Source: Turneriella sp. (GTDB taxonomy: Bacteria > Spirochaetota > Leptospiria > Turneriellales > Turneriellaceae). Taken from it: DNA of 64,000 nt. The position numbers were made by a program, and so were the translations under genes. The notes below the pieces were generated by a model, which saw only the letters and a program-made list of their open reading frames with translations, was not told the origin of the DNA and searched no databases. Location of the stretch: NCBI GenBank assembly GCA_965279515.1, contig CBDIID010000003.1, forward strand, positions 448,001-512,000. The letters are read 5' to 3'. Positions 1 through 64,000 of this stretch are shown in pieces; the first letter of the stretch is position 1, and each line of letters opens with the position of its first letter.

Positions 1-294
1 CGATGTTCCGATTGTGGCGATACCATACGCTGTGCTTGCGATAGACAACAGAATTGAACCATAAACAACGAGCGATGTGATGCCCAGTGCGTTCTTTTTG
101 TTTGTCAAAAGCAAGATACCAGAGAATACTTCAATGGCAGAGAGCAGTACTCCGGCCAAAGCAAAAATTCCTGATATTGGCGATAATTGAAAAGCCAAAC
201 CAATAGCGAGAGCTGGGAGCAACCCAAACCCGCCGAATACGATGTTTAACACACCAAAGACAGTCGCAACTGTCGGTCTTTTTCCATCAGACAT
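1..294 (-). CDS. Membrane protein, 5' part only (runs off window start)
   Basis: ATG at 294 with GGAGG upstream; hand translation MSDGKRPTVATVFGVLNIVFGGFGLL... is strongly hydrophobic. Confidence 0.7.
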   Translation of the reverse strand, partial: MSDGKRPTVATVFGVLNIVFGGFGLLPALAIGLAFQLSPISGIFALAGVLLSAIEVFSGILLLTNKKNALGITSLVVYGSILLSIASTAYGIATIGTS

Positions 295-384
295 AATTTC
301 CTCCGAAATCTTTTTGACCACGGAGTATACCCCGCGGCATTGGGTCGCTGCTTATAAACGTACCCGCGGTGCGTCAATACTATA

Positions 385-972
385 TTAGCTTTTTTTCTGT
401 ATTCTTTCTAAATTGGGACTACCTACCTCTTTGAGCAGGTCGTCGCGGAGCCGGATGAATACTTCTTTTCTCCGGTGCAAACGATACATCGCTGCTGTTC
501 CCTGGAAGAGACGCAAAATCTTCTCCGCTGTAGTTTCAGGATCGCCACGAAACGCTCCTTTCGATTTTTGCAGCGCAAGAAATTCCGCGAGCATCTCTGT
601 CCATGCGTCGATCACAGCCGTCGCTTCGTTTTGCAGAGTATCATCCGCCGAAAGTGTCTGCATGAGCCGCGAGACACGGCAGCCGGCAAATTTACCGGCC
701 TTCACCTGACGCATGAGTAAGGCACTCCACGTCTGTATGAAATCCACGGGGTTATCCGAGCGATCCATGAGTATCTGCAGACCTTGCGCAAATGCATCGC
801 GCTCGCGGTGGAGATATTCTACCGCAACCTCTTCCTTGCTCTGAAAGTAGCGGTAGAAGCTCGCCTTATGTGTTTCTGACGCGGCGATGAGATCGTTGAC
901 GCTGGTGGCATCAAAACCACGCGCCTGGAAAAGTTCCCGGGCGGTTTCAATGATGCGGTCGCGAGGATTCAT
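385..972 (-). CDS. TetR/AcrR family transcriptional regulator
   Basis: N-terminal TetR HTH RIIETARELFQARGFDATSVNDL...KASFYRYF. Confidence 0.92.
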   Translation of the reverse strand: MNPRDRIIETARELFQARGFDATSVNDLIAASETHKASFYRYFQSKEEVAVEYLHRERDAFAQGLQILMDRSDNPVDFIQTWSALLMRQVKAGKFAGCRVSRLMQTLSADDTLQNEATAVIDAWTEMLAEFLALQKSKGAFRGDPETTAEKILRLFQGTAAMYRLHRRKEVFIRLRDDLLKEVGSPNLERIQKKS

Positions 973-987
973 GCGCCACTATTTTTT

Positions 988-1041
988 GATAGACCGCACA
1001 GTCTATCGTTTACCTGTGCCGCATAGACCATTTAGTCTATG
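988..1041. promoter_or_regulatory. Two palindromic operators, probably for the adjacent TetR
   Basis: gATAGAC-cgcaca-GTCTATc (988-1007) and cATAGAC-cattta-GTCTATg (1022-1041) between divergent tetR and adh. Confidence 0.8.
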
Positions 1042-1049
1042 GAGGTTTT

Positions 1050-2072
1050 ATGCAACAACTTACACTCGTCAAACGCAACCTGATCGAATGGCAGGAAGTC
1101 AAAGCGCCCGAAATCACCGGGGCAAACCAGGCGCTGGTGCGGCCGCTCGCCGTCGCGCGCTGCGATCTCGACATACCGATTGCCTTAGGACAAAGTCTTT
1201 TCCGTCCGCCGTTTGCACTGGGCCATGAATTTGTCGGCGAAATTATCAGTACGAGCGAAGATCTGCGGAATGATTTTCCGGCAGGCACGAAGGTCGCGGT
1301 GGCTTTTCAGGTCGCGTGCGGCACCTGCGGCGAATGTGGCCGCGGCCATTCGAATTCCTGCGCGAGCATATCGGGCTTTCACGACTATGGTATGGGCGGC
1401 GGTGGTAAGGCCTTTGGCGGAGCGCTCTCCGACATCGTGCTGGTGCCGTATGCAAAACATATGCTGCTCCCCTTACCCGAAGGCACTGACCTCGTCGCAG
1501 TAGCCAGCCTCAGCGATAATATCGTTGAAGCGTGGAAACTCGCAGGATTTCACCTGGAGAAAGAACCGGGCACACCTGTGCTGATTATGGGTGGCCATGC
1601 GTCGAGCATCGGCCTCTATACCGTCGCGCTCTCACGTGCCATGGGAAGCGAAGTCCTTTACCTCGATAACGATAAAACCCGACTTTCTCTCGCTGAGAGT
1701 TTTGGCGCAAAGGTAGAAGAATTAACAGAGATTCCAAAAGCGTGGGCGAAACGTTATCCGCTGGTGGCAGAATGCAGCGGCGTCGAAGCCGGCTTTCGTT
1801 TCTGCCTGCGGTCCGTTGCACCGTTTGGCACCGTCACCGCGGCCTCGATTTACTGGACGAACGATTTCAGCATCCCTTACCTTGAGCTCTATAACATCGG
1901 TGCGGTCATCCGCATTGGCCGCGTCGATTCGCGCGAGATGATGCCGAAGGTGCTCGATTACATCCAGCGGGGTAATTTTCCAGTTTCAAAGGTGGTTTCG
2001 CAGGTCGCAGACTGGACCGAGGCCAAAGATGCATGGCTTGAGCCGGGGACAAAACTGGTGGTAAAGAGGTAA
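1050..2072 (+). CDS. Zinc-binding alcohol dehydrogenase (MDR family)
   Basis: GHE motif and structural Zn motif CGTCGECGRGHSNSC. Confidence 0.9.
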   Translation: MQQLTLVKRNLIEWQEVKAPEITGANQALVRPLAVARCDLDIPIALGQSLFRPPFALGHEFVGEIISTSEDLRNDFPAGTKVAVAFQVACGTCGECGRGHSNSCASISGFHDYGMGGGGKAFGGALSDIVLVPYAKHMLLPLPEGTDLVAVASLSDNIVEAWKLAGFHLEKEPGTPVLIMGGHASSIGLYTVALSRAMGSEVLYLDNDKTRLSLAESFGAKVEELTEIPKAWAKRYPLVAECSGVEAGFRFCLRSVAPFGTVTAASIYWTNDFSIPYLELYNIGAVIRIGRVDSREMMPKVLDYIQRGNFPVSKVVSQVADWTEAKDAWLEPGTKLVVKR

Positions 2073-2082
2073 TTCTCAATAA

Positions 2083-2162
2083 AACGCAAAGTACGCGAAG
2101 TTGCGCAGAGTTAAGGGAAAATCAGCATCTCTTTCTTTGCGGAACTTGGCGACCTCTGCGTT
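2083..2162. repeat. REP-like palindromic element, family A
   Basis: AACGCAAAGTACGCGAAGTTGCGCAGAG ... CTTTGCGGAACTTGGCGACCTCTGCGTT imperfect inverted repeat; a related copy flanks the IS at 5960-7272. Confidence 0.7.
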
Positions 2163-2215
2163 AAGATGAATGACTGCTTTTCATTTACCGGCTCTTAACG
2201 CATTTACCTTGGGCT

Positions 2216-2941
2216 ATGGCAGAGCTGCAGTACGTCGAACGGTTTGTCGACGGCATGAAAGTCGTGGAGATTCCGGGGCGGCCTGGCGCCCCCACCTTTT
2301 TCTGCATGCACGGCTTCGGCGCGAACTGTTATGACCTCGCCGGGTTATCCCAGCACCTGAAATTTCCCGAGGGCACACGCTATCTTTTCCCCGACGGTAT
2401 TCTGCGGATTGATTTAGGTTACGGTGCGGGTTACGAAGGCCGCGCCTGGTTCCCGATTGATTTCGCTGAAATCGACCGCATACGCCGCGAAGGCGGCCTG
2501 AGGGATCTTTCAAAATCGCTGCCCGCAGGCATGGCCGAGGCGCGCGACAAACTGCTCCAGGCGATGGAGAAACTCGAATGCGATCCCGCAAAAACCGTGG
2601 TGGGAGGCTTCTCACAGGGCGCGATGATGGCCACCGAGATCATGCTCTCGCACAGCGCCTACCTTGCGGGGCTCGTTATTTTTTCCGGAACCCTGGTCAA
2701 CCGCACCGGCTGGGAAAAAGCGTCGGCTGAAAAATATGGCTCGAAAAATAAAACTCTATCCTTTATACAATCCCACGGCAAGCATGATCCCGTACTGCCG
2801 TTTCAGGCGGCGGAACGTTTGAACGAGATACTCCTCAGGAACGGCGGCAAAGGTGATTTTATTAGCTTTGAAGGGCAGCATGAAATCCCCATGGAAGTCA
2901 TTGACGGTACGAACAAGTGGCTTAAAGAAATATTTCCATAG
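2216..2941 (+). CDS. Phospholipase/carboxylesterase (alpha/beta hydrolase)
   Basis: HGFG, GFSQG nucleophile elbow, HGKHDPV and H-E-I motifs. Confidence 0.9.
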   Translation: MAELQYVERFVDGMKVVEIPGRPGAPTFFCMHGFGANCYDLAGLSQHLKFPEGTRYLFPDGILRIDLGYGAGYEGRAWFPIDFAEIDRIRREGGLRDLSKSLPAGMAEARDKLLQAMEKLECDPAKTVVGGFSQGAMMATEIMLSHSAYLAGLVIFSGTLVNRTGWEKASAEKYGSKNKTLSFIQSHGKHDPVLPFQAAERLNEILLRNGGKGDFISFEGQHEIPMEVIDGTNKWLKEIFP

Positions 2942-4600
2942 ATGGCCGCCGATAAACCCCATTTCCTGGTCATCGGTTCGGGCATTGCGGGCCTCTTTTT
3001 CGCGCTGAAGGCTGCGCGCATCGGCCGTGTGACAATCGTCACGAAAGACGCCGTCGACAACGCCGCCACGACGTATGCGCAGGGCGGTATCGCCGCCGCA
3101 CTCGGCACCTGGGATAATCCGCAAAAACATTTCGAAGATACGCTTGTTGCCGGCGCCGGGCTCTGCGACGAAAAAGCGGTCGACATTCTCGTACACGAAG
3201 GCGTGCATCGCGTTCAGGAACTCATCGACCTCGGCATGGGTTTCACGCGCAGTGAAGATGGCAAACTGCATTTTGGCCGCGAGGGCGGGCACAACGAATC
3301 GCGCGTGCTGCACGACCACGACCATACCGGGCGCTCGCTCGAATCGTTTCTGCTCGAGCGTGTCGCCGCGACGGGTAATGTCACCCTGCTCTCGAACCAC
3401 TGCGTCGTCGAACTCGCGACGGAGCATCACCTGCAAGAGAAAAAAAATTCACAGACGGTTTTTGGCGCCTACGTGCTCGACGCAAAAACCGGTGAAATCG
3501 ATTTGTATACCGCAGACTTCACGATTCTCGCCACCGGCGGCGCCGGGCGGATTTACCCCGTGACGACCAATCCGCCGGTTTCGACGGGCGACGGCGTCGC
3601 CCTTGCCTACCGCGCCGGCTGCCGCGTGCGCAACCTCGAATTTTTCCAGTTTCACCCAACGGCGCTGGCGCTCAGGGGCAAAAGCCCGCCGGGTACGCCG
3701 GCCTTCCTCATCACCGAAGCGATGCGCGGCGAAGGGGCAATCCTGAAAAACCCGAAAAGCGGCCGCGCCTTCATGCAGGATTACCACGAGATGCGAGAGC
3801 TGGCACCGCGCGACATCGTGGCACGCGCGATTGATGCTGAACTCAAGCGCGACGGTCTCGACTTCGTCTATCTCGACATCTCGCACAAGGATGCGGCATT
3901 TATCCGCGAACATTTTCCGCTCATCTATGGCACGCTGAAAGAAAAGTTTAATATCGATATCACCACAGATCCGGTTCCGGTCGTACCCGCGGCGCATTAT
4001 ATGTGCGGCGGCGTGCTCGTCGACTACGACGGCCACACCGACCTCGCTCATCTCTACGCCATCGGCGAAGTGGCCGCGACGGGGGTACATGGCGGCAACC
4101 GGCTGGCATCCAATTCACTCCTCGAAGGCATTGTCTTTGCAGAACGTGCACTCATTCATATTCAAACGGGACTCTCCGACAAGGAACTGATTCAGTCGCG
4201 CGCCACTGCGGAAAAACTTACCGCCTGGGATCACACCAATGCGAAAAACCCCGATGAATGGGTGCTGCTATCGCATGACTTCAAGGAAATCCGCTCGATC
4301 ATGTGGGACTATGTCGGCATCGTGCGCTCGACGCTGCGCCTGGAACGCGCGCTGCGGCGCGTGGATGTCATCTACGGTGAAATCATCGATTTCTACAACC
4401 GCACCATCATCTCCCGCGACCTCCTCGAACTCCGCAATCTCGCCTTGGTCGCGCAGCTGACGATCCGTTCGGCGCTTGCCCGCAAAGAAAGCCGCGGTCT
4501 GCATTTTATGACAGACTATGCTGAGCACCGTGAACCCTCACGTGTCGATACGATACTCGAGCCCGCACACTTCAAGGCAAAAGGACAACACATTGGCTGA
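2942..4600 (+). CDS. nadB: L-aspartate oxidase
   Basis: GSGIAG FAD motif, AQGGIAA, QFHPT, HYMCGG, GVHGGNRLASNSLLEG. Confidence 0.95.
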   Translation: MAADKPHFLVIGSGIAGLFFALKAARIGRVTIVTKDAVDNAATTYAQGGIAAALGTWDNPQKHFEDTLVAGAGLCDEKAVDILVHEGVHRVQELIDLGMGFTRSEDGKLHFGREGGHNESRVLHDHDHTGRSLESFLLERVAATGNVTLLSNHCVVELATEHHLQEKKNSQTVFGAYVLDAKTGEIDLYTADFTILATGGAGRIYPVTTNPPVSTGDGVALAYRAGCRVRNLEFFQFHPTALALRGKSPPGTPAFLITEAMRGEGAILKNPKSGRAFMQDYHEMRELAPRDIVARAIDAELKRDGLDFVYLDISHKDAAFIREHFPLIYGTLKEKFNIDITTDPVPVVPAAHYMCGGVLVDYDGHTDLAHLYAIGEVAATGVHGGNRLASNSLLEGIVFAERALIHIQTGLSDKELIQSRATAEKLTAWDHTNAKNPDEWVLLSHDFKEIRSIMWDYVGIVRSTLRLERALRRVDVIYGEIIDFYNRTIISRDLLELRNLALVAQLTIRSALARKESRGLHFMTDYAEHREPSRVDTILEPAHFKAKGQHIG

Positions 4601-4979
4601 GCTGAATGGGTTCTCTGCGGCGCTCGTATTTTTAGGCGGTGGTATCGGTTCCGTGGTGCGTTATGTGATTACAAAATTGTCCCTTGCATGGTTTGGCGCC
4701 TACCCCTATGGTACCCTGATGGCAAATCTCGCCGGGGCGCTTATCGCCGGTATCGTTGCAGTGCTTGTCTTTGAGCGCCGCATGATACAGCCACCGTGGA
4801 ATGATCTATTGCTGGCCGGATTTCTGGGCGGCCTCACCACCTTCAGCGCGATGGTGCTCGACACACACCGGCTGGTGCAGCACGGCATGATCTCCGCGGC
4901 GGTTTTTTACCTGCTGCTGAATGTCATGCTGGGTTTGGCTCTCTTTACAATTGCACACCAGATCACGAGGGCTGCATGA
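4593..4979 (+). CDS. crcB: Fluoride efflux channel CrcB/Fluc
   Basis: GGGIGSVVRY, PYGTLMANLAG, GFLGGLTTFS; likely TTG start at 4593 overlapping the nadB end. Confidence 0.88.
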   Translation: MAELNGFSAALVFLGGGIGSVVRYVITKLSLAWFGAYPYGTLMANLAGALIAGIVAVLVFERRMIQPPWNDLLLAGFLGGLTTFSAMVLDTHRLVQHGMISAAVFYLLLNVMLGLALFTIAHQITRAA

Positions 4980-5947
4980 GTTTTACCTCAGAGCGCGCCC
5001 CCTTTATCCGCGACCTGCAGAACGGCTTGCTCGAAGAAGGCAAATTTCTCGTTCGCCGCGCGGTGCTACAAAGCGCAAAGAACAATAAACCGTTTCTGCG
5101 CCTGATGCTCGCCGACGCTTCGGGGCACATGCCTGCAATCTACTTTGGCGCAGCGCCAGATCTGAAGAAACTCACCGAAATTGCCAAGCCCGGAAAGATT
5201 ATCCGTATCCAGGGTATCGTCGAAGAATACCAGAACGTCAAACAGATCAAACTCATGAAGATTGAGCCTGCTGAAGACGGCGGCGAGCTCAGCCGTTTTT
5301 GGGCACGCACGCCGCTGTCGCGGCGGCAGATGTATACCGAAATGCGCCAGCTCATCTCCTCTATCCAGAGCAACGAAATCCGCGAAGTCTGCGAAATGTT
5401 TCTCAAAGACCGCGGCTTCATGCGGCTTTTTCTCGAAGCGCCGGCGTCGCGCCAGATTCACCACGCGTATATCGGCGGCCTGATGGAGCACACACTGAAT
5501 GTGATGCGTTCGGCGGCCGCATTCCGCAAACTTTATCCGCATGCCGATTCTGACCTTATGCTCGCGGGCGCGTTTCTGCACGACATCGGCAAAATCGATG
5601 AATACAATTTTCTCGTAAGCCATTACGAACATTCTGAAGCCGGCCGCCTCAAAGGCCACACGCTCTTAGGTTATGAGCGCTTACAGCAGAAGCTGAGCCA
5701 GGTGCGGATGCACCCCTTGACGCGGGCAAAACTCGAGCACGTGGTTCTCGCCCACCAGGGGAAAAAACACTGGGGCGCGATAGAAGAGCCGCGGTTTCTG
5801 GAGGCCTACCTCGTGCATGCCGCTGACGCGGTCGACTCGACGCAGTTCATTTTCCACGAGTTAGCGCAGAATGCACAAAACCGCACGACCGACTCGGCCT
5901 GGTCTGAATACAGCAAATACCTCGGCCGCGAGATTTTCCTGAGATGA
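4976..5947 (+). CDS. OB-fold plus HD-domain 3'-5' exoribonuclease (YhaM/CBF1-like)
   Basis: N-terminal OB fold; PASRQIHHAYIGGLMEHT, LHDIGK, HQG motifs. Confidence 0.85.
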   Translation: MSFTSERAPFIRDLQNGLLEEGKFLVRRAVLQSAKNNKPFLRLMLADASGHMPAIYFGAAPDLKKLTEIAKPGKIIRIQGIVEEYQNVKQIKLMKIEPAEDGGELSRFWARTPLSRRQMYTEMRQLISSIQSNEIREVCEMFLKDRGFMRLFLEAPASRQIHHAYIGGLMEHTLNVMRSAAAFRKLYPHADSDLMLAGAFLHDIGKIDEYNFLVSHYEHSEAGRLKGHTLLGYERLQQKLSQVRMHPLTRAKLEHVVLAHQGKKHWGAIEEPRFLEAYLVHAADAVDSTQFIFHELAQNAQNRTTDSAWSEYSKYLGREIFLR

Positions 5948-5997
5948 CCAAACCAAAATAACCGCAAAGGACGCGGAGTTACGCAAGGTGCACCTAG

Positions 5998-7238
5998 CAG
6001 GGTGTTGAAAAACGCATAGAATCGGGTATCCGTTCAAACCATAAATACGATTGGACGGGCACGTATTTTGCGCCTTGCCACCTTCGCTTCTGGGCGCAAC
6101 GGGCTCATAGCTTGCCAGCCAAAATAACCAGATTGGCTGCCGCCATCGTGAATATGAAATGAAAGCCAACCTTAGCTTTGCCGCAGTAGCGTGTTTTACG
6201 GATACCACCGATGGTTTTGCCCCAGCCAAATAATTCTTCAATCCGTTTGCGAACGCGTTGGCTGATTGCATAGCCGGTACTTCGCGCCGTTCGGCGATCA
6301 AGGCCTGGTGTTTTTCGTGTTTCAATCATGGCGATGTGCGGTTTTATCTTCAATGACCTGAGCGATGCTACCATGTCTTTCGTATGGTAGCCTTTGTCTG
6401 CACCCAATGTTCGCGGCTTGATTTTGCGCTTGCGGAGATTCTTTAATAGAGCAAGCAAGCCACGGCGTTCTGCTTTGCCATCAGCAGCCTCCAGGTTTGC
6501 CGCAACACAAAGACCGGTACGATTTTCCATGACGACATTACCGCAGTAAGACAGCTTTGCTTCTTTGCCGGGGCCCTTGCGTGCAAGCATGGATTCGGGA
6601 TCAGTAGTACTGGCATGTGTTTCATTGCTGCGTTTTTCATCGTGAAAATTCACGATCGGATTGCGACTGGTGTCTATTGGCTTTTCGCGTTTTACGTCTG
6701 CATCTTTTTGTTTCGGCTTAAAGCTTTTAAGCGATGCCCATGCTTCGATCAATGTGCCGTCAGCGGTGAAGTGTTCATCAGAGACCAGATTCTTGCTTTG
6801 CGCAAAACGAACGACCTGCGCCAGAAAGCTATTTGCGATTTCCTGATTGAGGAGGCGTTCGCGGTTTTTGGCAAAAGTACTGTGATTCGGAACAGGATCA
6901 TTCGGCATCAGATCAAGAAACCAGCGGAAGAGAAAATTGTAGCTGAGTTGTTCACAAAGCTGGCGCTCCGAACGAATCGAATAAAAAGCGATCAGAAGCG
7001 ATGCCTTCAGCAAAAACTCCGGCGGTATCGAGGGTCTGCCAGCATCGGCGTACATCTTATCAAGTGCTCCATCCAGTTTGCCGAGCACGTCATCGGCCAT
7101 AGTCTTGATTTTACGCAATGGATGCGACGGCGGAATCAGATCTTCCGCAGAGAAATTGTAGAGAAAATTCATCTGAGCTTTTTGGTCACCGCGCATTGGC
7201 TCAATATAATCAAAATTAAGGACTTCTTCAACACCCTG
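5998..7238 (-). mobile_element. Insertion sequence, IS5-family type (DUF772 + DDE), 1241 bp
   Basis: Terminal IRs CAGGGTGTTGAAAAA / TTCTTCAACACCCTG flanked by CTAG duplication (5994-5997, 7239-7242). Confidence 0.92.
6105..7196 (-). CDS. DDE transposase
   Basis: GRPSIPPE...SERQL...FRWF, DGTLIEAWAS, ADKGY, RKRIEELFGWGK. Confidence 0.95.
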   Translation of the reverse strand: MRGDQKAQMNFLYNFSAEDLIPPSHPLRKIKTMADDVLGKLDGALDKMYADAGRPSIPPEFLLKASLLIAFYSIRSERQLCEQLSYNFLFRWFLDLMPNDPVPNHSTFAKNRERLLNQEIANSFLAQVVRFAQSKNLVSDEHFTADGTLIEAWASLKSFKPKQKDADVKREKPIDTSRNPIVNFHDEKRSNETHASTTDPESMLARKGPGKEAKLSYCGNVVMENRTGLCVAANLEAADGKAERRGLLALLKNLRKRKIKPRTLGADKGYHTKDMVASLRSLKIKPHIAMIETRKTPGLDRRTARSTGYAISQRVRKRIEELFGWGKTIGGIRKTRYCGKAKVGFHFIFTMAAANLVILAGKL

Positions 7239-7318
7239 CTAGAGCTTTGCGAAACTTTGCGGCCTCGGCGTTAGTTTTTCTGGTTTTCGCTTCAAATGTA
7301 TAGCTGGAAAGAGTTGCT

Positions 7319-8104
7319 ATGTCGCAATTCATAATAACCGAAAAAAAGGGCCACGTTTTCATCATGGCCTTCAACCGGCCCGACGCCAATAATGCTTTTA
7401 ACACCCAAATGCTGCGCGAACTATCAGCGGCGTACGAACAGATGGAGAATGACAACGACATACGTGTGGGCGTGGTCTGGGCCGAGGGAAAACATTTCAC
7501 GCTGGGGCTTGAACTCAATGAAGTCGCGGCCGGCATACAAAACAGCAAAGGCAACCTGCTCTCCACGGCCGACGGCATCGACCCCTGGGGTATCTCAGGC
7601 CGCTCAAAAACGAAACCCGTCATCGTCGCGGGTCATGGTTTTTGCCTGACGCTGGCGATTGAACTCATGCTCGCAAGTGAAATCCGCATTGCCGCACCCA
7701 GCGCTAAATTTGCGCAGATGGAGGTGCAGCGCGGCGTCTTTCCGTTCGGCGGCGCAACCTTACGCTTCCACGAACAGTGTGGATGGGGCAATGCCATGAA
7801 ATACATGCTGACAGGCGAGATGTTCACCTCGGCTGAAGCGCTGCGCATCGGCCTCATCCAGGAAATCGTCGAACTGCCCAAGCTGCGCGAGCGCGCGCTC
7901 GAACTGGCACAAAAGATCGCTGACCAGTCGCCGCTGGCCGTGCGCGCGACGCTGGCATCGGCGCACCTTTCTCTAAAAGAGGGGCGAACCGCTGCGGCCA
8001 AGAACCTTTTTCCCGAACTGCAAAAGATGCTGAAGAGCGAAGATGCTGCCGAAGGCATTAAATCGTTTCAGGAGAAGCGAAAAGCAAATTTTCCCGGCCG
8101 TTAA
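7319..8104 (+). CDS. Enoyl-CoA hydratase/crotonase family protein
   Basis: NRPDANNAF, KPVIVAGHG, FAQMEVQRG, EGIKSFQEKR. Confidence 0.92.
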   Translation: MSQFIITEKKGHVFIMAFNRPDANNAFNTQMLRELSAAYEQMENDNDIRVGVVWAEGKHFTLGLELNEVAAGIQNSKGNLLSTADGIDPWGISGRSKTKPVIVAGHGFCLTLAIELMLASEIRIAAPSAKFAQMEVQRGVFPFGGATLRFHEQCGWGNAMKYMLTGEMFTSAEALRIGLIQEIVELPKLRERALELAQKIADQSPLAVRATLASAHLSLKEGRTAAAKNLFPELQKMLKSEDAAEGIKSFQEKRKANFPGR

Positions 8105-9255
8105 GCAAGCAGCGCCGGCTGTTTCTCTGCCAGCCTTTCGCGGAGCGCAGCGATGCCCTCTTTCGACAGGGTATTGCCCCAAATTGCGTCTGGAAATTTT
8201 TTTATGAGTTCCTTGCGGTCGTCCGGAAAAACCAGGTCGTCTTTATTAAAATAAAGGATCCGCGGCTTTTCGTTGGCTTTCAGGCGTATCAGCTCTGACG
8301 CTACCACAGCCATTTCATCGGCCAGCTGCGGTGAAGATGCATCGTGTACCTCGATGACAATATCCGCATGACGAATCTCCGCCAGTGTCGACTGGAAAGC
8401 GGCGACGAGCGAAGCCGGTAAATTGCGGATAAAGCCGACGGTATCGGTAACCACAGCGTAGCGCGGTTTGAAATCCTCTTCGCCGAGGTAAATTTTGCGG
8501 GAGAATGTATCCAGGGTGGCGAAGAGTTTATCTTCGGCAAAAACCTTCTGCGAACTCGAAGACAGCGCGTTGAGCGTGCTGCTTTTGCCCGCATTGGTAT
8601 ATCCCACCAGCGCAAAGGTGGTAAGATGCCGGCCCTGCCGCGCGGTGCCGCGGTGGCGTTCGACGTCTTCGAGCTCGTTGCGTATCTTTTGGATACGGCG
8701 GCGGATATAACGGCGGTCGGTCTCAAGCATTGTTTCACCGGGACCACGCGTGCCGATGCCGGGCGCCCCCGTGGCGCCCTGCCGGGAGAGCACTCCCCCT
8801 AACCCTTTGAGGCGGGGCAGAATATAGAGCAGCTGTGCCAGCTCGACCTGCAGAATCGCTTCACGCGTCTTCGCGCGCATCGCAAAGATATCAAGAATGA
8901 CTTCGATGCGGCCAAGAACGCGGATCTTCAGCTCTTCCTCAAGGTTGCGCAGCTGGTTGGGCTTGAGCTGCGCGTCGACAAAGAGCAGGTTGAGGCCCAG
9001 CTCTTCGAGCGCCTTGCGTATCCGCTCAATCTGGCCCGAGGTGAAAAACATCGCGGCGTGGATGTCCGTATGGTGAAAAAACAGTTCATGCAGAGTGCGC
9101 ACACCCGCCGTTTCTGCAAGCATCAACAGCTCGCGCAGCGATTCTTCCTGGCTGCGTTTCTCCCTGAAATAGCGCGAGCCGTACTGGCCGACACAGAGCG
9201 CGCGGTAATGCTCTTTGGAAACGAGTTTTTTCTGGTAAAGTGAGGAGGCGTCCAC
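8101..9255 (-). CDS. hflX: GTPase HflX
   Basis: GTRGPGETMLETDRR, GYTNAGKS, LFATLD, DTVGFI, NKDD. Confidence 0.95.
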   Translation of the reverse strand: MDASSLYQKKLVSKEHYRALCVGQYGSRYFREKRSQEESLRELLMLAETAGVRTLHELFFHHTDIHAAMFFTSGQIERIRKALEELGLNLLFVDAQLKPNQLRNLEEELKIRVLGRIEVILDIFAMRAKTREAILQVELAQLLYILPRLKGLGGVLSRQGATGAPGIGTRGPGETMLETDRRYIRRRIQKIRNELEDVERHRGTARQGRHLTTFALVGYTNAGKSSTLNALSSSSQKVFAEDKLFATLDTFSRKIYLGEEDFKPRYAVVTDTVGFIRNLPASLVAAFQSTLAEIRHADIVIEVHDASSPQLADEMAVVASELIRLKANEKPRILYFNKDDLVFPDDRKELIKKFPDAIWGNTLSKEGIAALRERLAEKQPALLA

Positions 9256-9260
9256 GAAAT

Positions 9261-9848
9261 TTAAGGTGTGGGAACTTCTTTCCGGTACTTGCTCTTTTTA
9301 TCGGATTTATATTCGTCCGGTTTTTTATAGATGGTGATGCGGTTGCCCGATAAAATCGAGTTTGCCTTAAACCAGCCCTGGTTCGCCTCTACCGCATAGA
9401 GTACGGGAATCTCAGAGCCAATGATATCGAGGGAGAACGGCTTCATGTCGTGCATACTCGAAACGAAGAGCTTCTCATGCACGTAGGCGATGCTGAGCGG
9501 AATGTGCGTGTTTTGCATCCAGAAATTCATTTCCGCTGGTTTATTATAGACAAAGATCATGCCGCGGTTTTTGCCGAGAAATTTACGGAACATGAGGCCG
9601 CGCTCCTTGTCTTTTTCAGAGCGGGCAACCTCACAATCGAGCACAACATCCTGGCCTTTGGCATTATGGAATACGACGCGCCAGACCTCATCAAGCGGCT
9701 TAATTAAATTCCCAGCGGGTTCGGCGGCAGTGGGGGCAGTATTTTTCGAATCGGCTTTTTTCTCGTTACCCCAGGTGTCAGGGCGTTCGCCGAACAGGGG
9801 CGAGAGGCTTAGAGATGTAAAAAGCAGCCATGAGGATATTCTCCTCAT
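9261..9848 (-). CDS. DUF192-domain exported protein
   Basis: RGLMFRK...GMIF...FWMQNTHIPLSIAY; signal peptide from ATG 9848. Confidence 0.85.
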   Translation of the reverse strand: MRRISSWLLFTSLSLSPLFGERPDTWGNEKKADSKNTAPTAAEPAGNLIKPLDEVWRVVFHNAKGQDVVLDCEVARSEKDKERGLMFRKFLGKNRGMIFVYNKPAEMNFWMQNTHIPLSIAYVHEKLFVSSMHDMKPFSLDIIGSEIPVLYAVEANQGWFKANSILSGNRITIYKKPDEYKSDKKSKYRKEVPTP

Positions 9849-9852
9849 CGGG

Positions 9853-11478
9853 CTATTCCCATTCAATCGTGGCCGGAGGTTTGGAAGAAATGTCATAGAC
9901 GACGCGGTTCACACCCCGCACTTCGTTAATGATGCGGGAAGCAATTTTTGATAGCACGTCATAGGGCAGATGCGCAAAATCGGCGGTCATGCCGTCTTCA
10001 CTGGTAACGAGCCGCAGCGCAATGACGTTCTCGTACGTGCGGTTATCGCCCATGACGCCCACAGAGCGCACCGGCAGAAAGATCGCACCTGCCTGCCAGA
10101 CCTTCTCATACCAACCCGAATTTTTGAGTTCGTCGAGCATGATGGCGTCGGCATCGCGCAGTGTGGCGAGGTTCTGTTTGGTCACCGGGGTGAGAATGCG
10201 GATAGCCAGCCCGGGCCCCGGGAATGGATGGCGAAAAAGCAGGTTGCGGTCGATCTTGAGCGCAAGCCCCAGCCGCCGGACTTCGTCTTTGAAGAGCTCT
10301 GCAAGCGGTTCAATCACCCTGCCCGCCTTGATGAGGTCGAGCACACCCTGCACGCGGTTGTGGTGTGACTTAATCGTCTGTGAAGGGCCTTTCACCGACA
10401 CGCTTTCAATGACGTCGGTATAGAGCGTACCCTGAGCGAGAAATTCGTGGTGTCCGAGTTCTTTAGCCTTGGCGGCAAATTCCTCGAGGAATAGTTTGCC
10501 GATGATCTTGCGCTTCTGCTCGGGTTCATCGACACCTGCGAGGGCCGTCAAAAAGCGATCCTCGGCGTCGACAACTTCGAGCGCGATGCCGAATTCTTTT
10601 TTAAACCGCGTGCGCACCGCCTCGGTTTCATTCTTGCGCATGAGGCCGGTGTCGACATAGACACAGGTGAGCTGTTTACCGATGGCTTCGTGCAAAAGTT
10701 TTGCCGTGACGGTCGAATCCACGCCGCCGGATAACCCCAGGAGCACGCGGTTTTTACCGACCTGCGCCCGGATTTCCTGTATTTTTTCTTCGACAAAGCG
10801 GCTCATCGTCCACTCGGGCTTGAGGCCGCAAATTGCCGCGGCAAAATTTTTAAGAATGACCTTGCCCTGCGTCGAATGCTGCACTTCAGGGTGAAACTGC
10901 ACACCGTAGACGCGCGCTTTTTCGTCGGCAATCACCGCCATCGGTGAATTTTCCGTGACGCCGATTTTAACGAATTGTTTCGGCAGCCTTTCGACTTTGT
11001 CGCCGTGTGACATCCACACCTGACCATGCCCCACACCTTTGAGCAGCGGTGATGCCTTTTTGGCTTTGAGCGTTGCGCGGCCAAACTCGCGCGCGGCTGA
11101 AGCAGCGACCTTGCCACCATTGAGGTGGCAGATGAGTTGCAGGCCGTAACAGATGCCGAGAATCGGCACGCCCAGATCAAAGATGCCTTTGTCAACGGTG
11201 GGCGCACCCTTTTCATAAACGGAAGCAGGCCCGCCGGAGAGGATAATCCCCGCGGGGTTGAGCTTCGTAATTTCAGCAAGACTCAGGTGGTGCGGATGGA
11301 TTTCGGCGTAATAACGGAGCTCGCGGATGCGGCGGGCAATCAGTTGCGTGTACTGCGAGCCGAAATCGAGTACGACGATCTTTGCTGGCGTTATGCCCGG
11401 CATTGGTTTCGCTGTGTTTTTAGACGCCGCCTTGGGTGCGGGTTTTTTCGCTACTTTTGCAGGCGTCTTTTTTTTCAC
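9853..11478 (-). CDS. guaA: GMP synthase (glutamine-hydrolysing)
   Basis: LDFGSQYTQLIARR, GICYGLQ, QFHPEV, SGGVDS, KPPATIEWE. Confidence 0.97.
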   Translation of the reverse strand: MKKKTPAKVAKKPAPKAASKNTAKPMPGITPAKIVVLDFGSQYTQLIARRIRELRYYAEIHPHHLSLAEITKLNPAGIILSGGPASVYEKGAPTVDKGIFDLGVPILGICYGLQLICHLNGGKVAASAAREFGRATLKAKKASPLLKGVGHGQVWMSHGDKVERLPKQFVKIGVTENSPMAVIADEKARVYGVQFHPEVQHSTQGKVILKNFAAAICGLKPEWTMSRFVEEKIQEIRAQVGKNRVLLGLSGGVDSTVTAKLLHEAIGKQLTCVYVDTGLMRKNETEAVRTRFKKEFGIALEVVDAEDRFLTALAGVDEPEQKRKIIGKLFLEEFAAKAKELGHHEFLAQGTLYTDVIESVSVKGPSQTIKSHHNRVQGVLDLIKAGRVIEPLAELFKDEVRRLGLALKIDRNLLFRHPFPGPGLAIRILTPVTKQNLATLRDADAIMLDELKNSGWYEKVWQAGAIFLPVRSVGVMGDNRTYENVIALRLVTSEDGMTADFAHLPYDVLSKIASRIINEVRGVNRVVYDISSKPPATIEWE

Positions 11479-11924
11479 GGGAATAACGGGCAGGAAACTG
11501 CAAGCAACAGATCAGATTTTTTATCGAGTTCGCCCGCTGGCACCATCAAATGGTTGCGGTCCATGAAACTTTTGCGGTCGCTGCTGCCCCCCACGGAAAT
11601 GTCTACAGTGATCGTGTTCTTGCGTTGTGCGCGGTTCACCGATACTGCCGTCAGGGAGAAGTTCGATTTGTTTTTCAGCTTCACCGACCCTGTTTTAGTT
11701 TTAGTGGCGCTCAGCGGTTTCTTACTTACGAATTTGAAAGAGTGATACTTTTTCAGCGATTCATCCTTCTCTATGGATTTCATGATCTTCTTCAGCTTTG
11801 AATCCGCGCCGCCCTCCTTTTCAGAGGCGGCGATCTGCGTCACCTGGCAGGTCAAAAACACTTCTTCTGCATGGAGCGGCGCCATGCCTGCGGCAACAGC
11901 TGCCGCCCAAAACACAAACTTCAT
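11475..11924 (-). CDS. Hypothetical exported protein
   Basis: Signal-peptide-like N-terminus; 4-nt overlap with the guaA start. Confidence 0.65.
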   Translation of the reverse strand: MKFVFWAAAVAAGMAPLHAEEVFLTCQVTQIAASEKEGGADSKLKKIMKSIEKDESLKKYHSFKFVSKKPLSATKTKTGSVKLKNKSNFSLTAVSVNRAQRKNTITVDISVGGSSDRKSFMDRNHLMVPAGELDKKSDLLLAVSCPLFP

Positions 11925-11993
11925 GAGACATAATCCAAGAAGCCTTTCAGGCGATAAAGAGGTTTTGGGATACCCCCAATCCGCGGGAAAAAG

Positions 11994-12974
11994 TTAATCC
12001 ACAAAAAAGTCGGCTTTGCGCTTTTTGAGGCGCTCCGCCTTTTTCTTAGCCAGGGCATTCGCCAGCTTCTGCCCGGGATGGATATCGGCCGGGGCATCGA
12101 GCACAATTTTCAGATTGCGGTCGAAGCATGCCTTATCTTGCGCAAAAATACAGTATGTACGGGCATAAAAATACTGCGTGATCAACAGTTTGCCTTCGGT
12201 ATATTTGAGGTTCTTTTCAAAGGCTTCTTTAGAACGGGGCAAGTTGCCGCCCATCATCTCAGCGCGGGCACCGAAGTAGACGCCCTCGAACAGCCAGGCG
12301 CCGGCGAAATAATACGCTTCATCCCAGGCTTTGACCTGCGCCATCATAACTTCAATTTTCGGCAGCTCAGACAAAGCCTGCGTGTCTTCACGGTCGACAT
12401 TGATCGACGAGCCCCAGGCAAAGGCATACCAGAACACGGCGGCAATATCGTCTTTGTCGAGTTTTGCGAGTTTTTCCTGTAGCTGTTTTTCGCTGATCGC
12501 CGCGAGGTTATCAATCTCGAGGCGGGGCAACAGTACCTTACCGGCATAATCGCGCGCACGTAGGTAGAGCATCTTCGCGCGCTGCTGCTGGCGTTTGACT
12601 TCGGCTTCTTTTTTATCCGCTTCGGCCTGCTCCATTTTGTCTTCGGCAAACGAGAGCGTGTACGCCGAATAAATTTCGGCGATCATCAGGTTCAGGTCGG
12701 CATTGTTTTCATCATGCACCTGCATCGCTTCGAGCAGTTTCAGGTTTGAAGCGATCGAAATCTCGGCGATTTCGAGATCGGTTTCCTGCTCGAAGACCTT
12801 GCGGCTCTCGGCAAAAAAGCCAGTGGCCTGGCGCACTGCCATTTTTTTCAGCGAGCAGTAGTTTACAGAGAAAAATACAAAGGCTGAGCCCAGCAAGAAG
12901 ACAACGCCCCTCCCCCTGCGCCCCCTCCCCAAATTTGGGGAGGGGGTTGGGGGGTGGGGCGAAACCGACATCAT
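11994..12974 (-). CDS. TRAP-transporter TatT-component family lipoprotein
   Basis: Lipobox-like SVNYC; helical TPR-like body with FWYAFAWG, MMGGN, N..AKKKA typical of TatT; start ATG 12974 just after the FNR stop. Confidence 0.75.
   Translation of the reverse strand: MMSVSPHPPTPSPNLGRGRRGRGVVFLLGSAFVFFSVNYCSLKKMAVRQATGFFAESRKVFEQETDLEIAEISIASNLKLLEAMQVHDENNADLNLMIAEIYSAYTLSFAEDKMEQAEADKKEAEVKRQQQRAKMLYLRARDYAGKVLLPRLEIDNLAAISEKQLQEKLAKLDKDDIAAVFWYAFAWGSSINVDREDTQALSELPKIEVMMAQVKAWDEAYYFAGAWLFEGVYFGARAEMMGGNLPRSKEAFEKNLKYTEGKLLITQYFYARTYCIFAQDKACFDRNLKIVLDAPADIHPGQKLANALAKKKAERLKKRKADFFVD
12921..12959. repeat. REP-like palindrome, family B, inside the TatT 5' end
   Basis: Perfect 26-bp palindrome CCCCCTCCCCAAATTTGGGGAGGGGG (12921-12946) plus GGGGTGGGG tail; related to 34021-34053. 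Confidence 0.75.
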
Positions 12975-12975
12975 A

Positions 12976-13857
12976 TCAATACACCTCTTCCACGATGCGG
13001 TCTTCGATACTCTGGTAATAATTCTCACCTTTACCGTTGGCCGCGGCAAGTGCATTCACCGCTTTCGAAACGCCGTCTTCCATGCCTTTCAGGCCACACA
13101 TGAAGATGATGGTTTTCTCATCGCTGAGCACCGGCCAGAGTTTCGGACCGTGATCATGGATCAGGTCGCCGACATAATAACGGCCGCCAGTAGAATTTTT
13201 CATTTCACGGCTCAAAGCCTTGAGGTAGAGAAAATTCGGCTGGGTATACTGGATGAATTCTTCATGGTAAAGTAACTCCGCCTTGGTTTTCACACCGAAC
13301 AGCAGATAGACCGGCGCTGAAAAATTCGGCGTATGCTTGAACAGGCGTTCGAGAAAGCCGCGGAAGGGAGCAATCCCCGTTCCCGTTGCAATGAAGACAT
13401 AGGGGCGATGGATTTCTTCAGGAACCGGTAGTGCAAACTTGCGGCCCGCAGGGCCGGTGAGATTGACTTCGTCGCCGACCTTGAGATCGCAGAGATAATT
13501 CGATGCAACGCCGCGGTAAATTTGCCCGGTTGCCTCGTCTTTACCCCACGAACGTTTGACACAGAGTGAAAGATTTTCACTGCCCGGAACGCGCGAAGCC
13601 AAAGATGCGATTGAATAAAGACGCACTGCATGCGGATTGCCCTTTTCATTCAGCCCTGGGGCCAGCACGCCCACACTCTGCCCGTCGAGGTAGTTCATCT
13701 CGCGAGCGTCGAGTACGATGTGGCGGACGTCGTTTTCGTCATTTTCGCGGTAGAGAATGCGGTTTTCGAGCACCTTGGCCTTGAGCACATTGGCTTTTTT
13801 ATAGGTATTGACCTCGACCGTTGGCCGTGTAAATTCTTTCGTTGCTGTTTCTGACAT
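12976..13857 (-). CDS. Ferredoxin--NADP(+) reductase, plant-type
   Basis: RLYSIAS, GVASNYLCDL, ATGTGIAPFR, MCGLKGME, C-terminal EVY. Confidence 0.93.
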   Translation of the reverse strand: MSETATKEFTRPTVEVNTYKKANVLKAKVLENRILYRENDENDVRHIVLDAREMNYLDGQSVGVLAPGLNEKGNPHAVRLYSIASLASRVPGSENLSLCVKRSWGKDEATGQIYRGVASNYLCDLKVGDEVNLTGPAGRKFALPVPEEIHRPYVFIATGTGIAPFRGFLERLFKHTPNFSAPVYLLFGVKTKAELLYHEEFIQYTQPNFLYLKALSREMKNSTGGRYYVGDLIHDHGPKLWPVLSDEKTIIFMCGLKGMEDGVSKAVNALAAANGKGENYYQSIEDRIVEEVY

Positions 13858-13885
13858 ATAGGGTTTTAGGTTTGAACCGGGAGCG

Positions 13886-14173
13886 TTAGTGTGCGCAACC
13901 CGGCCCACAGGAATGTGCGCTTTTGGTTGTCGTGGTGCTATCGGCCTTTGTCTCTGTGGAAGTTGTAGTGCTGGCAGCTGAACTACCGGCCTTTTTGTAA
14001 TCGTTCACATAAAAGCCTGAACCCTTGAATACCACGCCGGCGCCAAGGCTGACCTGGCGCGATGTCTTCACAGAGGAGCATTCGGGGCAAACGACCTGCG
14101 GCTGTTCGTTCATGCCATGGAATTTTTCAAAGATGCGCCCGCAATCCGCGCATTTATAATCATACGTTGGCAT
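13886..14173 (-). CDS. FmdB-family zinc-ribbon protein
   Basis: MPTYDYKCADC...CPEC...FKGSGFYVNDY. Confidence 0.9.
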   Translation of the reverse strand: MPTYDYKCADCGRIFEKFHGMNEQPQVVCPECSSVKTSRQVSLGAGVVFKGSGFYVNDYKKAGSSAASTTTSTETKADSTTTTKSAHSCGPGCAH

Positions 14174-14179
14174 AGGGGT

Positions 14180-14208
14180 AATATACTAAGGAAAAAACGC
14201 ACCGTCAA
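14180..14208 (-). promoter_or_regulatory. Sigma70-type promoter, probably leaderless
   Basis: TTGACG-17 nt-TATATT, 6 nt upstream of the ATG at 14173. Confidence 0.7.
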
Positions 14209-14338
14209 GCAGACAAAAAATTGAGCACTTCGGGCCGCTGGGCGTCTCTACGGCTTGTGAAGAGCGCAGGTTTTAAGAAAATATTCCGGACGATTGGCCG
14301 TTCACTGGTAAGGTATTTTGTCGGCGGCTGAGCTCAAC

Positions 14339-15160
14339 ATGTCTTTTAAAAATTCTGCCGCCTGTCTTGCCTTTGCCTTATTCGGCACCCTCTCGCTTTC
14401 GGCCGGCGAATGGGGAGCAGAAGCATCTATCGGCGGATATCCCGCTATTTATTATCAGGAAGAACTCAAGAAAAACAATAGCAATTACCGTAGCCAGTTA
14501 TCGGGGCGCCGCGACGCCCTGTCTTTTACCGCCAAACTTTATTATGAATGGATCGGATTGCGGTTTTGGTCGGACAGTTATTTGGGCGCGTCAGGCAAAC
14601 AGAAACTGGATTACCAGGTTGCGGGTCCGGGAAACAGTTCTTCGAAACAAAGTACTGAAAACCAGGGCATGCCTTTCTCTTCAGCGCAGACACTGCGCGC
14701 AGAAGTACAGCTGCGAAAATTTTATTACGGCCACCGCGAGATTCTGAGCTTAAACGGTGGGCTGCTCTACCGCAGCGTTACGCCGCAGCTGACCGGTCAG
14801 CCGGCAGATTATATACCGCAAAACATTTTGTCCCGTTACGCCACCTTTGGCATCTCCTTCGAACCGCTGCTGACAAATTTCGGCAGGATGGAGCTTTCGC
14901 TGCCGATAGATGTGAGCGTCGGCTTTAAGTTCCCCCAAGGCGGGCTTTTGGACAAAGGCGGTTTGGGAGCGGTTTTTTTCGGCGCTGGCATCAGGCTGGG
15001 TATTGAACCGCGCGGCGCCTTTGTCACGGCGCAGGCATTCGTAAATTTTCACGACACATCTTACCCCGCTGCGGGCGCAGAGTATACTTTCAGCCAGCTC
15101 GAGGTGGCAGCGCGCCTCATGGTGGGTTATTATTTCAGGAATCCGGTGTACCATGAATAG
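14339..15160 (+). CDS. Putative outer-membrane beta-barrel protein
   Basis: Signal peptide; amphipathic beta-strand pattern; ARLMVGYYF near the C-terminus. Confidence 0.6.
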   Translation: MSFKNSAACLAFALFGTLSLSAGEWGAEASIGGYPAIYYQEELKKNNSNYRSQLSGRRDALSFTAKLYYEWIGLRFWSDSYLGASGKQKLDYQVAGPGNSSSKQSTENQGMPFSSAQTLRAEVQLRKFYYGHREILSLNGGLLYRSVTPQLTGQPADYIPQNILSRYATFGISFEPLLTNFGRMELSLPIDVSVGFKFPQGGLLDKGGLGAVFFGAGIRLGIEPRGAFVTAQAFVNFHDTSYPAAGAEYTFSQLEVAARLMVGYYFRNPVYHE

Positions 15161-15563
15161 AGTTCTGCTCACCGTCCTCATGGCCGTCGTCTGTGCATGC
15201 AAAACGCCAACGGAAGTGACATTCAACTACGACCGCAGTGCACGGTCCCTGCAAGAGAAGATCAACGATACGAACTATACGTTTTACCATGAAAAAAATC
15301 CGCCCCGCCTGGAAGTGCCGGTGCACATGCAGCAGGATTTCCGCTCTGAAAAACTTCTGCGGTCGGGCAATTTCGTCTACCGGCTGCGTGTCGACGAGAC
15401 GGGTAAATTCACCTACCGTGCATTGAAACCCGCCCCTGAATTTTTTGAAAAGAACCTCACCGCGGTTTTAGACCAATTAAAATTCAAACCCGCCTGGATC
15501 GGCCCGAAAAATTTTGCGGCAGAACTGGATATCGACTTTGTTGTCGAATTCGAGGCGCAGTAA
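15153..15563 (+). CDS. Lipoprotein with TonB C-terminal-like domain
   Basis: Lipobox VCAC; G..VYRLRVDETG...QLKFKPA..G pattern. Confidence 0.6.
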   Translation: MNRVLLTVLMAVVCACKTPTEVTFNYDRSARSLQEKINDTNYTFYHEKNPPRLEVPVHMQQDFRSEKLLRSGNFVYRLRVDETGKFTYRALKPAPEFFEKNLTAVLDQLKFKPAWIGPKNFAAELDIDFVVEFEAQ

Positions 15564-17683
15564 TGAAACGGGCGACTCCACTGCTTATTCTCGCCCTGAC
15601 GCTCACCGGTGCGCTGCTGGCAGCGAAGACAGAGCCTGCGTTCCATGTCCGCGGGCGCCTGACATACAATGGTAAACCGCTCGCCGCCGTTGCTGTTGGG
15701 GTGAGGGAGCTGAACCTGACAACCTTCACTGACGAAAAGGGCGAGTTCGATCTCTACCCCGTGAAGCGCGGTGTATATGCTCTCGCCGTAAGCCATCCGA
15801 AGACAAAATCAGAGGTTTTCGATATCTACGTAAAGCGGGATTTCCGCATCGAAAAATCCCTCGGCGACGATGTGCCCCTGATACGCTCACAGCCCATGCA
15901 GCCGCCGTTTTTTGCGCCGACGAGTTCGAGCTATGACTCGGGCAAGACGGTTGAGAAGGCTGTGACCCTTGTCGGCCTTTCACCGCAGTATTACACCTTT
16001 TTACCCGCGAGCGCTAAGATGGGTGTGCTCTTTGAGCCGCCGGTCATCCGCTCACAGAACCCGATGCTGAACAGTTATGTCGCCGATGGCCTCGTGATGG
16101 ATATGCCCTTCCATTCGCTGGGTCTCTATAGCACGGCGAATCTGCGCCATACAGACGGTGTCCGGGTCTCGCGCGGCGTCTATGCAGTCACCGAGCGCGA
16201 CGCCCAGGGTGCCGCGCTCGTCGAAACTTTTTTGCCCGCAGGCAAAGAAGGCCGCAATGGTTTTGATTTCTATATCAACCCTGCGATTGCCGATGCCGCA
16301 GGCCATTACCAGATTTCAGACAAAGCATGGGGCAGCGTCGCTGTGCGGCGTACGATTCTCGAAGGGTATTTTGCGGCCGACAGCGCGGTACCCGCGGCGA
16401 TCGATTATCAAAGCAAAAACATTTTTCGCTTTAACAGCAGAAATTACCTCGAGATCGTTGCTCTAGGCGCAGACGATTCCATTCCTCTCACCAGCACGCA
16501 GAAATTCGGCTCGCGCGCGCATGCGCAAAAGGTCAAATACCGCCATCTGGGTGGTCCCCTGGTCTACGAACTCGAATTCAAGAACCGCTCTTTCGAACAG
16601 AACTATGTCGTGCTGGGCAGCAAAAAGAATATCACCAGCGTCACACCCCGCATCGGGCTGTTCTTCGCCAAAGACCACTATGCCGAAGTCGGCACCGATC
16701 TCTTCTACGAAGGCAGCTCTGCACAACTCTTTCAGGGCCAAAACATCGGCGGGCTCAACCTCGACATTCTTAAGAATTACAATATCGGTGGTTATGACGG
16801 CGGCAAGGGTGTTGCCTTCGGTGGTTATCTTTTATACCGGGGTAAGATCGGTCGTTTCGGTGCTGAGTTAAGCTCACGCCTCGATAAATACCGTGAATAC
16901 GATACCGCGTATTCCGCGAATGCTATCCAACTCTATTATGAATTTATGCCGGGCGCGAAAATCTATGCCGGGGGCGCCAATACCCACCGCCGGCCCGAAC
17001 CCTATAAGTTAATTTCGGTATTGCCGTCGCCAGCGCTCGCACCAGAATCGAACTACAAGGCCGAAGCCGGTGTGGGATTTACCCCATTCCCGTTTCTGAA
17101 AGTGAATACGACAGTTTTCTATACGCGCTGGTCGAATCTCATCGCGCTGCGCACCGACACCGTCGGCATCACAGATATTTCGAATACCAGCATCTACCGG
17201 AACAGTGGTAGCTCTGAAAATACCGGCGTGGAGCTGAGTGCCATATTGCAGTACAAAAATTATTACCTGCGCTCGTCGTATACCTACCAGTATATGCCGG
17301 GGGATGATAATTTCTCGTTCTATTACCGCCGCCACATCGCCAATGCAGCGTTGATCTATTTAAGCGGCATGATGGCGCATACCGTGCAGCTCAAAGTCTG
17401 GTCGTTACCGGGTGATATCGCGGGAGCTAAAGACGATTCGCTGAATCCGGTCGTGCAGCTCGATTACCGCTGGTCGATCCAGTCTGATACCGGCGTATTT
17501 TTTACGGCTGAGATAGGGCAGATTCTGAACGCACCATGGAAATACCTGGCAGACCCGCACCGCAAAGAATATTACGACACCTCGGCGCTCGGCAATGCCT
17601 TTCTGGGCTTGCCGACAAAGGGCACAGCCACGGAAGAGTCGCTGCCCGTTCACCTGAACCTTGCCGCGGGGATGAAGCTATGA
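15563..17683 (+). CDS. TonB-dependent receptor-like protein
   Basis: N-terminal carboxypeptidase-regulatory-like domain (TFTDEKGEF), plug-like region, LAPES and GVEL barrel motifs. Confidence 0.75.
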   Translation: MKRATPLLILALTLTGALLAAKTEPAFHVRGRLTYNGKPLAAVAVGVRELNLTTFTDEKGEFDLYPVKRGVYALAVSHPKTKSEVFDIYVKRDFRIEKSLGDDVPLIRSQPMQPPFFAPTSSSYDSGKTVEKAVTLVGLSPQYYTFLPASAKMGVLFEPPVIRSQNPMLNSYVADGLVMDMPFHSLGLYSTANLRHTDGVRVSRGVYAVTERDAQGAALVETFLPAGKEGRNGFDFYINPAIADAAGHYQISDKAWGSVAVRRTILEGYFAADSAVPAAIDYQSKNIFRFNSRNYLEIVALGADDSIPLTSTQKFGSRAHAQKVKYRHLGGPLVYELEFKNRSFEQNYVVLGSKKNITSVTPRIGLFFAKDHYAEVGTDLFYEGSSAQLFQGQNIGGLNLDILKNYNIGGYDGGKGVAFGGYLLYRGKIGRFGAELSSRLDKYREYDTAYSANAIQLYYEFMPGAKIYAGGANTHRRPEPYKLISVLPSPALAPESNYKAEAGVGFTPFPFLKVNTTVFYTRWSNLIALRTDTVGITDISNTSIYRNSGSSENTGVELSAILQYKNYYLRSSYTYQYMPGDDNFSFYYRRHIANAALIYLSGMMAHTVQLKVWSLPGDIAGAKDDSLNPVVQLDYRWSIQSDTGVFFTAEIGQILNAPWKYLADPHRKEYYDTSALGNAFLGLPTKGTATEESLPVHLNLAAGMKL

Positions 17684-19467
17684 GAAACACCCTGCTTATC
17701 GCCTGTGCCCTCGCTTTCGGCTGCGCTTCGCTGCCTGAAAAAAAAATCTTAAAAGAGAAGGATTACCTGCTCTGGCAAAAAGATCTCACCGAACGCATCA
17801 GCCGTGAAGGCGATGATTTGGGCCTTCTCGCAGATCTCGCCGAAATCGCCCTGATCAACGAAGACTTTGATACGGCCCTGAAATCTGTCAGAACCCTGCA
17901 AACGAAGTCGGTAGGTGAAATCAAACCCCTGCTGTTACAGGAGATTGAAATTCTGCGCTATGCCTGGCGGCTCGATGAAGCTTTGAAAAAGCTCGACGCC
18001 TATGTCGCGGCCTACCCGCGCGATGCCACCAGCGCTCTTCTCAATAAACGCCGGCCCGTGATCGAAAAGAGCAAGGCATTGCCCGCACCGCTCAAGACTT
18101 CACCCTATGCGAAAAACCCCTACCCTGGATTTACCTACGCTGAATTCATGCAGGCGCCCAACGTCGTTTATCTCGATGGTCCTGAAAAGGAAATCTTTGC
18201 ACAGGCGAAAACGCTTGAGCCGATCGATCAGGAACTCTGGCTTAAGACAATAAAAGAATCGCCGCAGATCAGCTGGGACATGGGCGACGATGCCGAAATC
18301 CACCATTTCCCTGCATACCCCCCGGGCGCGACGAAACCCGTGGAAACGCCGGGGTTTTCCCAGAACAAGGCCGGCAACGTCACGCTGCGGCATGCAGATG
18401 GGCGGCGCGAAGATCTTGACTTTCTGCAGAAGCGTGGCTGCTCATTGCCCGGTTTTTCGCCCTGGCTCGATTTCTTCGTCGTGAGTTGCAAAAACGGCGA
18501 TCACCGGGATCTCGTATTATTCATGCGCACGGGTGCTGAATGGAAAGAGAACCCTATGGGCAGTGACATCAACACGCCGTTCGATGAAGTGCAGCCGCGC
18601 ATCTCGGCCGACGGGCGCTATCTGTTCTTTGCGTCCGATGGGCATCCCGGCTATGGCGCCTTTGATTATTTTTATGCGACCATCAGCTATGCTCAGGGCG
18701 CCATACGGTTCGGTGCTGCGGTGAATTTCGGTCCGCAGGTAAATACGTTCCATAACGAAGTCTATCCATTACAGATTTCCTCAGCGACAGGCGGCATCGT
18801 GTTTTCGGCTGAGGGCAAAAGCGGCCTCATCGGCAAAACCATGGCCGGTGGATTACCCCACGTGCAGGAAACCTTTTCGTGCCGGTTTATTGCCTATGGC
18901 GACAATGGCGCCATCGCCCAACAGGTGACGCTGCGCCCCGTGAAGGGGGACATCCGCCCTGCCATTACACTTGCCACTGGCGAAAAAGCCGACTGGATTC
19001 GCCTCATCGCCGGGGCCGAATACCGCGTGGCTTTCCGCACCACGGCGGGCATAGCGCTGGAGTTTAAGGTTCAGGCGCCCCCAGCTAAAGAAGCTAATTT
19101 TAACATGGAACGCTTCAGTGTGCTCGCGGCGCCTTCAGCGATTCGGCTCACCTACGATGACGACGTCACCAAGGTAACTACAGAAATTCGCCCTGAAATA
19201 GAAAAAGCGGCCCGGCGCCTGAAAGAAGATCCGAATCTGCATGCGCTGATCGAAGGCCATGCTGACAATATCGGCGGTGCTGGCTACAACCAGGGGCTCT
19301 CAGAAAAACGCGCCGAAGCGGCAAAAAAGCAGTTTATCCAATTGGGCATTCCGTCGCGGCGTATCACCACGCGCGGCTGGGGACAAGACAGGCCGCTCAA
19401 CGCTAACGCGACGAAAGAAGAGCGCACAGCAAACCGCCGCATTGAAATTCTGCTCGTCCCTGAATAA
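17680..19467 (+). CDS. OmpA-family lipoprotein (TPR-like, PD40, OmpA domains)
   Basis: Lipobox AFGC; INTPFDEVQP.ISADGRYLFFASD; EGHAD...NQGLSEKRA...NRRIE. Confidence 0.88.
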   Translation: MRNTLLIACALAFGCASLPEKKILKEKDYLLWQKDLTERISREGDDLGLLADLAEIALINEDFDTALKSVRTLQTKSVGEIKPLLLQEIEILRYAWRLDEALKKLDAYVAAYPRDATSALLNKRRPVIEKSKALPAPLKTSPYAKNPYPGFTYAEFMQAPNVVYLDGPEKEIFAQAKTLEPIDQELWLKTIKESPQISWDMGDDAEIHHFPAYPPGATKPVETPGFSQNKAGNVTLRHADGRREDLDFLQKRGCSLPGFSPWLDFFVVSCKNGDHRDLVLFMRTGAEWKENPMGSDINTPFDEVQPRISADGRYLFFASDGHPGYGAFDYFYATISYAQGAIRFGAAVNFGPQVNTFHNEVYPLQISSATGGIVFSAEGKSGLIGKTMAGGLPHVQETFSCRFIAYGDNGAIAQQVTLRPVKGDIRPAITLATGEKADWIRLIAGAEYRVAFRTTAGIALEFKVQAPPAKEANFNMERFSVLAAPSAIRLTYDDDVTKVTTEIRPEIEKAARRLKEDPNLHALIEGHADNIGGAGYNQGLSEKRAEAAKKQFIQLGIPSRRITTRGWGQDRPLNANATKEERTANRRIEILLVPE

Positions 19468-19494
19468 GCTCCGGCTTGACAGTGTCATCTGCGG

Positions 19495-20115
19495 ATGCAC
19501 TCCGCACGCGCCGTGTCCTGGGATCTGAAAAACGTTCACCATCGCCTGCCCTGGTTCGGCCTGTGGCGCATCCGCCGGCGCATTAACAAGGTGACGAAGA
19601 AGCTTTTCAACCGCCTGCGCAAAGACAAGAAGTCGCTGATGGAATACGGGAATCTGCGCCGGGGCAAACCCTGGGGTTTTCGCGACGGGCACGACCTGAC
19701 CTGGACCTTTCTCGTCGACCTGCTGGCCGACCGGCCCTTAATATATAAGGTGACTTACAATATCCATGAAGGCCGCTACCATTGCTACTCGCGCTCGGGC
19801 GGCAAGAACGAGATGACCAATGTGCTGCAATTTACGAGCGAAGACCTCGACGAGCTTGTCGCCCGCCTCTACACCCTCGCCGCCGAAATTCCGGCGATGC
19901 GTGAGCGTATGCTCAGGCAGCATCTCTACTCGCTGAAAAGCGAGAAAAGCCCGAAAAGGTGGCTTGACCTCTTCCGCAAAAAAAATCCCGAAGCAGACAT
20001 GGCTTCCCTCGCCATGCTGCGCGAAGTAGTACACGCGATGCTGACGCAGAATAAGATTTCGAAGAATGAAGCGTTAAAACTTATGTCATACGCAGAAACG
20101 CTGCACGGCGATTGA
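19495..20115 (+). CDS. Hypothetical protein
   Basis: 206-aa ORF filling the gap in a co-oriented cluster; start uncertain. Confidence 0.6.
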   Translation: MHSARAVSWDLKNVHHRLPWFGLWRIRRRINKVTKKLFNRLRKDKKSLMEYGNLRRGKPWGFRDGHDLTWTFLVDLLADRPLIYKVTYNIHEGRYHCYSRSGGKNEMTNVLQFTSEDLDELVARLYTLAAEIPAMRERMLRQHLYSLKSEKSPKRWLDLFRKKNPEADMASLAMLREVVHAMLTQNKISKNEALKLMSYAETLHGD

Positions 20116-20155
20116 ATTTCATTTACGGCCGGTCCCGGACATAGGCCATTGCGCC

Positions 20156-20458
20156 ATGGGTTTAGGCGATATCAAAGACATGATGGGTCAGATGCGTGCG
20201 GCGCAGCAGCAGATGAAAGAGGTCCAGAAAAAGCTGGGCTCGATGCGCGTCTCGGCTGAAACCGGTGGCGGCATGGTCAAAGCCATCGTCGACGGTGAGG
20301 CCAACCTCATCGACCTCGAAATTGACACCTCTCTGCTTGAAGCAGACGAAATTAAAGTTTTACCCAAACTCATCAAAAAAGCCATTCAGGAAGCCCAAAA
20401 AGACGCGCGCAAGCAGGTGATGTCCGACATGAAAGGCATGCTGGGTGGCATGATGTAA
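20156..20458 (+). CDS. ybaB: YbaB/EbfC nucleoid-associated protein
   Basis: GGGMVKAIVDG motif; upstream of recR. Confidence 0.9.
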   Translation: MGLGDIKDMMGQMRAAQQQMKEVQKKLGSMRVSAETGGGMVKAIVDGEANLIDLEIDTSLLEADEIKVLPKLIKKAIQEAQKDARKQVMSDMKGMLGGMM

Positions 20459-20524
20459 GACCCGGAGATGCCGCTGCCGGCTGAACAAGCCGGAACGAAA
20501 ACAACGGGCAGCGCAGCGCTTTAG

Positions 20525-20557
20525 CAGCAACTTGCCAGCAAGTTGCCAGCAAGTTGC
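20525..20557. repeat. 3 x 11-bp tandem repeat CAGCAA(C/G)TTGC
   Basis: cagcaacttgc cagcaagttgc cagcaagttgc read directly. Confidence 0.85.
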
Positions 20558-20602
20558 GAGGCCTGTTGTTTTCGAGGCATCGTAGGGCCTATTGGAAAAA
20601 AA

Positions 20603-21205
20603 ATGCCCCCCGAATTACTCGCAGCGATCGAGGCCATCGCGGCCCTACCCGGCATCGGCAGGCGCTCGGCCATGCGCATCGCCTTTGATCTCATACACCA
20701 GGGCCCGGTGCGGGTCGGCAATCTCACGAAAGCGCTGACGCAGCTGGTTTCAGAAGTTGCCCTGTGCAGCCGTTGCGGCGCATATATCAGCCGAAATCCC
20801 GGGCAAGAAAATTGCCTCTACTGCGATTCCCCCCGGCGTTCGCATGACAGCCTTTGCGTCGTAGAAAATCCATCCGATGTCTATGCCGTCGAGAACACCG
20901 GCGAGCATGCAGGCCTCTACCATGTGCTGGGCGGAGTGCTTTCGCCGCTCGATGGCATCGGGCCTGAAGAACTGAATCTACCCAGGCTGGCTGAGCGTGT
21001 ACAGCAGCTTGCTGTTAAAGAAGTCATTGTCGCCGCTAACCCGAGTGTCGAGGGCAATGCCACAGGGCACTATATTGCCGATATGCTGAAGCCCACAGGC
21101 GTACGCGTCACACGCATTGCCACAGGCCTGGCGCTCGGGCAAATGCTCGACTACGCTGAAACACAGGCCATATCGCAGTCCCTCAGGCAACGCGTCGAAC
21201 TGTGA
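20603..21205 (+). CDS. recR: Recombination mediator RecR
   Basis: LPGIGRRSAMR, C4 Zn finger, CVVE, YHVLGGVLSPLDGIGP, Toprim; ATG 20603 preferred over TTG 20543. Confidence 0.95.
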   Translation: MPPELLAAIEAIAALPGIGRRSAMRIAFDLIHQGPVRVGNLTKALTQLVSEVALCSRCGAYISRNPGQENCLYCDSPRRSHDSLCVVENPSDVYAVENTGEHAGLYHVLGGVLSPLDGIGPEELNLPRLAERVQQLAVKEVIVAANPSVEGNATGHYIADMLKPTGVRVTRIATGLALGQMLDYAETQAISQSLRQRVEL

Positions 21206-21897
21206 TCTCTGTCATCATTCCCGCTCTCAACGAAGAAAAATCGCTGCCACTCGTTGTGGCTGGTCTTAAAAAGACGGCGCAGCAGTATAAACTTAAACTC
21301 GAAATCATCGTCTGCGACAACGGTTCATCCGATAAGACGGTTGAGGTGGCAAAAAAAGGCGGATGTCTTGTGGTGCAGGAAAGTGAGCGCGGTTATGGCG
21401 CTGCCTGCCTCAGGGCTTTGACCGAGGTTTCACCAAAGACAAAAGTGATTCTCTTTATCGATGCGGATTATTCCGATTATCCCGAGGAATTCCCCAGCCT
21501 CGTTCTACCTGTCATCAACGGCACTGCCGACCTGGTGATCGGCTCGCGTATCCTTAAGGGAGCGCGCCGCGAGCAAGGCTCGCTTACCCCGCAGCAGAAA
21601 TTCGGCAACTGGCTCGCAACGTTTCTCATCAGGCTGCTTTTCAAACAGCGCTACAGTGACCTGGGGCCATTCCGCGCCGTGAGCGCCCGGGCATTTCACA
21701 ACCTTGCCATGGCCGACCGCAATTTCGGCTGGACCGTAGAGATGCAGATTCGCGCGGCGAAGCAGAAGCTGCGCATTCTCGAAGTGCCAGTGAGTTACCG
21801 CAAACGCATCGGTGTCTCGAAGATTTCGGGAACCGTCAAGGGAACGATTATGGCCGGTTACATTATTCTCAAAACCATCTTCCGGGAGTTGTTTTGA
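21202..21897 (+). CDS. Glycosyltransferase family 2
   Basis: SVIIPALNEE, DNGSSD, DAD, VSKISGT. Confidence 0.92.
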   Translation: MISVIIPALNEEKSLPLVVAGLKKTAQQYKLKLEIIVCDNGSSDKTVEVAKKGGCLVVQESERGYGAACLRALTEVSPKTKVILFIDADYSDYPEEFPSLVLPVINGTADLVIGSRILKGARREQGSLTPQQKFGNWLATFLIRLLFKQRYSDLGPFRAVSARAFHNLAMADRNFGWTVEMQIRAAKQKLRILEVPVSYRKRIGVSKISGTVKGTIMAGYIILKTIFRELF

Positions 21898-21931
21898 TTG
21901 ACGCGTCGCCGAATAATTCCCCTGTGCAGGG

Positions 21932-22816
21932 GTGATTCGCCCGAAATTTGCCGGTTTCATTTTATTCTGCGCCTTCGCATCGCTGCACGGGGAGAAATCC
22001 GCCACCTTTGAATGGCCCGTCGAAAAAGACAAAAAATACCAGATCAGCTCGACCTTCGGCGAATCGCGCATCGACCACTTCCATAACGGCATCGACCTGC
22101 CCGGCGAAGGTTCAAAGGTGCTCGCTCCCAAAGACGGCCGCGTGCTCTACCGCATTAACGCCGAATTTACCCCCGGTGAGATGCCGTTCGGTGGCGGCAA
22201 TACGCTGATTCTCGATCACGGCAGCGAATGGTCGGGCTATATGCACCTGAAGAGCGTAGCCGATGCCGTGATAAAAAACGCCCCGATTGCCAAAGGCGAG
22301 AAGCTGGGCGCCTCGGGTAACACCGGGCATTCGGGCGGGCCGCACCTGCACTTTTTCCTCTATAACCCGGTCGAGCGCGCGATGGTGAATCCCCTGCTGT
22401 TCATGAGCGATGCCTACTACCGCGACACAAAACCACCCGAAGCCAAGGAATGGGGAGTCTTGCTCGCGGACAAATTTGCCAATGTCAATCCTGACAAACC
22501 GTTTCGCCTGAGTTCCGATTATCCGGTCTATATTTTTCTGCAGGACCATGGTATCGGGCGCGAGCGCTGGGGTGTATTTGAGTACCAGGTGAAGCTCGAC
22601 GGCAAGGACGCGATTTCAGCCAAGTTCGACAAAATCTTCTTTAAGGACGATGCCTGGAGCCTCACCAGCGGCCAGAAATTCGAAGATATTTTTTACCGCA
22701 ACCTGTATGCGCTGACGCCGCAGGTGCGCCGGTCAAAAAAAGTTTCGGTCGAGGCAAAAGACTTAAAAGGCAATACCTTTTCCAAAACCTACGAACTCAA
22801 AATCCAGCAGAACTAA
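21932..22816 (+). CDS. M23 family metallopeptidase
   Basis: HFHNGID, YMHL, GNTGHSGGPHLHF; signal peptide. Confidence 0.9.
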   Translation: MIRPKFAGFILFCAFASLHGEKSATFEWPVEKDKKYQISSTFGESRIDHFHNGIDLPGEGSKVLAPKDGRVLYRINAEFTPGEMPFGGGNTLILDHGSEWSGYMHLKSVADAVIKNAPIAKGEKLGASGNTGHSGGPHLHFFLYNPVERAMVNPLLFMSDAYYRDTKPPEAKEWGVLLADKFANVNPDKPFRLSSDYPVYIFLQDHGIGRERWGVFEYQVKLDGKDAISAKFDKIFFKDDAWSLTSGQKFEDIFYRNLYALTPQVRRSKKVSVEAKDLKGNTFSKTYELKIQQN

Positions 22817-22835
22817 GCTGCGAGTTTGGCCGAGA

Positions 22836-23417
22836 CTATTTTACCGGAAAAATGGGAGGAGAATTTTCCAGTTTCAGGTCGAAAGTTCCCCGAACTATAT
22901 TCTCAGCGTTAGAATAGAATGTGAAAAATCCGGCAAGGCGGCCGCCGGGAACAGGATCCGCATGGGAAAAGACAACATACCCATTACGGAATGTTTCTCT
23001 TCGTAATGACCGGACTTCTTCGTTTTCTCTGCGGGCCGTCCTTTCCGGAGTATAAACTTCAAGTTCAAAATCCGGGCCACTCAAAAAGCCGGAAATGAGA
23101 GCACCGGGCTGCGGTTTATTTTTCATGCGGATGCAGAAATACATTTTTCCTGATACTCCCTGGGGCAGAACAGATACCGGAATATTGTTGAAATCGAGGT
23201 AGCTTTCAGAGTTCATATTCAGCCTTATCGAATCCCATTCAAAATTTTCCATGGTAACCGTCTGGGTACCTATATCCTTTAAGAAATACGTAATCTCTGC
23301 CTTGCCCTTTCCGACAAAAGAATCACTTTTAAACGCCTTCCGCAGATCTGGAGTGCTGCACCCGGCGGCGAAACAAAGCGCAAGGAGCCAGATAAATGGG
23401 TAGCCGACTTTCAACAT
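22836..23417 (-). CDS. Hypothetical lipoprotein
   Basis: Lipobox AAGC after a hydrophobic stretch. Confidence 0.65.
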   Translation of the reverse strand: MLKVGYPFIWLLALCFAAGCSTPDLRKAFKSDSFVGKGKAEITYFLKDIGTQTVTMENFEWDSIRLNMNSESYLDFNNIPVSVLPQGVSGKMYFCIRMKNKPQPGALISGFLSGPDFELEVYTPERTARRENEEVRSLRRETFRNGYVVFSHADPVPGGRLAGFFTFYSNAENIVRGTFDLKLENSPPIFPVK

Positions 23418-23434
23418 CTATGTCCGCCCACCAG

Positions 23435-24067
23435 CTAGTACTCCACCGGGTACGGATCGAGGCTGCGCCACAGATACCAGACCGCCACAGTCGAATAAGG
23501 CGACCAGGGTGCGGCCACCTTGCGGATGCTCTTCAGTGAAACCTTTTTGCCCTTGAAATAATTGAGTTGAATTGCGCGAATCAGCCCCACATCACCCAAG
23601 GGTAAAACATCAGGCCGCCACAGATTGAACATCAGGTACATTTCGGCCGTCCAGGGGCCGATGCCATGGAGCTCCACCAAAGCGCTTTTCGCTTCGTCGT
23701 CCTCAAGCCGCGCGAGTTTTGCCGCGCTGATTTTTTTCCCTACAAAATGTTCTGCAAGATTCTGTAAATAAACCGCCTTACGCTCCGAGAGTCCACAACC
23801 ACGGAGCTCCGCAACCTTCAAGGCCATAATGCGCCGGGGATCTATCTTCGCGCTTTTGCCCTGAACCGCGCTGACGACTCGCCCCCAAATGGCATCCGCG
23901 GCTTTCACGGAAATCTGCTGCCCTGCAATCGCGCGCGCCAACGTGGTAAATGAATCTTTTTTAAGCCTCAGGCTTACTTCGGGGTAACGCGCAATGATCG
24001 GCCTTAAGACGGGATCACGGCTGAGATGCGTTTTCGCATCCTGCCAATAATGCGGCACCTTTTCCAC
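23435..24067 (-). CDS. DNA-3-methyladenine glycosylase (AlkA, HhH-GPD family)
   Basis: QQISVKAA, GIGPWTAEM, PDVLPLGD, WSPY. Confidence 0.92.
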   Translation of the reverse strand: MEKVPHYWQDAKTHLSRDPVLRPIIARYPEVSLRLKKDSFTTLARAIAGQQISVKAADAIWGRVVSAVQGKSAKIDPRRIMALKVAELRGCGLSERKAVYLQNLAEHFVGKKISAAKLARLEDDEAKSALVELHGIGPWTAEMYLMFNLWRPDVLPLGDVGLIRAIQLNYFKGKKVSLKSIRKVAAPWSPYSTVAVWYLWRSLDPYPVEY

Positions 24068-24068
24068 T

Positions 24069-24794
24069 TTAGGATTTCAAAAGTGCTTCGACCTTATGCA
24101 CATCGTCGGGCACATCGACCCCCGGCGAATCGACCGTCGCCACATGCACATAGATCTGAAAGCCGTTAAACAGAAAGCGCAACTGTTCGAGGCTCTCCGC
24201 TTCTTCGAGCGGCGCCACGGGTAACTTGGCGAGCTTTAGCAGCGCTTCGCGCGAATATGCGTACAGGCCCTGGTGTTTTAATGCCGGCAGGCGGTCCTGG
24301 ATGTTCTTGCGGTAAAATGGTATCGGCGAACGCGAAAAATACAGAGCGCGGCCGTCATGCGCGAGAACGACCTTGACCTGATTTTCGTTCCGGAAATCCG
24401 CATCTGCCTTAAACGGCACTGCTGTTGTGGTAATATCCGCGCCACGGGCAAAGAGCGCCAGCGCCCCTGAAATATTCTCAGCGGGTAACAGGGGTTCATC
24501 CCCCTGGACATTGACGTAATGCGTAAAACCGGGATACTGCTCGGCAACCTCGACAATGCGGTCGAAGCCCGAAACATGGTCAGCGCGCGTCATCACAGCC
24601 TCGCCGCCAAAACCTTTCACGGCGTCGGCGATGCGCAAATCATCGGTGGCAACGACGACATGACCGAGTTCGGGGCATTTTTTCGCAGCTGCATAGACCC
24701 ACTCTACCATGGGTTTTCCGGCAATCAGGTGCAGGGGCTTACCCGGAAACCGGGTCGAAGCAAAACGGGCAGGGATTACTCCCAGGGCGCGCAT
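24069..24794 (-). CDS. kdsB: 3-deoxy-manno-octulosonate cytidylyltransferase
   Basis: IPARFASTRFPGKPL, NVQGDEP, LYFSRSPIP, LEQLR. Confidence 0.95.
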   Translation of the reverse strand: MRALGVIPARFASTRFPGKPLHLIAGKPMVEWVYAAAKKCPELGHVVVATDDLRIADAVKGFGGEAVMTRADHVSGFDRIVEVAEQYPGFTHYVNVQGDEPLLPAENISGALALFARGADITTTAVPFKADADFRNENQVKVVLAHDGRALYFSRSPIPFYRKNIQDRLPALKHQGLYAYSREALLKLAKLPVAPLEEAESLEQLRFLFNGFQIYVHVATVDSPGVDVPDDVHKVEALLKS

Positions 24795-24796
24795 TA

Positions 24797-26635
24797 TTAT
24801 ATCTCTTCTTTATCGTCGTTCGATGAAGGCGGTGCGCCGGTGCCAAACGTGGAACCGAAGGAGGCAATCATTTCTTCGTCAGTCATCGGTGTCAGCGGGA
24901 AAAGGTCGCCATTGGCGAGGCGCTCTTTGAAGGCGACGGCATAACAATAGGCATCCATAATACACTGTTTCACCGGCTTGCCATTGAGGCGCTTATTCTT
25001 TTCTTCGGAATCGAATTTCACCGGCTCATCCATGTTACCGACGATCTGCTTGGCACCTTTCATATCGGCAATGAGAAAGGCCATGGACTTGGCGACATTG
25101 TCCATGAACGTGCGCACCAACCCGCGTGTATTGCGGCCTTCCATGTCTGCGCGGCCCTTGGCCTTATCGTCGAGTTTGGATTTTTCAATATAATTCGTTG
25201 ATTTGCGGTCTCTCTGCTGTTTATATTCGAATAGCATCTCTTCGTATTTTTCATACGCCTTGATGATGGCGCGCGATTCATTATAGAGATCTGCCATCTG
25301 CTTTTTGTAGTCGGATTTCACTCCGCCGGAATAATCGACGTTGATGTGGATCTTGTTCGTCGTCAGCACAAAGGAGTACTCGTGGTCAAATTCGAGAAAA
25401 TAGAGATAGGTCAGGAGTATCCGGTCGTTGAGATCGACCTTTTCAAGCATACGCTTCGACTTGTCATGGTGCTCGATGAGCGTGGGGGGCAGCTGCGACT
25501 TCATCAGCGACATGCCATACTGGTATTCCTTGGTATCGTAGATGCCGCCCTTTTTCTCTTCCTCTTTTTTCTCTTCGCCCTTGGCCTCTTCCGCATTTTC
25601 TGCAGGGGCATCAGGCGCATTGGATTCGAGGGTAGAGCCGTCGCCCTTGCGGCGCTGGCCGAGTTTATCATTTTGCGTCACCGAAATTGCCTTTTCCAGC
25701 AGCGGCGACATCGGCGGATAATCCATACTGTCAGCGAGGCAGATCAGGTGGAACAGTTTCGGGTAGGCTGTCTGGAAAGCCGCTTTAGAGTTAGTATGAA
25801 AACGCTTCTGTTTGATGATCATGCCCTGAATCGACTCCGCCGAAAGTTTCGCCGAATGTGCCTCGGGGGTGAAAACATCGAGGGCAAAGCCCATCGCCTT
25901 CTTAAAAGTCTCCTGGAAAGGATAGAGAATGTAGAGGGTACGATAGATCGATTTCAGCGAGGCGATCGCCGTATCGAGGGGCACGGCTGCCCCCGCCTGC
26001 GCCGCCGTCGAGAATGGATTAAAGTATTCGCTGTTATACATATGGTGCGCATACTCGAGTGTCTCCATCAACAGGGGATTGCGGTTGTCGAGATTGTGCA
26101 TGATCTTCTTACCGATCGTCGGGCGCTGCAAAAACAGGTCATTGCCGATCAGGTTAAATTCGATTAAAGCCTGTTTGAGTTCAAGATTTAAGAACTGTAC
26201 AAAAGAGGGTTTAATGACGCGCCCCGAAAAAGGCGCGACGCCAGCCATAAAGCAGCGCAGCTTGATCATAAAGCGCGCACCGGGACCCGAGATTTTCTTC
26301 AGGGCTTTCTCGTATTCCTGCCGCGCCCGCTGCGACTTTTCAGCCTCATCGCGCTCGCGCTCACGGCGCAGCTCCGATGGCAATTTGGTTTCAGGAATGC
26401 CACCGCCCCCGCCACCTCCGCCGCCAACACCCCGAGACAGACCGCCTGCACCACCCGCTTTGGCCTCGGCAGCACGGCGCGCATCTTCAGCCTTTTCGGC
26501 GATGCTTTTTTCCTTGAGAACCTGACCGCCCGACGACTTGAAGCGCTCGAGCATCTCTTTGCGCTCGGCATTATCCATTTCATTGGCACCAATCGCAGAG
26601 CGGGTTTGGTCAAATTCGTACTTAGCGTCAGCCAT
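24797..26635 (-). CDS. Large hypothetical helical protein
   Basis: Long ORF with host-like codon use; probable start ATG 26635 (MADAKY). Confidence 0.8.
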
Positions 26636-26718
26636 CGGTGACTTCTGAAAAGTGGTGCGCGACGTTGGGTCAAGCAGAATCAACTTGCCGCTATGTCTTT
26701 GAGCCAAAGTTTGCCGGT

Positions 26719-26919
26719 ATGAAAGCAGGTATACATCCCGTTTATGAAGACGCGGTGATTCGCTGCGCGTGCGGTGCTGAGCACAAGACGCGTTCGACGA
26801 AAAAAGAGATCTTCGTCGAGATTTGTTCGAATTGCCACCCGTTCTTCACTGGCAAAACGAAGCTGGTCGATACGGCCGGCCGCGTAGACAAATTCAAGAA
26901 AAAATACAAGATGAAGTAA
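26719..26919 (+). CDS. rpmE: 50S ribosomal protein L31 (Cys-containing type)
   Basis: MKAGIHPVY...CACG...[10 protein letters not shown]...GRVDKF. Confidence 0.96.
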
Positions 26920-26956
26920 CCCTTGGGAATTCGCGAAAAATCGCGAACCCGAAGGG
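26920..26956 (+). terminator. Hairpin after rpmE
   Basis: CCCTT..TTCGCGA-aaaa-TCGCGAA..AAGGG; no clear U-tract. Confidence 0.45.
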
Positions 26957-27021
26957 AAGCCTCATCAGGCAGCGAAGCGCTTTACAGCTTTACCTGTCAT
27001 TTAACCCGCGCGGCTTAAGCT

Positions 27022-27846
27022 ATGCCCGTACCGTGCGATCTCAGCTGGGCCTGCGCCCAGCAAATCACGATTTATCACCTGAAGATGAATTTTATCCGCT
27101 ACTATCCGATAGCGGGTCTGGCTTTCTTCATCTTCTGGGTTTGGAAAAAAGGCTACTTCCAGCGTTTTCGCATACAACAGGCATTCCCGCGCTGGGATCG
27201 CATCCGGTATGAGATATTTCAATCTGGCGTAACCCTCATCGTATTCTCAGCCATCGCCATTGGCGCCGTCGTCGGCCGCAAGGCTGGCATATTGCCGGGT
27301 GAAATTTACCGTGATGCAGGCAAATACGGCGGATGGCCCTACATGCTGTTTTCGATCGCCCTGCTCACGGTATGGCACGAAACCTGGTTCTACTGGATGC
27401 ACCGCCTCGTGCACCGCAAGGCACTGTATAAACATGTCCATCTCGTGCACCACCGCTCGATCAATCCCTCACCGCTGGCTGCGTATAATTTTCACGCATT
27501 TGAAGCGTTTCTCGAGGCTATCTATATCGTACTCTTTACGTTCGTCATACCTGTGCACTTTTGGGTACTGCTCGGACACACCTTCTATGCGATGATCATG
27601 AACATCTGGTGGCATCTCGGCTATGAGTTTTTTCCTTCAGGCTGGGTAACACACCCCGTTTTAAAATGGATCAACACGTCGACGCACCATAACATGCACC
27701 ACGCCAAATTCGACGGCAACTACAGTCTCTATTTCAACTTCTGGGATCGCGTCATGGGCACCAATTTTCCCGAATATGAGAAACATTTCGCCGAAGTGGC
27801 TGCGCGGCGCAAACAAGGGAGCCAGCCGGCGACGGCAACTGCTTAA
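27022..27846 (+). CDS. Sterol desaturase/fatty-acid hydroxylase family
   Basis: His boxes HRLVH, HLVHH, HHNMHH; membrane segments. Confidence 0.9.
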   Translation: MPVPCDLSWACAQQITIYHLKMNFIRYYPIAGLAFFIFWVWKKGYFQRFRIQQAFPRWDRIRYEIFQSGVTLIVFSAIAIGAVVGRKAGILPGEIYRDAGKYGGWPYMLFSIALLTVWHETWFYWMHRLVHRKALYKHVHLVHHRSINPSPLAAYNFHAFEAFLEAIYIVLFTFVIPVHFWVLLGHTFYAMIMNIWWHLGYEFFPSGWVTHPVLKWINTSTHHNMHHAKFDGNYSLYFNFWDRVMGTNFPEYEKHFAEVAARRKQGSQPATATA

Positions 27847-28256
27847 ACTTTTTTGACTTTGAGTTTTTCGAGTTCGGCCAATTTGATGAGCCGCTTATCG
27901 AAACAAACAAAATAAGCGGCTTTTGCGCTCAAGGCGGACGCAAGCTGAATATTATCCAGCGTTTTATGACCATATTGCTCCGCCAGCTTTTTCACCTTGA
28001 CCTCGATACTTGCATCATAGGGTAAGATGGTAAAATCTTCAAAGTCTGCCTCCAACGCTTGCACGGCGTGCTGGTAATCAGGTTTCGTAATTTTGCCGCC
28101 GCGCAGGTTAAAACCCAGAGATGAATACAACTCAGATTTGGTCACGCCGCTCACAACAATTGAATCTGCTTTTTCGAACAAACGAAGGACATCCGGCGAA
28201 CCTTCTTCAGCGATGTAGCGTTTCAGTAACGCGGAAGTGTCGAAAAAAAGGCGGAT
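27843..28256 (-). CDS. vapC: VapC-type PIN toxin with non-canonical or damaged start
   Basis: Frame extends upstream of the track ORF to RLFFDTSALLKRY; LDNIQLASA and FD..L PIN motifs; first codon is ATC. Confidence 0.75.
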   Translation of the reverse strand: MRLFFDTSALLKRYIAEEGSPDVLRLFEKADSIVVSGVTKSELYSSLGFNLRGGKITKPDYQHAVQALEADFEDFTILPYDASIEVKVKKLAEQYGHKTLDNIQLASALSAKAAYFVCFDKRLIKLAELEKLKVKKV

Positions 28257-28257
28257 A

Positions 28258-28485
28258 TCAATCTCTCATGATGCGGAGCGTTTCTTCTATAGACCCACCA
28301 CCCTTGAGCTTAATCGGTTTGAACGGACGCTTCCAGCTTTTTTCCTGTTTAGGCTCGCCGACCGGCACGATCTTAGCAACCACCTTGCCTCGACGTTCTA
28401 TCAGTATCGTATCACCTTTGGCGACGGCATCAAGGTTTTCGGCCAGATGTTGCCTCAGTTCTGAATAGGCGACGTTCAGCAGCAT
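28258..28485 (-). CDS. Phd/YefM-family antitoxin
   Basis: YSELRQHLAENLDAVAKGDTILIERRGKVVAKIVP; ACGTACAAC repeats at 28486 and 28505 as a likely operator. Confidence 0.88.
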   Translation of the reverse strand: MLLNVAYSELRQHLAENLDAVAKGDTILIERRGKVVAKIVPVGEPKQEKSWKRPFKPIKLKGGGSIEETLRIMRD

Positions 28486-28563
28486 ACGTACAACTAACAC
28501 TAAAACGTACAACCTGACAAGTTTTTTGTATTTTCAGGGTGTTTCCGCCTACCCTCTTTACCT

Positions 28564-30072
28564 ATGCTCACTCTGATCAAACAAGAAGACGTCATCGAAT
28601 CCGTCGCCGGCGCATTGCAATATATCTCCTACTACCACCCGCCCGACTTCATTCAGGCGATGAAAGTTGCGTACGAGAAAGAAGAGTCACGCGCGGCCAA
28701 AGACGCCATGGCGCAGATATTATTAAACTCACGCATGTCGGCCATCGGCCACCGCCCGCTCTGCCAGGACACAGGTATCGTTTCGGTCTTTGTCAATGTC
28801 GGTATGGATGTCCGCTGGGAGGCCTCCATGACGCTCGAAGACATGATCAACGAGGGTGTGCGCAAAGCGTATATGCACCCCGACAATGTGCTGCGCGCAT
28901 CGATTGTCTCTGACCCGGCGGGCGGTCGTAAGAACACCAAAGACAATACGCCAGCGGTCATCTATACCCGCCTCGTTCCCGGCAACACCCTCGATATCAC
29001 AGTCGCAGCCAAAGGCGGCGGCTCTGAGAACAAGGCTAAATTCACCATGCTGAACCCCTCGGACAGCATTGTCGACTGGATTATCAAAACGGTGCCCACC
29101 ATGGGTGCAGGCTGGTGCCCGCCCGGCATGCTCGGTATCGGTATCGGCGGCACGGCGGACAAGGCCATGGTACTTGCAAAAGAATCCCTCATGGACCCGA
29201 TCGATATCCAGGAACTTATTGCCCGCGGAGCGAAAACTAAATCAGAAGAGTTACGCATCACGATCTTCAACGAAGTCAATAAACTCGGCATCGGTGCGCA
29301 GGGCTTGGGTGGTCTCACCACAGTTCTCGACGTCAAAATTAAGGAATACCCCACGCATGCGGCCTCACTGCCCGTTGCGGTTATACCTAACTGTGCGGCC
29401 ACGCGCCATGCCCACCTGACGCTCGACGGTTCGGGCCCGGTGTATCTTGATCCACCCAAAATCGAAGATTGGCCGAACATTGAATGGAAAGCCGAAGGTG
29501 CAAAACGCGTCAATGTTAACCAACTGAAGAAATCCGACCTTGCTGCCTTCAAGCCCGGCGAAACCTTGCTGCTGACGGGTTCAATTCTGACAGGCCGCGA
29601 CGCCGCGCATAAGCGCATCGCCGATCTCATGGCGAAGGGCGAAAAGCTGCCTGACGGTGTTGATTTTACGGATCGTTTTATTTATTATGTGGGCCCGGTT
29701 GACCCGGTGGCAGGTGAGGTCGTCGGCCCCGCAGGCCCCACAACCGCCACGCGGATGGACAAGTTCACGGAGATGATGCTCGCAAAAACCGGCCTTATCG
29801 GCATGATTGGAAAATCGGAACGCGGCCCTGAAGGTATCGAAGCGATTAAAAAACATCAGGCAATCTACCTGATGGCCGTCGGCGGCGCTGCCTACCTCGT
29901 CGCCAAGGCGATTAAAAAGTCGCGCGTTGTCGCCTTTGCCGATCTCGGCATGGAAGCGATCTATGAATTCGAGGTCGAAGACATGCCGGTATCCGTTGCG
30001 GTCGACGTCAACGGCGAGTCGGTGCACACGACGGGCCCGGCATTCTGGAAGAAGAAGATCTCAGCGGCTTAA
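28564..30072 (+). CDS. fumA: Class I (Fe-S) fumarate hydratase
   Basis: CQDTG, KGGGSENK, CPP, GRDAAH, GPTTATRMD. Confidence 0.93.
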   Translation: MLTLIKQEDVIESVAGALQYISYYHPPDFIQAMKVAYEKEESRAAKDAMAQILLNSRMSAIGHRPLCQDTGIVSVFVNVGMDVRWEASMTLEDMINEGVRKAYMHPDNVLRASIVSDPAGGRKNTKDNTPAVIYTRLVPGNTLDITVAAKGGGSENKAKFTMLNPSDSIVDWIIKTVPTMGAGWCPPGMLGIGIGGTADKAMVLAKESLMDPIDIQELIARGAKTKSEELRITIFNEVNKLGIGAQGLGGLTTVLDVKIKEYPTHAASLPVAVIPNCAATRHAHLTLDGSGPVYLDPPKIEDWPNIEWKAEGAKRVNVNQLKKSDLAAFKPGETLLLTGSILTGRDAAHKRIADLMAKGEKLPDGVDFTDRFIYYVGPVDPVAGEVVGPAGPTTATRMDKFTEMMLAKTGLIGMIGKSERGPEGIEAIKKHQAIYLMAVGGAAYLVAKAIKKSRVVAFADLGMEAIYEFEVEDMPVSVAVDVNGESVHTTGPAFWKKKISAA

Positions 30073-30132
30073 GGGGTAAGATACCGCTTTAAGTGATTTA
30101 CCCGCTGTCTTCGAGATAAATCCTAACCGTAT

Positions 30133-31833
30133 ATGTTGCCGTCCACCCGCCGCCGCGCGATCATCGCCGGGGCACTTGCGCTACTTTTTGTTGTTCCGCT
30201 GCCACTGATTAGTCAGGCCAAACCCGCCGAACCTTTGGCGATGCAGGTCGCCAAGCGCGGCGATGAAAAAGTAAAGTATACTGTAGAAACGAAGAATTTC
30301 TCTGTGACTTTCTCTGAGCAAGGGGCGCGCATTCTGGAATTCAAAAACCGCGATGCTGCCTACCCGCGCCGTGACGGTGCTGATATAGTTATACCCGGAA
30401 CGGAAATTTTTCTCGCGCCTTATCTGGGTGCGACCGGCACATCGCAATACGTTGGCGGCAATCTGGGCGCGATGATGTATGCGGCTTTCACCTTCACTAA
30501 AGAAGAAACTGCCGATACCGTAAAAATCAAGGCCAGCGCCCCCGTCGTCCTCATCGCTGACAAAACCAAATTCGATGCGACGTTTGTTAAAGAATTCATT
30601 TTCCTGAAACGCAGCCCCTATTTTAAGTTTTCACTGGAAATCCAGACAGCTGCGACGGTTAAACTGCAAAACCTGATGCTTTACGCTTTACCGATGATCG
30701 GGCCAAAACCCGAAAATCAGGGTAACTTCCGCGACTACCACCACTATACGGATCAGGGTAAGGTGGAGTTCGCCTATGCGGGCGGTGGCGGCGGTTTTGG
30801 TTGCGGTGGCTCGACCACCAGCGAAAAAATCAGCAAAGGGCCGACGGAATTTTTCGGTAGCTCATCGCGCTTCCTGATTCTCAACATGCAGCCCCTGTTT
30901 GGCACACGTTCAGCGAGCATCACACCTGAACAGCGACACGGCGACACGAAGCAGCTTCTGCAGGCACAGGCCCTGCACGTCAACATGGGCGACATCATTG
31001 TCGAAAAAGGTAAGCCTGCGCGCTTTGAGTTCATCGGCTATATGGGGCCGAAATTCGATGAAAACTCAATCCCGAATGATGATGCGCGCAAGGTAATGCC
31101 TGACCTCGGTAAATTCAATAAGAGCTATTTCAGCAAATCGTTCGATTTTGGTATCACTGAGCCCATCCGTGACATCATTGTCTCCGCACTAACCCTGCTC
31201 TATAAACTGATCCCCAACTACGGCGTGGGCATCATCCTGATTGCGCTGCTGCTCAAGCTCGCATTTTTCCCGCTGAACCAGAAGCAGGCAGAAGCGATGA
31301 AACGCATGGGTGAACTGCAGCCCAAAATCAAAGAACTCAACGAGCGCTATAAAAACAACCCACAAGAGAAACAGCGCCGCATGATGGAACTCTACAAGAT
31401 CCACAAGGTGAATCCCGTATCGGGCTGCCTGCCGATGCTGATACAGCTGCCGGTCTTCATTGCGATGTATTCGGCGTTTTCCGATGCCTATGACCTGTGG
31501 AAGTCGCCCTTTATTCCGGGTTGGATTCCCGACCTGTCGCAGCCTGACCACGTGTTCTCATTGCCACAAGCCTGGCCCTATGTCGGCGGTTTTGCCGTGC
31601 ACCTGTTACCGATCGTCATGACACTGTCGCAGTATTTCCAGACGAAACTGACTCCCACTTCGGGCGATGAAAACCAGCGCAAGATCATGCTGCTCATGCC
31701 GTTCATGATGCTGTTCCTGTTCTATGCAATGCCATCAGGCGTGGTACTCTACTGGACCGTACAGAATGCACTGTCAATCGCGCAGCAGGTCTATACCAAC
31801 AAGAAGAACCAAAAAGCCGCGGCGAAGACGTAA
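30133..31833 (+). CDS. yidC: Membrane protein insertase YidC
   Basis: NYGVGII, GCLPMLIQLPVF, PSGVVLYW. Confidence 0.95.
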   Translation: MLPSTRRRAIIAGALALLFVVPLPLISQAKPAEPLAMQVAKRGDEKVKYTVETKNFSVTFSEQGARILEFKNRDAAYPRRDGADIVIPGTEIFLAPYLGATGTSQYVGGNLGAMMYAAFTFTKEETADTVKIKASAPVVLIADKTKFDATFVKEFIFLKRSPYFKFSLEIQTAATVKLQNLMLYALPMIGPKPENQGNFRDYHHYTDQGKVEFAYAGGGGGFGCGGSTTSEKISKGPTEFFGSSSRFLILNMQPLFGTRSASITPEQRHGDTKQLLQAQALHVNMGDIIVEKGKPARFEFIGYMGPKFDENSIPNDDARKVMPDLGKFNKSYFSKSFDFGITEPIRDIIVSALTLLYKLIPNYGVGIILIALLLKLAFFPLNQKQAEAMKRMGELQPKIKELNERYKNNPQEKQRRMMELYKIHKVNPVSGCLPMLIQLPVFIAMYSAFSDAYDLWKSPFIPGWIPDLSQPDHVFSLPQAWPYVGGFAVHLLPIVMTLSQYFQTKLTPTSGDENQRKIMLLMPFMMLFLFYAMPSGVVLYWTVQNALSIAQQVYTNKKNQKAAAKT

Positions 31834-31853
31834 TACTATTTAAAGAGGAAAAT

Positions 31854-32624
31854 ATGCAAATTCTGGAAGTACAAGCACTCGGCGACAAGGAAGCTCTGGA
31901 CGAAGGTCTTCAGATTCTCGGCACCGATGCTGAAAATGTCGAACTCAGCGTCTTAAAAAAAGGCAGCTCAGGTTTTTTAGGTCTCGGTCAAAAAACCGCG
32001 GGCATCTATAAACTCAATGCCATCCGCGGTAAAACGCCACTCGCGGTGATTATCCGCGGTGTGATCACAACTTTGCTCGGGCACATGGGCTATACCGTGA
32101 CCGTCAAAGATTACCGCAACGTCGAAGAAGGCAAGCTCATGGTCGACCTCGAGAGCGAGTTCGCGGGTTATATCATTGGCAAGCATGGCCGCACGCTTGA
32201 GGCGTTGCAGTTCATGACCAACCTCATCGTCGAAAAGATCACAGGCGAGCAGCCGAAAATCCTGCTCGATATCGAGAGCTACCGCGATCGCCGCGCACAA
32301 CACCTCATGGAAATCGCGAAAAAGACGGGCGAATACGTTCTCAAAACCGGCAAGAGCCGCCTGCTCGACCCCTTGAACCCCTACGAGCGCCGCCTTGTAC
32401 ACATGGCGCTGCAAGATAACGAGCATGTCAAAACCGAGTCTGAAGGTAACGGTGTTTACAAACGCGTGCGTGTGTTCCGCGTCGCGCAGAACCTGCCAAC
32501 CGACCAGCAACCGGGCGACGCGCAGATCACGGACGAGAATATCGGCAATATTGCCTTTGAAGCCGGCCAGGACCCTGAAGGTGCCGAAGACATCGAGTTC
32601 AAGGACGAAAACTTTAATCGCTGA
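31854..32624 (+). CDS. jag: Jag/EloR RNA-binding protein (KH + R3H)
   Basis: GFLGLG, IIGKHGRTLEALQ, ERRLVH. Confidence 0.93.
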   Translation: MQILEVQALGDKEALDEGLQILGTDAENVELSVLKKGSSGFLGLGQKTAGIYKLNAIRGKTPLAVIIRGVITTLLGHMGYTVTVKDYRNVEEGKLMVDLESEFAGYIIGKHGRTLEALQFMTNLIVEKITGEQPKILLDIESYRDRRAQHLMEIAKKTGEYVLKTGKSRLLDPLNPYERRLVHMALQDNEHVKTESEGNGVYKRVRVFRVAQNLPTDQQPGDAQITDENIGNIAFEAGQDPEGAEDIEFKDENFNR

Positions 32625-32649
32625 GTCGCCTTCGGCGACCGCAAAATAA

Positions 32650-34020
32650 ATGGGTTCGCCCAGCGAGCCCATCTGCGCGCCGGCAACCTCTGCCGGCCGC
32701 TCCGCCATTGCCATCATCCGTGCGAGTGGCGCGCCCCTCAAGGGCGAGAGCATTTTTCAAAAGCTCGGCGGTTCATTTAAAAGCAAAGACAATAAAATTG
32801 CGGCGGATTTACCCGCGCGCAGAACCCACTACGGCCTCATGGGGTCTGGCTCCGAAACCATCGACGACGTTGTTTTTATTAAATTTGAAGGCTCTGCATC
32901 GTTCACGGGCGAAGACAGTTTTGAGATCCATTGCCATGGTAATCCCCTCGTCATCCGCCAGATTCTGAACCTGCTCTATGGCCTCGGTTTCCGCGCGGCT
33001 GAAGGCGGCGAATTCACGCGCCGGGCCTACCTCAACGGCAAGCTCGACATCGACGCCGCGCAGGCGATCGCCGAAATCATCGAAGCGCGTAACGGCGAAA
33101 GTCTAAAGGCCGCGCGGCGCCTTAAATCGGGTACGTTTCGTTCAGGCATGCTGGCGCTGCGCTCGCAGCTGATGAATCTTCTCGCCGATCTCAACGCCGA
33201 GCTGGATTTTATCGACGAAGATATTTCTTTCGCAACACTCGAAACCAAACTCAAAATACTCGCCGAAGCCATTGCCACCGTCGGGAAACTCCGGCAAGAT
33301 GCAGAGCGTTTTGACTCGTTTAAGGAAGGCGTCAATATCGCCATCGTCGGCAAGCCCAATGCCGGCAAATCGTCGCTGATGAACCGGCTTTTGGGTGAAG
33401 AGCGCTCGATCGTGAGCGATATCGCCGGCACAACCCGCGACTATATCGAAGGCGAGCTGACAATTGCCGGCTTCAACGTACGCCTGTTTGACACGGCGGG
33501 CCTCAACGAAGCCAGCAGTGATCCCATTGAAAAACTGGGTATCGAACGCACACGCAGCCTCATGCTGCGCGCGCATATCTGCCTGCAGCTGATCGACGGC
33601 TCGACCCCTGCCTCTGATGAAAAAATCCCCGAAATCTCGCCGGAAGCCTCGTCTCTTCAGGTGATCAATAAATCTGATACCCTCGATGCGAGCCGCGGCA
33701 AGAATCCCGGAGATGGCACACTCTATATTTCAGCCAAAACAGGCGATGGCATCGCTGAACTTTTGTCCCGCATGGAAAAGCTCATCGCCAGCCGCGCGCC
33801 CTCCGCCGCCCTGCCTTTAAATCTCTGGCAGCGCCAGTTGCTCGCGCAAATTTCCGAGAATCTGACCGTGACGGCTGAAGGGCTAAAGGAGCGTGAGCTG
33901 CCTGAAGTGATTACGCATACAGTTCAGCTGGCCGTAGATAAAATCGCGGCGCTGACGGGTGAAATCACAAGCGAAGATATTTTAGGTCGGATTTTCAGCA
34001 GATTTTGTATTGGGAAATAG
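32650..34020 (+). CDS. mnmE: tRNA modification GTPase MnmE
   Basis: GKPNAGKSS, GTTRD, DTAG, C-terminal FCIGK. Confidence 0.96.
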   Translation: MGSPSEPICAPATSAGRSAIAIIRASGAPLKGESIFQKLGGSFKSKDNKIAADLPARRTHYGLMGSGSETIDDVVFIKFEGSASFTGEDSFEIHCHGNPLVIRQILNLLYGLGFRAAEGGEFTRRAYLNGKLDIDAAQAIAEIIEARNGESLKAARRLKSGTFRSGMLALRSQLMNLLADLNAELDFIDEDISFATLETKLKILAEAIATVGKLRQDAERFDSFKEGVNIAIVGKPNAGKSSLMNRLLGEERSIVSDIAGTTRDYIEGELTIAGFNVRLFDTAGLNEASSDPIEKLGIERTRSLMLRAHICLQLIDGSTPASDEKIPEISPEASSLQVINKSDTLDASRGKNPGDGTLYISAKTGDGIAELLSRMEKLIASRAPSAALPLNLWQRQLLAQISENLTVTAEGLKERELPEVITHTVQLAVDKIAALTGEITSEDILGRIFSRFCIGK

Positions 34021-34053
34021 CCCCACCCTAGCCCTCCCCTTATAGGGGAGGGA
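34021..34053. repeat. REP-like palindrome, family B, abutting the prophage end
   Basis: CCCCACCCTAG-CCCTCCCCT-tat-AGGGGAGGG-A. Confidence 0.7.
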
Positions 34054-34122
34054 TGTTTGCACGCGAGATAATTGCGGGAAAAAAGCGAAATAATGCGACA
34101 AATGACGATCTCCTTAAAGGCA

Positions 34123-34920
34123 TCAAAAATTACTGATCAGAAGCTCTTTTGCGTCCGTTGATCCCTTGCCAGAAACCGTATACTTCGTCGAAACTTCAAC
34201 CATTTTGAAGCCTGCAAAAGCCTTCCGAATCGGTTGAACATCGTTGATTGAGAGCAGGAATTTGCCCTTGATCGTCGCCAAAAGTGTCGCCATTTTGCCG
34301 AAGTCGGCTCGCGAAAACATGCCTTTGCCGTAGTCATTCTCGCCAAAATAATAAGGCGGATCGATGTAGAAAAGCGTTGTTGTGCGATCGTAACGACGGA
34401 TGAAATCATCGTAGCAAAGGCACTCGATAACCACACCAGAAAGCCGCGTGTGCAGCTCTTCAAGAATCGGGCCGAGCTTCGTGATATCAAACCGCCCTGA
34501 TGCGCCTGGCGTCACGCCGAAACTGCGGCCGGCAACTTTGCCGCCGAACGATGTCCGCTGCAGGTAAATGAACTTGGCAGCCTTCTCCAGATCGGTCAGC
34601 GTATCAGACCGCGTCTTGCACAGCCGCTCGAATTCAGGTCGTGAAGTGATCTGGAATTTCAGCATGTCCAGAAAGGCAACATAGTGTCGCTGCAGCACGC
34701 GGAATAGATTCGCGACCTCGAGGTTGAAGTCGTTGATGACCTCGGACTTCGGTGAAGACTGCCGGCGCAGAAAGATGCCACCCATACCGACGAATGGCTC
34801 AGCATAGGTCGTATGCTTCAACGCGTCGATGATTGGAATGATCACCTTTGCCAGCTGGCGTTTACCGCCCAGGTATGGTGCGGCGGGTTTTGTGGGTTTG
34901 ATCGGTCTTTTGATAGGCAT
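34123..34920 (-). CDS. Phage DNA adenine methyltransferase (Dam/D12 class)
   Basis: PYLGGK, EPFVGMGG, EVIND, YIDPPY. Confidence 0.92.
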   Translation of the reverse strand: MPIKRPIKPTKPAAPYLGGKRQLAKVIIPIIDALKHTTYAEPFVGMGGIFLRRQSSPKSEVINDFNLEVANLFRVLQRHYVAFLDMLKFQITSRPEFERLCKTRSDTLTDLEKAAKFIYLQRTSFGGKVAGRSFGVTPGASGRFDITKLGPILEELHTRLSGVVIECLCYDDFIRRYDRTTTLFYIDPPYYFGENDYGKGMFSRADFGKMATLLATIKGKFLLSINDVQPIRKAFAGFKMVEVSTKYTVSGKGSTDAKELLISNF

Positions 34921-34931
34921 ATTTTATCAAG

Positions 34932-35123
34932 CTACTCCGGCAGAGGTTCCGGCTCGGGCAATGGCCAAACCGGCGTTCGAATTACGATACGCTGATCTTC
35001 TTCAGCGTGCTCACGATTCCAGAGTTCAACAGAGAGCTGGGCACGCTGCAAAAGGCTCTTGCTTTCTTCATCCGAACACTCGATAATGTTCTCGTAGGTA
35101 TCGCTTTTGATTACTATTTTCAT
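34932..35123 (-). CDS. Small phage protein after tail fibre (possible chaperone)
   Basis: AGGAG RBS; position between fibre and methylase. Confidence 0.6.
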   Translation of the reverse strand: MKIVIKSDTYENIIECSDEESKSLLQRAQLSVELWNREHAEEDQRIVIRTPVWPLPEPEPLPE

Positions 35124-35132
35124 GGTTTTCTC

Positions 35133-36512
35133 CTATGGTACGAAACGCTTAACGTATGCCGCAAAGCAAACGCCGAGAGCTCTCGGATCTGTAGTTTTTC
35201 CCGTTCTTGGTGTTCCGTTAACGCCATCTGATATCGCATCCTTTGCCCATATTGCATTCGGATATGACGATCCCGATGACCCTGTGTCTGATATACCTGA
35301 CAAACCTCCGGTTGTACCAACGCGAGAAAGTGTGCTGCCACCATTATCATGCCAATGTCCTTCTAATCTATCCCGTCTCGGCAGACCCTCAATGACCTCG
35401 CCATCAGCATCATTGATGGCCACGAGAGCCTGCCCTTTGATCTGGTAGTGGCGCGCTTTGGCCGCCTCACCCTGAATGCGATGCGGATAGATCTCGATCG
35501 TGCGCGTGACTGATGAAGATCCCGCATTCGAACCGACGTTCGGAATGTCGACAGCACGCGTGAGCGGATCGAGGCCGATGACCGGATAATCGCCGGCAGC
35601 GATCGTGCCTATGGCCACCGGAATGTTAATGCAGAACCATCCTGAGTAAGATCCGAAAAACAGGTTCGCTTCGGCCAAGGCAGCGATCATCTTCAGCTCT
35701 GGCGTCAGGTTATCCAGGATGAGCGTCGCAACGTTTGAATTACGGCTCCAGCTGACGACATCGAACGCGTCCTTTTGGTCCGGCGTGCCAGGCTTATATC
35801 TGGCCTTTTTGGCGCGAAGGTGCGGCACATAGTCAGGATAATTTACCGCTTCGAGAACTGCGTCTGGATTCGTGAGCGGAAACCATGGGTTGACCGCCGA
35901 AACTGCCTGAAAATAATCGAGCGGCTTGATTTCTCCAACAACCATGAACTGTTCGATGGCCGTGAGGCGCACGGTTAAGTCCGCGAAGCTACCTGCAGGT
36001 GCGCTGCCCAGCTCGTCGATGCGGTTGATCTGCGCCTGCAGTGCCGCGTAGGTACGTAGATCTGTGCTGAGCGTACGCGCGCCGCTGGCCATCGTGACGA
36101 TGCGCAGAGGAATATCGCCCGTGATTGGGGCCGAGGTGCGCGCGATGAGCTCGAAAGAGTTTTCGCGGCGCGTTGAGACTTGGCCGTTTGACAGCGGCTG
36201 GTTCTCTTCGATCTCTGTGAACTTGTGGCGGGCGACGACGTAGTTCGTGCCTTCGGCGAGCGTGAGTTGCGCTGTCTGCGTCGGGAAATAGACCAGCTGG
36301 CCGTCGCTGTTGAAGGCGAGCAATTCTGCCACGTCGACCTTGAGTGCCGTGCCTGAAACCGTGACAGCGCCACCACGCACAACGCCGGTACCGAACACCT
36401 CTTTCCAACGATTGATGATCTCGTCGCTGATCGCACTCTGCTCTCCGCGGAAATCTTCCGCGAAGATCTTTAACCCATGATCTGGGTAAATGAATCCTGA
36501 TATTTTTGACAT
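35133..36512 (-). CDS. Tail fibre protein
   Basis: Follows baseplate genes; C-terminal DRLEGHWH...GTPRTG..T.P tip motif. Confidence 0.75.
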   Translation of the reverse strand: MSKISGFIYPDHGLKIFAEDFRGEQSAISDEIINRWKEVFGTGVVRGGAVTVSGTALKVDVAELLAFNSDGQLVYFPTQTAQLTLAEGTNYVVARHKFTEIEENQPLSNGQVSTRRENSFELIARTSAPITGDIPLRIVTMASGARTLSTDLRTYAALQAQINRIDELGSAPAGSFADLTVRLTAIEQFMVVGEIKPLDYFQAVSAVNPWFPLTNPDAVLEAVNYPDYVPHLRAKKARYKPGTPDQKDAFDVVSWSRNSNVATLILDNLTPELKMIAALAEANLFFGSYSGWFCINIPVAIGTIAAGDYPVIGLDPLTRAVDIPNVGSNAGSSSVTRTIEIYPHRIQGEAAKARHYQIKGQALVAINDADGEVIEGLPRRDRLEGHWHDNGGSTLSRVGTTGGLSGISDTGSSGSSYPNAIWAKDAISDGVNGTPRTGKTTDPRALGVCFAAYVKRFVP

Positions 36513-37228
36513 TAGTTGTACCTCTCTGTTTTGTACACCTCCGGGATTAAGCGCGGCAATATATATGTGTTGATGCCTATCTCTGAAATTCCTACTTGAA
36601 AAGCCGTAATTTTTTCGCGTTTCTCGAATATGATCGGCTCGTTGCCGCCATAGTTGGCACGCTCGATCGCGCGCACAAATTCGGAACGCTGCACGCCTGA
36701 CTGAGCACTGAGGTCAGGCAGAACTATCCAGTAAACAAAAGCGAGGTAGAGTGCGTCGTGCGGCAATGCGGCCGCGACATTCAGAGCCCAAAATATGGGG
36801 GGATTGTTTTCGTCGGGCGCGATCACCGTTTCGCCAACGGTAAAGGCATTGCCGTCGTTCGTGAGGGCTTCAATGATTTCGGGAATAACGCCGAGGTAAA
36901 CGTACGCGAGCGCCTTGAGCGTGCCTTTGACGGCGCCGGAGCGGCGGCTTTGGCGCACGGAAATAAGCCGCGCGCGGTAGTCGGGATCTGTCTCGCCGGG
37001 ATTGCGCCTGACGCGATAGCTCTCGCCATGTTTGTCCAGAGAATCGCCGACTGCAGTTCTCAGAAACGGCGCGTCGTAGAGTTCGTTCGCCATGCCGATC
37101 AGAACATTCGGCAACGGTATGCCGAGCGTCTTCAGGACGCGTGCCCAGACCGACGTTTCTTTCAGCGCGAGAATGCGCTTCGGCAAGTGCTGCCAGATCC
37201 ATTTCGTGAATGAATAGCTGAAGCGCAT
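36512..37228 (-). CDS. Baseplate wedge/tail protein (gpI-like)
   Basis: A.G.SLD.HG...RR.PGETD.DYRARL motif; synteny. Confidence 0.7.
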   Translation of the reverse strand: MRFSYSFTKWIWQHLPKRILALKETSVWARVLKTLGIPLPNVLIGMANELYDAPFLRTAVGDSLDKHGESYRVRRNPGETDPDYRARLISVRQSRRSGAVKGTLKALAYVYLGVIPEIIEALTNDGNAFTVGETVIAPDENNPPIFWALNVAAALPHDALYLAFVYWIVLPDLSAQSGVQRSEFVRAIERANYGGNEPIIFEKREKITAFQVGISEIGINTYILPRLIPEVYKTERYN

Positions 37229-38346
37229 CAGGTGTCAGCGAACTCCTCTTTTGTCCAGGTGACGGTACCGAGAACCGCGACCTGATCAGACGGTACCGTC
37301 ACGTTCGCCGAAGGCGCCGTGATCTTCGCGTCTTTCATGCCGCCGGCGATGAGACCGGCTTCAATGACGGACAGGATGATATCACCGCCAGCCGGCAGGC
37401 GCGTGAAGTAGCCGTTCACGATCGCTTCAAGGAACTCATCGGTCGGTTCGCCGACTTCAGGGTCGAACCAGACGTCGATCGTCATGTTCTGAACATACGG
37501 TGACGGCAGTGCGGCTATGACATGAAACGCGCCTGCAGGATCGAGAGCGTCGTTGTTGAAATGATCTTCGACCGCATCGAGAACTTCTTCGGATGCCGGG
37601 CCGCCGATACCAACGACGAGAATGCCGACGGTACCGCGGCCGTCGTAACGCGGAATGATGATCGCCTGCTGTACGCCGGCGATCGTTTCGGCTTCTGACT
37701 TGAACCAGGCCATCGTGCCGATCGCGACGCCTTCGCGTTTGTCTTTGAGGCGTGAGCGCGCGGCTTCGAGAGATTCTTCGTCGGCGCCGCCGGTTGCTGC
37801 AGAAAGGTTATAGCAGACATCGATGCCATCGATATCGGTTTCAACGACCGTGATCGTCATCGCCGGCACGTTGTGCCCTGGTCCGGTTTGGATGGCGCGC
37901 GCGAGCAACGGTACCGTGTAGGTTTCGTTGTCGTCGATCGTGGTGTCGGGAGTTATCGCACCGGCTTCGAGCAGATCGAAGATGAAGCCGTCTTCGCCTG
38001 GCGTCTTCACAAGCGCGCCTTGCGGAATTGGCTTTGCTTCATCGGGTAGCTCTGACGCGCCCACGCGAACCGTGACAGTGGCAAACGATGGCTCTTTGAA
38101 GGTGAGACCTTCTTCAGCCAGGTGGCGCGCTAGGGCGTAACGATCGGAAGAGTCTGGCCAGATCGAGTCGAAAACATTCTTCACGATCTCGTTGATAAAA
38201 TGCGTAACCGCAAAAGACAAGCCGTTGACGATGCGCATCCACACCGAATTTGAATTCAGGTTCGAGAGACGTTTCAGTTTGTCGTCTGCAGTGGCGGCGG
38301 TGATGATCGTCGCGCGGACTTCGTCGTGTGTTACGGTGGTTTTCAT
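37228..38346 (-). CDS. Baseplate J/gp47 family protein
   Basis: GGADEES...R, GRGTV; size and position. Confidence 0.88.
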   Translation of the reverse strand: MKTTVTHDEVRATIITAATADDKLKRLSNLNSNSVWMRIVNGLSFAVTHFINEIVKNVFDSIWPDSSDRYALARHLAEEGLTFKEPSFATVTVRVGASELPDEAKPIPQGALVKTPGEDGFIFDLLEAGAITPDTTIDDNETYTVPLLARAIQTGPGHNVPAMTITVVETDIDGIDVCYNLSAATGGADEESLEAARSRLKDKREGVAIGTMAWFKSEAETIAGVQQAIIIPRYDGRGTVGILVVGIGGPASEEVLDAVEDHFNNDALDPAGAFHVIAALPSPYVQNMTIDVWFDPEVGEPTDEFLEAIVNGYFTRLPAGGDIILSVIEAGLIAGGMKDAKITAPSANVTVPSDQVAVLGTVTWTKEEFADT

Positions 38347-38723
38347 AGTATAAAATTCTCCACAACCTGCTCATCGATCGTCTTAAAGGTAGCTTGAAAA
38401 TGCGGAGTGCCGGCGACGTCGGTGGCGATGATATCGATCGGCATCGGCTTTACCCGCGGATCTGACGCGAGCTGGTCTTCGTACTTGCGGGCGGTCTCGA
38501 TGAGACCCAGATCGTCGGTCGGTACCTGGCGCGGTATGAGCGCGCCTTCCCACGGGTTGAAGACGTCGTCGCATGGGTGCTGCGAAAGGCCCGAGCGGAG
38601 ATCTTGCTTCAGGCAGGTCATGCCCTGGGCAAGTTTGAAGTCGCCGATGGCCGGATCGATGACGACCTCGTGCGAGTCATCGACCGCGATATCGCTCCCA
38701 AGTAATTCTGCGCCTGCTGCCAT
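38343..38723 (-). CDS. Baseplate W/gp25/gp46-like protein
   Basis: GDFKL..G..CLKQ, DPRV motif; upstream of J. Confidence 0.65.
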   Translation of the reverse strand: MAAGAELLGSDIAVDDSHEVVIDPAIGDFKLAQGMTCLKQDLRSGLSQHPCDDVFNPWEGALIPRQVPTDDLGLIETARKYEDQLASDPRVKPMPIDIIATDVAGTPHFQATFKTIDEQVVENFIL

Positions 38724-39308
38724 CTATTCAACCTTGTTCTTGCTTGAAAGCAGCGTTGCTGGAATCGTTGGCACGACAGCGTCTGAGAGCGGCGGCGTAA
38801 CAGTGAGACCCCATGCAACTGTCGTCTGCAGTAAAGTGATGATCTGCTGCAGCAATGTTAGGAGCTCATCGCCGCGCACCATCTTCTGCGCGCCAGTGCC
38901 GAGCTGGGTGCCGGCCCCCGTGATCTTCACGCGGCCGTCGGCGCCGACTTTGATATCGAAGCCGGAGTCGCTCATGTCGATCGATAGCGAACCAGCCGGC
39001 GAGCTTTTGAGGATAATCTTTTTGATCTTCGAGCAGGCGACGATGTACGCCTGATTTTTGAAGTCGAGAGAATAGAGGCAGAGAACGTGGCTGTCGTCTG
39101 CCGGTACCACGACCAGGTTCGAGTCGCCCACGACGTTCAGGAAAACGCGATCGAGCTTTGCGCCGCCGGTGGATGGCAGCACTTCGCAGGTGTGCTTTGC
39201 TTCGTCGACGGTACCGCGCTTTACGCGGCCGATGAACGGCGCCGGAGAGCCGAACATTTTGATGATCTGCTTCAGGCTCTCCGTTGGGCCTTTGTCTTCT
39301 CTGATCAT
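38724..39308 (-). CDS. Baseplate spike (gpV/gp45-like)
   Basis: OB-like N-terminus, beta-rich C-terminus, synteny. Confidence 0.6.
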   Translation of the reverse strand: MIREDKGPTESLKQIIKMFGSPAPFIGRVKRGTVDEAKHTCEVLPSTGGAKLDRVFLNVVGDSNLVVVPADDSHVLCLYSLDFKNQAYIVACSKIKKIILKSSPAGSLSIDMSDSGFDIKVGADGRVKITGAGTQLGTGAQKMVRGDELLTLLQQIITLLQTTVAWGLTVTPPLSDAVVPTIPATLLSSKNKVE

Positions 39309-40369
39309 CAGCTCGCCGCCCTCGTCGGCTTGAAGCGAGCCGTGACCTGGTTGATAATCTGGTTGATGTCGACGATGGCCTGCGGTACCGGAACTGGAAT
39401 GATGTCACGGCGGAAACCGCTGGTGTCGAAAGTTACTTCAGTCTGCCGTATTGTTTGCACGGTCGGCTTTTCATCCTTCATCTTGATAGAACAATACTGT
39501 CCGGCCCTCACGTAGGGATGGCCGAAGGTTTTAAAATTTCCGTTGTATCCGCCGGAGTTTAGTTGAATAAATAACTCTTTTGCGCGTGAATAGCAGGCAT
39601 TGCCATCACCTAAGCCATCGACGTAATAGACTCGTTCTTCGCCGGGCGCATTCTTGTATGCCAAACCTTTCAAAAGGTAATGAGACGCCTGGACATAGCT
39701 GCCGACTTTGTGCTCGGAACAGACCGTAACCTTCTTCACGACATTACCAGCACCGAACTGTAGGTTGCTCTCGATGATGTTCACGCCTTCCGCATATTCT
39801 GGGTATGCGTCACCAGCTATAACAGCTTCACTATGATGGATGAAGTAGAGTTTTTTTCTCGAGAAATAGGCGAGAAAGCCATGATCGTTTGCGAGCTTCT
39901 GAACCGCTGCTCGGATCGTCATGTTAAAGGGCTTACCTAGCGATGTAAAATGACAGGCAGTAAAATCTATCCGCCGCAGCTTTGCGACCCGACTGATGAT
40001 TGCATCTTCTGCGACCGTGCCACGCAGAATGTGGCGTAAAATCTCATAGATGGTCTTTTGTGAATATCGGATCTGGCCGGTGACATATTTTTGTCGCAGG
40101 TCGTAGAAGAGATCAGCGCAGTGGATCTCATTCGGCGACTGCGGAGAGACCTCGGTAACCTTGCCGTAGAATTCGGCGTTCAGACCGTACTCTTCATAGC
40201 CGAGTTCGATGATCACCTCATCGTTTTTCTTGATATCTTTTCTGTAAATCTGCGGCATGATGAGCGTCGCAGTGTCCATGTGGTCGTCGATCGACGTCTT
40301 GATTTTTACGGAACCGACCTCGCGGTACGGATTGCCGGCGATAGTAATCTTAGCGATCAAACTGTACAC
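39308..40369 (-). CDS. Baseplate hub (gpD/gp44-like)
   Basis: IELGY...F.G.V, G.F.TFG.P; GTG 40369 has a GGAGG RBS. Confidence 0.7.
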   Translation of the reverse strand: MYSLIAKITIAGNPYREVGSVKIKTSIDDHMDTATLIMPQIYRKDIKKNDEVIIELGYEEYGLNAEFYGKVTEVSPQSPNEIHCADLFYDLRQKYVTGQIRYSQKTIYEILRHILRGTVAEDAIISRVAKLRRIDFTACHFTSLGKPFNMTIRAAVQKLANDHGFLAYFSRKKLYFIHHSEAVIAGDAYPEYAEGVNIIESNLQFGAGNVVKKVTVCSEHKVGSYVQASHYLLKGLAYKNAPGEERVYYVDGLGDGNACYSRAKELFIQLNSGGYNGNFKTFGHPYVRAGQYCSIKMKDEKPTVQTIRQTEVTFDTSGFRRDIIPVPVPQAIVDINQIINQVTARFKPTRAAS

Positions 40370-40742
40370 TGAGGTTCCTCCGCATGTCAGCTGCTGCGTC
40401 AAACTCGAGTTTGGTCACCAACGCTGGTATAAGATAAGTGGTGCCGGGGATCAATGCCGGAGGAAAATCATTGGCCTGATCGATACGGACATAAAACTGT
40501 CTGATGCCGTAATACTTCTCAGCTAGATCTTGGCTCGTTTCACCTGATACCGCAACGTGCAGTGTGTCTTGCATCAGCGGATCAGGAATTGCCAGCTTCG
40601 TATTTGGTGCGAGCGTAAAGATATCGGGACCGATGGCGTTTTCATTGTGCGAATATAGATAGGCATACAGATCATGTCGAAAGTAAAAAAGAACTGCAAC
40701 GCGTAGAAGAGAATCTCCGGATCGGCTCGTGTAGTATTTCAC
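40350..40742 (-). CDS. Tail X/LysM-like protein (two repeats)
   Basis: GDSLLRVA..FY...N and GETSQDLAEKYYG...N...PG..LIP. Confidence 0.72.
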   Translation of the reverse strand: MKYYTSRSGDSLLRVAVLFYFRHDLYAYLYSHNENAIGPDIFTLAPNTKLAIPDPLMQDTLHVAVSGETSQDLAEKYYGIRQFYVRIDQANDFPPALIPGTTYLIPALVTKLEFDAAADMRRNLSVQFDR

Positions 40743-41278
40743 AAACCCACCAGTCCGCGCAACTTATTCACGGCGTTGTCTTTCGTTTGAATCTCGCGGC
40801 GCGTAGCGTTGTCAGATAGTGCTTCAAACTTAAACGTCATAACGCTTTGAAAGCCTTTCTTTGGAGGGGCTTCAAAGTTTTGAATGGCTACCTGCTTGAT
40901 CCCGAATTTTTCAGTATAAGGACATATGATCTGAACAGAGTGATTTTTCTGCCAAATAGCAACCAACAGATCAAGCTGATTTAGTAGACTCTTATTGTTT
41001 TTCGCGGCAAAAACGCCTTCGATGCTCACGTCATAATCTGGTCTGGATATCTGTTCTTTGACTGTGCTTTCACCACCAGGGATGTCTGTGATGATGATAT
41101 TTTTCCTGGCTTTGACGGAGATCGTCGTGTTGCTTGGCAGTTTAACGCCATCGAGCTTGATCGGATAAACCGATCGAGTGAGCAGGCTGAACGGAGACGG
41201 TAAAGAATCACCGCCAGAGAACGTGGCCAGATCTCCTGGCGCCGAGAGTACATCACCGCCGACGTCAACGAGTCCCAT
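40739..41278 (-). CDS. Tail tube initiator-like protein (gpU/DUF6046-like)
   Basis: KNII.T.I.G...TVKE...DY.V.I.G; directly after tape measure. Confidence 0.6.
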   Translation of the reverse strand: MGLVDVGGDVLSAPGDLATFSGGDSLPSPFSLLTRSVYPIKLDGVKLPSNTTISVKARKNIIITDIPGGESTVKEQISRPDYDVSIEGVFAAKNNKSLLNQLDLLVAIWQKNHSVQIICPYTEKFGIKQVAIQNFEAPPKKGFQSVMTFKFEALSDNATRREIQTKDNAVNKLRGLVGL

Positions 41279-43752
41279 TACGCCGGCTCCGCTTTGTCCA
41301 GGATGTCGAGGAACTGATCGGCGAGCTGCCGCGCGAACTCTTCGCGGCTCAGGCCCCTGCCTGCCAGCGTCAGATAGATATTGCCGAAGATTGATCCGGC
41401 TGAAATTCTACCACCGGCACCGCCGGTCAGCTTTTCCATGAGCGGCGAATCGGTTTTGATTGTCTGCGCCTGGCGTTGTACGAACTTCTCTGTCGCGTCG
41501 GTGTCGCGCCCCTGAATCTCTACGCCCTGGTTGAAGGTGTTCACCAGGGCTTTGCCTCGGGCCTTCAGGTTAGAGAGCGGGCCTTCCTTCGCGTCTGATG
41601 ACGGCAGAAAGCGGGTGATGCTGGCGGCGAGGTCTTTGATTTCTACATCGGTAAAAACCTTGCCCTTGCGGATGCCCTCGGCGAAAGTTTTTGCGAGAGC
41701 CATGCCCTTTTCTTCGATCTTGTTGAGCTCCGATTTGCTGCCGAGCTTTTCAGCCAGGTCGACTTTGCCAACGTCGAGCGCGTCCTGAATTTTGCCCTGC
41801 AGGTCGGTCAGCGCCGAGATCTGATTTTCCATCGCCGCTTTTGACGCGGCACTGGCCATCGGCTGTGCGGCTTTGAGCGCATCGATGCGCTGCTTGATTT
41901 CGTCGAGGCCGGAAGAGACTTTGCCGCGGGCGTCCTCTTGCCCCTTGAGTTTCTCTACTGCATCGCTCTGCAGTTTGATCTGCTGCGTCAGCTTCTGGTA
42001 TTCCGGTAGTTTTGTCTGGCCGGCCTTTTCAAGAATGTCTTGTTTCTTCTTCAGCTCTTCGAGCTGGGTGTTCGCCTTCTTCAGATCCATCGCCAGCTGA
42101 TCGCCGGCGGTGATTTTGAAGCCAAAGACCGACTTGATGATCTCCCAGTTGTCGACGATTTTCTTGATGAGATTAATGAGCGGTTCGTATGCACCCCAGA
42201 TAGAAAAGCCCGCACTCTTAGCGACCTTCTCGGAATCGATCAGGTGGGCTTTGAGATCATCCCAGTAAACGATCAGCGCCATGATGCCTGTGATTAACGC
42301 GAAGATCGGGTTGATCGACATGACCGCGTTTAATCCTATCTGCGCGATTTTCAGAACGCCGGCTTTAATCGCAGCAAAGCTGAAGCCGTTACCGAGCAGC
42401 TGCACACCGATCGCGTAGGCTTTCGAGGCACTGCCCGCGAGACCCGAGGCCAGGGCATTCTGATACATGAGCAAATTGTAGATTCGCATCGCAGCACCGT
42501 AAGCCATAACGGTACCACCGACGACACTTACAGCCACCGCTAGACCGCCCAGATTAGAGAGCAGGCTCGCGAGTGCCGGGCTTTGCTGCGCGGCCTTCTG
42601 TATCCAGACGAACAGGTCGGCAATTTTACCGGCGAGCGGCGCGATGAAAGAATCGCCGAAGCCTTTCGCTATGAGATCTTTGAATGCTTTCCACCCGGCG
42701 CCCACGCGGGCGACCTGCTGCGAGAGGTTCAGCAGGTTTTCTTTTGAAGCCTCGTTGACAAACTTCATGTTCCCGGCTTTGTTGAGATCCTGAATCGTCT
42801 TGATTTCAGAGCCCAGCTCTTTATAGGCGGGCAGCATTTCTTTGATGAAGCCGACAGCCTCTTCGCTGCCGAATGCCTTTTTGATCTTATCAAGCTCTGT
42901 GAGATCGAGCGTGTCGCCGAAACGTGCGCGAAGTTGCGCGAGCAGCTTTGGCATGTCGCTGAGTTTGCCGTTGGCGTCGACCGCGCGCAATCCGAGTTTG
43001 CCGAAACCTTCGGCGATATTTACCAGGAACGCACGATACGAAGTACCGGCAACGCCGGCCTGCATGGTGTTCTGCAGTCGGCCGAGAACGACACTCTGCT
43101 CTTCGAGCGGAATGCCAAGCGAAGCAGCCGATGCGCCGAGCGATTGCATCGCCTGCTGCATTTTTGCGCCGTCGGTTTTATAGACGTTGGCCGAGTAGCT
43201 GATGGTGTTTGCGAAAAGGGCGGCGAAGTTCTCGTCGTTGAGACCCTTGTACATTTTCTTAAACTGAGCGTGGGCGACGCCGAAGAGGTCAGAAAGTCCG
43301 GCGAAGTCACCCTTCGTCGCCAGAGCCAGCTTTGCGATCTGTTCGCTGATGCCGGCGAGCTGTCCAGGATCAAGGCTCGATACTGCGGATTTAATATCGT
43401 AGATACCGGTGAGGAAAGTTTCTTTCGCGATGCCGTATTCAGAAGCCATCACTCGGGTCGACTGCGAGATCTTGTCGGTCTCCTGGGCAGTGATGCCCAG
43501 CGAGCGGATGTTGGCCTCGAGCTTCGAGGACTCCATACGCGCGGCAATGAGTCCGCTGGCAAGCACCAGGCCCGAGCCCAGCACGGCGCCACCGATTTTC
43601 AGGCTCTTCATGCTCGCTTCGAACATGGCGAGATCATCGGCGCGGCCTTTGAGTTGGTTTCTGAAATCGTTGAGCTTGCCTTTGATGCCATCCATTTTTT
43701 CGGACAGCATATCCTTGAGAGTGAGAACGGCACCGAGCTTGAAATAATCCAT
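41278..43752 (-). CDS. Tape measure protein
   Basis: 824 aa, Ala/Gly-rich helical, TP901-type core (AGTSYRAF), hydrophobic segments. Confidence 0.9.
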   Translation of the reverse strand: MDYFKLGAVLTLKDMLSEKMDGIKGKLNDFRNQLKGRADDLAMFEASMKSLKIGGAVLGSGLVLASGLIAARMESSKLEANIRSLGITAQETDKISQSTRVMASEYGIAKETFLTGIYDIKSAVSSLDPGQLAGISEQIAKLALATKGDFAGLSDLFGVAHAQFKKMYKGLNDENFAALFANTISYSANVYKTDGAKMQQAMQSLGASAASLGIPLEEQSVVLGRLQNTMQAGVAGTSYRAFLVNIAEGFGKLGLRAVDANGKLSDMPKLLAQLRARFGDTLDLTELDKIKKAFGSEEAVGFIKEMLPAYKELGSEIKTIQDLNKAGNMKFVNEASKENLLNLSQQVARVGAGWKAFKDLIAKGFGDSFIAPLAGKIADLFVWIQKAAQQSPALASLLSNLGGLAVAVSVVGGTVMAYGAAMRIYNLLMYQNALASGLAGSASKAYAIGVQLLGNGFSFAAIKAGVLKIAQIGLNAVMSINPIFALITGIMALIVYWDDLKAHLIDSEKVAKSAGFSIWGAYEPLINLIKKIVDNWEIIKSVFGFKITAGDQLAMDLKKANTQLEELKKKQDILEKAGQTKLPEYQKLTQQIKLQSDAVEKLKGQEDARGKVSSGLDEIKQRIDALKAAQPMASAASKAAMENQISALTDLQGKIQDALDVGKVDLAEKLGSKSELNKIEEKGMALAKTFAEGIRKGKVFTDVEIKDLAASITRFLPSSDAKEGPLSNLKARGKALVNTFNQGVEIQGRDTDATEKFVQRQAQTIKTDSPLMEKLTGGAGGRISAGSIFGNIYLTLAGRGLSREEFARQLADQFLDILDKAEPA

Positions 43753-43761
43753 CAGCCGGCC

Positions 43762-43962
43762 TCACTCAGAATTGAAAGAGCGCGCGATGGCGTTGGCCAT
43801 GTTGCGTTCAAGGCGATCTTCGAGCCATTTGCAGTCGACGATCGCCCGGTTGTAGTTTTCAATGGACATTCTTTTTGGATCGAGGCGCAGGTAGTACCGT
43901 ATAAGTATATCCCCGCCAAACCCCCGATCCAGTTCACCTTCTCTGACCTCTATAGCTTTTTT
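43762..43962 (-). CDS. -1 frameshift extension of the tail assembly chaperone (G-T type)
   Basis: A AAA AAG at 43962-43956; -1 frame open to TGA at 43764-43762. Confidence 0.75.
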   Translation of the reverse strand, partial: KKAIEVREGELDRGFGGDILIRYYLRLDPKRMSIENYNRAIVDCKWLEDRLERNMANAIARSFNSE

Positions 43963-44330
43963 ACTTTGGCCTTGGTGGTGACGTTGGCGATCTCAATCAG
44001 CTGCTCGCTGATGGGAATGCACATCGCCCATTCTTGCTGCGCGAGCTCATTGAAGCTGAGAACGTCGGGATAGAGCACCGTGCGGCGGCAGATCTCGCGC
44101 GAGCTTTCAGGCCCGCTGATTTCTTTGCGCGTCGCAGAGGTGAAGTCCGATTCCTTCGGTGTACGGAAGACCCCGTTGAATTCGCGATCGCCGGAAATAC
44201 GGATAGAGATCTGGTGGATCTCGCCGTGCTTCTTTTTCCAGGCTTCGATCTGGTCGCCCAGATCTTCGAGCGGCAGCTCGCCGATTCCCGGCAGCTGCTT
44301 CGGCTCAGTGGCTGATTTTGTTTCTTTCAT
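43950..44330 (-). CDS. Tail assembly chaperone
   Basis: IEAWKKKHG motif; between tube and tape measure. Confidence 0.8.
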   Translation of the reverse strand: MKETKSATEPKQLPGIGELPLEDLGDQIEAWKKKHGEIHQISIRISGDREFNGVFRTPKESDFTSATRKEISGPESSREICRRTVLYPDVLSFNELAQQEWAMCIPISEQLIEIANVTTKAKVKKL

Positions 44331-44343
44331 GTTGCATTACTCC

Positions 44344-44757
44344 TTATGCTTTTGTTTTCTGGACTGGCCCTACGACCTTGAACGGCAGATCGTGAATGAA
44401 ACGCTTGTCCTTGTTCTTGCCGTTGAAACCGTCTTCGGTGAATTTGATCTGCGATAGAATGTGCGTCAGCGTGGGCAGATCTGAACTCGACTCGATGATG
44501 ATGAACGGCAGGGGCGGCATCTTCAACAGGTCGTAGCCAAACGCCACGGCGAAATCGAGGATGTTCATGTACTCCTGACCGGAAACCTTGAGCGAACCTT
44601 CGCCCGTTGTTTCGCCCTGGCCCCAGGCACTCGGTTGACCTTCGTTGTCCGTAAAGACTTCGATCTCTGTTTTCAGCTTATAGCTGACTTCCTCGGCATT
44701 GACGAGCGTGCGCCCGCCGAGGATTGCTTTCGTGTTTTTCCAGCTGTATTCTTCCAT
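44344..44757 (-). CDS. Tail tube protein
   Basis: EYSW.., 137 aa, directly after sheath. Confidence 0.75.
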   Translation of the reverse strand: MEEYSWKNTKAILGGRTLVNAEEVSYKLKTEIEVFTDNEGQPSAWGQGETTGEGSLKVSGQEYMNILDFAVAFGYDLLKMPPLPFIIIESSSDLPTLTHILSQIKFTEDGFNGKNKDKRFIHDLPFKVVGPVQKTKA

Positions 44758-44769
44758 GGTTTACCTGCC

Positions 44770-46206
44770 TTACATCGTTGCCACATCGAGCTCGATGTCT
44801 TCCATCGTGCCGATCGGCTTGAACTTGATTTTCCCCACGACCTTCTTCGTGGTCGCGACGTCCTGTTTCGGGTCGAGATAGGTTGTGTGCGAATCGATTT
44901 CGCGGTCCCCCTTCTTCTCCATGCTTTCGGAAATCGCGTTGTTGATCTCCGTTGCGAGCGCGGGAATGCCACCGATGCCGGCGTCGGGATGCGACGGGCT
45001 TTCGAGGAACTTCATGATACGACGGCGCACCACGCGGCAGATCTTATCAGCCGCGCGCAATACCTGGATACGCGTGAAGTCAGAGGTATCCACAGCCATC
45101 GTGCTGCCGTGGCTGAAGTAGAAGCCTGCATAGTCTTCGTACTGCAGAGCGACGATGTAGCCGTTTTCGGAGAGCAGATCGAGCCACGATTTCGGATCTT
45201 CGTCCCGGTTCGATAGCGCTTCATAATCTTCGATCGCGCTTACCGTCAGGAAAGCGAACCGATCGACGAAGCCAGGAGATTCGTGGACACGCGCGGCTGA
45301 AAGTTTCGCACCGAGCACTGTGCCCAGGTTGCGCACTTCACCGGTGCCGATGTATGTGCCGCGGTTGACAACGACCTGCACGCGTGCGTGGCGAAAACTT
45401 TTCGCCTCGTTGATGCGGGCCATTGCCCATTCGTCGACGGTTTCTTCGTCTTCGATATCGCGCGCTGTGGCCTCCATGATAAAGGTCACGCGGTGCTTGT
45501 ACTTCGTGATCCACTCATCGGCGAGCGCGCCGACAGAAGTCCAGAAGCTTGCCACCGATGCGCCGAGCACATGGATGAAGCGGATCTGGTGCGCCTGCTT
45601 TGCAGCGCGGATCGCGGTCAGCGTGTTGTTGACCGAAGCCGTGGGGCCGAAGCATTCAAACTCGTAGGTATCTCCGGCAACGAACGAGGTACTCGGTGTG
45701 CCGCCATTGGTGAACGCGATCGTTACGCCGGCAGCGAGAGAGATCGGAGAAGCAGATGCCGGGGTCGTGAGCTCCGCACTCCAGGTCTTGCCGCCATCAG
45801 ACGACTTACGGTAGGTGGCCGTCGCCGATGCGCCGCCGAGAATAATCTCGACGATGAACTTGCGCGTGCCGGTTACCGTGCCAGCGGTCGCATGCGTTGC
45901 GGTTCCGGTACCGGTGTGTTCGACATCGCCAATGGAACCCGCGACATCGCTGACCGGGCGGCAGAAGTAGAACGGCGGCGGGGTCTGACCTTTGGCTTCG
46001 GAGAACTCTTCGAAGTGCTGCTTAGCCGCGGCGAGCAGTGGGCCAGAGATCAGCAGGTTTTTCGCATCGAAGTACGAGCCGGCGGTGAGGATGGTGTTCG
46101 CATCACCGCCTTCGGCTGCACCGACTTTCAGCTGGATGCCGTCTTCGCCCTTCGGTGCGGCGCCGATGCCGCCGTCGATCAGATTGGTTTTTACATCTCC
46201 GGTCAT
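44770..46206 (-). CDS. Tail sheath protein (DUF2586-like)
   Basis: DV...I.DG.IG N-terminus, SDF..I...R..DK..R, KP.G....I C-terminus. Confidence 0.82.
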   Translation of the reverse strand: MTGDVKTNLIDGGIGAAPKGEDGIQLKVGAAEGGDANTILTAGSYFDAKNLLISGPLLAAAKQHFEEFSEAKGQTPPPFYFCRPVSDVAGSIGDVEHTGTGTATHATAGTVTGTRKFIVEIILGGASATATYRKSSDGGKTWSAELTTPASASPISLAAGVTIAFTNGGTPSTSFVAGDTYEFECFGPTASVNNTLTAIRAAKQAHQIRFIHVLGASVASFWTSVGALADEWITKYKHRVTFIMEATARDIEDEETVDEWAMARINEAKSFRHARVQVVVNRGTYIGTGEVRNLGTVLGAKLSAARVHESPGFVDRFAFLTVSAIEDYEALSNRDEDPKSWLDLLSENGYIVALQYEDYAGFYFSHGSTMAVDTSDFTRIQVLRAADKICRVVRRRIMKFLESPSHPDAGIGGIPALATEINNAISESMEKKGDREIDSHTTYLDPKQDVATTKKVVGKIKFKPIGTMEDIELDVATM

Positions 46207-46493
46207 TTCTTACCTGCCTTGGGTTTTCTTTCCCCGAATTTTCCGCCGCCGAATTTCTCCAGCGCGGCTTTGAAATCTGCTTCGTTGATTTCTGCGTCCC
46301 AGTCTGCCTTGCGGTCGGCGCATGCGCCGCGCGCGAGCGGGTAATCCGCTCCCAGCTCTGTGACCCAGAACTGCCAGTTCTTGATCGGCTTTTTCGCGGC
46401 TGCAGATTCTGCCACCGGTTCAACGGGCTTCGACTTCGCCGAGCCCTCGCCTTTGCCCGATGCTTCGGGTTCTTTAGGAATTTTTTCGCTCAT
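46203..46493 (-). CDS. Small phage protein upstream of sheath
   Basis: 4-nt overlaps with both neighbours. Confidence 0.65.
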   Translation of the reverse strand: MSEKIPKEPEASGKGEGSAKSKPVEPVAESAAAKKPIKNWQFWVTELGADYPLARGACADRKADWDAEINEADFKAALEKFGGGKFGERKPKAGKK

Positions 46494-47029
46494 GTGGTTA
46501 CTCCAATGTCAATTTGATCTGCAGCCGGTAAGAGAGGAACATGCTCACTTTTGTATTTGTTTTCGATAAATTTAAGCCGGATAACGACCTTGTAGAAGTC
46601 GTCGTTTTCGTCTTCGACGATGTCGCCGCCGAGGAACTCCACCTCGACGCTCTCGCCTTCAGAGTTTTTGATGCGATCGTTCAGACCGACATGGGCTTCA
46701 GCCTGGTCTGAGAGCGTCGCCTTGATAATTTCGCTCGCGAGATCTTTCAACCAGAAGTCGATCTGGAACTCATAGTGCATGCGCACGCGGGATTTTTTCA
46801 GCGTGACGAAGTTCTGACGCACTGTGCGCTCACCGTAGCTCTCGTCGGGCACAGGTGTTGATGAAGGCGTGCGGATCACTACGAGCCTGTCGCGTATCGC
46901 CGAGGCGTATTGCTTCGGCATGAATTCGAGAATGTCTGAACGCTCGAAGGCCTTGCCATCGAGGCCCATAGCCATAAGCATCGCGATCAGATACTCGTAC
47001 TTTAAATCGAGCTTCACCTGATCGCTCAC
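46490..47029 (-). CDS. Putative tail terminator/completion protein
   Basis: Position and coupling only. Confidence 0.5.
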   Translation of the reverse strand: MSDQVKLDLKYEYLIAMLMAMGLDGKAFERSDILEFMPKQYASAIRDRLVVIRTPSSTPVPDESYGERTVRQNFVTLKKSRVRMHYEFQIDFWLKDLASEIIKATLSDQAEAHVGLNDRIKNSEGESVEVEFLGGDIVEDENDDFYKVVIRLKFIENKYKSEHVPLLPAADQIDIGVTT

Positions 47030-47490
47030 GGGAAAACCTCACGCATCGTGTTGACCATGTCGGCGCGGCGTTCTTCTTCAGTCTCTTTCGCTGCCGGCGC
47101 CAGGTGTGGACGCGCCTTGATTTTTTTCTTCTCGAAACCGAACTCAAGCGCGCGCGCCTGCGGGTGGTTAGAGCCGACCGCATACTCAGCATCGCCGACC
47201 TTCTGATCAGCGAACGAGTTCACGTAGTTACCAGATGGGTGCGAACCTTTGCGGCTGCGTACGCCGCTGATCAGCTTCTTGTTCGAGCCGCCAGCCTTGG
47301 CTTTGCGTGCCGCATACTTCGGGTCGAGAGCCGGCCAGTTCGCGGGCTGACTGTGAATTTTTTTCACGACTGCAGCGCGTAGAATCTTTGCACTGCGCGC
47401 GACGGCTTTATCAGCCTGGCGGTGAATGCGGCCAGGTAGTTCGACCATCTTCTTGAGCGCTTCGTCGAAGCCGACAATCTCAAGGCTCAC
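47026..47490 (-). CDS. Neck/tail completion protein (HK97 gp10/virion morphogenesis family)
   Basis: WPAL.P.Y, VGSN..A..LEFG...ARP.L.PA. Confidence 0.8.
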   Translation of the reverse strand: MSLEIVGFDEALKKMVELPGRIHRQADKAVARSAKILRAAVVKKIHSQPANWPALDPKYAARKAKAGGSNKKLISGVRSRKGSHPSGNYVNSFADQKVGDAEYAVGSNHPQARALEFGFEKKKIKARPHLAPAAKETEEERRADMVNTMREVFP

Positions 47491-47872
47491 GCTGCACCTC
47501 CAGAACCGTGAAGGTTGCGCCAGGCTTGATTGTCTGCTCGTCGGGTTTGATGAGCTTGCACGCGAAACCGCCGACGGGTTTTTTGTCGGTACCGAGACGG
47601 CCGTTGACGATGATCTTGTCTTCGCCGACGATCGTGAGGCCTGCGCGTTTCACGAAGGTAACACGATAGCGCTCAGGCGTTTGCCCGCCGCCCTGCGTCT
47701 GGTCGACGATTACGGGCAGGCAGCGCAGACGCACCGAATCGATGAAGATGTAGTCGTATTCCCGTTTCGGCGAGGCGTTGATTCCCGTTTCCGAACCTTT
47801 ATTCTTGCCTATGATGACGCTGTTGTGAGCCAGCACGTTGAACTTGGCTTTGATGAACTCTGCCGAGATCAT
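47480..47872 (-). CDS. Putative head closure protein
   Basis: Position; beta-rich. Confidence 0.5.
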   Translation of the reverse strand: MISAEFIKAKFNVLAHNSVIIGKNKGSETGINASPKREYDYIFIDSVRLRCLPVIVDQTQGGGQTPERYRVTFVKRAGLTIVGEDKIIVNGRLGTDKKPVGGFACKLIKPDEQTIKPGATFTVLEVQREP

Positions 47873-48315
47873 GGCGCGAGAACTCCCCCGAACTCGACAT
47901 CGGCGCTCCAGGGCGCCACGAGCCGTTCGGCTTTTGCGAGAAGGTTCTGTATCGTCTCGTCTTGCTCGTCTGCGCTTGCCCGCGCGACGCGAATGCTCAT
48001 CCCGTCGAAGCTGATAGATTCTTCGCCGGTACTGGCGCGACGCCAGGCTTCGGGTAGTATTTCAACAAGCGCGAGGGAGATCTCTGCGCGCGTGAGTTTC
48101 TTTTTCATCACTTCATCGGCATCGGATTCTCCTGCGGCTTCGTAATTCGCAGCACCGACCCAGTCGGTCAGACGCTGCTCGGCTTCCCAGATATAGCCCT
48201 CAAGAAACTCATCGAGCGCAGTTTTATCGCCGTCGACTTTCGTCGCGTCGTCGATGCCCCAGAAGCCGGCGTCAAAGCCGAGCTTCTTGATGTCTGCTGC
48301 GCTCGCGAGTGCCAT
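47869..48315 (-). CDS. Putative head-tail adaptor
   Basis: Position; helical, MALASAADIK start. Confidence 0.55.
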   Translation of the reverse strand: MALASAADIKKLGFDAGFWGIDDATKVDGDKTALDEFLEGYIWEAEQRLTDWVGAANYEAAGESDADEVMKKKLTRAEISLALVEILPEAWRRASTGEESISFDGMSIRVARASADEQDETIQNLLAKAERLVAPWSADVEFGGVLAP

Positions 48316-48318
48316 GGG

Positions 48319-48750
48319 TTATTTGTTCGCCAGTGCCTCGAGTTCGTCGCGGTGATCTTCCAGGCTGATCATCGCATCCATAGCGCGGGCAACGTCCTTT
48401 TCCTTGATCGCCGCTTTTGCTTCAGCCAATGCCGCTTTCATCGCGGCGGCGGTTTCAGGTTTCAGATCTTTGTGCTCGGCGAGATCGCTGGCCTCTTCGA
48501 GAGCCGATTCGGCTTCTGCCAGAATCACCTTCGCCTCTTTGTCTGAGTATTTGCGATGACCGGGCGCAGGCGTCTTGTCGTCTTCGACGAGGACGAGTTC
48601 GCCAGAGCGGATCTTCTCCCGAACGAATTCGGAATCTTTCACCTTGATGATCTCGCCCTTACCTGGGGTCTTCGCGCCGATTCTTTGACCTTCAGGGTCT
48701 ACGAATTTGAGACCCTGATTGTCGAGACGGGGATGCAGTTTAACTTTCAT
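48319..48750 (-). CDS. Hypothetical phage protein after capsid
   Basis: RBS AAGGGG; operon position. Confidence 0.65.
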   Translation of the reverse strand: MKVKLHPRLDNQGLKFVDPEGQRIGAKTPGKGEIIKVKDSEFVREKIRSGELVLVEDDKTPAPGHRKYSDKEAKVILAEAESALEEASDLAEHKDLKPETAAAMKAALAEAKAAIKEKDVARAMDAMISLEDHRDELEALANK

Positions 48751-48760
48751 GCATTGCCCC

Positions 48761-49801
48761 TTATGGTGAGATGTCGAGGTACGCCGACGCGCCGGTGAAG
48801 AGCTTGTTGAAGCCCACGACTTTGCTGATCACAGTTTTTTCGAACTGACGATCGATCAGCTTGTCTGTCTCAACGAGCGATGCGCCTTTTTCTTCGAGCA
48901 CTTCGAGCGAAGATTTCGGATCGATCGCGAGAATGACGTCAGCACCGAGGCCGCTGTTGATGCGCAGCTTGTTGCCGAAGACAGTTTGCGGAACGCCGTC
49001 TTTCAGCCATGGTGCCGCGATCAGAGCATCTTTGAACTCTGCCAGGCTCATGACCTTTTTCATGGTCGCTTTGTCGGCGAGCAGCATGCCAGGCTCGAAA
49101 CCTTCTTCGAAGGCCAACTCGAGCGTCAGCATATCGGCATAGGTGAGCGTGCCTGAAAGGGCGATGCCTACGTCGCTGGCTGGGTTGGTGTTGCCGTCGC
49201 CGTTGACGAGAACGGCCAGACCTTCAGAGACCATCTTGCGGCCGAGCTTTGTACCGATCGCCTGCAGTGTTACTGCCAGAACGTTCGCCTTGGTGCGACG
49301 CAGAGCTTCATAGCTCGATTCGATCTGCATGCCGATTTTGAGAAGGTTGATTGCTTTCTCTTTGGTCTTGCCGATGACTTTCGAGAAGATCGCGCCTTCT
49401 GCAGTGCGCTTGTAGTCGACGTCGCTGGTGGACATGTCGAATTCGATGCCTTCGTACTTACCGCTGTCGACTTGGGTGGTCGTTGCCGCGATTTCGTCGA
49501 TCGTCGCTTCAAACTTACCGCGGCCGAGACCGAGGCGCACGTTGCGCGAAACGAATTCAGGAAAGAGGATCGAGCTCCCCGAAGTTTTGAAAAAATCGGA
49601 AACGAGGCTGGCATTGCCTTTGCCTACGTTGATTTTTTGGTGCATCAGCTGACGCTCGAAAGCGTCGAGCTTCGACAGCTTCGAGCCTTTGTACTCTTCG
49701 CTGGGATCGAGTTTTTCGAGATGTTCTGTGAGCGTGCGGTTCGCCTGAGTCGCTTCGCCGTAAATGCCCTTATCGAGCTTAAGTTCTTCAAATTTTGCCA
49801 T
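48761..49801 (-). CDS. Major capsid protein (HK97 fold)
   Basis: ATG 49801 with AGGAG; EG...K.G..I..SYE, G.G pattern; 346 aa. Confidence 0.85.
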   Translation of the reverse strand: MAKFEELKLDKGIYGEATQANRTLTEHLEKLDPSEEYKGSKLSKLDAFERQLMHQKINVGKGNASLVSDFFKTSGSSILFPEFVSRNVRLGLGRGKFEATIDEIAATTTQVDSGKYEGIEFDMSTSDVDYKRTAEGAIFSKVIGKTKEKAINLLKIGMQIESSYEALRRTKANVLAVTLQAIGTKLGRKMVSEGLAVLVNGDGNTNPASDVGIALSGTLTYADMLTLELAFEEGFEPGMLLADKATMKKVMSLAEFKDALIAAPWLKDGVPQTVFGNKLRINSGLGADVILAIDPKSSLEVLEEKGASLVETDKLIDRQFEKTVISKVVGFNKLFTGASAYLDISP

Positions 49802-49818
49802 TGTTTTCTCCTGTGATT

Positions 49819-50184
49819 TTAAAGCACGATCGTGACTTCTGTGTCTGTCGTGTTGACGTTGAGTACGTGGAACGCTTTGCCGTTGGTGCCATCGACGCGC
49901 ACCGCACCGCTGCCCGCGCATTCCAGCAGGGACGAAGGTACCGCCGGTGCTGTGCTCGTGTATTTGAGCGTACGAACGCAACGCCCGAAATTGACCGTGC
50001 AGACATCCGCCTCGATGGTTTCAACGATGCCGGTGAGCGGATCGTCCGCAGCAGCGAGCACGACTGTTTCGTTAGCACTGATCTTGATCGGCTTACCTTC
50101 GTCCGTGCCTTTGACGAGAGTTGAGTGTTTCATTGTTACCGGTGTGCCTTCACCGGCAGATTTGTTAGTTACGGGAAATGACAT
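49819..50184 (-). CDS. Capsid decoration/cement protein
   Basis: 121 aa beta-rich, between scaffold and capsid. Confidence 0.65.
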   Translation of the reverse strand: MSFPVTNKSAGEGTPVTMKHSTLVKGTDEGKPIKISANETVVLAAADDPLTGIVETIEADVCTVNFGRCVRTLKYTSTAPAVPSSLLECAGSGAVRVDGTNGKAFHVLNVNTTDTEVTIVL

Positions 50185-50196
50185 GTGTTACCTGCC

Positions 50197-51357
50197 TTAT
50201 TTGATTTGGAAGTTTTCGACGTCGTCGTCTGAACTGCTCGCTGATTGTTGATTACCTTCGGTCGTTACCGAAGATTGCCGATCGTTGGCTGGGTGCAGCT
50301 GATCTGCACGGGTCTTGTAGTCCGCGGCCAGTGCCTTCACCGTTTCGATGGGTGCCGTTTGCAGAGACTTAATGATCTCTTCAGATGCTTTGCCTTCTCC
50401 CGCGCACAGGCGGTAGAATTTTTCGGCGTCGTCGCGCAGCGCTTTCTCGTGCTGCTCGCCGAGCTCGGCTTTCGGTTTGAGTTCGGCGATCTCTTGCGTG
50501 AGCGCTTCGTTCACACGGCTGACGTCAGCCATCAATGCGTCGAATTGCGCCTGCGAGATTTCCACCTCTTCAACCCCTTTGGCGAAAAGACCCTCGGTTT
50601 TCATGCCGAGCTTCTCGCAGAATTGTTTTTTCAATTTCACGTTCGTTTCCTCCTGAGCGTGTAGTTCTTCATTTTTTGATACGTTGTTTTCTGCCGAAGA
50701 ATCTTCGGCCGGTTGAAACCAGTGGCGTGCCAGGCGTTGCTTGGCGTTCGGGTCGCCGCCCTGGTATACGAGAGAGAACTCGTCGTAGCTGGTGATCTCG
50801 GTGACGTCGATCGTCACGAGTTTGTTGTCAACTTCGGCGCCGAGCTTGTACCAGAAATTTTCTAGATCGGGATGAGACTTCTGGAATTTAAAGCGAATGC
50901 CTACAGATCCGCTGTGGATTGCCGGCGGTCTCATTTTCAAACCGGCGGCGATGCGGGGGCTTACTATTTTGTCGATCTTCAACTCAACGTCGATACCGTT
51001 GGGCTCTTCAGTTTCAGACCAGATCGATTCACTGACAACGCCGAGCCACTGGTTCACGTCGCGGTCGTGGTTGGGGTAAACGGTTTGGTGCAAGAGTAGC
51101 TTTACACTTTTTTTGAGAACATCACCGAGCGAGAAGTTCAGCCAGTAGCCAGGGATCACGACTTTAGAAAGAGCACGGAAGCGAGGATAGATATAATTCT
51201 CGTCTTCCTTCATCTCCGTCGGCGCACCTTCGGCGGGTGCGAGCAACTTCGCGGCGCTGTTTATGCAGACGCCTTCGAAGCTGTTCTTGCGCAGCATTAC
51301 GGTGAGCTCGCCGTCGACGAGCGTGACCATGTTACCTTTGCTTTTCATTCTTATCAT
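50197..51357 (-). CDS. Prohead protease/scaffold
   Basis: NH, SGSVG, E.SLV..G.DP.A protease motifs; coiled-coil C-terminus. Confidence 0.78.
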   Translation of the reverse strand: MIRMKSKGNMVTLVDGELTVMLRKNSFEGVCINSAAKLLAPAEGAPTEMKEDENYIYPRFRALSKVVIPGYWLNFSLGDVLKKSVKLLLHQTVYPNHDRDVNQWLGVVSESIWSETEEPNGIDVELKIDKIVSPRIAAGLKMRPPAIHSGSVGIRFKFQKSHPDLENFWYKLGAEVDNKLVTIDVTEITSYDEFSLVYQGGDPNAKQRLARHWFQPAEDSSAENNVSKNEELHAQEETNVKLKKQFCEKLGMKTEGLFAKGVEEVEISQAQFDALMADVSRVNEALTQEIAELKPKAELGEQHEKALRDDAEKFYRLCAGEGKASEEIIKSLQTAPIETVKALAADYKTRADQLHPANDRQSSVTTEGNQQSASSSDDDVENFQIK

Positions 51358-52439
51358 GTGAGATCCTCAAAGTCTGCCGTTGCGGCGTTGGGTATGTTGC
51401 GGATGAAGGATGTGCCTTCGGGGTAGATCTTGAACTTCACGCCTTCGAGGCTGCGCTCAAGCGTGATCTCGAAATAACCGAACTCGTCGCTGATGACGCT
51501 GCGCGGGTGTGGCAACAGGCTGATGCCTTTGGTGGCCACGACCTGAATCTCGCGGCCTGGAAGCGGATCGCCGGTACCGTCTTTCAGATAACCGGAGACG
51601 ACGCAGATCTGCGGATCGGCGAGCGAAGGTGCGGCGACCGCAGCGTTGAGCGTGCACGAAGTGATCGTCGGCCGCGCGGTACCGTCGAGCGAGCGCAGCA
51701 CGATGCCGATGCGCACCCACGACTTTTGCGCGAGCGGCGGCAGATCGGTGAGCGCCGACGCCTGATCATAGCTGCGGTCTGAATTTACCCAGGCGCCGCC
51801 ATCGTAAAATTTCGCGACACCGTCGATAATCCAGAAGTAGCGGATGCCGGTTTGCGCCGGAGCGCTCACCGACTGCAGCAGCTCTTCGGCTTCAGTGATC
51901 AGCACCGGCGGTGTGAGCAGGTAGAGATTCGCGTCGTCGTAGTATTGCACCGGGCCGTTCAGCTCGAAGCGAATGATCTGCACCGTGTCGGCAGAATCAG
52001 TGAGCACGAGTTTGACGTAGCGGTAACGAACCGCGGTGAACGATTGGTTGATGTCGTCTTCGACATCGGGGATGTTGACGATCTCGTCGAAGTCTATACC
52101 GTCTTCTGAGAGATAAAGAATCGCCGACGCGGGCAATCCGCCTAACGCGAAGTCGAGTTTGAGACGGTTCAGCCATAACAGGCGACCGAGATCGATTTCG
52201 ATTTCGTGAGGCCCCGACACAACCGTAGACCAGTACGTCGCGGCGTCGCCATCGACCATGTGCGATGCCGGGTGATCGGCGTGTGCCGAAGTTGCCTCGA
52301 TAGATTTATTTAAAGCGAGATCGGTGCTCGTGTTCGCGAGCTCTTTGATGCGCGCGACTGCGGACGCAATTTCTACGCGCTCCGCATTAAAGCGAAACTC
52401 GTTAGAGCGGTCGAAAAGGTATGTGTGTCGTACTGACAT
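51354..52439 (-). CDS. Discoidin (F5/8 type C) domain protein
   Basis: A..MVDGD..TYW...IEIDLG...SEDG..F...RYRYVKL; C-terminal G.L.D..G.PL...SDEFGYF. Confidence 0.75.
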   Translation of the reverse strand: MSVRHTYLFDRSNEFRFNAERVEIASAVARIKELANTSTDLALNKSIEATSAHADHPASHMVDGDAATYWSTVVSGPHEIEIDLGRLLWLNRLKLDFALGGLPASAILYLSEDGIDFDEIVNIPDVEDDINQSFTAVRYRYVKLVLTDSADTVQIIRFELNGPVQYYDDANLYLLTPPVLITEAEELLQSVSAPAQTGIRYFWIIDGVAKFYDGGAWVNSDRSYDQASALTDLPPLAQKSWVRIGIVLRSLDGTARPTITSCTLNAAVAAPSLADPQICVVSGYLKDGTGDPLPGREIQVVATKGISLLPHPRSVISDEFGYFEITLERSLEGVKFKIYPEGTSFIRNIPNAATADFEDLT

Positions 52440-52677
52440 TTTTTAATGCCACGTACGGTGATCAGACAGGTAGCAAGCGCGCTATTCCCGAGGTTTTGTG
52501 TTTTTTATGGTCTCGGGATTATGTCTCATGTTTAGAAAACTTTTTGGGCGCCTCTCAGAGGGCAAAAGCGCCGTTGATTTTCGTTGCGAAACGCGAAGTC
52601 GGGGGTTTCTGCTCCCCAGGAATGACACCCGGCTTAAAATGGCTAGAAATGCCCTTTGCGGGGATGAGTAAATCCGC

Positions 52678-52980
52678 TTATTGGTAGTAGAGTTCGCGGG
52701 CCAAGTCTCTGACATGCACCGGTAACTCTTCGAGCGGGTATTCGCCGCGCGCGATGCGGGCGAACTCGTTTCTCCAGGTGCGCGGTGTGCCACCGGTGAG
52801 AAGCCCCTCGAAATTCTTGCGGGCGAAGGTGCCGAGGTGCTGCACGAAGTAAGCGTCGAGAAATTTACTCTCGTCTTCGTTCATCTCGACCAGGTTCATG
52901 TCGAACTCTTCGCCCTGCAGCTGATCGCGGTTCACCAACTCGAAGTCGTTGACGAGTGTCTGCTCGCGCGCTTCGGTCAT
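52678..52980 (-). CDS. Small acidic protein, candidate immunity protein
   Basis: ATGA overlap with the MuF-toxin stop; 100 aa, E/D-rich. Confidence 0.6.
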   Translation of the reverse strand: MTEAREQTLVNDFELVNRDQLQGEEFDMNLVEMNEDESKFLDAYFVQHLGTFARKNFEGLLTGGTPRTWRNEFARIARGEYPLEELPVHVRDLARELYYQ

Positions 52981-54404
52981 GGTACAACCTCGACATAAGT
53001 GTCTTCGTACTCGGCGAAGTTCTTTTTCTTAGGCCTGAACGAAGTGGCGATGCTCGACGACTTATCGTCGACCACGACCGCGAGATTCTCTTTCGTCTGG
53101 TAGAACATGGTTCTTGCTGCGCCCTTGTTATAGTAGACGAACAGTCGATCATAGTCGGTCAATACTTTTTTGGCCAGCGCCGCATAAGCCTTCGCGTTCT
53201 TCGGAGCGTCCGCTCCGGTGAACTCGTCCTTGTGCTTATCGAAGTGCGAGGCCAGCGCTTCGGGCTGTCCCCAGTCTGCGCCCTGGAAGGCGTTGATCTT
53301 CGAGGCGAACTCGCTCGGGTTCAGATCGTGAAAATCCTGCCAGCGCAGAAATGCTTGCTGGCGTTTGATCTGCCCCGTGGCTTCGTCGACCGTCGTGGCT
53401 TCGGGCATCTTCGGCTGCGTGAGTTCTTTTCCCGTGCGGGTCAAGATGCGCTCTTCGCGTCCGACGACCACCGTCGTGCGGCACCGTCCATGGTAAGGCG
53501 GCATGCGGCACGCGAGTGAAGCGATCACCTGCGGCGTCTTGCCTTGCGGCACCGTCTTCGGCCAGGGAAATTTTGACACGACGTCGGATGGCTCTGTGTC
53601 CAGGACATCCTGCACAAATTCGGCCATCGTTTCTACCCGTACTCTGCGGCCATTCATCTCGCGGCAAATTGCCGAAGTCTTCTGGTCGAGAATCGCGACG
53701 ATCTCCAGCTCTTGAAAGCCGAGCTCTTGCATCGACAGCACCTGCGAAAAGTTGCGCGCCTTGTTCACCGCGTTCGAGACAACCAGGCGGTAACGGCTCT
53801 GCGCTTCGTCTTCACCCAAAACCTTGCCGGCAGCTTTCGCTGCGGCGATGGCTTTGTCGCGAATCTCTTTCGCCGATGTACCTTTACCTTCGAGCTCGTC
53901 GAGCACGGCCTGCCGCATCTCGTCGCGGAAGTCGTTATAGACAGCGCCGTAGTCGTAACCCTGCGCCGCCTCGAACCACTTCATCGCTTTCGGCAGCTGC
54001 TGCGTCGCGGTTTTCTGCGCGGGCTTTACCCCGCTCGTCGCACCATCGACCCAGGCGTTGCGGATGTGATCGCGCACCGCGGCGGAAACCTCCGCCGGGA
54101 GTGTGTCTCTCATCTCGCCGTCGAGCCAGTCGAGTGCGGAATCGGCATCGCCTTTTGCAAGACGATCTTCGAGCCCGCGCACGATGCGCTCGACTTCTAC
54201 CTTGTACTGACCCAGCATCGCCGATTGAGCCGCGGCATCTTGCGCCGCAGCCTTCTCGGCTTCTTTGCGTTTCGTAACGTTGTCAATCGCCGGCTTGCCG
54301 TCCTCTGACGGTTTGCCGGTTTTGGCTAATCTGCTTTCCGGAAGGGAATCAGATTCGTGCCCCGTGCAGCCTTCGTGGTCGCACGGTGAAGTATTGCGGT
54401 CTTT
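52977..54404 (-). CDS. MuF/SPP1 gp7-like minor head protein with C-terminal toxin-like domain; probably entered by -1 frameshift from portal
   Basis: EIVAILDQKTSAICREMNG...PPYHGRCRT MuF core; extension HFDKHKDEF...IATSFRP; alternative internal ATG at 54218. Confidence 0.8.
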   Translation of the reverse strand, partial: KDRNTSPCDHEGCTGHESDSLPESRLAKTGKPSEDGKPAIDNVTKRKEAEKAAAQDAAAQSAMLGQYKVEVERIVRGLEDRLAKGDADSALDWLDGEMRDTLPAEVSAAVRDHIRNAWVDGATSGVKPAQKTATQQLPKAMKWFEAAQGYDYGAVYNDFRDEMRQAVLDELEGKGTSAKEIRDKAIAAAKAAGKVLGEDEAQSRYRLVVSNAVNKARNFSQVLSMQELGFQELEIVAILDQKTSAICREMNGRRVRVETMAEFVQDVLDTEPSDVVSKFPWPKTVPQGKTPQVIASLACRMPPYHGRCRTTVVVGREERILTRTGKELTQPKMPEATTVDEATGQIKRQQAFLRWQDFHDLNPSEFASKINAFQGADWGQPEALASHFDKHKDEFTGADAPKNAKAYAALAKKVLTDYDRLFVYYNKGAARTMFYQTKENLAVVVDDKSSSIATSFRPKKKNFAEYEDTYVEVVP

Positions 54405-55693
54405 TTTTTTAGCGCGCGCATCGTTGCTGCGGTCGCCTTTGTGCCGGTGGCCTTCTCGTAGCCGGCCTCGCGCGCGGCTTCGTCGGCAGAGATCCATCCG
54501 GCATCTTGTTTGAGCAGTATATTCAGCAGCTCAAAATTCTTAGCTTGCGCATCGGCAGCCGGGTCGAGCGAGCGCGATGGGTTGAATGTTACGGTGACTG
54601 CCTTTACGCGGAAACCTTTGAGCACCAGGTGCAGCCAATACACTTTCTCAAGGAAGCGTTTCAAAACGCGCTGACGCCCACGCAGTTTTGAAAGGAAACT
54701 CTCGTAGACGACGCCTGCATAGGTTTCGGTTGTTGAGTAACTGCGGCCGAGGAGCGACGGGTCCATGTCGATGCCAGAGGCGAGCTGCTCTTCACCGATC
54801 TGGAACAGATCAGCAGCACCGCGCGCGTCGCCGGTTACGCTTTTATGATCGATCGTGACGTCGTCGTAGCTGACGGCAACGCCTGACTTGGCAAAGTTTT
54901 CACGGAAGGATTTCGCAAAGTCCTCGAGATTCTTTTTAAGGCGGGCGGTGTATTCCCGCGGCGCTTCGTTATTGTTCGGCGCCGGTTTCTTCTTGGCATG
55001 GACGAACCCGAGCAGGCCGATTTTCCTGATGACTTCTTTGATGCGGTCGATGAAATCCTTTTGCGATTTTGCCGTATCGAGCGCGGCTATGAACGGGGGA
55101 ATTCCGTACGGGCTTTTCTCGTCGCGCTGCAGCGGAATATACATGTACTGATGTTCGTTGAGTTCGACATCCTCGCCGATGCCCGTTTGGAAAGGAGCCC
55201 AGTCGCCGCGGTCATTGCGTTTGAAGCGAACTTCTTTCACCGGCACGAGCTCGACTTTGCGAATGCCAGAGAAGTCGCCTTCTGGAATCGCCTCAGCAGA
55301 AAGCGCGCCGCGGATTGTTACCTGGCGGAGAATAGCATCGACGAGGGAATCGATTCCGGCAGCCGGCTTGAAAGCTGTCTTTGCAAAATCCTTGAGCTCT
55401 TCGCGCGCCTTTACCGATTCGGCTTCAGAGAGGCCCTCGAAAGAGACCTGGTGTCCGGTATTCGCAAAGCTGATCGTACGCTCCACGGCCTGCGACAGAT
55501 CTGGCGTAGAAAGAACGAGCTTCTCTATTTCGTCTACGAGCTCGAACGGTACCGGCGGCGTCACAGAATCGAGCAGTTCACTGCGTTTGCGCTCTGGCGT
55601 CAGCTCGCGCTCCGACGGAATATCTACCGCAAAGGCTTGCTGCGCCGGCTCTTTGCGGCCGCGAGAGAATATATTTCCGAGGAAGCGAAACAT
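54326..55693 (-). CDS. Portal protein
   Basis: Follows terminase; SPYGIPP, G.D..LLG....T.., IS.DEAAREAGY end motif. Confidence 0.85.
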   Translation of the reverse strand: MFRFLGNIFSRGRKEPAQQAFAVDIPSERELTPERKRSELLDSVTPPVPFELVDEIEKLVLSTPDLSQAVERTISFANTGHQVSFEGLSEAESVKAREELKDFAKTAFKPAAGIDSLVDAILRQVTIRGALSAEAIPEGDFSGIRKVELVPVKEVRFKRNDRGDWAPFQTGIGEDVELNEHQYMYIPLQRDEKSPYGIPPFIAALDTAKSQKDFIDRIKEVIRKIGLLGFVHAKKKPAPNNNEAPREYTARLKKNLEDFAKSFRENFAKSGVAVSYDDVTIDHKSVTGDARGAADLFQIGEEQLASGIDMDPSLLGRSYSTTETYAGVVYESFLSKLRGRQRVLKRFLEKVYWLHLVLKGFRVKAVTVTFNPSRSLDPAADAQAKNFELLNILLKQDAGWISADEAAREAGYEKATGTKATAATMRALKKKTAILHRATTKAARGTNLIPFRKAD

Positions 55694-55697
55694 CTTG

Positions 55698-57371
55698 TTA
55701 TGTGAGGCTCAGATAAATCGGGTCCACACCCGTGACGACATGCAACGGTGAAACTTCAGACGCGATGCGTGCGTAGTTTAATGCCATGCCGTAGTGATTC
55801 GGAACTTTTTTCTTGTAGTGAATTTCGTTGATACCGCCCTTATCGACACCCTCTTTGATGAGCATCTTAAGCTGTGACTTGAAAACTTCGTAGGCTGTAA
55901 TCTTGTCGGCGGGCATGCGCTTCGGGTCTGGTAATTCTATCCGCACATCACGCAGCGATTCCGTGGTTTCGTCCAGCGACTCGTCACGGTTCACAGTAAC
56001 ACGTGGCACGGCGAATTCGCCCTGGCCTTCTTCGCCGGTTTTGAGAGTGTCGCCTTTATAGTAATTGATGTAAACGCGTCCCTGAAAATGGCGGGCGATA
56101 TTTTTCGCGAGCGTCTTGTACGGCATCGCGTCGATGACGCCGCAGTATCCGCCGCGTTGCTCGACCGCGTCGATGATGGCTTTCTCATTGTCGGCCGGCA
56201 TTTCGATAAAGTCGGTAACGCGCAGGCGATTCTCGTGAGGCTGCATGAAGACGAGGTGGCATTTGTCGCCGACGTCCATACCCCAGAAGGTGAAACGCGT
56301 GTGAGAATCGGCCGAGTATAGTCTCTGCGCGGCGCGCAGCACGTCGTCGGTAATGGGCTTAGAGTTAACGGTGCTGAACGGCTGGCCGAGAATAGAGATA
56401 GAGAAGTTCTTTTTCTGGATCAATGTCGTAGCCGATTCGTACCGGCGCTTGATCTCAGCGGCAGAGATATGCTCGAACAGCAGGTGCGAAAGGTGCCGGC
56501 CGACAATATCCTTGGATCGCTTCGGAAATTCAGCGACCCAGACGCCCGTGCTCATGTTGAGTTTGCGCGAACACTTCACGCAGCCGATGTAGACGTTATT
56601 GCCTTTCGTAATGAGGCAATCAGGGAAGGTCTTGTCGGGAAAATTCCAGAATCCGCATCCGCATTTTACGCCGAAGAACCGGCTGTCAGATTCTTTAAAA
56701 TCAGCATCGATGCCAAAGTCATCCTCTGACGGTTGCGACAACTTGGTGATGGCTGGGTCGGATGAGTGAAGCAAACGGTCTTCGGCGAACTGCAGGTTCT
56801 CCTGATTCGACTCGTCGACTTCGTCCATTACGCCGTGATCGATCGAGATCGACTTCACCTTGCGCTTCGAAAAAACGCCACGAAAATAGATTGAGAATTT
56901 TCCGAATTGCTTGAGGCCGACATTGTCGGTCAGACTGGGCCCTTGCAGCGACGAAAGCAGCTCCGAGTTTTCAATAATCGGATTCGCTTTGTCCTGTACA
57001 TAATCAGCGATGTCTTCGTCTGTTGGAAAAAAGTAACTGGTGTTCGATCCGTATTTTACGCCGAGGTAAACGGATTTGAGAAACGCGTAGGTAGAGATCG
57101 CCATCTGAGCGGCTTTGCGATAAACTTCACGCGGCGGCTTCGGTTGCGTATAGATCTCGCGCAGCGGCTCGTGGTCCTTAAGACTGAACGGCTGCCAGGA
57201 GCGACCAACCTTGATGCGGATATTTTGCATCACCCATTCTAGCATGTTCGTCGCGCCGAAGTGCTTGCGCCCTTCGACGAGAAACTGCTCGAATTGCTCT
57301 TCGTTCTTCGCGGCCATGTCTTCAGGAAAGAACAGGACGAGTGCTAATATTAATGCGAGTATGCGTTTCAC
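55698..57371 (-). CDS. Terminase large subunit (lambda gpA-like family)
   Basis: KAAQMAIS Walker A variant, MDEVD Walker B, SQP, Cys motifs, GMDVG nuclease, NHY. Confidence 0.88.
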   Translation of the reverse strand: MKRILALILALVLFFPEDMAAKNEEQFEQFLVEGRKHFGATNMLEWVMQNIRIKVGRSWQPFSLKDHEPLREIYTQPKPPREVYRKAAQMAISTYAFLKSVYLGVKYGSNTSYFFPTDEDIADYVQDKANPIIENSELLSSLQGPSLTDNVGLKQFGKFSIYFRGVFSKRKVKSISIDHGVMDEVDESNQENLQFAEDRLLHSSDPAITKLSQPSEDDFGIDADFKESDSRFFGVKCGCGFWNFPDKTFPDCLITKGNNVYIGCVKCSRKLNMSTGVWVAEFPKRSKDIVGRHLSHLLFEHISAAEIKRRYESATTLIQKKNFSISILGQPFSTVNSKPITDDVLRAAQRLYSADSHTRFTFWGMDVGDKCHLVFMQPHENRLRVTDFIEMPADNEKAIIDAVEQRGGYCGVIDAMPYKTLAKNIARHFQGRVYINYYKGDTLKTGEEGQGEFAVPRVTVNRDESLDETTESLRDVRIELPDPKRMPADKITAYEVFKSQLKMLIKEGVDKGGINEIHYKKKVPNHYGMALNYARIASEVSPLHVVTGVDPIYLSLT

Positions 57372-57904
57372 TTCTTTGCCTCCGATGCGCGTATTTGTTT
57401 AAGTTTTTCATGAAAGCGTTTTTCTACTTGCGACCAGCGCTGCTCAAGCAGCTTGCCGATTTTTTCGTCTTCCTGGAGAACAGAGAGCAGAGCCGTGACG
57501 GATTGCCGCGCGGTCTCTTCGCTGTCGCGGTCGGCACCGCTTTGTTCCAGGATAAATTTGCCCGCACCGATGAGAGAATAAATCGCACCATCGAGAGTCT
57601 TGGCCTGGAGCGAAGGAAGCTGCTGAACGAGTAGCTCTTTGGCCCTGCTGACCTCGCTGATAATTTCACGGCGGGCGCCGGCGATACTCTCGTCGATCTT
57701 ATCGTGGTGTGCGACTTCCGTTCTTTTGCAGCGTTCATCCCAGTTAAGGCCGCGAGCGTCTTTCTCTTGCGACCATTCGTGGACAGTCGCTTTGGATATC
57801 TTCGGGTACTCCCGCTTAAGAACGCGCACAACCTCGGAAAGATTCCGGCTGTCGTAGTAGATACGGAACGCGCGCTCTTTGACTTCATGGGTGTACCGGG
57901 GCAT
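57368..57904 (-). CDS. Terminase small subunit-like HTH protein
   Basis: AF.IY...ISKATV.EW...W; directly upstream of the large subunit; ATG 57904. Confidence 0.7.
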   Translation of the reverse strand: MPRYTHEVKERAFRIYYDSRNLSEVVRVLKREYPKISKATVHEWSQEKDARGLNWDERCKRTEVAHHDKIDESIAGARREIISEVSRAKELLVQQLPSLQAKTLDGAIYSLIGAGKFILEQSGADRDSEETARQSVTALLSVLQEDEKIGKLLEQRWSQVEKRFHEKLKQIRASEAKK

Positions 57905-57909
57905 TGCAT

Positions 57910-58302
57910 TTATTTCGAGGTCGCGGCCCCCGCGGCAAAGCCCGCACCGATCAGCAAGGCCGCGGCGAGAGCGATCTCCCACCACTCGAACGATTTACCG
58001 AACGAGATCACCTTGCCTTCGGGGCTCATCTTGAATTTGTACTTGAGGTCGTGCACTTCGAGAAACAACACGTAGCTGCCGTCGGCGAGCTCCTGGCGTT
58101 TCGAGCGGTCTTCTTTGAGGTCGGCGGCTTCGATCTTTTCGAGGCGCTCGGCGTCTGCGATCAGCTGCGCCAGAACTTCTTTGCGCAGAATCGTGACTTG
58201 GCGTTCGCGGGGCGGAGGATTGAGAGGCGGCGCCGCCAGCAGTCCGGAGACTGAAACTGCCAGCAGCACCGCGAGGAGAATTTTTTTAAATGGGTGGTTC
58301 AT
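57910..58302 (-). CDS. Signal peptide plus C-terminal TM protein (spanin-like)
   Basis: N-terminal signal, C-terminal WWEIALAAALLIGAGFAAG. Confidence 0.55.
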   Translation of the reverse strand: MNHPFKKILLAVLLAVSVSGLLAAPPLNPPPRERQVTILRKEVLAQLIADAERLEKIEAADLKEDRSKRQELADGSYVLFLEVHDLKYKFKMSPEGKVISFGKSFEWWEIALAAALLIGAGFAAGAATSK

Positions 58303-58472
58303 TGTTTGAGCGCCTTCTTGGCCTCTTCGATATACGGGCGGTCGATGTGCTCGTGCAGCTTCTCAGTGTCGATATCGCCGAGCTTGCCGTTAGAACAAGC
58401 CGCGCGGCCGCCGAAGTATGTGGCCACGAGCACCGCAACTGCGATGCCCAGGTATTTAATCTTTGTGATCAC
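58299..58472 (-). CDS. Small N-terminal TM protein (spanin-like)
   Basis: GTG 58472 coupled to the upstream stop, GGAGG RBS; one TM. Confidence 0.55.
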   Translation of the reverse strand: MITKIKYLGIAVAVLVATYFGGRAACSNGKLGDIDTEKLHEHIDRPYIEEAKKALKQ

Positions 58473-58915
58473 GGGATGCCGCCTTCGTTCGGCGCGGGCG
58501 GTTTGGCCTTGGGTGTGAAACGATCTTTGACTGCGCGGTAGAGCTCTGCCAACGTAGGCCCGCAAAGGATCAACACGCCCGAGAGCGGCAGTACTTCACC
58601 GCCGAGGCCCAAGAGATCGACAACAGGCGTCGTCACGCGGATGGAAATCATCAGCAACATAAAGCCAATAATGCGAAGCAGATTCGAGAATCGCCAGAAC
58701 GACACGAAGTCGTCGGCGTCAGCTGTGGTACCATTGCCGCGGATCGCTTCGAGAATCATCGGGCCGGCAAAAAGCACGATGCCCGCAACGGGCAATGCCT
58801 GGCCAAAGATGCCCAGCATGGTGAGTGCCGGTGTGGCTACGAAGCCAGAAAGGATAATCAGAAAAACGCCGAGCAGGCGGAAGAGATTGGTGATGCGAAA
58901 GAGTGGTTTATTCAT
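58469..58915 (-). CDS. Four-TM holin-like protein
   Basis: Two similar 2-TM halves; GAGG RBS. Confidence 0.55.
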   Translation of the reverse strand: MNKPLFRITNLFRLLGVFLIILSGFVATPALTMLGIFGQALPVAGIVLFAGPMILEAIRGNGTTADADDFVSFWRFSNLLRIIGFMLLMISIRVTTPVVDLLGLGGEVLPLSGVLILCGPTLAELYRAVKDRFTPKAKPPAPNEGGIP

Positions 58916-58916
58916 G

Positions 58917-59108
58917 TTACCTCACACGCTTGTTGATCAGGAATTTTACATCTTCCCTGATTTCTTTGAGGATGCGCGCGTTGTTTTCGTTAGCAACTTC
59001 GAGTTTCACGATGCGAATCTCGATGTCTTTGCTGACGGTGAAGTAATAGACCAGCATCGATACGGCAAATACAGCCGCCTTGATATAGTCTTTCGCTTCA
59101 AACCGCAT
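58917..59108 (-). CDS. Small TM plus coiled-coil protein (holin/antiholin-like)
   Basis: One TM then RIVKLE...LKEIREDVK; first late gene. Confidence 0.55.
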   Translation of the reverse strand: MRFEAKDYIKAAVFAVSMLVYYFTVSKDIEIRIVKLEVANENNARILKEIREDVKFLINKRVR

Positions 59109-59210
59109 CGCATCTCCGTCGCAGTCCTAAAAATTGGTGAGCGCCCGTTGCCAGGCGCCCGCCAAGGAGCTGCGCTTGTTCCCGTCCGGGTTACCGGTCG
59201 TGACAGTGCG

Positions 59211-59240
59211 GTTTTACAACATCGAAGGGGGGTGTGTCAA
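59211..59240 (-). promoter_or_regulatory. Candidate late promoter
   Basis: TTGACA-18 nt-TAAAAC upstream of the lysis genes. Confidence 0.4.
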
Positions 59241-59258
59241 GGTCGTACTTGCCGACGA

Positions 59259-59510
59259 TTACGCAACTTGCCGATCTTTCATAAAAAAATTTTCATCAAA
59301 CAGGTCGAGTTGCTGCAGTTTGGAGCGCTTGAATGTGCGCGTCATGAAATTATCGAGAGCGGATTGCGTGATGACTTGCTTGCGGTTCGAATAGCGGTGT
59401 GCTTCGAGAAGACCCCAAGCGATATAATTTGTTACGGTGCGATGGCAGACGCCTAATTTTCTCGCAGTTTCAGGGACGGAAAACTTCTCTTCATCGAGAG
59501 CGGTCACCAT
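59259..59510 (-). CDS. Xis/MerR-like HTH protein, candidate late-gene regulator
   Basis: FSVPETARKLGVCHRTVTNYI..G.L; position equivalent to Mu C/Mor. Confidence 0.75.
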   Translation of the reverse strand: MVTALDEEKFSVPETARKLGVCHRTVTNYIAWGLLEAHRYSNRKQVITQSALDNFMTRTFKRSKLQQLDLFDENFFMKDRQVA

Positions 59511-59579
59511 TGAGAACGAAGGTGCACAAAAAAACTCGCGCCGTCAAGGAATAATCCAGTTCGTTGCGACGCGGCAAAA

Positions 59580-60005
59580 TTATCTCAGGTCGAGAACGCC
59601 GCCCATGATTCTGAAATCAGAGTCTTCTCCCACGATCTCAAATTGCTTATAAGTGCCATCAGAAAATTTTACTGTCAGTTGACTGACACCAACTCCTTCG
59701 AACTTCATATTACAGTATCGACTATCTTTTCCTTTACCTAATTCCTTCATGAACCTTGTGTACGCGTCGATTAAGATAGCATCGCTTTCCTCTTCTGATT
59801 TGCGTTTCTTTTTGAGCGAATGTTTTGCGTCTTCCAAAATTTCTTCTTGGTTCAAAAACCCCTCGTAGATTTCTGTTTTTTTCTCGCAGACTGCTAAGAT
59901 GAATTTGCTGAGTGTAGCCGACGTTTCAATCGGAGACCTCCGATGAATGCTCGCCGTGATGGACACAGTAACCAATGCCGACGCGAAAAATATTGAAAGT
60001 TTCAT
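59580..60005 (-). CDS. Exported/membrane protein co-oriented with the repressor
   Basis: Signal-like N-terminus, GGAGG RBS, AT-rich. Confidence 0.7.
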   Translation of the reverse strand: MKLSIFFASALVTVSITASIHRRSPIETSATLSKFILAVCEKKTEIYEGFLNQEEILEDAKHSLKKKRKSEEESDAILIDAYTRFMKELGKGKDSRYCNMKFEGVGVSQLTVKFSDGTYKQFEIVGEDSDFRIMGGVLDLR

Positions 60006-60018
60006 TTTTCCTCCATGC

Positions 60019-60777
60019 CTACTTATTATTTAGACGAATAACGCCAAGATACCGGCCGACGATCTTCGGGAAATCTGTGCCGGTGATATCGCGATCTGGG
60101 AAGTTCGGATTTTCTGCGCGCAATGTAAACCTGCCGTTGTCGCGCAAGAATCGTTTCAGCGTCGATGCCCCGTCAAGGCTGATCGCGACGATTTCTCCCG
60201 ATGCTACCGAAGCCGGATCTTCGACGAGACTCATGATCGCGAGATCGCCATCTAAAATGCCAGCGCCGATCATGGACTCGCCACGAACGCGAAGTGCGAA
60301 CACCGTGCCCTTGCGACGCAGAAGCTTCCTATGAACAGAGACCGATTCCTCTGCGTGCTCAATTGACTCCATGGGGTTGCCCGCTGCAATTCGGGCCACA
60401 ATAGGGATTTTTACAAAATCTTCATCGTTAGAGTCGTCTGCCTTTTGAATACGTACTAAGTTTTTTCTTCCCAAGAGCTCAATCAGCCGCTCGATCGTTT
60501 TGCGCTCGTCACCACCAAGGTCATCGAACGGACCCTGATCACCTCGGTGCACCGAATCACCAGCAGGACCGACCTTCATTTCGCCGTCCCCGGTGAGAAG
60601 CCAGTCTAAGTTTATATCGTACTTTTCGCGAATCTTAAGCATGACCGCTTGGGACAGGCCGGATCGCCCCTTAAGAACATCGGTGATATAGCCAGCCGTC
60701 ACATCCAAAGCGGCGGCAAAATCCTTTTGGGAAAGGCCTGCTTTATCGATTACTTGGCCGAGTCGCTCAGAAAGCAA
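60019..60777 (-). CDS. Prophage repressor, XRE HTH plus S24 peptidase (CI/LexA-like)
   Basis: GLSQKDFA...INLDWLLTGDG; IAAG cleavage site, GESM Ser, LKRF Lys. Confidence 0.92.
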   Translation of the reverse strand: MLSERLGQVIDKAGLSQKDFAAALDVTAGYITDVLKGRSGLSQAVMLKIREKYDINLDWLLTGDGEMKVGPAGDSVHRGDQGPFDDLGGDERKTIERLIELLGRKNLVRIQKADDSNDEDFVKIPIVARIAAGNPMESIEHAEESVSVHRKLLRRKGTVFALRVRGESMIGAGILDGDLAIMSLVEDPASVASGEIVAISLDGASTLKRFLRDNGRFTLRAENPNFPDRDITGTDFPKIVGRYLGVIRLNNK

Positions 60778-60793
60778 GCTCTACCGCCTTGAA

Positions 60794-60846
60794 ATACGAT
60801 AAAATCTTATTTTTTATTTGACGATAAGTTTTAATCTTATTACCTT
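60794..60846 (+). promoter_or_regulatory. Early promoter with two 17-bp operators
   Basis: TTGACG(60818)-17 nt-TACCTT(60841); ATA(A/C)G-N7-CTTAT at 60794-60810 and 60824-60840. Confidence 0.8.
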
Positions 60847-60849
60847 GCC

Positions 60850-60942
60850 TCGGTTGCTGCTGCTGCTAATCGAGTGCACGTCGTGCACTCGAACGCGGCG
60901 GCAACACCGACCCGGCCACGAGGCCAAGCTACAAGGCCGGGT
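60850..60942 (+). ncRNA. Candidate structured leader RNA (two stem-loops)
   Basis: TCGAGTGCACG-T-CGTGCACTCGA core with outer pairing; ACCCGGCC/GGCCGGGT second stem. Confidence 0.45.
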
Positions 60943-60973
60943 AAAGTATAAATGAGAGCAAGGTAGGGGGATT

Positions 60974-61567
60974 ATGTCACATAGCGAATCGCCAGTTAAT
61001 CTGGTTTCAAAAGCACGAAATCGGGCTGCTCAGACTCTAAGGGCTTTAGCCAATGCTCTAAGCCCCGCTTTAGAAACAGGTCTTTTAACAACTCTGGCGA
61101 CGATATGCCGGGATGTAAGAAAACTGGAAAAACAGATCTTCGATCTGCAAAATAGGTTTGGATCGCTTCATCGGAATGTTCACTCATCAGGCGATTATTC
61201 GCCACGAAGCGCACCTTCACCTGTTGAAGAAGAGATAAATTCAACAATCGAAGAATGTATCCTCCAAACTCGCGGAAGTCGTGGCGCGAGCATCGACCGC
61301 AAAACTTCTGCGGTGCGCAGGGAAATCCAGAACAGCAACGCGGGCATCCAATCATCAAAGGCCCTTTGCAATGCACGCACCAAGTCGGCGCATGGTGATC
61401 GTCGTAGTACTCGCTCGACTTATCGCAATCGAGACACAAAGCATAACGTGACGGGCTCTCCAGTGGGCTCAGTCGCATCGAAAACAAATCGGATTTCTTC
61501 ACCTTCACGAAACGGACTATTAGAGGCCAGCCTCAAAGTGGCAAACAAAAAAGGAGACCACACATGA
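60974..61567 (+). CDS. Hypothetical first early ORF
   Basis: Purine-rich RBS; stop overlaps the next ATG; Ser/Arg-rich composition is doubtful. Confidence 0.4.
   Translation: MSHSESPVNLVSKARNRAAQTLRALANALSPALETGLLTTLATICRDVRKLEKQIFDLQNRFGSLHRNVHSSGDYSPRSAPSPVEEEINSTIEECILQTRGSRGASIDRKTSAVRREIQNSNAGIQSSKALCNARTKSAHGDRRSTRSTYRNRDTKHNVTGSPVGSVASKTNRISSPSRNGLLEASLKVANKKGDHT
60996..61508 (-). CDS. Double zinc-ribbon protein antisense to the early operon
   Basis: CLDC, CVHC, CPRC, CGRC. Confidence 0.6.
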   Translation of the reverse strand: MKVKKSDLFSMRLSPLESPSRYALCLDCDKSSEYYDDHHAPTWCVHCKGPLMIGCPRCCSGFPCAPQKFCGRCSRHDFREFGGYILRLLNLSLLQQVKVRFVANNRLMSEHSDEAIQTYFADRRSVFPVFLHPGISSPELLKDLFLKRGLEHWLKPLESEQPDFVLLKPD

Positions 61568-61854
61568 TTTCAACTACCGCCGACGCGCGCAAGGTTTTCA
61601 CCTGGCGCGACATACCGGTGAAGAGCCTACAATCCGTACGAGCGCGGCTGATAAAAAAATACGGCACGCTTTCACAGGCCGCTGCTGATCTGCGCATCCA
61701 TTATGTGCGACTCAGCCACGCCGTGAACGGACGGGAGTACCTGATATGGGTAATCACTATCCTTCAACGCGATCTCGAACTCACCGATCACCAGGTACTC
61801 ATGCTTTGGCCGCTGCTCAAAGCCTGGCCGAAAGAAGACCGGAGGGCAGCGTGA
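61564..61854 (+). CDS. Ner/Cro-like HTH protein
   Basis: GTLSQAAADL...LSHAVNG HTH, LWP; AGGAG RBS; divergent from repressor. Confidence 0.65.
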   Translation: MISTTADARKVFTWRDIPVKSLQSVRARLIKKYGTLSQAAADLRIHYVRLSHAVNGREYLIWVITILQRDLELTDHQVLMLWPLLKAWPKEDRRAA

Positions 61855-62051
61855 CTCCTGAGATCATAGCAAAACTCGGCATGCTCTCATTCAATGAGGG
61901 CTGCGGCACTCTCACACCTGGCGAGAAAGCGGAGCTTGATCTAGTAAGCAAGGTAGATTGGGAATTGAGTCCCGCGGCGAGTGCATACCTAAATGCTTTC
62001 ATGCTGCAAGCTTACCGGCTCGGCGAGCTCGTCGCGCGAGGTGAAGCGTGA
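61851..62051 (+). CDS. Hypothetical early protein
   Basis: GTGA coupling at both ends, GGAGG RBS. Confidence 0.6.
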   Translation: MTPEIIAKLGMLSFNEGCGTLTPGEKAELDLVSKVDWELSPAASAYLNAFMLQAYRLGELVARGEA

Positions 62052-62242
62052 AAGAATCAACGCGCGCCTACGTGCTCGGCATGTCGATCGGCGGATTCTT
62101 CGGAGCGATCGTCGGCATGTTCTTTGTCGGCATCGTTCTCGGCGTCAGAATCGGCGCCTACGTTCACACCAAACTCGACGACCGCGGCCAGATCGTGCCA
62201 CGCACTTCTCAACAATGCAACATCAATGGAGGTTTTAAGTGA
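62048..62242 (+). CDS. Small membrane protein
   Basis: One TM; coupled to neighbours. Confidence 0.6.
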   Translation: MKESTRAYVLGMSIGGFFGAIVGMFFVGIVLGVRIGAYVHTKLDDRGQIVPRTSQQCNINGGFK

Positions 62243-62469
62243 AGGCAATTAAAGTCGAACTCAACAAGAAAGGCGAGTTCAATCTCAACGGGATCATCTT
62301 CTCCACCTGCGGCAAGCTCGCCGGAGAAACGGTGCGGATCAAACGGTGCGCGAAGAAGGTGCTGCTCGCGTACGGCAAAGAAGAGGTCAGCGCGATTCTG
62401 CCGGTCGGGTTTGCGAAGAGCATGGCGGTATACGCAAATATGGAGGTGCGCGATGCAAGCGCCAACTAA
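62239..62469 (+). CDS. Hypothetical early protein
   Basis: GGAGG RBS, coupled. Confidence 0.6.
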   Translation: MKAIKVELNKKGEFNLNGIIFSTCGKLAGETVRIKRCAKKVLLAYGKEEVSAILPVGFAKSMAVYANMEVRDASAN

Positions 62470-62659
62470 TCCCTGGAAAATGGCGGATCTGGTGCCCAAA
62501 GAAGGCTCGGTGTTTATCCCCGGATTCACGCCAGAGAAGACAAGGCCGGTTACAATATTCACGAGCAACGATTTCACTTATGAAATCGGCCGAAGCACCA
62601 ACGGCCGAGTCACTGCGCTTTTTCACCGTAATTTAAAAACAGGAGAGGCAAAACTATGA
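62453..62659 (+). CDS. Hypothetical early protein
   Basis: GGAGGT RBS before ATG 62453. Confidence 0.6.
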   Translation: MQAPTNPWKMADLVPKEGSVFIPGFTPEKTRPVTIFTSNDFTYEIGRSTNGRVTALFHRNLKTGEAKL

Positions 62660-63318
62660 GACACATTTTACAACGCAAGCCCTGGCAATCCCAGCGCGAC
62701 AACCACCTGCACCCGAACGGTTCGTGCGGGCCGACGGCGACCATCAACGCACTGCATGCGGTCGGCCTCGAAATGCCGCGCGAAGACTTCGACCAGGAAG
62801 AAGACTTCTTCACCGACTGGCTGGAAAGACCCGAAGCCGTCGCCTACATGCTCACGCATTATCCGTTCGCCAAAGGAAGTACGCTACGCCCGCGCCATTT
62901 CGGAGAGATCTTAGCCTGGGGGGTGAACCAGATCATGAAGCCTGTCGTCGGCGCTGATGTGGCATTCCGCAAGGCACGTTCGATCACCGAAATGGCGCAG
63001 GCAATTTTTCGCGACCAGCCGGTGATCGTCAGCTGCAACTTCACCAGCGCCGGACACTTCATCTGCCTGGCGGGTGTAGAGATCGCGGATGATACCCCGA
63101 GCCTCGAAACGCTGACAGAAGATCAGATTCTTGCCTTCTTCGCTGACGACAGCTGGGGCGACTACAATGTGAACTACAAGAGCCGCGCCGGCGACAACGT
63201 TCGCTACACCATGCGCCTGATGCGCGAACTGATGAAGGGCGGCGACGGTTTCAAGTGGACCTCGAACCTGATCTCTAACCCGGCACACGACAAGGGCGGT
63301 TATGTTCCTGCTGCGTAA
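62656..63318 (+). CDS. C39-like (papain-fold) cysteine peptidase
   Basis: QSQRDN..GSCGPTA (Cys), GHFICL.G (His), DDSWG (Asp). Confidence 0.75.
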   Translation: MRHILQRKPWQSQRDNHLHPNGSCGPTATINALHAVGLEMPREDFDQEEDFFTDWLERPEAVAYMLTHYPFAKGSTLRPRHFGEILAWGVNQIMKPVVGADVAFRKARSITEMAQAIFRDQPVIVSCNFTSAGHFICLAGVEIADDTPSLETLTEDQILAFFADDSWGDYNVNYKSRAGDNVRYTMRLMRELMKGGDGFKWTSNLISNPAHDKGGYVPAA

Positions 63319-63451
63319 GTTTTTCAGCGCAGCGAAGCGCATGCTCGAATCACTCTCCGAGCAGTTCGAACCGGAATCGCCTGCCGACCGCGAGCTGCGC
63401 GAGGCCCGCGCTTCGCTCGTCGGCGAACGCGTGAGGAGGTCTCGCAAGTGA
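63302..63451 (+). CDS. Hypothetical 49-aa protein
   Basis: Hand-translated MFLLRKFFSAAKR...; fills the gap and couples to the next GTG. Confidence 0.5.
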   Translation: MFLLRKFFSAAKRMLESLSEQFEPESPADRELREARASLVGERVRRSRK

Positions 63452-63675
63452 ACCACCTCTGCACCCTGATCCGTTGGTTTCTCGACAACCCGACTGCCGC
63501 ATATTTCGGCCGTGAGGTTTCGCAGAAAACCGGCATCAGTGAGCGCAACTGCTACCGATACCTGGGCTTTCTCACCGAGGAAGGCATTCTCGTCAAAGAG
63601 GCCCGGGCTTACAGATTCAACGCAAAACTCGCGGCCAAATTATACCGCGAAATAAAATTAATGCCGCAAGGCTAA
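63448..63675 (+). CDS. Winged-HTH (IclR-like) protein
   Basis: EVSQKTGISERNCYRYL..L.EEG. Confidence 0.75.
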   Translation: MNHLCTLIRWFLDNPTAAYFGREVSQKTGISERNCYRYLGFLTEEGILVKEARAYRFNAKLAAKLYREIKLMPQG

Positions 63676-63684
63676 GAGGAAATT

Positions 63685-64000
63685 ATGGCGAAAAAAAATA
63701 CAGAAAACCAAATGGCAGAACTCAACATAGAGAACATGCCGAAGTCGGTGACCGATCCGGAAACGGGCCTTAAGGTCAAGGTCACCAAAGAAATGATCAT
63801 GGTTTTGATGAACGCCGAGCGCGTCATCACGACCAACATGGAGCAGCTGGCGCTCGCGCTCAAAACGATCCGCGACGATAAGCTATATCTGCTCTACGAA
63901 ATCGGCAGCATGGGCGAATACCTGGAGAAGCGGTTTTCTTTTTCAGAACGCTTCGGCTACAGCCTTCTGAAATTCGCCGACGTCTTCGGCGACAGTAAGC
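63685..64000 (+). CDS. DUF3102-like protein, truncated by window end
   Basis: GAGG RBS; L..IRD.KLY......EYLEKRF.FS pattern. Confidence 0.55.
   Translation, partial: MAKKNTENQMAELNIENMPKSVTDPETGLKVKVTKEMIMVLMNAERVITTNMEQLALALKTIRDDKLYLLYEIGSMGEYLEKRFSFSERFGYSLLKFADVFGDSK

Follow-up and report, generated by a model that had tools for sequence, protein, structure and literature searches.

The phage portal has twelve subunits, and MuF/gp7 proteins sit on it in few copies, often carrying toxins or early effectors. We know of no account of how this copy number is set or how the cargo is loaded. In the MuF polymorphic toxins of temperate phages, MuF is treated as a separate protein that binds the portal non-covalently (PMC5576092), and the words frameshift, slippage and fusion do not appear in the available text of that paper. 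Fusions of portal, MuF and a BECR RNase are also known, and the terms frameshift and slippage are absent from the relevant papers on them.

Two recoding systems provide the other close precedents. In dnaX, which encodes tau and gamma, Escherichia coli uses a -1 ribosomal frameshift at A_AAA_AAG and in Thermus thermophilus RNA polymerase slips on nine consecutive A/T, according to the available text of PMC5009743 and PMC3711429. The same portion of PMC5009743 reports that bacterial RNA polymerase slips efficiently on runs of at least nine A, that a sole tRNA-Lys accounts for the shiftiness of A_AAA_AAG, and that a nascent-RNA hairpin can abut the slip motif (Penno et al. 2015, via PMC5009743). 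DNA polymerase, too, can slip on poly-A tracts (available text of PMC3711429). In long-tailed phages the tail chaperone G/GT involves a -1 frameshift (Xu, Hendrix and Duda 2004, as cited in the available text of PMC7302621, PMC7911831 and PMC3556154). Our literature search found no description of a slip site between portal and MuF, the arrangement that we analyze here.

Results

The portal and MuF reading frames meet at an A9G tract

The window, by which we mean the whole 64,000-nucleotide stretch of Turneriella sp. DNA that was analyzed, contains a prophage whose portal region is organized as follows.

55698..57371, minus strand: large terminase, directly upstream of the portal (Pfam GpA_ATPase, E 1.8e-9; phrog_675, E 5.9e-113)
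54326..55693, minus strand: portal gene, 0 frame, 455 aa (open reading frame and phrog_3753 match)
54401..54410, minus strand: candidate slip site A9G, CTA AAA AAA AAG in the portal frame (direct reading and conservation)
54219..54400, minus strand: 60-codon linker from the run to ATG 54218, -1 frame, open and start-less
52977..54218, minus strand: minor head protein of the MuF type ending in an RNase-like domain, 413 aa if counted from ATG 54218 (profiles)

The surrounding module also has a small terminase, protease, major head, sheath, tape measure, baseplate, fibre and CI-like repressor, and its head and tail genes look intact. The portal matches phrog_3753 over residues 35-426 (E 3.8e-103, PHROG profile search), while a Pfam search of it gave no match at E<=0.01. 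Its conserved core stops near residue 426, where the PHROG portal profile also ends, and the A run codes for K429-K431, directly past the last conserved portal block (...ISADEAAREAGYEKATG). The nine A's occupy 54410-54402 and the G 54401 (the plus strand shows T9 at 54402), in the portal-frame context CGC GCG CTA AAA AAA AAG ACC. Direct reading thus bears out two statements of an earlier note on this DNA, that an A9G lies near the portal 3' end just after the portal end motif and that it contains the heptamer A_AAA_AAG, which is in phase with the portal frame (X_XXY_YYZ type). The run is followed by a non-conserved portal tail of 24 codons, a tail that varies from 1 to 25 codons among relatives.

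MuF lies in the -1 frame relative to the portal, exactly as the earlier note had it; the frame is open from before the run, and its ORF of 506 aa begins at ATG 54497 and stops at 52977. Past the run it translates as KDRNTSPCDHEGC..., and a slip at the run would give a computed chain of 431 + 474 = 905 aa. The product matches phrog_9907, 'minor head protein and DNA pilot' (E 2.4e-41), and Pfam Phage_Mu_F (PF04233) at E 6.3e-6 and 27.3 bits, under the 29.6 cut-off; both this profile evidence and the position of the gene directly downstream of the portal place it with MuF (SPP1 gp7 / Mu gpF). The roughly 60 codons before ATG 54218, which had been read as a linker, are indeed an open, start-less -1 frame with no ATG, GTG or TTG. 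They carry a Cys/His motif, C-x-H-E-x-C, and the Cys motif recurs past the run in many relatives, in the fused or the -1 frame.

The same anatomy could be read as two ordinary genes, with the portal ending at 54326, MuF starting at ATG 54218, the run merely encoding three lysines and the upstream -1 frame left untranslated. This ATG is conserved in the closest relative of the window (L013), standing 184-187 nt past the run in both and lacking an SD-like motif in both. It also falls at the N-terminus of stand-alone MuF homologues (phrog_9907 profile position 6 aligns to residue 96), so MuF here could also, or only, be made independently. A crude scan found no SD-like motif upstream of ATG 54218, as had been claimed, but the supposed contrast with neighboring genes is weak because the motif, present at 14 of 26 ORF starts in the module, is absent at the other 12. 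Some distant relatives (L068-L071) have separate portal and MuF genes, and in L068, read from the translation, GGAGG precedes the MuF ATG.

The run and the -1 layout are conserved among related loci

Alignment of homologues, which the earlier note had proposed as a check for a conserved run with a -1 layout or in-frame fusions, recovered all of these. We collected 116 related loci, reducing to 95 distinct portal-MuF junctions; these loci are kin, and the counts overstate their independence. An A9 or A10 run lies at the same place between portal core and MuF in 26 of the 95 junctions. Portal identity to the window ranges from 29 to 73% among relatives, so synonymous sites have had ample time for change. 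AAA and AAG are used almost equally in the 26 prophage ORFs (271:256), the slip-site run is the sole pure-A triplet among their eight KKK triplets, and the 4.9-Mb genome has 89 A/T runs of at least nine. On these sequence comparisons, the presence of the run at the portal-MuF junction is beyond chance; the two-gene reading leaves it unexplained.

The 26 run-bearing junctions comprise 12 in-frame portal-MuF fusions and 14 splits. MuF is in the -1 frame in 13 of these splits by calculation and in the fourteenth (L060) by reading beside the run: L060 computes as +1 across masked N's, and the frames next to its run read -1. There is no unambiguous +1 split among the run-bearing junctions. An X_XXY_YYZ heptamer (A_AAA_AAG, A_AAA_AAC or A_AAA_AAA) is in phase in 16 of 16 split loci with an A run. 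In two of these 16, L016 and L080, the run is no longer than A6/A7, A_AAA_AAG is present and the 0 frame stops one codon on; L019 lacks an A run and has C_CCT_TTT at the homologous place. Among 17 splits examined, four (L006, L007, L021, L043) have no ATG, GTG or TTG in the -1 frame before MuF homology, and in six (L018, L033, L035, L045, L066, L080) the -1 frame becomes open no more than 3 nt from the run. L013 has no start codon upstream of the MuF ATG in its open -1 frame. Neither the consistent -1 offset nor the relatives that share the layout without any start codon are accounted for by two ordinary genes.

Substitution patterns point the same way. Between the window and L013, MuF differs at 91, 73 and 188 first, second and third codon positions, a third-position share of 188/352, and the corresponding share for L033/L035 is 185/292. 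By this measure, the -1 MuF ORFs are under purifying selection. In the linker past the portal stop, window and L013 differ by 4, 3 and 8 substitutions at -1-frame positions 1, 2 and 3, and between portal stop and MuF homology third-position changes amount to 8/15, 12/20, 12/20, 12/22 and 13/24 in the locus pairs. That the 105 nt from portal stop to ATG stay open, with changes mostly at -1-frame third positions, is a further point against leaving this stretch untranslated, and we consider the two-gene reading unlikely. Independent initiation at ATG 54218 could nonetheless be an additional route to MuF in this phage.

The coding signal of the window/L013 linker is small in itself (8/15 third-position changes past the portal stop). 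Across the 24-codon overlap of the same pair, the -1 frame is not favored (12/6/9 for the -1 frame vs 6/9/12 for the 0 frame).

Fused and split states share one tract

The 12 fused loci are informative in their own right. In all of them the -1 frame stops 1-9 codons past the run and the +1 frame 0-7 codons past it, so slippage there would yield a plain portal, as in dnaX. One such in-frame relative, L004, encodes 885 aa with the architecture portal, MuF and BECR-type RNase. In a quick, midpoint-rooted portal tree, the A9/A10 run is present in 20 of 22 rows of two spirochaete-associated clades, and the fused/split state changes at least three times. The tree also contains 17 fused relatives from other phyla with no A run of nine or more; a portal ring made entirely of fusion protein is evidently viable, and the dual product is not obligatory for the family.

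Repeated changes of state, with A9 and A10 each occurring in both fused and split loci and with poly-A being slippery for DNA polymerase (PMC3711429, available text), are also what would be expected if replication slippage in a hypermutable tract toggled fused (ON) and split (OFF) genotypes with no recoding at all. Against this phase variation, a deep clade (L033, L035, L043, L045, L054, L060, L062) is split in 7 of 7 distinct loci with MuF intact and selected, even though MuF identity within it falls to 34%; a silent OFF state would not preserve MuF. The only computed +1 split is L060, across masked N's, which reads -1 beside the run, and states are stable within the close groups L008/L014/L020, L009/L022/L023 and L007/L021. 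Contigs of three runs (one study, two samples) have no differences and no gaps over 53900-54900 and all carry A9, though contigs hide minority variants. We regard switching at the DNA level as improbable, slightly more so than the two-gene reading.

The earlier note had asked whether the tract is A9 or A10, and as far as contigs can tell it is A9, in the three runs and in L013; the DNA sequence is probably right, and in its favor several split relatives come from assemblies whose contig names point to SPAdes or MEGAHIT. The contigs carrying the site have a depth of only about 5. Homopolymers are error-prone and loss of one base from an in-frame A10 would give exactly this -1 layout, but a mis-assembled fusion or an inactivating frameshift is very improbable given gap-free A9 in three runs, the independent same-genus assembly of L013 (the same A9 split, differing by a 3-nt indel just past the run), 13 further split loci with the run, purifying selection on MuF and an intact morphogenesis module.

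Both ribosomes and RNA polymerase could slip at the tract

Two predicted hairpins flank the run.

54362..54386, minus strand: hairpin CCGTGC...GCACGG, named in the earlier note; folds, probably not a stimulator
54411..54437, minus strand: predicted RNA hairpin, 27 nt, about -10 kcal/mol, 3' arm ending at the run's first A

The first had been put forward as starting some 14 nt downstream of the site. It does fold and does start there, but a stimulatory role is not supported: its z is -1.08, 31 of 200 shuffled sequences reach a fold as good, and L013 lacks it and folds differently. The shuffle test and the L013 comparison identified no conserved downstream stimulator for the window, and no SD-like motif was seen just upstream of the run; the window has neither the structure 5-9 nt downstream nor the upstream SD-like element of dnaX/IS-type sites. 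A 7-bp hairpin does lie 7 nt after the AAG in L016 (z -2.15, 8 of 200 shuffles).

The hairpin at 54411..54437 is a possible stimulator of polymerase slippage. Folds of -6 kcal/mol or lower ending 0-1 nt before the run were found in 8 of 26 run-bearing loci vs 4.4% of 1560 control windows, and L013 has a hairpin of other sequence at the same place. A strong run-abutting hairpin is absent in the remaining 18 of the 26, and the plain fold of the 60 nt upstream of the run is no better than shuffles (z -0.01), making this a hint only. As for the transcriptional route more generally, represented by Thermus dnaX, IS elements and Shigella T3SS genes, a run of at least nine is kept among relatives and the fused loci have close stops in the non-zero frames. 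For the ribosomal route, ARAGORN found 39 tRNAs in the whole genome, with one tRNA-Lys, anticodon UUU. On these features, -1 ribosomal frameshifting and RNA-polymerase slippage are both feasible at A9G.

The MuF C-terminus resembles colicin D and CdiA-CT RNases and overlaps a candidate partner gene

52980..53459, minus strand: C-terminal 160 aa of MuF, putative RNase, colicin D/CdiA-CT-like, BECR fold (AlphaFold2 and Foldseek)
52678..52980, minus strand: 100-aa ORF overlapping the MuF stop (ATGA), candidate immunity/partner protein (tblastn and complex model)

The C-terminal domain has a conserved His in an H-x-x-K-H-x-x-E-F region. Pfam models, including PBECR, gave no match to these 160 aa at E<=10, and PBECR gave none for two homologues. 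An AlphaFold2 model built on a 14-row alignment (pLDDT 84.5) was compared with the PDB using Foldseek, and matched the CDI toxin 8ey4_A (E 5.1e-4, probability 1.00, TM 0.67 by target); colicin D tRNase entries 1tfo, 5znm, 1tfk and 1v74 matched with probability 0.96-0.99. The label 'toxin' given to this region earlier therefore holds at the level of fold, colicin D/CdiA-CT-like, and at that level only we consider the domain putatively toxin-like.

By tblastn, homologues of the 100-aa ORF were found only 3' of MuF genes with the C-terminal domain (14 records, 10 distinct loci besides the window), and none was found in L048 or L058, both of which lack that domain. A predicted complex of the ORF product with the RNase-like domain scored 0.80, against 0.00 for the best of three controls. 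The model predicts that the ORF product binds the RNase-like domain in the manner of an immunity protein.

Discussion

We consider it likely, with good though incomplete confidence, that portal and MuF form one recoded unit in which slippage at A9G yields a minority portal-MuF-RNase chain of about 905 aa beside the 455-aa portal. This is the proposal of the earlier note, and it gains support from the conserved run, the restriction of run-bearing loci to fused or -1 states, the start-less MuF frames and purifying selection. Standard decoding of the portal frame would produce the 455-aa portal, and a fraction of expression events would shift to the -1 frame at the tract. Either ribosomes would slip back one base on A_AAA_AAG, or RNA polymerase would insert an additional A while copying the nine T's of the template. 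The shifted product would comprise portal, linker, MuF and colicin D-like RNase, and the slip frequency would set the number of portal subunits, out of twelve, that bear the MuF-effector. The 100-aa ORF product probably neutralizes the RNase in the producing cell. In-frame relatives that keep the tract would make plain portal by slippage, and both genotypes would then make both products, as for dnaX tau and gamma. What the analysis shows is the anatomy, its conservation, the coding constraint and the fold; that slippage happens, how often, whether at the level of RNA or ribosome, and what part it plays in assembly are inferred.

A more ambitious version may be right, although we hold it tentatively and would not be surprised to see parts of it fail. 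In it, the tract is a selected ratio-setting device in both genotypes, every phage of the spirochaete-associated clades makes both products, and slippage is largely by RNA polymerase with help from the abutting hairpin. It would set the number of the twelve subunits bearing a covalently tethered RNase, which the immunity protein would neutralize and which would be delivered with the DNA, and a flip of one A would invert the ratio.

If the proposal is correct, a slip site that links MuF and RNase covalently to a set proportion of the portal subunits is a simple, testable answer to the question of copy number and loading. Head assembly would then also be represented among the few recoding events known to be conserved in phages. 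At present, gene callers give a truncated portal with a start-less or mis-started MuF, or frameshifted pseudogenes; recognizing the slip site would correct annotation in spirochaete prophages, Leptospira included, and in related MAG viruses. In-frame and -1 genotypes around one conserved tract also offer a natural experiment on ribosomal versus polymerase slippage.

Comparison with known systems

The locus encodes a phage portal and MuF, which are unrelated to the clamp-loader subunit encoded by dnaX, and in the window the shifted product would be the longer one. Unlike E. coli dnaX, it was found to have no conserved SD-like element or downstream hairpin. It resembles the available descriptions of dnaX in its slip sequences (A_AAA_AAG, A9-A10), in the two products with a common N-terminus at a set ratio that we propose, in the close stops in non-zero frames, and in the presence of both in-frame and shifted long-form genotypes among relatives; moreover, the host of the window has a sole tRNA-Lys(UUU).

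Relative to the MuF polymorphic toxins, as far as PMC5576092 was available, the locus shares a MuF gene directly 3' of the portal, a C-terminal domain that is variable and toxin-like and, downstream, a small gene whose product is predicted to bind this domain; it departs from them in that its C-terminal domain matches no Pfam toxin model. The known portal-MuF-BECR RNase fusions have the same domain order, and in-frame relatives of the window share their exact architecture. In the available text those fusions are described as plain, whereas a slip tract is conserved at the present junctions and the two parts lie in different frames in the window.

Set beside G/GT, again as described in the available sources, the genes and slip sequences differ, the structure concerned is the head and not the tail, and the G/GT site has neither a long homopolymer nor an in-frame variant. 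What the two systems would have in common is a conserved -1 recoding event within a phage morphogenesis operon, by which an extended form of a structural protein is made as a set minor fraction.

The portal-MuF junction

Comparison with related loci makes recoding of portal into MuF at the A9G run, the main proposal of the earlier note, quite probable. The features concerned are as follows.

55693-54326, minus strand: portal ORF, 455 aa
54410-54402 (A9) and 54401 (G), minus strand: A run, read in the portal frame as ...GCG CTA AAA AAA AAG ACC...
54497 (opening) to 52977 (stop), minus strand: MuF ORF, in the -1 frame relative to the portal
52678-52980, minus strand: 100-aa ORF, overlapping the MuF stop (ATGA)

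The PHROG portal profile phrog_3753 covers portal residues 35-426 (E 3.8e-103), and the lysines of the run are residues 429-431, immediately past the last conserved portal block. Profile phrog_9907 (E 2.4e-41) places the MuF ORF among the MuF-type minor head proteins; Pfam Phage_Mu_F reaches it at E 6.3e-6 and 27.3 bits, below the 29.6 cut-off. A -1 slip on the run is predicted to join 431 portal residues to a further 474, giving a 905-aa product. The anatomy first proposed from the sequence (portal, A9G, MuF in the -1 frame) is therefore right.

The prophage module around the junction looks intact, with small and large terminase, portal, MuF, protease, major head protein, sheath, tape measure, baseplate, fibre and a CI-like repressor. 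The MuF cassette and the head protease flank a 361-aa protein (51354-52439, minus strand) that carries a discoidin (F5/8 type C) domain (Pfam E 1.3e-11), an unusual location for a carbohydrate-binding module; the copy in the related locus L063 is 77% identical. The window has another A9 run (17738-17746, plus strand), in frame within a plus-strand ORF that starts from ATG 17680 like a lipoprotein signal peptide (...AFGC ASLPEKKI...), with the run after the Cys. Slippage or phase variation of a surface protein may occur at this run.

The run and its frame states in related loci

We collected 116 related loci through whole-genome searches of relatives and alignment-query scans of genome and metagenome contigs, the scans giving 41 loci (genome_contigs) and 52 loci (metagenome_contigs). 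Setting aside 13 duplicates and 8 loci without a junction left 95 distinct junctions. The metagenome_contigs scan contained no relative of the window closer than 72%, and named phages were distant portal relatives only (22-31% identity), none of them informative on the junction.

Related loci were compared for a conserved slippery run with a -1 overlap, or for in-frame fusions, as the earlier note had suggested, and both arrangements occur. A9 or A10 lies between portal core and MuF in 26 of the 95 junctions. Twelve of these join portal and MuF in frame (L004, for instance, at 885 aa); in the other 14 the two are split and MuF is in the -1 frame. The -1 offset is obtained by calculation in 13 of the 14 splits; L060 calculates as +1 across masked N's, and the frames beside its run read -1. 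There is no unambiguous +1 split among the 26. Three more split loci have other sites: L016 (A6) and L080 (A7) carry A_AAA_AAG in phase with a 0-frame stop one codon on, and L019, which has no run, carries C_CCT_TTT at the homologous place, where a TTG also overlaps the stop of the portal.

A quick, midpoint-rooted portal tree was made from 46 rows. Two of its clades, with 22 rows together, have the run in 20; their hosts are Spirochaetota according to record titles, except for one MAG labelled Planctomycetales. Rows from other phyla have the run in 0 of 24 cases and a plain in-frame fusion in 17 of 24. Within the run-bearing clades the run stays while the frame state switches several times.

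Several individual loci deserve separate mention. One relative's genome (G044) has two identical split loci (A10, -1; L007 = L012) on two contigs and a third that is fused (L014; A9, in-frame) and belongs to a different subclade, so both genotypes co-exist in one host. Two prophage copies in genome G032 (L003, at 2640-3215, and L015) contain a 23-aa tandem repeat (MLDFPNG.EYPRGKTSGSGFSEA) between portal core and A10 run; there are about 8 repeat copies in one and 2 in the other, and the linker is therefore length-variable. Also in G032 (contig C11), the portal copy of L011 / L028 has one in-frame TGA and lies ~2.5 kb from its MuF part; this is probably a disrupted prophage copy. Lastly, a 13.3-kb contig from run X5, a wastewater metagenome of another study, matches both flanks of window 54330-54435 with 12 and 82 differences, and 101 other letters replace the window's 104 (the run and 0-frame tail region).

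Coding in the -1 frame

We inspected 17 split loci for -1-frame start codons. Four (L006, L007, L021, L043) have no ATG, GTG or TTG from the -1-frame opening to past the point where MuF homology begins. Six (L018, L033, L035, L045, L066, L080) have a -1 frame that opens at most 3 nt from the run, owing to a -1-frame stop next to or inside the run. L013, the same-genus locus closest to the window (72-73% identity), has no -1-frame start codon upstream of its MuF ATG. The distant relative L068, with separate portal and MuF genes, has GGAGG ahead of its MuF ATG (read off the translation). Judged from these sequences, the -1 MuF ORF would require recoding.

The -1 MuF ORFs are nonetheless under selection, with substitutions by codon position of 91/73/188 between window and L013, 65/42/185 between L033 and L035 and 66/42/185 between L007 and L021. 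In the linker, from portal stop to MuF homology, most changes likewise fall on -1-frame third positions (8/15, 12/20, 12/20, 12/22 and 13/24). All 12 fused loci have a stop 1-9 codons after the run in the -1 frame and 0-7 codons after it in the +1 frame, so that slippage there would give plain portal.

Many loci have in common a Cys motif shortly after the run, in the fused or -1 frame. It lies 8-20 residues past the lysine run as CxCG or CC, takes the form C-x-H-E-x-C in the window (54330-54400, minus strand), and is found also in L013, L006, L007, L008, L009, L017, L018, L019, L020, L065 and L080; L003, L004 and L005 are without it. This Cys-rich motif may bind a metal or mark a region of protease cleavage.

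Independent initiation, chance and assembly error

The window and L013 share ATG 54218, which lies where stand-alone MuF homologues begin, and independent MuF initiation is therefore possible in the window. The earlier note had counted the lack of an SD against this start; there is indeed no SD-like motif, but the argument is weak because 12 of 26 module starts also lack one. The linker codon-position signal of the window/L013 pair alone is small, and their 24-codon overlap, at 12/6/9 in the -1 frame versus 6/9/12 in the 0 frame, does not favour the -1 frame. A start at the upstream -1-frame ATG 54497 was rejected: no SD-like motif precedes it, the conserved portal core contains it, and L013 does not have it.

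The A run at the junction is not a matter of chance. A/T runs of at least 9 number 89 per 4.9 Mb in the genome. Across the 26 ORFs of the prophage the Lys codons AAA and AAG stand at 271:256, and one of eight KKK triplets, that of the junction, is encoded by A alone. The portals of run-bearing loci are as little as about 29-35% identical, which implies ample time for synonymous change, and the run was nonetheless kept.

Assembly error at the run is unlikely. At contig level the choice between A9 and A10 falls on A9: contigs of three runs (one study, two samples) each cover 53900-54900 without a difference or a gap, at a word depth of about 5, though they may be the window's source data and contigs hide minority variants. 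L013, which belongs to the same genus and was assembled independently, shares the A9 and the frames and differs by a 3-nt indel after the run, and contig names of several split relatives indicate SPAdes or MEGAHIT assemblies.

Ribosome or polymerase

In-phase A_AAA_AAG, A_AAA_AAC or A_AAA_AAA is found in all 16 split loci with an A run, two of which manage with A6 or A7. Only one of the 39 tRNAs of the genome is a tRNA-Lys (UUU); a sole tRNA-Lys(UUU) is the reason stated for the high shiftiness of A_AAA_AAG in E. coli in a recoding review (PMC5009743). Ribosomal -1 frameshifting is feasible at the junction, and polymerase slippage equally so. At 9-10 in 26 loci, the A run is longer than the heptamer requires, and runs of nine slip efficiently in vivo according to PMC5009743. 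Both processes may act.

Of the 26 loci, 8 have a hairpin of -6 kcal/mol or below that ends 0-1 nt ahead of the run, versus 4.4% of 1560 control windows. Counting against polymerase slippage, a strong abutting hairpin is missing in 18 of the 26, and related loci are not independent. Those predicted for the window (-10.0 kcal/mol) and L013 (-8.5 kcal/mol) differ in sequence. Penno et al. 2015 reportedly found a nascent-RNA hairpin abutting the slip motif to be a stimulator. The enrichment is seen only when hairpins that end at the run are tested specifically: the 60-nt upstream fold is no better than shuffles (z -0.01 in the window, +0.64 in L013). The downstream hairpin of the earlier note was rejected as a stimulator; it folds, but no better than shuffles (z -1.08), lies 14 nt away, and is not kept in L013.

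The RNase-like domain and its predicted partner

Pfam and PDB sequence searches gave no meaningful match for the C-terminal 160 aa of the MuF ORF (Mastoparan E 1.4, YycI E 0.037, profilin E 0.47). The fold predicted with a 14-row alignment (pLDDT 84.5) matches PDB structures of a CDI toxin (8ey4_A, E 5.1e-4, prob 1.00) and of the colicin D tRNase domain (1tfo, 5znm, 1tfk, 1v74; prob 0.96-0.99). The alignment contains a nearly invariant His in an H-x-x-K-H-x-x-E-F region.

The 100-aa ORF, whose homologues were found only in loci carrying this RNase-like domain, is predicted to bind it. The modelled complex scores 0.80, against 0.00 for the best of 3 controls; among solved complexes 116 of 157 attained the mark for this score, and among mismatched pairs 2 of 215. 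The runs share at least 57% of their contacts, with a partner pLDDT of at least 81, and the predicted contacts adjoin the conserved His. Homologues of the 100-aa ORF vary in their N-terminal half and have in common a strongly conserved motif at the C-terminus (W...G.YPLE.LP.HVRD.A..LYY). The predicted contacts, at residues 12-31 and 55-67, fall within the variable half, so the conserved tail may have a different partner.

Relation to known systems

Full-text literature searches returned no description of recoding at a portal-MuF junction. PMC5576092 does not contain 'frameshift' or 'slippage', nor PMC5512222 'frameshift', and 'portal' and 'MuF' are absent from the 300,000 of 449,034 characters of PMC5009743 that were searched. 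The main text of PMC3711429 does not contain 'portal', and two of its supplement files are without portal, morphogenesis, Leptospira and minor head; a cluster of portal-MuF slip sites may be listed in another supplement file. In PMC7911831 and PMC3556154, frameshifts concern the tail chaperone only.

The comparative evidence supports the proposal that a minority portal-MuF-toxin chain is made beside the plain portal; the level at which the slip occurs, its efficiency and its role in assembly are what we infer. The junction is kin to dnaX-like recoding. It is also kin to portal-MuF fusion, a known kind of arrangement, with in-frame portal-MuF genes described for Microbacterium phages in part of PMC7302621 and a portal-MuF-PBECR architecture listed among polyvalent proteins in part of PMC5512222.
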